From the NCBI RefSeq assembly GCF_004010195.1, contig NC_057718.1:84443586-84475581 (forward strand): a stretch of DNA of 31,996 nt, in the 5' to 3' direction. Positions 1-31,996 of this stretch are shown piece after piece (the stretch's first letter is position 1; every line of letters begins with the position of its first letter). The stretch is from Chiloscyllium plagiosum. Lineage: Eukaryota. Made by a program: the position numbers and the translations under genes. The notes beneath the pieces are model-generated. The model ran no database searches and was not told the origin of the DNA. It worked only from the letters and a program-made list of their open reading frames with translations.

Positions 1-187
1 TTTGCGAAGTGCCCAGAAGTGTGTTGCTTATGCTAAACGGCGGATTGTCAATATTGCTGGACATCCTGCTTTCTTTAACTTCTCCACAAGTCAACGGATC
101 ACCCGTCCTGGGGGTCCTGAAGATCCAAAGCATGTCAACAATGTTCTCTTCTTATCTATTCAGAATCCGCTATATCCAATCACAACG
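1..187 (+). CDS. hnRNP L-like exon (partial): end of RRM1, linker, start of RRM2
   Basis: Frame from base 2: LRSAQKCVAYAKRRIVNIAGHPAFFNFSTSQRITRPGGPEDPKHVNNVLFLSIQNPLYPITT; donor ACG|GTAGGT at 188. Confidence 0.95.
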
Positions 188-3100
188 GTAGGTTTGTCTT
201 AAACCCTTAACAGATAAAGTCACAATTGTTTTTAAATGATTGAAACTCCTCATATGGTAGACTGACAATTTGTAAGTCATCGTAACTTATGTCTTTTATT
301 TAGAGCGTGTCGCCTTATGCTAAATTTTCATTGAATGAAAAATAATGACTGAATTACAGTCTGGACCAAATTCTAATGGAAGAGACAAACCTTGAAAGGT
401 GTTGCATCTTCGTCTTATTTATTATTTTGATCTTGTGTTCAATCCTGCTGTGTCAATCCCCATGTCTTTTTTTTTCCAGGATGTTCTGTATACTGTCTGC
501 AATGCATGTGGTCCAGTCCTCCGTATTGTCATCTTCAAGAAGAATGGAATACAGGCTCTGGTTGAATATCTTTTTGCAATAGGGGAAATGCACTGTCCCA
601 GTGTGCAACATCCATTGGCTTTGACTTCCAATTGATGATCACGTTTTAGAACACTTTTTTTTATTTTGCTACAGGATTGTTTATGGGTTTTTAAACCTGT
701 AGTGTGTTCAAGTAGTTGCTTTACAGTATCATTAACTATTTAGTCACCAATACGTTTATGATCACAAATGTATTTCAATGAATGAGTGAGGATAATGCAG
801 CTGATGCGGTTACTTGGGATTCCAGGAAACCTTTGATAAAGTACCATGTAGCAGTCTTGTAAGCAGATGTAAACCCTTGAAGTAAGAGACTGTGGTAGTA
901 TGGTTGAGAAGTTGATTTCAAGACCAAGAAACAGTAGGGGTGAGTATGCTTATTTCAGGTTAGGGGACCATATAAAGTGGAGTTTCTAAGGAGTCTTATT
1001 CAGACCATGTCTTTTCCTGTTCTCTAAATAATTTGACCATGAGTATGCAGGACACAATTTCAAAATTTGCTGATTCCACAAGATTTGGAAGTACTGTGAA
1101 GAAGAGAATGATAGAAATTAAGAGGTATTTAGAGTTGGTGGTTGGAGTGAGTGGTATATTCTGGTAGAAAGAGCGAGGAGAGGCAGTATAAAAGATTATT
1201 GCACAAACCTTTGAAGTTGACAGTGTAGGTTGAGAAAATCGCATATGAATATCTATCAGAATGATCCTGAGCTTCAGGAGAAATTTGATTGAGATGCTGA
1301 AAATCATGAGGGGTCCAGATTGAGTAGATCTTATTATTCACTTATAAAATGTAGACATCACTGGCTGTGTTAGCATTTATTGCCCAGAAGACAGTTAAAA
1401 GTCAACCACATTGGTATGGGTTTGCACTCGCCTGTAGACTATTAGGTAAGGACATGAGTGAGCAACTATTCTCATTGGTTTCAGAGCCACCATGCCCAAT
1501 TACAATAGCGTAAGAATGAAATTTTGAGAAGAGAAAACGTTTTCAAGAGTGTATAAGGTCTGGGATGCGCTGCCTGAGAAAACAGAATCCATTTGTGGCT
1601 TTTAAAAGTGAATTGATTAATTACCTGAAGAGAGAATGTGTGGAGCTGTAAGGTTGTGGGATTGGAAGATGTGCTGTTGCAGTAAGTGGGCATGGACCTT
1701 GCATCCAAATAAGCTCATCCAGTGCTCAAAAATGGATATAAAACATTTATTGACACCACTAGGTGAAGAGAAGGGGCGTTAAGTCTACCCCTCAACCAGC
1801 ATCACCAAAGCCATTTATATGATGTGTTGACTCATTGCTGCTTGAGATTGTTGCTCGACAGGTTTGTTATTAAGTTTCCTATATTACTGTGGTGACTATG
1901 AATCTGATGTACTCCATGGATGTAAAGTTAATTTGGATATTTTGAGGTTTTGAAAGCTGCATATAAGAGCATGGCATGAGTAGGCCTTTCAGTTTCTTGA
2001 CCATGCCCCAGTATTCATTCAAATTGTGGCTATTCATCTACCTGGGCTGCACCTTTCTAATATATACCTATAAACCTCAATTTCTTTAGGGGCCAAAATC
2101 ATATTGATCTTATGTTGAATGTTTGAATCAACTGGACATCCACAACCCTTGGATGGACAACTCCTTCTAGTAATTTAAATTCTTCTCAGCACTGAATGGT
2201 CAACCACTTATGTTGAGTTCAAGCCTTCTAGGAGAAAGTGAGGACTGCAGATGCTGGAGATCAGAGCTGAAAATGTGTTGCTGGAAAAGCGCAGCAGGTC
2301 AGGCAGCATCCAAGGAGCAGGAGAATCGACGTTTTGGACATGAGCCCTTCTTCAGGAATGAGGCTCATGCCCAAAACGTCGATTTCCCCTGCTCCTTGGA
2401 TGCTGTCTGACCTGCTGCGCTTTTCCAGCAACACCTTTTCAGTTCAAGTCTTCTACCTTGGGAAGATGGAAACATTTTTGCATACCGACTTTCAACTCAA
2501 GATGGAGGGACTGGATTGAAAAAGAACCTTTTATCCACATTCATAGGACAGAAATGGGTATGGCCATGACTGTTGTTTGTTAATATTTACTTACTAAAGT
2601 CACTGTTCGCTCCTTAACATTTTTCACATTTGATTCAGTCCAAAGTGCCCAGAAGGCAAAGGCCTCTCTGAATGGTGCAGACATTTATTCTGGTTGCTGC
2701 ACTCTCAAAATTGAATATGCCAAGGTAATCTTAAAATGGTTCATTTTCTGAATGAGAATTCAATTCTTGCTTTTCACACACTAAAACAAGAAGGTGTTCT
2801 TTCAATTCACCAGCCTACTCGACTGAACGTATTCAAGAATGATAGCGAATCCTGGGACTACACTAATCCCGATTTAACTGCTCGAGGTATGGTGTACCCT
2901 CATTATTTGTGTCAGCTTTTTAGATTTTGTTTGCACATGATGCATCCTGTTACCATGTTAGACCTCCAGCAACAAACCTCCATTTTGCCTCAAGTCCAGG
3001 AATAGTGACAGAAATCTCTCTTTAACTTAGCAACAGGGCATGTGCTAAAATAAGAATCTGTCATATAGAATGGCCTTAAAAATTATACAATCTATTGTAC

Positions 3101-6100
3101 CATGTTCAAACACTATTTGGTTTGCACTCATAACATTGACTAACTTCTATCTGTTTTAATTAGCAGTCGAGGATTCACATTTGTCTTTTAAAATTGTGGG
3201 GTTTTTTGCCTAATGGACATGGGAAAATTGGCCTTTAAATAAGGGGTGATGACAAATGGTTCTTAATATTCTGAACTGTTGAAGGGTGCAATTTAGACTG
3301 AGTTCGTTCTAATTTATGTCTTCCCAGTGGAAATCAGACACAGTTAATAGCATAAACTATATATTTCTTCTGAATTAATTGACTTGTACCAGGCATTGGT
3401 ATTTTTACTATATTACAACAGTTACTGTATTTCAAAAAGTGTTAATTGGCTGTAAAAGCTTAGACATTCTGAGATTGTGAAAGACATGATAGATTAATTG
3501 GTCTTTGTGTAAAAGCTGGTCATTCTCTCTTGTGGAATCAAAGCCTTGAGAGTTACTGGTTTCAGAAGAGAGCTGGAAATATAGGGAGTCCTTCAGTGCA
3601 ACCATGTGTGACCTGAGTGATGCAGATTGTTAGAACGGCTCTGTGATTCAAATTGAGTTGTCCAACTCTTGTATAAAAAATGAAGGGTATCTTAAATTGG
3701 GGGTGTGTGGGAGGGGTCTTTATTGGCTTGACTTCATATTTAAGCTTTTAGCGATGCAGCACTCACGTTCTGTAATTTTGTAGCCTTAAAAAAGAAAGCC
3801 AAATCCTCATTTCACAGTACAGCTTTAGTTTGGTTTAAATTCTTGCTACATTTGTCAAAGTAATCCAACCCAGATTATGAACTAATCAAGAGATTTAAAT
3901 ATTTTTTATTAAAGGAGGCTTGAGAAATGAAGAACATACTAAACAAGTTAGCTATCCATTAGCTTTTTGCCAAGAAGTGAAATTTGATGCATTCATTTTA
4001 TGGAATTGAAGAGAGTTTTTTTTAAAAATGGTTCCTGCTGTTGTTGCATAATCATTTCCTAACTATTGTAACCACTTTGATGCTTGATGGTTTGTATATT
4101 TTTGCAGCAATTGCTGGTAGTCTAACATTTTTGGAAAGAATATTATTCAGGTTTAGCTGCCTGTGTTGACCTGCACTGTCCTCTGCTGGATGTTTTGAAG
4201 TTCACTTGCAACACTTGTTATAGCACTGTGTAGCTGCAACTCACCTACATGAACTGTACATGCAAACAAGGCTACGGCACAGAAAATCGCAGATTTCAAA
4301 GTCGCACGCAATACTCAAGAACATTTCACTCAGAGGGGAAAGAGAGAGAACCAAGACTTCAGTTACAGAAATACTAAATCTTCAAAGCTACATTCACCTT
4401 CTGCAGATTAATATCTTCACTGTTGGAAGGATATTGATCCTTTTTCCCCCCCTCCCTTCTGGAGCAAGACATTTTCTCAGGTACACCAGCGAAAGTGACA
4501 CCACAGAGAGAAGAGGGGCAAGCCAGGCAAACTAATCAATTCATGCACCTCTCCAACGAATGCCAGCATTTCGCAGTTACAAATGACAACAATCCAGCCT
4601 TCAGAAACAGAACAGACTCTCAATAAATCTCAGATCACCCAGACTGCATGCAAACACATCCTCAGGAAACTTGATCAGGAAGGACACTTTTCTTTTCTCC
4701 CCATTCATCGGTGCACAGAGGATATGTTTGCAAAGTTTCATCGTAAGACTGAAATGAAATTCTATTTGAATGCATTTAATGCTGTGAAATAAATTATTTA
4801 AGGAAAAAGCTGCTCTTGTAAGTTTTTGTTGATGAGAAGAAGTCCACTTAATGACTGTTTGTTTGCTTTTTAATTCTTGTGGAGACTTCTGAGTTTCAGT
4901 TCAAGATTGAAGTAACTTGAGCTTTTTGACAAATCCAGGAACCACTGTATGCTTGCTAGATGGAGGGCTATAAGAATTACCAGGGAATTTTTTGTTTATA
5001 ATAGCCATATGCTATTAATGGTAAAATTTCTGTAGTGCATTCAGTGAGATAATGATCACTTGGTATTGTCATTTTTAAATTGGCACATTCCCAGTGTGCC
5101 CTTTTGTTACTAATACATGCTTTTAAGACCTAAAATATCAGCGGTGTAAGATGTTTCGAAAGCTTGTTTTCACTTGCTTTACAACTAAATGAAGCCCTTG
5201 TCTTCCTGTGACTTTGTAGATATCACTTTTGACTAAGTGAGGCGACCATTGATTTGTCAAGTCCTACTGCAGAAACTTGAGTCCATTTTGCAGGTTGACA
5301 TTTTCACTGCAGTAGAAACAGAATGCTGCACTGTCGGGTGTGCTGTTTTTGAGATATAAGAGATGTTTAATTGAGATCCCGCGTGCTCTGTCCAGAAAAT
5401 GTATAAGCACTTATTTCATTAGCAGTTTATTAAGTGCAGGGAAGTTTCCATGACTTCATCCAACCCTGAGAAACCGGTTATTTTGCCACTTCCATAGGGC
5501 AGTTTGGGATTTTGCTGCCTTGTTTTTCTGTGTAAGTCACTATGCTTCAAAAGGTAGATCATTGGCTATAATGCACTTTCAGCCATCCCAAGTTTATTTA
5601 GCAAGGTTATATAAATGTCATCTTCATAAAGCATCACAAGATGTTTACAAACTGGAAATGCTTTACTTTAAAAATAATTAAACCTTAATTCAATTAAGTC
5701 CAATTTGAACATCTGGCTAATACTACATTTAGACGTTAATGAGGAAATAGCAAATTTTATTTAAGCCAGGAATTGTGCAGTTCTTTAAGATTCAATAGAG
5801 TCTGTTGATGAAATTGAACTAACTCAAAATATGAGTATATCTTCTAATTGTTAAGCATGACATGTTTCAGTATCCTTGGGGTTAGGCTATAAAATAGGGA
5901 GGAGGAGAAGAAACTGATGAGGGCAGTTACTGTATCAACTGCCAACACTAGATGGATATTTAGATTGTGGTACTGAAAAGTAAATTGGTGCATGCCCATA
6001 AAGCCCTCTCCTTCTCATACTGTTATGCTTTCTCCTCTGTCTGTTTACAATTGTGTTCTACTGGCTTCCATATTTGAATGTCAAAGCAGAGATATGTGGG

Positions 6101-9100
6101 ATTCCCCTTAAAATGGAAAGCAAAAATAACAGCTAGCGCAAGAAAGATATCTTCATTCTCATCATAAGCTGGCCCTTTTTTTGTCATTATGGCAATGTGT
6201 TTATAATTGTCTTGATCAAATTCATTGTAGTTTTGTATCAATAATTGATTTGAGAATATAACTGGTTACTGTAATTCTTGATGGACCTTTCAGTACTCTG
6301 TTTTCAACCTAACTTCTGGCCATAAAATGCATTGGAAATGACAATCTGCCAAAATTGCTGAGTATTTGTAAGCATGATACTTACAGTTAATTCCAAAAAA
6401 GCAGAGTTTTTTTTAGATCTTAAAAGTTGTAGAAATGTCAGAAATGCCTGTTTCGGTTTATTCTTACTCCATCTTTGCACAACATTCGATTTGTTTCTGG
6501 ATTTGTGATCAAGCTTTGTTGGTTGACCATATCCATACATTAAAATAAATGGCTTTAGCTTCAAAGCCAAAATACTTGTTCAATATTCTGTTCTGTTATT
6601 ACCCATCTAACTCGGCAAAGAAACCACTCCTAACATGTCTGCTGACTGAGGCAAATTTCTATATAGAATGAGGTATTTGTAAAACGTTAAAACCATTGGA
6701 TTTGCCCAACCAACTATTCTGATTTTTATTTTACCACATGTAAAGTTTTTTTTTAAAATTATGTATGTTTACCTTTTAAAACCCTGTATTTACTGATTAT
6801 AAAACTGTAATGCAGGGGCGAAGCATCTCGCTTTTGCTGAATCCTCCTGCAAGTTATTAAGAAGGCCGTTTTGAAACTGCTGTATCTTGCTGTTTGAAGC
6901 TTATGGTACAAAAGAACAGGTACTGTTTTTTCAAAATTGTATTTTTATCAATTGTAAAATGCATTGTGCAAGTGTTTTTTGACTTTCTGTATAATGTGTT
7001 CATGAAAAGTGCAATTTTTGTTTTTAAATAAATACTGTACAGGGGAACCTAAGTACTGAATCTCAGTACTGTACTTGCATGATTATGCAAGCATTTGCAA
7101 ATCACTTAATTTCTGTTCCTTTCTTTAATTCCAGATGAAAGAAGGCGACAAGGACAGCCAGCCCTTCTAGGAGATCACCCTTCAACATATGGGGGTAATC
7201 AGCAGTTCTAATAAAATATTTCAGGACTCTTCTCTTTATATTCACTAACCCTAGTATTGTAACCATAGACTGATATTCACTTCGTCTTATTGAAAAAAAG
7301 GCTTGCTTTCATGGTCATCTGTTAAGCAAAGTGAAAATTCTTTCTTTTGAGCCTTTATTTGAAAGCATAGGAGAATATTTTGCATTTTTTGAATTTTCCT
7401 TTGCCATTGCAGAAACTCTCTTATTACTGAACCTGCGTCTGCCTTGCAGTATTGCCTGTAGGTTCCACAGGAAGAGGAACTTGCATGATTTGGGAGCACA
7501 ATGTGACCAGTTGAACAATTGTTCTAGTGCCATCTTTTCAAAAGAACTATCCAAATTATCCCATTCTCTTGCTCTTTATCCAAATCTCTACAAAGTTTCC
7601 CCATCAAACATCTATTCAGTTGTTTTTTCTTGAAAGTTATCAAATCTGCTTCAACTGCCTCCTCGAAGTAAATTGTAGATTTGTTATTATTTACTGGCAA
7701 GACAGTGCTTTCTTACCAATGAGTCTTTATTATCTTAAATTTCTGCCCACTTTTTACGAATCCTGCAATGGTAACAGTTTCTCCTCATCTTCCCTTTTAA
7801 CATCTGTTTTAAACAGAGCAACTCGGTTTTCTATAGTCACTCAAAATAACTGAAGTGTTTTGTACATAGGCTTGAAACCACACTTTTTTGGAAGAGTGTC
7901 TGGAATTGACAAACCACTCCAACTAGAGCAGAATTATTATTTCATGTAAAGGTTTCCTTATTTTTATGCAGACTCCATAAGTCTAACAATCTTCTATACC
8001 TTTTAAGCAGCTGTCTCAACTTAGACCAAAAGACACAGGAGCAGATATTAGGCCATTCAGCCCATCGAATCTGCTTCACTATTCAATCATGTGTGATAAG
8101 TTTCTCAACCCTGTTCTCCTGCTTTCTCCCTGTAACCCTTGCTTCCCTTGATACTGAAGAACCTATCTATCTCAGTCTTTAATACATTCAATGACCTGGT
8201 CTCCACAGCCTCCTGTGACAACGAATTCCATAGTTTCACCACTCTGTGGCTGAAGAAGTTTCTCATCTCCATTCTAAAACATCTTTACTCTAAGGCTGTA
8301 CCCCGTAGTCCTAGTCTCTCCTACCATTGGAAGCATCTTCCCAACATCTACTCTGTCCAGGCCATTCAGTATTCTGTATGTTTCAATTAGATCTTCCCCA
8401 TTTCCTTCTAAACTCCATTGAGTATAGGCCCAGAGTCCTCAAACGTTCCTCGTATGTCAAACATTTCATTCCTGGGACCATTCTCATGAACCTCCTGAAT
8501 ACGCTCCAAGGTCAGTACATCCTTCTTGAGATATGGGGCCCAAAACTGTGCATAATATTCCAAACGTGATCTGACCAGAGCATTATAGAGCCTCAGAAGT
8601 ACATCCCTGCTTTTGTGTTCAAGTCCTCTTAAAATAAATGCCAAAGTTTACTTTGAGAGAATCCAAACTCAAACTCCAAGTCTCTTTGCACTTCAGTCTT
8701 CTGAATTTTCTCCCCATTTAGAAAACAGTCCATGCCTCTTTCTACCAAAGTGAATGAGCTCACTCTTCCCCATATTGTACTCCATCTACCACTTTTTTGC
8801 CCACTCTCCTAACCTGTTCAAATCCTTCTGCACTCTCTCTCTGCCTCCTCAATGCTACCTGCCCCTCTACTTTGTACCATCTGCAAACTTAGCTAGAATG
8901 TCCTCAGTTCGGTCATCTAGATCCTTAACGCATAAAGTGAAAATTTGTGGTCCCAACACTGAGCCTTGCAGAACACCACTTGTCACCGGCTGCCACCCTG
9001 AGAAAGACCCTTTGTCCCCACTCTCTGCTTTCTGCCAGGCAACCAAGCTTTAATCCATGCTAACACCTTGTCTCTGACATAATGGGCCCTTATCTTAGTC

Positions 9101-12100
9101 TGTAGCTTCCTGTGCGGCACCTCGTCAAAGATCATCTTGAAATCCAGGTAAATAACATCCATTGGCTCTCCCTGGTCTAACCTGCTCGTTACTTGCTCAA
9201 AGAATTCTCATAGATTTGTCATAAATGACTTCTACTTTATGAAATCGTGCTGACCCTGCCCTATTTTATCATAACTTACAACTGTCTTGTACCTGCACCC
9301 TGTGTCTGTATCTTACCAGTTTGTGCTTCTCATTCCCCTCTCTTTTCAACTACTCCTCATTCCCCTCTCTTTTCAACTACTCCTCATTCTAATGCAGTTT
9401 GTTTCTGCCGACCCTCTGTGGGACCTGCATTTATGTTTGGTGTCCCTTGGCCTGGTTCTTTTGGCTTTGCTTCGTAAATAAATTGAGCACAGCCACAGCA
9501 GATATAAATTTGGTGTTTTAGTTCACATGTTTATCAAGAAGCTTTTCCATCTTTCAAAAAGCTTTCATATTATAATTGTCATCTAGAATAGACCTTTGAG
9601 TTGTAACAGCTTTCCTATTCTCACTTCCACTGCTTCCCGGCTCTTCGAGAAGAAATACCACCCCAACATCACAGATTGACTTGTAATTTTTGTCAAAAAA
9701 ACTTTGAATTATCAAAGTAATAAATGAAATATCATGATGAAAGCCAATGAGGGTACATGGGTGTGTTGCTGTAGGGTCATATGCCATGTTTTTGAAGGGG
9801 AGGAGACCAATATGATAAAGAAAAACATATTCACTGATATGTAAAGATTACAGTCAAAAGGAAAGAGATGAAAAGGCAGAAAGTCAGTCATTAAGCTGGC
9901 TGTTACACTTAAATATTTACTTACTCTAATTGTGGTTACATGTATAGATTTGGAAGGAAATACATCTTGATGACAATAAGACATTTCTTCATGTCAAGGC
10001 CATGGGATAGAACTAGTTGGAAAAGATGGACATGAACAGTTTGTCTTTGAAGTTTGGTGTATTCAGAAATTAAAAATAACAACCAACGGTACTAACATTT
10101 CACCAATTTTTTTTTTGAATGAAGCTTGTCCTTAAATGAAAGATGCTTTTCAGAAATCTATTTATTTATTTCTGGTATTATATCTGTGCATAATTACTTT
10201 ACAAATTTGACATAAAAGATAATTTTACCAATCTTTGAACAGGATATCAAACAAGCCCATTGGCATTAGCACATAGAATGGATCCACGCTCTTCCAGCAG
10301 TAGACCGATGCATCTCTACTCTGCTCCTGACTTTGAATTTGTGCCTCAGGGCAAGGTTATAATGGTTTATGGACTTAATCCGCATAAAATGAATTGTGAA
10401 AAAATCTTCAATCTTCTGTGCCTCTATGGCAATATTGAAAAAGTAAGACTTAAATTGTTTCTGTTTTGGTCTTGATTTGTAATGCTTACTTGCCTTTATT
10501 GTTGAATTTTAAGCTTGTCTGAATTGAATTTTTTACAATAGCTCTAAACTCCAGAATCAAAATGTACAGACTTGATGCCATACTTTAGAAACAGTCTGGG
10601 ATTGACATACCATTCAAACTGCAGCAGAACTATAATTTCACGTAAAGATTTCTTTATTTTTATACCCTAACTTCATGAAGCTAAACATCTGTATGGGCCT
10701 GATTTGTCAGTAATTGATTTGAGATGCTAAATTATAAAAACTTTTCCACCTGAACCTGCAAGAACCTCTTTTAAACAAGGTTTTATTCCTTCTACGAACT
10801 GAAGAATATTGGTACCAAGCCATCCAAGCTGGGGTGAAAACCACAGCCAAATAGAAAATTTAATTTGTAATATTTTAAAAATAACTTTTTTTTTGTAAGA
10901 TACTGTGCTACAGAATGTGGCTGCCTTTTAAAGAAATTTCCAGTCTTTATAAATGATCTGTTGATCTTAGGTCAAGTTCATGAAGAGTATGCCTGATGCT
11001 GCTATGGTTGAAATGGGAGATGAATTTTCTGTGGAGCGAGCAATCACCCATCTGAACGGTGTGGAGATGTTTGGAAAGAAACTTAATTTGTGGTAGGCAG
11101 TTTTCTTTGTTAAAAAATGCTTTCACATTTGTAGAGAATTCTCAGTTCAGTTTTTGTGATGTGGGTAGTCCCTGTAACTACTGTGCTGCTTCAGTGTCTC
11201 TAAACAGGCATCAATTGTGCCAAGCCAATCATATGAGTTGGTGGATGGTACTGATAGTTACAAGGAGTTCACCAATTCGAGGAATAACCGCTTCACTAAT
11301 CCTGGGCAGGCAGCCAAAAATAGGATCCAGCCTCCTTCCAACGTACTTCACTTCTTCAATGCTCCACCTTGTGTTACAGAGGAAATCTTTCAAGAGGTAA
11401 GATGCCTAATGCAAGTGAAATAGTAAGACTTCCATTATTCCCATATTAGAAGTTAAGACTGGGGAATTGAATTATATAGCAGAGAAACCGGCCCTTTGCC
11501 CCACCAACTAACAAACATCAAACTACACCACTCTCATTTAGGTGCACTTAGTCCATAGCCTCCTATGCCCCTGCATTTTAAGTACTCATCCAGATGTTTC
11601 ATAAATGTTGTGAGACTACTTACCTCCACCACCCTTTTAGGCAGCATGTTCCATATGTCTGCCACCCTCTGTGTGACTTTTGTTTTTCTCTTAGATGTCA
11701 TCTAACTCACTACTGCTCATCTTAAACATGCCCTCCAGTCTTACAAAGTTGTAACAATTTTCTTGCCCCAGCTAATGAAAGCAATCCTTTCATATGCTGC
11801 CTTCACCCTGTCTACCTGTAGTGACACCTTCAGGAATCTATGGACTTGTACAGCAAGTTCTTTTGTTCCTCATTACCCCCTAGGGGCCTGCTATTCATTT
11901 GTATATGTTGTTCCCTTATTATGCATCACCTCTCACTATTAGGATTAAATTCCATCTGCCATTGCTCTGCCCAAGTTACCAGCTGATCAATATCAGACTA
12001 ACCTGGGACTATCCTCCATATCAACAGTGTCATCTGCAGACTTGCTAATTAAACCTTCTACATCAACTTTCAAGCTGTTAATGTGCATAACAGCAAGGGC

Positions 12101-15100
12101 CGTAGCACCGATCCCCATGGTACTGCTGATCACAGCCCTCTACCATCAATCTTTTCCTCCTATTTGTAAGGCAATTTTGGATTCAGTTTGCCAATGTCTT
12201 GGATCCCATGGGTTCCTGACTTTTGACCAGCCTTCCATGTCAGACCTTGTAAATACCTTACTGGCGTCAATGTAAACCACGTCCACTGTACCACCTTCAC
12301 CATTTCAAAATTAAATGAAGAAATAAATTTATATTAGACAGAATCTCCTTCTAACAAATCAGTGTTGACTATCTTTGATCAATCCCTGCCTTTATCTAGT
12401 ATTGATTTAATCCTGTTCTTCAAAACTTCTTCCAATAAATTCTCAACTGCTGATATCAAACCAACTAGTCCTATCCTTGCTGTCCTCTTTGAACAAAGGA
12501 ACCACATTATCTATCTTCCAGTCATCTGGCATGTCACCTGTGGCCAGGGCAGTGTTACACACCTCTGCCAGGGCCCCAGCAATCTCCCCTCTTGCTTCCC
12601 TATCAGCCTGGGATACATACCATCTGGTTCTGGGGATTTATGCATCTGTATGCCCACTAAAATGTCTTAGTGTATCATCCTTATTAATCGTAATGTGTAC
12701 AAGAACTTCATCCCAGCTGATATTCCTGGCTACTAGGTGTTTCAGTGAATATGAATGAAAAACATTCATTTAAGACTTCACCCATGTCAGCTGGCTCCAT
12801 GCACAGGTTGCTACTTTAGTCTCTTACAGTTCTCAGTCTTTCCATGGTAATCGTCTTACTCTTAAAATACTTTAAGAAAAGCCTTGGTTTTCCTTGATCC
12901 CATCTGCCAAAGGTATTTTGCCCTCCTACTTTCCTTTTTAAACAACATCCTACACCCTATGTTTGAAGGGCCTCCCCTGTTTTACTGTGCTGTACCTGGC
13001 ATATCATCTTTCTCTAATATCCCTTGACACCCAAGATCCCTTGAACTTAGTTCCCTTGTCCTTTGCTCTTAGAGGAATATGCTGGCCCTGAATTCTCCTA
13101 CTTTAAAAGACTCCTACTTTCCAAAAATAGACTTATCTGCAAGTAATTCTCCTAGTCTGTTTGCTAAATCTTGTCTAATGATGTTAAAATCAACCTTCTC
13201 TAATTTATACACTTAACTTCTGCATTATCTTTATCCCCTTAAGAATTAAGAATTCAGTCACTATCCCTAAAATGCTTGCCCACTGGCACTTTAACCATTT
13301 GACTGGTTTCACTGTTTGGGATTCTGTCCAGCACTACCCTCTCCCTAGTAGGATAATCTACGTACTGGCACAAAATGCTCTCCTGGATGCATTTTAGTTC
13401 TTTCACTAAGGTAATCCCAGTAAATGTTGGTAAAATTGAGATGCCCTACAACAGTAGAGTCATAGAGATGTACAGCATGGAAACAGACCCTTTGGTCCAA
13501 CCTGTCCATGCCGATCAGATATCTCAACCCAATCTAGTCCCACCTGCCAGCACCCGGCCCATATCCCTCCAAACCCTTCCTATTCGCATACCCATCCAAA
13601 TGCCTCTGAAATGTTGTAATTGTACCAGCATATTGCAGTGATGGTTTCCTATGAATACAAGAATGCCCCACTGTTCTTCTTGCTGTCCCTGTCGTTATTC
13701 TCTCTTTTCCCCCCCCCCACCCAAAGAATAAAATGTTGTCTGAAATTTCTATACCCTGGCACATTGAGCTAGAAGTCTCACCCTTCCTTCATGTCTCTCT
13801 GTTTGCAACAGTATCATACTCACATATAGAGTGATCATGTCTCTTCCTGATGATTCTTGGTTCTGTATAAACTGTCCAGTTTTGGATAGCCAATCAGTTC
13901 TCCTCCAGTATGGCAATTGTACGACATGAAATGGAGTTTCCTCGCTGTCTTATCTGTAGAGACTGTGCATCATACCAATGCTGTTATATCTATGGCAATA
14001 TGGACAGATTCAAATAGGTTACACCCTCATGCTAGTTTCCTTACAAGTAGTTTGGTTTAGTGACTACTGAGCAATCCTTGGTCACTTGTATAAAATTCAT
14101 AATTTTGCATCCATTAGGAATGCTTCACAATTAGTTGTAATGCACTGAGATGATTGCCTCACTATTATAAAATCATTCATGCTTTCTTTAGCATTTAATG
14201 TAAATCGTTCTATGTCTCACCTAGGTTTGTGAAGATTGTGAACTGAAACCTTTTAGAACTTTCAAGACATTTACTGGAAAATGTAAGTAGACAATTGAAA
14301 ACTCAAGTCATAATTGTGCTATTCTATATTTTTAATCTCTACTTTTTTATGGAAACTTAATTTATTTGTGATAAATATTTTTAAATGATTTGAGATTTGA
14401 TCATGCTTTGAACATTGTGAAACCTTTTCAAAACAGATGTGATTTATGCAATTTCCATTTCGAATAATTGAAATCTAGCTTCAGCTATTCATTACCTTCA
14501 ATCTGAGCATTACACCATTGCTTCCCAAAACTTTTCTCATTCTCCCATTTTGCTGCTTGAAAATTTTAATGATTCCAGACTTGTGACACTGAATGGGGAG
14601 GGGTAAGAGACCTGTGGCAGCGGGGATGGGTAGAGTATGTATCCGAAGGTATGAGAAATCTGTGACAGTGGAAAAAGGGTTGAGATAGGGAGGTAAGGAG
14701 AGGGCTAGACGTGGGAGAGTGGAGAACTGTTTAACTGACAACTTCTTAAAGTAAAATGTGCCTACCTTTCCAATGATTTTTTTTCTAGATCAGTTTCAGG
14801 TGTGCCAGATTAGTCTTTTGGGCCAGGCCCACTGTTAGAAATGCAAGATTTAAAGGAGACCCACAGCTGTTAGCACTTAGTTGGAGCTCCATGGCAGCTG
14901 CTGGAGTTCACAACCTTTAGTTTGGGAAGCCTTGATCATAAAAATCACACCTTCAGTTTGATTAAGTGTCATAACTTAGAATAATATAACATTTGAATTG
15001 AAGCCATTTGAATCTGTGTTAGCTTTACTTTCAAGAGTAATCTGATTAGTCTCACTTTCCCATAGTTCCTGCAATTAGTTCTTGCAATACTTCCTTGCTA

Positions 15101-18100
15101 CCCTATGCCTGTATGAGATATCTGAAATATATGAATGCCAGGAGGCACACAGAGGCATGTCCTCCACACCCAAACTTTTATGATTTGCTATTGCATAATT
15201 TGTACCTGGCATTTTAAAGTTAAAAATTACCATAACTAGCAATTTTTCATATATTTACTTACTGCTGTGGACCTAATCGCCTTGAAGGTGGCGAGGAACC
15301 CCTTTCTTAAACAGCCGAAGTCCCTGGGATGTAGGTATACCCATAGTGCTGTTAGGGAAGGTGTTTGAATATTTTGACTTCAAAACAGTAAAGAAATGGA
15401 GATTTAGTTGTAAGTCAGGAATGTGTTATTTGAAGAACTTGCAGGTGCTGTGTGCATGTGCATCTATTGTCCTTGTCTTCTAGATATGGAGATACATAAT
15501 GTGATGTTAATAGCCATAGTGAGTTGCTGTAGCACATATTGATGCATCACTTCATCCGTGGCGAACAGAGTGAATTTGTCTGTTAGATGGTTGGCTAATC
15601 AAGTGGGGTTCTTTGTTCTGGATGATTTCGAGCTTCTTAGGTGGTGTTGAAGATGCATTTGACCAGGCAAGTGTAGATTATTGCATCACGTTCTTGCCCT
15701 GTGTCTTTCAGATGGTTGTTAGGCTTTGGGAAGTCAGGAGTGTCTGGTGTATTCTTGTGTGTGTATGTGTCTATATATGTATATGGCTGGTCAAGGTCAG
15801 TTCCTGGTAAGTGGGATCCCTGGATGTTGTCACACGTCTACAGAAGGTGACCACATTCCCTCTTGTAGGAGATGGACAGTGTCTGGCACTTGTGTAAATG
15901 AATGTCACTTCTTATCAGGCCAAGCTGGGTGATGTTCAGGTCTTGCTGCATGTAGACACTGGCTCCTTCAGTATCTGAGGAGTCAGGATTGGTGCTAAAT
16001 ATTGTGGAACATGCTCACCTCTGACCTTTGTGGTGAAGGGAAAGCCATTGATGAATTGGTTGAAGGTGATTCAGTCTGGGACACATAAGAAACTCTTGAG
16101 TGATGTCCTGGGACTGAGACTATTCGTGCCTGACAACCATGACTATCTTTTGTGCCAGCTATGACCTTATGCCCATTAACTGAAAATGTGTTGCTGGAAA
16201 AGCGCAGGAGAAAGTGAGGACTGCAGATGCTGGAGATCAGAGCATCTGCAGTCCTCACTTTCTCCTTAGGCCCATTAACTCCAATTGTGCTAGGGCTCCT
16301 ACATGCTACACTTGGTCAAATGCTGCCTTGATGTCAACAGCAGTCACCTGCACCTCCTGTTTTCACTTTAGCTCTTCTATGTTCAAACCAAGTCTGTAAT
16401 GAGTTCAAGAGCTGAGTGGCCCTGATGTAGTACAAACTGAATGTCATTGAGCATGTTATTGCTGGGTAAGTGCTGCTTAACATCCCTCTGGACAAATCTT
16501 TCTATCGTGTTACTGATAATCAAGGGTTGATCGAGGCAATAAATTTAACCTCTTTTGCGGAGAAGACACACCTACGCAATTTTCCACATCGCCAGATTAA
16601 TGTTGGCATTACAATTGTACTGGAACAACTTGGCGAAGAACTAGGTGCTTTTTTTAAAAATCAGAAGCCTTTCGGTGCTGTTGCTGAAGTGTTGTCAGGG
16701 CCTATAGTCTTTGCAGTATTCAGTTCCTTGAGCCTTTTTTCTAATATGGAGGGAATCAAATTGGCAGAGATCTGTAATGCTGGGGACCACAGGAAGAGAT
16801 CCATCATATGTTCAGCACTTCTGACTCTGGATGTTTGCAAGTGCTAAAGCTTTGACTTTTGCACTGATGGCTGTGTTTACTTATCATTGAGGATATTTCT
16901 GGAGTCTGCTGTTCCAGTTAGATTAATTGTCCTTCATTCATGACTGAATTTGGCAGTTCTGTAGAATTTTGATCTAATCTGTTCGTTTTGGAATAGCTTA
17001 GCTCTGCATATCACATAATTTTGTTTGGCATGGTGGTAGTTCGGTGTTATATCGTCACTAGGCTGATACGTCACTTTGGTATCATATTGCTTTTGCTGCT
17101 GGTATTTTCTCACTCATTGAACTTGGATTGATCTTCGGGTTTGACGGTTATGGTAGAATGTGGGTTATGTTGTGGCCGTAAGATTACAGATTGTGGTTGA
17201 ATACAGATGTGCTGTTGATGGCCCTTGGTGCCCCATAGATGTCCATGTTTGAGTTGCTAGATGTTTTGAAATCTATCTCATTTAGCATCGGTAGTGATAT
17301 TCAACATTGGCAGATATCCTTTCTCTGAAGACAGGACTTTGTTTCAACAAGTGTGTGTGGTGGATACCCCTGCCGTTACTGTCATGGACAAATGTATCTG
17401 CAGCAGGTAAATTACTAATGACAGGATCAAGTAGGTTTTTCACATTTGGTTCCGTTGCCACGTGTGTAGACCCAATTTAGCATTTATGCCCTTCAGGACT
17501 CGACCAATTGGTCAGTTTGGGCATTATTGAGCAAGTCTTGGTAATGGACATTGGAATTTCCCACCCAGGATGCATTCATGCCAGGTGGACAAATGTGATG
17601 ATACTAGCTTTTACAATGACTGACTGGGCTTTTGCTAGTTTGAATACCATGGGCTTGGGTGAAGTTCCATTTAAGCTTGCAGTGTATTTTTGATCTTATG
17701 TAATACTGTTGAAATGGCGGACCTCCAGGAGACAAACTACCACTCCTTTCACTGCCAGCATAGTTTTTATCTTTGTCTGTCATTTATCCTAAAATTTTTG
17801 GCTGTCTGATTTCATCGAATACACACTTTCCAACTATCTGTTTCGTTTTACCACACTGTCCTCTTCAAGTCTGTTAAGAATCTTGTCATTGTTCATTTTC
17901 TGAGTGTCAACCCAAATTATATACATTTAAGAGAATCTGTGGTCCTGATATCGATCACCATTTAATGATGTGTCTTACAAACAAATGGATTACTGAACAA
18001 AAGGGGTAGAAGTGGAGGTTTAGGAAGGTGTGTATCTAGCTGAAGAAAAGCGAGTTTTGAAGATGTACTACTAACTGTGGGCTCTGAGAAAGGACTTTCA

Positions 18101-20632
18101 AAGTGTGTATGTTGGGTGTAATGGAGGAACAACACAATCTTTAAAACTAGAAGAGTGGAGAGTTGCAATCTAAAAGTGTAAGGCAGGGGTTTTAGATGTA
18201 GCAAAGCTTCATTGACTAGAATTAAAAAGCTGAACAATTGGAGTAGTGGATAGTGAACTTAGTGCACTGAGAGATGCAGGCTCTTGAAGTTCATTCAGGG
18301 TTGCTGTTTAGAAAGCCAGTCTTAATAAAGAAAAAGCATGAGTCAAAGTAGAGACCGGGAAATTGTTGAAGTGGGCTTGGTGATTGTCTTTTTGTGTATG
18401 GGTTCTTGGACAACACTTTTTAAGTTCACGATTAGAATATGAAAGGGAGATTTGTGAAGTCAGCATGGGTGTCTTAAAGTTTGGGAATTCTGTTTTGTAT
18501 TAAATATCTTCAGCCTTGTTTGTTAATCTGCGCTTAGGGTAGCTTGACGACAGACATGAGGATAAGCTTGCGTCCATTGCATGGTAACACTTGAGTCCGA
18601 ACAGTCATTTCTGAGACATCACACTGACATTCTTTCTAGTTTTGTTTTAATTGAATGTGTAGTAATCTGGTAGTCTACTTGTTAGATGACTTTTGGTAAT
18701 CTGTCTCTTTTCTAGCTGATAGGAGTTTATCTGGCCTTTTGGAATGGGAGACGAAAAGTGATGCCGTGGAAGCGCTGACTGTCCTGAATCACTACCAGAT
18801 GAAAAACACAAGTAAGTGTTCTATAAGTGGGATGGTGAAAGCTTAAAAGGTTCAATTTGTGTAATAGGTAAGGATTATCTTAACCTCCCAGAGCCTAAGC
18901 TAGAAATGGATATGAAAATTTGTCCAATTGTGTAAATTCAAATTTGTCAATCTGTTAGGTAATGTGGGAAACTTGAGGGAAGTGCTGTACAGCTGTGACT
19001 GTGACTAGATTACTCACATTGACTTTAGTGAGAAATTTTATCCTGTTGTTGCTTTCAGCAATAACTTGTTTGATTTGTTGCGTGCAAATCCTACAGAATG
19101 AGTAGCAGAGTGACTATTTGACAGTTTCCTTAATCTTTGGGGAAGGGAAAAAAGCCATAAACCATGTTCATCTGTGTCATGATTATATAGCCATGATCTA
19201 AACCAGTACTAAGTACTGCACATGCTTGAAATCTGAATACAGATGATGTTGGAAAAACACTGGAAGTGGGGGAAAAATTAATGTTTTGGGTCTTTTGTCA
19301 GAACATGAAACATTAATTCTTGTCACATTTCTTTCTACAGAAGCTGATGCTGCCAGACCTATTCAGCATTTTCATCTTTTATTTAGAATATGAGAGTAGT
19401 TATGGTATGATGAGGTGGATAATTCTAGCAACTCAGTGCAGCTGGATTTATATCTTTTAAATTGAGAAGACCAGCAAAAATGCATGTGCTGCAATAAGCA
19501 TGTTGTGTGTGTGTGTATTCAAATAAGATATTTATTTCCATACACCTTTTGTATATGCAGCACAAATTAACAAATGATAAAATTTATGACTTGAGATTCA
19601 AATACATCTATCATTCTTAGGAGTTCTTGTTTATATGGGAAATGAGAGATTATAAGCCTAGTTAAACGTTAACTCTCATGAGAGAGGAAAAAATGCAAGT
19701 CACTGCATCAATAGGAAAGGGCCAAAAAGCTGAATCCTCATTTTACAGAGTTAATTGGGGTAAATTACTGTACATGATTTAACACATTTTAGAATGGGAG
19801 AGTGCTGCATCAATAAGGAAGGCAGGAATGGCTGACTTTGAGCAATACTTGAAATACCCTGGATGACAACAAATAATATGTGTAATAATCCGATTCACTG
19901 CTACATTATCACTAAGAATGTCTATCAGACAGAAATTATTTCACTTTAGACTTGAACAAAAGTTTTTTATTGAACAGATTCATATGTTGGGAATATTTGA
20001 TTGCACATTCAGGCCAGTGTGTCTTACTGATTTATGGATTATAGCAGCTTTTTGAATTGATCGAATTGAATTTTATAGGGATTTCTGGTAGTGTAGTTAT
20101 GAATGGCAGAACTTGGTTGACAATTTTGTCAAAGATGGTAATGATTTAAATGAAATTAAAATGTGATGGGTTTTTTTCTTGAAAGAAAACATTCTGATAA
20201 TGGGTCAGTGTTCTCAAATTCAAACAACTTTCTTTTCTAATTAGATTAGATTACTTAACAGTGTGGAAACAGAACAGAATTGTTTTTTGATTGTGGTATG
20301 CCCACACATTTGGTGGAGTAGCTTTTGTGACAAAATTATTTAATCATGCAATTTGCCAGCTGAAAAATGTATCTTGCGTAACACTTATGGAACAAGCATT
20401 TTTCAATGAGTTGTAATGAGCAAATAGCAAATTAATTTTAGTCCCCAAATTGCAAATTAGTAGTGGGGTATTCTACACATAATGACTTTTACTTTGTAGT
20501 GCTATTTAAAATATGTTTTAACTTCTGTTTTCAGTTATGTGACATTAAGCCAAGAATGTTTTTTTTTAATTTTTAGATGGCCCATATCCTTACACCTTGA
20601 AACTCTGCTTTTCCACCATGTCCCATGCATGA
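1..20632 (+). CDS. Heterogeneous nuclear ribonucleoprotein L-like gene (hnRNP L / hnRNP LL family), 5'-partial; join(<1..187,480..565,2628..2724,2814..2886,7135..7194,10243..10442,10971..11092,11195..11396,14225..14282,18716..18811,20577..20632)
   Basis: Hand-spliced exons give one open frame of 411 aa with family motifs: IAGHPAFFNFSTSQRITRP, NPLYPITTDVLYTVCN, SLNGADIYSGCCTLKIEYAKPTRLNVFKND, CLYGNIEKVKFMKS, SRNNRFT...AAKNRIQPPSNVLHFFNAP, SGLLEWE, PYTLKLCFST. Symbol left blank because L versus LL orthology is ambiguous. Confidence 0.96.
480..565 (+). CDS. hnRNP L-like exon (RRM2, 86 nt)
   Basis: Pyrimidine tract plus CCAG acceptor ending at 479; DVLYTVCNACGPVLRIVIFKKNGIQALV-E; ends GTTGA|ATATCTTT (U12-type AT donor). 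Confidence 0.93.
800..1720 (+). mobile_element. Highly decayed CR1-type LINE fragment (RT and 3' region), apparently interrupted by a short SINE-like remnant at ~1345-1480
   Basis: Frameshifted remains of the D.VYLDF.KAFDKVPH motif (~804-848) and KFADS/DT (~1062-1080). Confidence 0.6.
2231..2440 (-). mobile_element. Short fold-back insertion derived from a Penelope-like element terminus
   Basis: ~80-bp inverted arms (2267-2346 and 2362-2442); flanking 15-bp duplication AGTTCAAGYCTTCTA (2216-2230 and 2441-2455); similar to the termini at 24189 and 27952. Confidence 0.8.
2628..2724 (+). CDS. hnRNP L-like exon (RRM2, 97 nt)
   Basis: FDSVQSAQKAKASLNGADIYSGCCTLKIEYAK; donor AAG|GTAATC at 2725. 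Confidence 0.95.
2814..2886 (+). CDS. hnRNP L-like exon (RRM2 C-terminal extension, 73 nt)
   Basis: Acceptor CAG at 2811-2813; PTRLNVFKNDSESWDYTNPDLTAR; donor GAG|GTATGG at 2887. Confidence 0.95.
4240..4742 (+). promoter_or_regulatory. CA-rich intronic block with candidate poison (NMD) cassette exon
   Basis: Composition shifts from T-rich to C/A-rich with many ACA/CAC/ACAT/TACA motifs; pyrimidine tract plus AG at 4479-4480 and at 4717-4720; donor ATC|GTAAGA at 4743. Same intron position as the autoregulatory exon of mammalian HNRNPL. Confidence 0.55.
5270..5630 (+). mobile_element. Ancient SINE remnant resembling Deu-domain SINEs, with an L2-type tail
   Basis: ...TGCAGTAG...ATGCTGCACTGTCGGGTGTGCTGTTTTTGAGAT... 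resembles the Deu core as I recall it; tail CATTGGCTATAATGCACTTT...TATATAAATG. Similar tails at ~1840-1965 and ~3400-3505. Confidence 0.5.
7135..7194 (+). CDS. hnRNP L-like exon (RRM2-RRM3 linker, 60 nt)
   Basis: Pyrimidine tract plus CCAG ending at 7134; DERRRQGQPALLGDHPSTYG, matching the family LLGD/EHP motif; donor GGG|GTAATC at 7195; phase 1 at both ends. Confidence 0.9.
8022..9265 (-). mobile_element. CR1-type LINE, 3' part of ORF2 plus 3' UTR (truncated)
   Basis: Minus-strand ORF 8408-8644 LLRLYNALVRSRLEYYAQFWAPYLKKD..LERIQ; QGSVLGP-like motif at ~8950-8970. Confidence 0.88.
9329..9389. repeat. Tandem duplication of a 27-bp unit (about 2.3 copies)
   Basis: CTCATTCCCCTCTCTTTTCAACTACTC is identical at 9329-9355 and 9356-9382. 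Confidence 0.9.
10243..10442 (+). CDS. hnRNP L-like exon (linker and RRM3 start, 200 nt)
   Basis: Acceptor AACAG ending at 10242; GYQTSPLALAHRMD...VIMVYGLNPHKMNCEKIFNLLCLYGNIEK; donor AAA|GTAAGA at 10443. Confidence 0.9.
10971..11092 (+). CDS. hnRNP L-like exon (RRM3, 122 nt)
   Basis: Acceptor CTTAG ending at 10970; VKFMKSMPDAAMVEMGDEFSVERAITHLNGVEMFGKKLNL-C; donor TG|GTAGGC at 11093. Confidence 0.95.
11195..11396 (+). CDS. hnRNP L-like exon (RRM3 end to RRM4 start, 202 nt)
   Basis: Acceptor TTCAG ending at 11194; VSKQASIVPSQSYELVDGTDSYKEFTNSRNNRFTNPGQAAKNRIQPPSNVLHFFNAPPCVTEEIFQE; donor GAG|GTAAGA at 11397. Confidence 0.95.
11470..13800 (-). mobile_element. Old, degraded CR1-type LINE ORF2 remnant
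   Basis: CR1 3'-end-like sequence at ~11470-11700; minus-strand VVGHLNFTNIYWD (endonuclease GDFN-like motif) near 13410-13450; many stops and frameshifts. Confidence 0.65.
13455..13630 (-). mobile_element. Younger CR1-type 3'-end copy nested in the older LINE
   Basis: Closely matches the reverse complement of 29760-29937 (TITTF.RHLDGY.NRKGL.G; ATGACTCT tail). Confidence 0.85.
14225..14282 (+). CDS. hnRNP L-like exon (RRM4, 58 nt)
   Basis: Acceptor CCTAG ending at 14224; VCEDCELKPFRTFKTFTGK-S; donor AAT|GTAAGT at 14283; phases fit both neighbouring exons. Confidence 0.88.
15270..17690 (-). mobile_element. Degraded non-LTR retrotransposon (CR1/L2-group) remnant
   Basis: Reverse-complement similarity to the LINE at 24870-25845; no intact ORF. 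Confidence 0.55.
16182..16269. mobile_element. Tiny Penelope-terminus-derived hairpin insertion
   Basis: Perfect 26-bp inverted repeat 16206-16231 / 16241-16266; 11-bp direct repeat GCCCATTAACT at 16171-16181 and 16270-16280; same sequence family as 2231-2440. Confidence 0.85.
18716..18811 (+). CDS. hnRNP L-like exon (RRM4, 96 nt)
   Basis: Acceptor TTTTCTAG ending at 18715; DRSLSGLLEWETKSDAVEALTVLNHYQMKNT; donor CAA|GTAAGT at 18812. Confidence 0.95.
20577..20632 (+). CDS. hnRNP L-like last coding exon
   Basis: Acceptor TTTTTAG ending at 20576; NGPYPYTLKLCFSTMSHA followed by TGA at 20630-20632. Confidence 0.95.
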
Positions 20633-21250
20633 AGATCCAAGTAAAGTCTGAAGATTTTGAATTAACACTTGTAGTAAATATAAATGGGCTATTTACAAAT
20701 TGCGAGAGAGGAGTCCTATCTTGCAACTACCTACTAAGTGGAAGACATTTTCTTTGTTTTGTTCAAATTGTAATTTTTTTCAGAATTGTATCAATGTAAA
20801 AGTAGACATTTAACTAAAGTGTTCCTTTTCCTAGGTAATTTTCTTTGCAGTCAGTGTATCAGTACTTGGAGCTTAATGTTTATGCAAGTGACCTTGTACG
20901 TTAGAACTATGCAAGTGGTGAAAAATATCTGCTTGTGGCATATTTACAAATTTAAAGGCACTTTTCCATAGTGAGATGAAACTAGGATTTTTATTCTTTG
21001 GGAAATGTAGTTTGCAAGTTTGTTTTGCTATTAATGAAAAACAGTTGTCATCTGGAAGGTTATGTATTCTACAAACTGAAGTGCCAACTGAGCTGATTTT
21101 GAACACTATACCCATACTTGGTATATGTATAGCTTGTTGCCACATGTTGATTCTTGCTGTGGTTCACTAATTCATTAAACAATTATTACAACTACCCTGT
21201 GGTTTGTTTCTCAAGTAGCAATAATAAAGGTTGTAAAACTAAACTTAAAA
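20633..21250 (+). other. 3' UTR of the hnRNP L-like gene (end approximate)
   Basis: AU-rich sequence after the stop with no recognisable TE; ends near the poly(A) signals. Confidence 0.6.
21223..21228 (+). terminator. Candidate polyadenylation signal AATAAA (alternative ATTAAA at 21174-21179)
   Basis: Canonical hexamer followed by GU/U-rich sequence at ~21250-21335. Confidence 0.55.
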
Positions 21251-23329
21251 TTGGTGGTCAACTTGTTGCAACTAAGAAACCAGTTGTCGCTAACTGTACT
21301 CTCAATATTTACTTGTTTTTGTTTCTTTTCTTTCCTCCCCTAACCCTACACATCACAAATCCAGTTCTGTGTTTGAAGCTTGTGTTACAGAATTTGATCT
21401 TGACGTTGCTGGGAAATCTAAATGCATCATTTGCTTATAAGATGTGGAGTTCCCTTTCCCAAAAGATGATCAATTGATTTATTTAAAACGAGCTCGTGTT
21501 ATCCAAATCCTCTATTGGGAGCCTTCCCAGTGGGCATGACAGTGGGAATTGAACTGTACAGCTTAACCATACAGAGCAGTTGTCTTGCCACTACAGCTCT
21601 GAATTACCTCCGAGCACTGAGACTCTAAACTGGCTTAGCTATCACATTTAGGAAACAGCTATGAGGGTTTTTCACAATTCTGATACTTTGTTGCCAGGGA
21701 TGTCTTTGAACCACCTGGTTAAATATATTCTGAATGTTCTTGCTGGTGAAAATGTTATAATCATTCAATGATCTTGTTAAAAGTTGATGATTTAAATTAT
21801 TTCGTGTGAACATTATTCTTAATGATTTAGAGCAAAGCTGCGCACTTTCTGAATCTGACAGAAGCTATAAAATTGCAACAGCAATTTATATAATCTGTTA
21901 AATATATTTAAAGTCCATGTGCCCAAGGTGCATTGTAGAACCATATCTTTTGAGATGAGTGGAATACCTTTTATAATCTGTCAAAACAAAGTCTTGCTGA
22001 TGCTGGAAATCTACATAAAATAAAGTTCTGACCTTAGATCAGAACTGGCAAAAGTTGGATTGTAACAAGTGCCACATGTATTCACAGGTAGGGTAAGGAG
22101 GGAATGAAAAAGAACATCTGTGATAGGATGGAAGACAGGAGGGATCAAATGATGAAATAGCTAGTGGAAATAAGCCACATGGTGTTGCAAGCCCTTCAGT
22201 AAGTTTATGGCTGGTTTGTTTACTGGCCTCCACTCCTTGTTTATTTTCAGTACTCGTTCCCAGATATGTACCATTGTCTTGAATATCCAATGACAGCTTG
22301 AATCACTCTCAGATAGAGATTTTCTTCTCATCTGCCTTATAGAAGTGACCCTCATTCTGAAACTGCTCAGGTCATCAATATTCAGTCAGCCTCCTCACCC
22401 ACACACACGTGTTTGTCCCATTTGACTTCAGACTTCATTAAAGCTTTGGTGCAAGCACAGGCTAAATTCTAGAGGTGAGTACAGAGTTCCTGCTCCACTG
22501 TCTTCAACTTTTTTTTTCCAATGTCTTTCTAACACAAGGTCAGAATGGGGTTGCTCATTGATTACATAATGTTCAGTTTCATTTACACTATTTCAGGCCA
22601 GTATATGACAGGCCTACCTTGCATGCAGTAACCCTGAACAAGATTCAAGTTTGTGTGAATCTTCCACTTCAGATTCAGTGGTATTACCATCTAGCAACTC
22701 CAATTATCAATATTCTGGAATAGTCATGAAGCTAGGGTACACAATCAGGCTCAACATTGGGAAGTCAGGGAGTTACTTGCTCTGGAATTCTCAAAGCTTG
22801 ACTGCGAGTAAGTAAAAATGATGGAATCTCTTAGAACCATAATTTGTCCCATTTTGTCAATTGTTGCTCAAAAGATGCCAGATGCCCTTTTTAATTTTGA
22901 CTTCATCATGTACTTCACCCAACACAGAAAATGTTTTGATTCCATTCACTATAAAATGTTCTAATGATTGGCGTCTCAACCATAAGCTTAAGTATTCACT
23001 TTTCACAGTGGGCATGTGTACTGTTTGGAATCAGCCCTGCAGCAATTTGCCAAGCCTCTTTTCAAGCCTACAAGCTCGACTATTCCAGAAGACATGGGCA
23101 ACAGATGCATGAGAATGTGACCGCTTGAAATTCCTCCCCACGTCACATATCAAATCTGAACTAGAACAATGTCATTGTTCCTCCATTGTTATGGGTCAAA
23201 ATCCTGGTCCTATTTCTATAAAAAGACCATGAGTGTATCTAAACCACATGGATAGCAGTTTAAGAATGCAGCTTGCCACTGCCACCTTGAGTATGTTAGG
23301 GATGGACAATAAATGTCAATCTTGCAAGC

Positions 23330-24232
23330 AGCTCTTTCCACATCTAGGATGGCCTGGAGTGGAATTGCTCCACTTCTCGCACCTTTGCCCTTGAAACCCA
23401 GCCCCACAATGGCAACATGGATAGACCACCATCCCACTAATCTGTGGATACAGTGCATTATCTTCAATTTTTCCCATGTACAGTCAGACCCCACCACCAA
23501 TATATTTTCTTCCCCACACTGTGTTCTGCAGAGACCATTCCCTCTGTGACACCCTCATTAAGTACACCTCCCACCAACACACTTACACCTGGCACCTTCC
23601 TCTGCAGCTGCACGAGGTGCAAAACCTGCACCTCCCCCCCTCACTTGTGTCCAAGGCCCTAAAGGATCATTTTAAATCTATCAGAGATTTTCCTGCACGT
23701 CCTCCTACCTCAATTACTCTGAAAATGGTCTCCTCTACATTTGGGAGACCAAGCGCCAACTCACTGAGTGGCTCAGGGAACATTTCTGTTCTGCACGCAC
23801 CAAACAACTCCAGTGCCCTGTGGCCAACCACTTCAATTCCCCAAGGACTTGCAAATCCTGGGCTGCCTCCAGTGTCAAATTGAAGCCACCTGCCGTCAGG
23901 AGGAAGAGCATCTTATCTTCTGCCTTTGAACCCTACAACCACACTGCATCAATATTAACTTCACCAGTTTCCAAATCTCCACACACCCACTTCATCCCAG
24001 ATGCATCCCTTCAACTCAGCACTGACCCCTTGAATTGACCTATCTGTCCATCTTCCTACCACCCATCCAGTCTACCCTCCCCACTGACCTATCACAGTCA
24101 CCGCCTATCTATATCTCTCCTTCCCCCCCCCCCCCCCCCCCTGCCCATCACCACTTATATTTATCTCAGCCATTTCCCTTCCACATGCCTGATGAAGGGC
24201 TTATGCCTGAAATGTCGACTCCTGCTCCTTGG
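23330..24232 (+). mobile_element. Decayed Penelope-like element (GIY-YIG endonuclease remnant plus terminal region)
   Basis: C..CKTC motif (~23605-23630), frameshifted LYIGETKR-like motif (~23733-23757), pyrimidine-rich tail, then a CTGATGA...GAAA motif. Confidence 0.75.
24183..24222 (+). ncRNA. Minimal type I hammerhead-ribozyme-like motif (partly decayed)
   Basis: CTGATGA (24189-24195) A GGGC-TTAT-GCCT GAAA (24209-24212) T GTC. Confidence 0.55.
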
Positions 24233-24514
24233 GAGCATATGTTTTTACCATTGGCTGTTGGTATTGGGCAAAGTTACCCTTCTTTCTCAAGTGCTGAAGT
24301 AATAAATGTAAATTACATTTAAAATATACAAATAAAATCAATAGTACATGTGTTTATAAATGTATAAAATATAGATGCATAATGACAATCAGTGTGTAGA
24401 AGACAAAATAGTGAAGTCCATTTGACAATTCAGTTAATGCATATTCTTGAGTAATAAAAGTCAAAAAGGATCCTAGTACAGCTACAAAACTGGCACATAC
24501 CCAACCATATAGAA

Positions 24515-24840
24515 TTTTTATTACTCATTCATTCATGGAATCTGTATTCTGGGTAGGCCAGCATTTATTGTCCATCCCTGGTTGCTCAGAGGGCACTTAG
24601 GAGTCAGGAGTCCCACGTAGGCCAGACCGGGTAAGGATACCAGTTTCCCCCCCTTGAAGGGCATTCTATTTTATTTTTGACAATAAACAATGCATTCATG
24701 GTTATCATAAGACTCTTAATTCAAGATTTTTATTGAATTCAAATTCCACCATCTGCTGTGGTAGGATTCCAACCCAGGTTCCCAGAACATTATCCTGGGT
24801 CTCTGGATTAACAAGTCCAGTGATAATACCACTAGGCAGG
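24515..24840 (-). mobile_element. tRNA-headed SINE with a LINE-derived 3' tail
   Basis: Minus strand begins GCCTAGTGGTA (A-box-like) and contains GGTTGGAATCC (B-box-like); tail GGGATGGACAATAAATGCTGGC matches the LINE end at ~25785-25810. Confidence 0.7.
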
Positions 24841-24869
24841 CTATTGCTTCACTGGTACATAAAAGCAGG

Positions 24870-25845
24870 ACAAATCCAATCTAGCCCAATTACTGTCTCA
24901 TCAGTAAAGTGATGGAAGATGTAACCAATGCAAAGGGTTATGGTAGTTGGAGGTCAGTCACCTCCGCTCTTAAGACATCTCTGCAGGATGTCCCAGCCCA
25001 ACCACTAACATCTTCAGCTGCTTCATTAATTAACTTCCTTCCATTATGATGTCAGAAGCGGGGTTCAGCACTATTTGCATCTCCTCAGATACTGAACCAG
25101 TCCATGTCCAAATGCAACAAGACTTAGGCAGTATATAGATTTAGACTGAAAAGTGGCAAGTCACTTTCGCACCACCAGGCAATGACCATCTTCAGCAAGA
25201 GAGAATCTAATTACCTTTTGATAAACATTGATATCACCATTATTGAAATTATCAGTATTCCATGGGATACCGTTAATCAGAAACTGAACTGGACTCGTCA
25301 TATAACTACTGTGGCTACCAGAGCAGGTCAGAGGCTAGGAATCTTGCAGCAAGTAATTCACCTCCTGACTCCAGAGCTTGTCCACTTTGTAAAAGGCACA
25401 ATAGTCCTCACTTGCCTGGATGGGTGCAGCTCTGCTTGATTGACACCACATCCACAAACATCCACTCCCTCTACCACATACTCAGAAGCAGCAATATGTA
25501 CTATCTATAAGATGCTGTGCAGAAATTCACTAAGGACTCTTAGTATATTCCAAACGCACAACCAATAGCATCTAGAAGGACAAGGGCAGCAGATACAGGG
25601 GAACTCAACTGCCCACAAATTCCTCTACAAGCCACTCACAAACTAGATTTGGAAATGTATCACTGTTCCTTCACTGTCACTGAGTCAAAATCCTGGAATT
25701 ACCCCCCTGATGGCATTGTGGGTATACCTGCACCAAATGGATTGAAGTGGTTCAAAAGACTACCACCTTGTCAAGAGCAACTCAGAATGGACTATAAATG
25801 CTGGCTCAGTCAGTGATACCCACAATCACTGAATTAATTTCAAAA
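24870..25845 (+). mobile_element. Degraded LINE (CR1/L2 group), RT and 3' end
   Basis: Remains of KSNP.NY.PISL..ISKVME and GP..FSCFIN.LP motifs; ORF 25182-25439 LNWTRHITTVATRAGQRLGIL. Confidence 0.7.
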
Positions 25846-26969
25846 ATCACTAAACATCTCAAAATACATAATTAGCAATAAAGTAATTTATTTGTGAGGA
25901 TGCTATATAAAATACAATGTCTTTTATTCATAAAGCAAGTAACTGCAAATACTGGAGATCTGGAACCAAAAGCAGCAATTCACTTTTGAACAAAGGTCAC
26001 TGGATTTGAAACATTAACTCTGCTTTCTCTCCACGGAAGTTGCCAGACCTACTGAGTTTCTCCAATATAATTTTTCATTTCTAAATTTTGTCAAACCATG
26101 AGATTGCACAAACCACCACCTTTAAGCTGAACCTGATCTATCTTATTAACTCATACATCTGCATATGTCAGTGATCTATACATAGAGTCATAGAGATGTA
26201 TTACATAGAAACAGACTCTTCAGTACAACTCATCCATGCTGACCAGAGATCCTAACAACCTAGTTAAAAATCACACAACACCAGGTTAGAGTCCAACAGG
26301 TTTATTTGGAAGCCTTCATTGGTTATTTGGTACCCTTCGTTGTCCAGTACTTTCCGGGAGTCACAATTCTATGCAATGTTCTTCACAGCCCGCAACACAT
26401 TACTGATGAGGATGAGCATCTCTCCAAAATCTTTCCTACACCTCCGCTTCTTGCCTTTAAACAACCCCCAAACCTTAAACAGACGATTCTTTGCAGCAAA
26501 CTGCCCAGCCTTCAGGACAACATCGACCATAACACCATACAACCCTGTCATGGCGACCATTGCAAGGTGTGTCAGAGTGTTGACACATATCGCCATTACT
26601 CATGGGGATATGACCACCGTGTACACAACAGGTACTGGTGTCTCGGCTAACATTGTCTATCTCATATGCTGCAGGCAAGGATTCCCTGAGACATGGTACA
26701 TTGGTGAGACCAAGCAGACGCTACGATAACAGGTGAATGGACACCACACAACAAACAGACAGAGGTGTTTCCTCCCAATCGGGAAGCACTTCAGCGGTCA
26801 GGGACATTCGGTCTTGGAACTTTGGGTGACCATTCTCCAAGGTGGACTTTGAGATAGGCAACAACTCAAAATGCTCGAGTAAAGGCTGATAGCCAATTTT
26901 GATACCCATGGGATGGCCTCAACCAGAGTCTTGGGTTCATGTCATGCTACAGGTGACCCCACTGCACTA

Positions 26970-27225
26970 TACACTCTCTCTCTCTCTCACACACGCACAC
27001 ACTCTTGCATACTCACACACTCACGCAGACTCTCTCCCATACACATACTGTCTCTCATACGCACACACATATACTGTACACCCCCCACACTCACACCCAC
27101 GCACACACCCTCTCACAGGCTTCTACTCCATCACACCCACATGCATACTTTACCAAGATTTCACACACGCAAACACACACTCGCTCACACTCGCTCTCTC
27201 TCTCTCTCATGCACACTCACACACA
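26970..27225. repeat. Degenerate (CA)n/(CT)n low-complexity tract within the Penelope-like element
   Basis: Seen directly; it produces the spurious His/Thr-rich ORFs in the track. Confidence 0.85.
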
Positions 27226-27634
27226 TGTTTTTGGGGTGAATTTGAATTTTCAAAATTATACTTGCAGATACATTCTATTTTTCTCAAAAAATGCACAAAC
27301 CGGAGGCAGTCAATGCGGGCTGTCAATCCATGTAATATTTTGTAAATTCCACTGTGGAAATAGAACTGGTCTGACTTAAGATTGGGATACAGACAGACAA
27401 TGACCTCATGCCTTTAATGCATTCTCTGAGCTGAGATGTCACCTTTTGTTATAAATCCTTAAGTCATCTTGAGAAGGTGACTTCAAAGAAGTTCTGGATT
27501 TACATATTAATGAATTGAAACCTACTCATTATAAAAGATGAAAGACTTAACGATCCAGGTTTGTTCCATATATTATTTCAGTTGCTTGACACTGTAATCT
27601 TTTGCTATAAATTCTGTCTTATCTTCTACTCCAC

Positions 27635-27675
27635 AAACACCTGATGAAGGAGCAGCACTCCAAAAGCTAGTGCTT
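27635..27675 (+). ncRNA. Minimal type I hammerhead-ribozyme motif with a G-to-A core mutation
   Basis: CAC CTGATGA (27641-27647) A GGAG-CAGCA-CTCC AAAA GCTA GTG: stem I CAC/GTG, stem II GGAG/CTCC, palindromic AGCT as stem III, CUA triplet. Confidence 0.6.
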
Positions 27676-27876
27676 CTAAATAAACCTGTTGGACTATAAC
27701 CTGGTGTTGTGTGATTTTTAACTTTGTCCATCCCAGTCCATCACTGGTTCCTCCACATCATAACCTAATCTCGTCCCATTTGCCTGTACTTGGCCCATAT
27801 CCCACTAAACCCTTCCTATTCATGTACCTATCCAGATGCCTTTTTAAATGCTGTAATTGTACCAGCCTCCACCATT

Positions 27877-28045
27877 CTCTATGCTACTCTCTCCCCACCC
27901 CCACCCTCCCCTAGCTTATCTCTCCACGCTTCAGGCTCTCTGCCTTTATTCCTGATGAAGGGCTTTTGCCCGAAACGTCGATTTTGCTGAAGCTCCTCGA
28001 TGCTGCCTGAATTGCTGTGCTCTTCCAGCACCATTGATCCAGAAT
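27877..28045 (+). mobile_element. Short Penelope terminal-repeat fragment inserted in the CR1 3' region
   Basis: Interrupts the CR1 sequence; CCATT at 27872-27876 and 28046-28050; same family as 24050-24232. Confidence 0.75.
27946..27985 (+). ncRNA. Minimal type I hammerhead-ribozyme motif with an intact core
   Basis: CTGATGA (27952-27958) A GGGC-TTTT-GCCC GAAA (27972-27975) C GTC; ACGT palindrome; GUC triplet at 27977-27979. Confidence 0.7.
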
Positions 28046-29189
28046 CCATTTCCTTTGGCAGCTCATTCCTAACACGCACCACCCTCTGTGTGAAAAGGTT
28101 ACCCTTTAGGTCCCTTTTCTATCTTTCTTCTCTCACCCTAAACCTATGCCCTCTCATTCTGGACTCCCCCACCCAGAGAAAAGATCTTGTCTATTTATTT
28201 TATCCATGCTGCTCATGATTTTATAAACCCCTATAAGTCTCTGATGCTCCAGGGAAAACAGCCCCAACTATTCAGCCTCTCCCTGTAACTCAAATCCTCC
28301 AACCCTGGCAACATCCTTGTAAATCTTTTCTGAACCCTTTCAAGTTTCACAGCATCCTTCTGATAGGAAGGAGACCAGAATTGCATGCAATATTCCAACA
28401 GTGGTCTAACTAATTTCCTGTACAACATGACCTCCCAACTCCTGTATTCAATACTCTGACCAATAAAGGAAAGCATACCAAATGCCTTCTTCAGTATCCT
28501 ATCTACCTGCAACTCTACTTTCAAGGAACATTGAACCTGCACTCCAAGGTCTCTTTGTTCAGCAACATTCCCTAGGAGCTTACCATTAAGTGTATAAGTC
28601 TTGTTCTGATTTGCTTTTCCAAAATGCAGCACCTCACATTTATCTAAATTAAACTCCATCTGCCACTCTTCAGTCCATTGGCTCATTTGTACAAGATCCT
28701 ATTATACTCTGTGGTGACCTTCTTCGCTGTCCACTACACCCCCAGTTTTGGTGTCATCTCCAAACTTAGTAACTGTACCTCCTATGATCACATCCAAATC
28801 ATTTATATAAATGAGGAAAAGCAGTGGACCCAGCACTGATCCTTGTGACACATACCGGTCACAGGCCTCCAGTCTGAAACACAACCCTCCACCACAACCA
28901 CACTCTGTCTTCTACTTTTAAGCCAGTTCTGTATCCAAATGGCTAGTTCTCCCTTGTATTCCATGAGATCTAACCTTGATAACCAGTCTCCCATGAAGAA
29001 TGTTGTTGAACACTTATATCTTGGAGATACTGAGGCCAACTGCAATTGACTAAATGTTTGATTCAGTTTGGGACCTGACATATGAGCCACTTAAGTTATC
29101 CAGAGAGTCCATGTTTCTGATGTCAAATCTTAAAATTATTTGTTTTCCAGTATTTCTAGTCTGTACCACATGTGCTCACATGGCATTGA

Positions 29190-29470
29190 TCAGCATTGAC
29201 TCAAAATCTGGTAACACAATAACTTTCAATTTCCTATCTTTGTTTTTAAATTCCTCTTGATTTCAACTCTCTATCTCTCTAATCTCCTTAAAACCTGCAA
29301 CCATTTCAGATATCTGCTGTCCTCCAATTCTAGGAACTTGTGCATCCCAGATTTTAATTGCTGCTCCATTGGTAGTTATGCCTTTCACTAACTAGGTCCT
29401 AAACTCTGGAATTCCTTCCTCCCTGTCCCTGACCTCTTTCTTCTTTTGTCCACCTTCGAGGGAATAAAGG
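29190..29470 (+). mobile_element. L2-type LINE 3' remnant
   Basis: G..AF...GPKLWNS.L-like remnant at ~29370-29420; L2-like tail AAAGGCACTATACAAATGCAAG near 30165-30190. Confidence 0.45.
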
Positions 29471-29491
29471 GATATTGCAAAAAAAGGTATC

Positions 29492-29937
29492 ATTTGAGCT
29501 ACAGAGAGAGGCTGAATAAGCTGTGATTGTTTTCCCTGGAGTATCCGAGCCTGAGTGGTGTCCTTATAGAAGTTTATAAAATCATAAGGGGCATGGATAG
29601 GGTAAATAGTCAAGGTTTTTTCCTTGGGCGGGGGAGTCCAGAATGAGAGGGCATAGGTTTAGGGTGAGAGGGGAAAAATTTAAAAGGAACCTAAGGGGCA
29701 ACTTCTTCACACAGAAAGTGGTGCGTGTATGGAATGAGCTTCGAGGGGAAGTGGTGGAGGCTAGTACAATTACAACATTTAAAAGGCATCTGGATGGGTA
29801 TATGAATAGGAAGGGTTTACAGGGATGTGGGCTAAGTGCTGGCAGGTGGGACTAGATTGGGTTGGGATACCTGGTTGGCATGGATGAGTTGGACCGAAGG
29901 GTCTGTTTCCATGCTGTACATCTTTATGACTCTATGT
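29492..29937 (+). mobile_element. CR1-type LINE 3' end
   Basis: ORF 29643-29855 RGHRFRVRGE.FKRNLRGNFFTQKVVRVWNEL; ends TTTATGACTCTATG. Confidence 0.9.
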
Positions 29938-31167
29938 ATTGGTGCAGACTTGGTTGGCTGAAGGATCTGTTCCCTGTGCTGTACTGTACTTTACTCTTTC
30001 CTAATACCTCTCAGCTTAAATATGGTAATTTATGCAGGCTAATGTTTTGTCAGCATTTAGACATGAAAGAAATAATTTGTATTTCATTATAGCACCAACA
30101 TAAAATGACATCCCAAAATGATTTTATTTTCTCAATGTCAAGCGATGTCTATTAATATTCCAAGTTAAAGGCACTATACAAATGCAAGTTATTGTTAGGT
30201 TTCTAATGATTTTTGTTTTGATTTAAGAGCAGTTGGCACAATTAATAATAAGGTGCCCAAGTTTGTGAAGCTACAATTCCAGTACCACATCACTCAGATG
30301 GTCATTATTGATCAGTGTGGACTGATGAACTGTTTGATCATGGGTAGCATCCCAGCCAAGTCCTGTCTTCATCTGACTTCATAAAGAATCAGATTCATAG
30401 CTATTTTCCCACTCTCCATCTAGCTCAGAGTAACAGAAACCAATGGTGCCACTGTTCCAGCTGAGAACAGCCGACAACATGGAGAAAAGATCAAAACTGG
30501 GTCACCTGCCCTTATTGGAGTGGCTCAGTCACCCAGCTGTTAGGCCATTGAGCAAATGTAGCAATCAGTTAGGTCGAGATTTTATTAATAAATAGTAGTC
30601 AGGGTTTAGAGTTTTAGGTAAAATTTTTAGCCGAGGAGTGTGCATGCTAGAAAGAAAATATAGGACATTTATAAAAGCCATGTTGCCAGGACATTCAAAA
30701 TCATTTAAAATCAGAGGAGCAATTTTGAAACTGTTGGAATGTAATAAGATGATATCACAAACTACATCAAAAAGCCACTTTGGTGTGAAGAACTGAACTT
30801 TGTCGTCATGGATACAGAAGGGCAGTTCCTTATCCTACAACAGGAAACTGGGCTGGGGAATATGCACACAACAGTACTCCATGTGGGGCCTCATTGTTTT
30901 CGGGGTTTGATAAAGGGTGTGGTTGCCATGGTACTATTCTGTACACAGAAAAGAGTGCGATGACATGATTAGCTGTAGCATGAAATCATCGTATTGTTTG
31001 CCAATTGCTTGTGGAATTATAATTCATCATCCTTCTAATTTATTCAAAAAATAATTGGTAAAAGCTGCCAGAAAAGTTCAGGGTGTGTCAAATGTATGTG
31101 GTGCATGAAAATCCCTATGCCACTGATTACAATAAAGACTGACTGTGAAGAACAGTCGGCCAGGTTT

Positions 31168-31233
31168 GAGTCATAGAGATGTACAACTCATCCAGGTCGA
31201 CAAGATATCCTAAATTATTCTAGTTCCATTTGC
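31168..31233 (-). mobile_element. CR1-type 3' tail fragment
   Basis: GAGTCATAGAGATGTAC...AACTCATCCA matches the tails at 13455 and 26181. Confidence 0.7.
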
Positions 31234-31996
31234 AGGCCACCCGACCAAGGAATGTAAGGAGGCCAAGAACTGTAATCTGTGCGGAGAGGCGGGCCACATG
31301 TACAAGGCCTGCCCAAGACGAGGGGCCGCCACCTACGCACAGATGGCGGGAGGTGGCAACACGAGCTGTGGACCGCCTAAGACCAGCAAGGTACCACAAA
31401 ACAGCACGGGAATGGTGTCAGGAGGTACCCAGAAGGAAGGGCAGGCTGTAGCGGAGCAGACGGCAGACAGCGGGGAGATGCAGCAGCCGATGGCAGACAG
31501 CGGGGAGATGCAGCAGCCGATCCAAGCTCCTTCAGGACAGATGGAGGAAATGGAAGGGAAGGGATCAAAGGAGGCAGAGGATTGGATTACTGTCAAAAGC
31601 AGGAAGAGGAAACCTCCCAAAGCCACCCAGCGAGGGGGGAAACGACACCTACACGACGAGGATACAGGCAGCTCATCTGACGGTGAGGAGGGTCATCACC
31701 AGAGGAAGAGACAGAGCGCCGCGGGGAAAAAGGAGTGCAGCACCGCCCAAACAGGAAAAGACGATCCCTCTGAGGGGATGGGTAAAGGCTTCCCCCCACC
31801 CGGTGAGAACCAAGAGGTACCCACCGCCCCACAGCTCCAGGTAACTGGGAGCAGCGGTCCTGTGACAGCCCCGCTGTCAGATGGAGAACTGGACTATGCG
31901 GACCCTGGGCCCGACCCGAAGACACCAGAGCGGGGAAATGGCTTCAGCGTGGAGCCGGACAGCTACCTCAGCCCTGGGAGGGTCCAGCAGTTTGCC
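31232..31996 (+). mobile_element. Zinc-knuckle (CCHC) ORF1 C-terminal part of an L1/Tx1-type retrotransposon (ZCCHC3-like), open to the window end
   Basis: Stop-free 255-codon frame absent from the ORF track: AGHPTKECKEAKNCNLCGEAGHMYKACPRRGAATYAQ...EDWITVKSRKRK...; CX2CX4HX4C at 31271-31312; abrupt GC/CpG rise. Confidence 0.78.
31462..31521 (+). repeat. In-frame 30-bp tandem duplication
   Basis: GGCAGACAGCGGGGAGATGCAGCAGCCGAT twice (ADSGEMQQP twice). Confidence 0.9.

Follow-up and report, generated by a model that had tools for sequence, protein, structure and literature searches.

A stop-carrying cassette exon and a distant CA-rich island in one intron of a cartilaginous-fish HNRNPLL gene

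Does the CA-rich island in an intron of an hnRNP L-family gene of Chiloscyllium plagiosum belong to a poison-exon circuit, and which exon would such a circuit use? To our knowledge, the core mechanism has been known since 2009, and Rossbach et al. (2009) are said to have described cross-regulation of the human hnRNP LL poison exon by hnRNP L. For human LL, passages in PMC7764535 and PMC11062102 describe a poison exon that responds to nonsense-mediated decay (NMD) and for which hnRNP L promotes inclusion. In human HNRNPL, a CA cluster next to exon 6A in intron 6 is linked to autoregulation in parts of PMC7547044, PMC7764535 and PMC6547761, and Table 1 of the last gives exon 6a as 70 nt long and rising on loss of UPF1 and SMG6. 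The stretch of DNA analysed here, the window, is 31,996 nt long. The first-pass annotation of this window had proposed a feedback switch, autoregulatory and possibly cross-regulatory among paralogues, in which an island of about 500 nt itself ends in a poison exon or microexon.

The window carries most of one hnRNP L-family gene on the forward strand. In the gene model (exons 2-187, 480-565, 2628-2724, 2814-2886, 7135-7194, 10243-10442, 10971-11092, 11195-11396, 14225-14282, 18716-18811 and 20577 onward) the reading frame stays open to the usual C-terminus. Among named proteins, the closest is the hnRNP L-like protein of a skate (96% across one exon), and the cluster to which that protein belongs bears only shark and ray names in the 15 of its 16 members that are listed. 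In a midpoint-rooted tree of 45 hand-picked proteins, 15 of them bony-vertebrate LL rows, plus the partial window protein, the window, skate and chimaera proteins together form the sister group of bony-vertebrate hnRNP LL (support 99/98; the LL stem is long), which places the window protein with vertebrate LL and not with L. When the genome was searched with a segment of coelacanth LL, the top match was the window locus (65%), ahead of two hnRNP L loci on another contig, C41 (60% and 54%); counts from this search (3 matches of 7 candidates) are lower bounds, and no second LL locus was found among the at least 3 matches. A GALM-type gene (aldose epimerase exons, contig C9, opposite strand) lies about 52 kb upstream, head to head with the window gene, and is the one neighbour that the synteny comparison covered; a table in PMC9412053 shows GALM adjoining HNRNPLL in chicken. 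Because of the tree grouping, the coelacanth match and the GALM neighbour, the window gene is the HNRNPLL orthologue of cartilaginous fishes. The same three lines of evidence disfavour its being a third ohnologue.

The island lies in the intron that follows the sixth coding exon, as numbered by the HNRNPL paralogue.

2814-2886, forward strand: constitutive exon ending RRM2 (PTRLN...WDYT...LTAR), from contig joints 2724>2814 and 2886>7135, translation and exon order
2887-7134, forward strand: GT-AG intron of 4248 nt holding the island and the poison exon, from the skip joint 2886>7135
7135-7194, forward strand: constitutive exon (DERRRQGQPALLGDHPSTYG), from joints, loose ends and orthologue proteins

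Four runs with the same species label were mapped on 2550-7350, namely two raw single-cell runs of one sample (X19, with 9 mapped reads, and X20, with 0) and two contig sets (X1 and X17). The RNA status of the contigs is guessed or unrecorded; they carry GT-AG joints and therefore include spliced RNA. The skip joint 2886>7135 is present in one read of X19 and at depths of 36.5 in X1 and 52.9 in X17. Within 2550-7350 the contigs also cover the intron, at a depth of 9-28 as against 36-146 at spliced joints, which could reflect pre-mRNA, retention or DNA. Further upstream, intron 566-2627 is of the U12 AT-AC type, with ATATCTTT at its 5′ end, the branch site TCCTTAAC and AC at its 3′ end. Loose ends of contigs connect 565 to 2628 across it, and an AT-AC intron occupies the matching place in both hnRNP L genes on C41. 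A U12 intron of HNRNPLL is mentioned in a passage of PMC8329584.

Only one CA cluster is found in intron 2887-7134.

4240-4742, forward strand: CA-rich island, from composition, shuffles and a single genome match

Its 503 nt contain 65 CA dinucleotides, or 12.9 per 100 nt versus 6.0 in the remaining intron, and its A+C content is 0.60 versus 0.455. The densest core, 4481-4690, reaches 15.7 CA per 100 nt. When scored with the SELEX set for hnRNP L given in the part of PMC3384337 that deals with it (CACA and ACAC high-score, TACA and CACC low-score), the island holds 20 motifs (8 high-score and 12 low-score), versus 25 in the other 3746 nt. Shuffles of the intron at three block sizes matched the A+C content or the CA count in 0 of 300 cases each, and the motif count in 4, 0 and 0 of 300; among all 503-nt windows in 1-21500, the island ranks first for A+C, for CA and for motifs. 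The CA excess survives control for the island's own base composition (0 of 2000 shuffles as high); the four-letter motifs are not above that composition (matched in 270 of 2000 shuffles when all four are counted, and in 1010 of 2000 when the count is limited to the high-score pair). CA is also mildly over-represented in the remaining intron, with an observed/expected ratio of 1.27, compared with 1.46 in the island. The CA-rich island of about 500 nt that had been claimed from the letters is thus borne out, and its CA richness is beyond chance. Read from its sequence, the island is likely a putative binding platform for hnRNP L or LL, distant from the poison exon described below.

A genome search with 4200-4850 returned one match only, which speaks against the transposon fragment that had been named as a possibility, in a search that can miss old or very common repeats. 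No tandem repeat was reported in intron 2887-7134, no Rfam family scored above cut-off, and the island does not fold better than its shuffles (z -0.22). A match to U6atac at 6071-6181, below the Rfam cut-off with an E-value of 0.22, is taken as chance. A 15-nt inverted repeat (4649-4663 with 4718-4732, 93% complementary) could form a hairpin that would span the candidate acceptors at 4719 and 4721. Words of 2600-7300, a region of which exons make up 7%, occur in runs from two other organisms at shares of 0.15-0.53, a measure that carries no positions.

The cassette exon that is spliced in this intron lies 2.07 kb downstream of the island.

6816-6919, forward strand: highly probable poison cassette exon of 104 nt, frameshifting, homologue of exon 6A, from joints, frame and homology to both hnRNP L genes on C41
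6872-6874, forward strand: premature TGA, in frame by frame reading, predicted NMD trigger
6791-6815, forward strand: weak acceptor of this exon (9 of 20 pyrimidines), conserved in the paralogues by alignment

Both contig sets use it: joint 2886>6816 has a depth of 29.2 in X17, and joint 6919>7135 has depths of 10.6 in X1 and 35.1 in X17, so that X17 shows both joints and X1 the downstream one. Crude estimates from word depths put its inclusion at roughly 23% and 38%. Raw reads over the exon number 0, among 9 mapped reads in X19 and 0 in X20. The TGA lies 45 nt from the exon end and 105 nt from the next junction, and six further junctions follow downstream. A stop codon that precedes a later junction by more than 50-55 nt marks an mRNA for NMD; because its TGA sits 105 nt before the next junction, exon 6816-6919 is a predicted NMD target. 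TACTGAT at 6791-6797 is presumably its branch site. We identify 6816-6919 as a poison exon with high confidence. The earlier proposal of a poison exon in this intron with a feedback circuit therefore stands as to the hnRNP L family, the intron and the stop-containing cassette, and falls as to the exon, which is 6816-6919 and none of those ending at 4742; nor is the island itself the exon or its neighbour, being intronic sequence upstream of it.

Homology to the paralogues provides further evidence for this exon. Contig C41 harbors two tandem hnRNP L genes (C41:11750659-11817743, L004-L010), a canonical HNRNPL and a divergent copy. Among the proteins compared, the closest to the divergent copy comes from a sevengill shark, and a chimaera fragment resembles the same copy, which is possibly a duplicate specific to cartilaginous fishes.

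C41:11810001-11810962: HNRNPL, CA cluster of about 830 nt (24 high-score motifs) followed by a predicted stop exon of 67 nt whose donor is GTG/GTAAGA, from sequence
C41:11770239-11770338: divergent copy, predicted 100-nt stop exon, from sequence

When the window intron is compared by blastn with its HNRNPL counterpart, the top hit falls on the acceptor of exon 6816-6919 (25 of 28 nt, E 0.004). Local alignment of the sequence around the exon, over regions picked after that hit, outscores 200 of 200 shuffles against each of the paralogues. A blind scan with 41 intron windows gives its highest scores, against either paralogue and at the expected positions, to those of the exon: 39 and 38 against HNRNPL, where the reverse-strand control reaches at most 27, and 31.5 against the divergent copy, a marginal value as the control reaches 30. 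A three-way alignment of the exon elements has a mean column identity of 70%, and each of the two paralogue elements (67 and 100 nt, predicted exons) contains an in-frame stop and lies less than 300 nt before the next exon. Homology to exon 6A is judged by the HNRNPL element of this genome; for the human exon, the comparison is by its 70-nt length only. The poison exon of the hnRNP L family thus appears as one homologous element that can still be aligned among three paralogues of a single cartilaginous-fish genome; it is therefore older than the L/LL duplication, and jawed vertebrates have retained it ever since. Compared with the C41 paralogues, the donor of the window exon appears shifted 14 nt downstream; the used donor is at 6920, whereas the donors of the paralogues align with 6906 (ATG/GTACAA). 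The alignment suggests a donor shift in the window gene that preserved the stop.

The placement of CA-rich sequence differs among these genes. In the HNRNPL gene of this genome, the CA cluster ends about 65 nt before the predicted exon, a textbook layout as in human HNRNPL intron 6. The divergent copy shows a weak enrichment upstream of its predicted exon (7.4 CA per 100 nt over 800 nt). The CA cluster of the window gene does not immediately precede the poison exon, the 500 nt directly before 6816 having CA at background. The resemblance to human HNRNPL intron 6 consists of the same intron, a homologous exon near its 3′ end and a similar CA density, and the island also compares well in density with the HNRNPL cluster on C41 (12.9 versus 11.9 CA per 100 nt). 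Unlike in the HNRNPL layout, the island is shorter (about 500 nt), has fewer high-score motifs (1.6 versus 2.9 per 100 nt), lies 2.07 kb away and is followed by a poly(A) signal. Nor can it be aligned with the HNRNPL cluster (its alignment score is reached by 65 of 200 shuffles, and the blind scan is at background) or with the second paralogue, to which local alignments and the blind scan revealed no homology.

The reading that we favour, with modest confidence, couples exon 6816-6919 as a predicted NMD exon to the island 2 kb upstream as a likely hnRNP L/LL site that promotes the exon. The exon enters mRNA, and its in-frame TGA would send that mRNA to decay. hnRNP L (or LL) would bind the island, and the bound island would raise the use of the weak 6816 acceptor over 2.07 kb. 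High hnRNP L would then lower LL, as in human cells. The known cross-regulation of LL by hnRNP L through NMD is most likely what operates in the window gene. For an LL gene, the better-documented model is cross-regulation by hnRNP L, ahead of pure autoregulation; of the two modes proposed in the first-pass annotation, this favours the one offered as a possibility. Support comes from a CA cluster upstream of a spliced stop exon, both in the intron after the RRM2-ending exon. With the human hnRNP LL circuit the locus shares an orthologous gene, a stop-carrying cassette exon after the RRM2-ending exon and a CA-rich intron element; in contrast to the human case, the window gene is known from its sequence and contig joints. 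In a literature search with subscription journals and supplements outside its scope, we found no account of this exon, or of the poly(A) site discussed below, in cartilaginous fishes; Rossbach 2009 may show fish alignments.

The main doubts about the role of the island in this reading are its distance of 2.07 kb, its lower motif density and a general rule, stated in the review PMC7547044, that a cassette exon is usually repressed by CA-rich elements in the intron upstream of it. The geometry differs from that of HNRNPL, where the cluster abuts the exon, and among the 25 inverted pairs listed out of 42, none provides a convincing pairing that would join island to exon. An arrangement in which a CA cluster abuts the exon in HNRNPL and lies 2 kb off in LL offers a natural test of the reach of a CA enhancer.

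The alternative that survives best is that the island mainly controls a poly(A) site behind it, the poison exon 6816-6919 being a separate control.

4788-4793, forward strand: AATAAA hexamer, 45 nt after the unused donor 4743, from sequence
4803-4808, forward strand: candidate intronic poly(A) site, with genomic A5 at 4804-4808, from poly(A) loose ends of three X19 reads behind 4808

These three reads, representing 1-3 molecules of one sample, end in poly(A) behind 4808, where the genomic A5 makes internal priming possible. All intronic read depth of X19 falls in 4321-4964; summed over bins, it comes to about 708 read bases, a total consistent with three tailed reads and three full mates. Of the ten tracts of five or more A in 2550-7350, the one at 4804-4808 is alone in having a hexamer within 40 nt upstream; the nine others drew no reads, although three of them have more A in 10 nt. 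The canonical hexamer precedes the run of A by 10 nt, and the sequence beyond that run is U/GU-rich. A stronger U1 match, CTT/GTAAGT (8 of 11), begins at 4818, 10 nt after the candidate site, and shows no use. A table in PMC5546720 lists hnRNP L as swaying splicing versus intronic polyadenylation. An RNA ending near 4803-4808 would retain the intron's 5′ part, and its product would be RRM1-2 followed by 39 further residues (stop at 3003); such transcripts would escape junction-dependent NMD, and U1 at the unused donor 4743 could keep the poly(A) site in check. Against this reading, a single sample supplied the 1-3 molecules, which make up about 2% of one run, and the sister run gave 0 reads; 7 of 10 nt where the site ends are A, including a genomic A5, so that oligo-dT could have primed on pre-mRNA; contig depth, which is flat by construction, has no step at 4808; and the HNRNPL cluster has no hexamer inside it or just after. 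We consider this control unlikely.

In its evolutionary form, this alternative holds that in cartilaginous-fish hnRNP LL the CA cluster parted from the ancient poison exon and came to drive a poly(A) switch in the intron immediately behind it. The one intron would then combine an NMD exon that antedates the L/LL split with an NMD-independent early 3′ end that would yield a truncated LL with two RRMs; we regard this, too, as doubtful. If the poly(A) site is real and responsive to hnRNP L, it would be a second output of the circuit. For L-family genes we found no description of a CA-controlled poly(A) output, in a literature search that had subscription journals and supplements outside its scope.

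It is also improbable that the island is neutral, or serves some unrelated purpose (it might be a decayed and now unique insert), and that exon 6816-6919 alone matters under the control of nearby elements. Such neutrality would agree with the lack of likeness to the paralogue clusters, with motif counts that composition accounts for and with the 2 kb that separate the island from the exon. However, the island is the strongest CA window of the gene, stands in the very intron where HNRNPL has its cluster and equals that cluster in CA density; and an insert is at odds with the one genome match, the lack of a tandem repeat and the lack of an Rfam family above cut-off, within a search that may miss old or common repeats.

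In a further reading, 4481-4808 (with its acceptor at 4481, a stop at 4624 and AATAAA at 4788) is a CA-rich cryptic last exon that is normally repressed by hnRNP L and seen only when hnRNP L is low. hnRNP L represses CA-rich cryptic last exons, and on its knock-down in rat cells last exons made up 62.9% of 70 released cryptic events (PMC5974433). The window resembles those cases in having a CA-rich stretch before an AATAAA with poly(A) reads; the CA-densest part begins at the acceptor, and the reads would give the 3′ end. In contrast, the known targets of hnRNP L in intronic polyadenylation and cryptic last exons are other genes and mostly non-conserved, whereas this case concerns an L-family gene and three reads. 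No joint is seen at 4481. Our own arithmetic on the X19 bin depths leaves about 97 read bases 5′ of 4482, which means molecules unspliced at 4719/4721 and at least one read that crosses the acceptor at 4481 unspliced. No protein with that tail was found among proteins of 84-2000 aa, and such an exon would lower LL when L is low, opposite to the compensation reported in mammals. This reading is very improbable.

The exons originally proposed, which end at 4742, fare worst.

4481-4742, forward strand: candidate exons with acceptors 4481, 4719 and 4721 and donor 4743, letters present and no use seen

The letters are as described: the acceptor ...TTTTCTCAG ends at 4480, the donor ATC/GTAAGA is at 4743, a 262-nt exon from 4481 would stop at the TAA at 4624-4626, 4719-4742 preserves the frame and 4721-4742 brings the TGA at 7136-7138 into frame. 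What did not stand is the use of these splice sites. Joints from 2886 to 4481, 4719 or 4721 and from 4742 to 7135 had been predicted for RNA-seq; in the four runs mapped on 2550-7350, none occurs at 4481, 4719, 4721 or 4743, with the qualification that contigs drop rare forms, and joints at 6816 and 6919 are seen instead. Contigs span the island unbroken (3760-6173 in X1 and 2858-6843 in X17). The frames of the island have no protein relatives at E 10 or better among 53 candidates (proteins of 84-2000 aa), the 97-residue frame 4499-4789 has 0 matches among 1.84 billion, and 0 of the 19 orthologue proteins that cover this junction (20 were examined, one too short) carry an insert. Low use of these sites is possible. 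That cassette exons of 262, 24 or 22 nt ending at donor 4743 are regulated poison or micro-exons is scarcely credible: the splice sites exist and the frames work, acceptor 4719 has 14 of 20 pyrimidines, donor 4743 matches U1 at 6 of 11 positions, similar to two real donors of the gene, and NMD targets may be too rare to enter contigs, but two of the four runs without a joint plainly show another poison exon, the insert is missing from the orthologue proteins (19 of 19), the exons are not homologous to exon 6A, and a weak alignment with the region of the HNRNPL exon, which 4 of 200 shuffles equalled in one of six tests, vanished in the blind scan.

Beyond the end of the gene, the window contains two long open frames. 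The frame at 31214-31996 resembles what we take to be retroelement ORF1-type sequence with CCHC motifs, and that at 26264-27376 presumably includes a (CA)n-like simple repeat.
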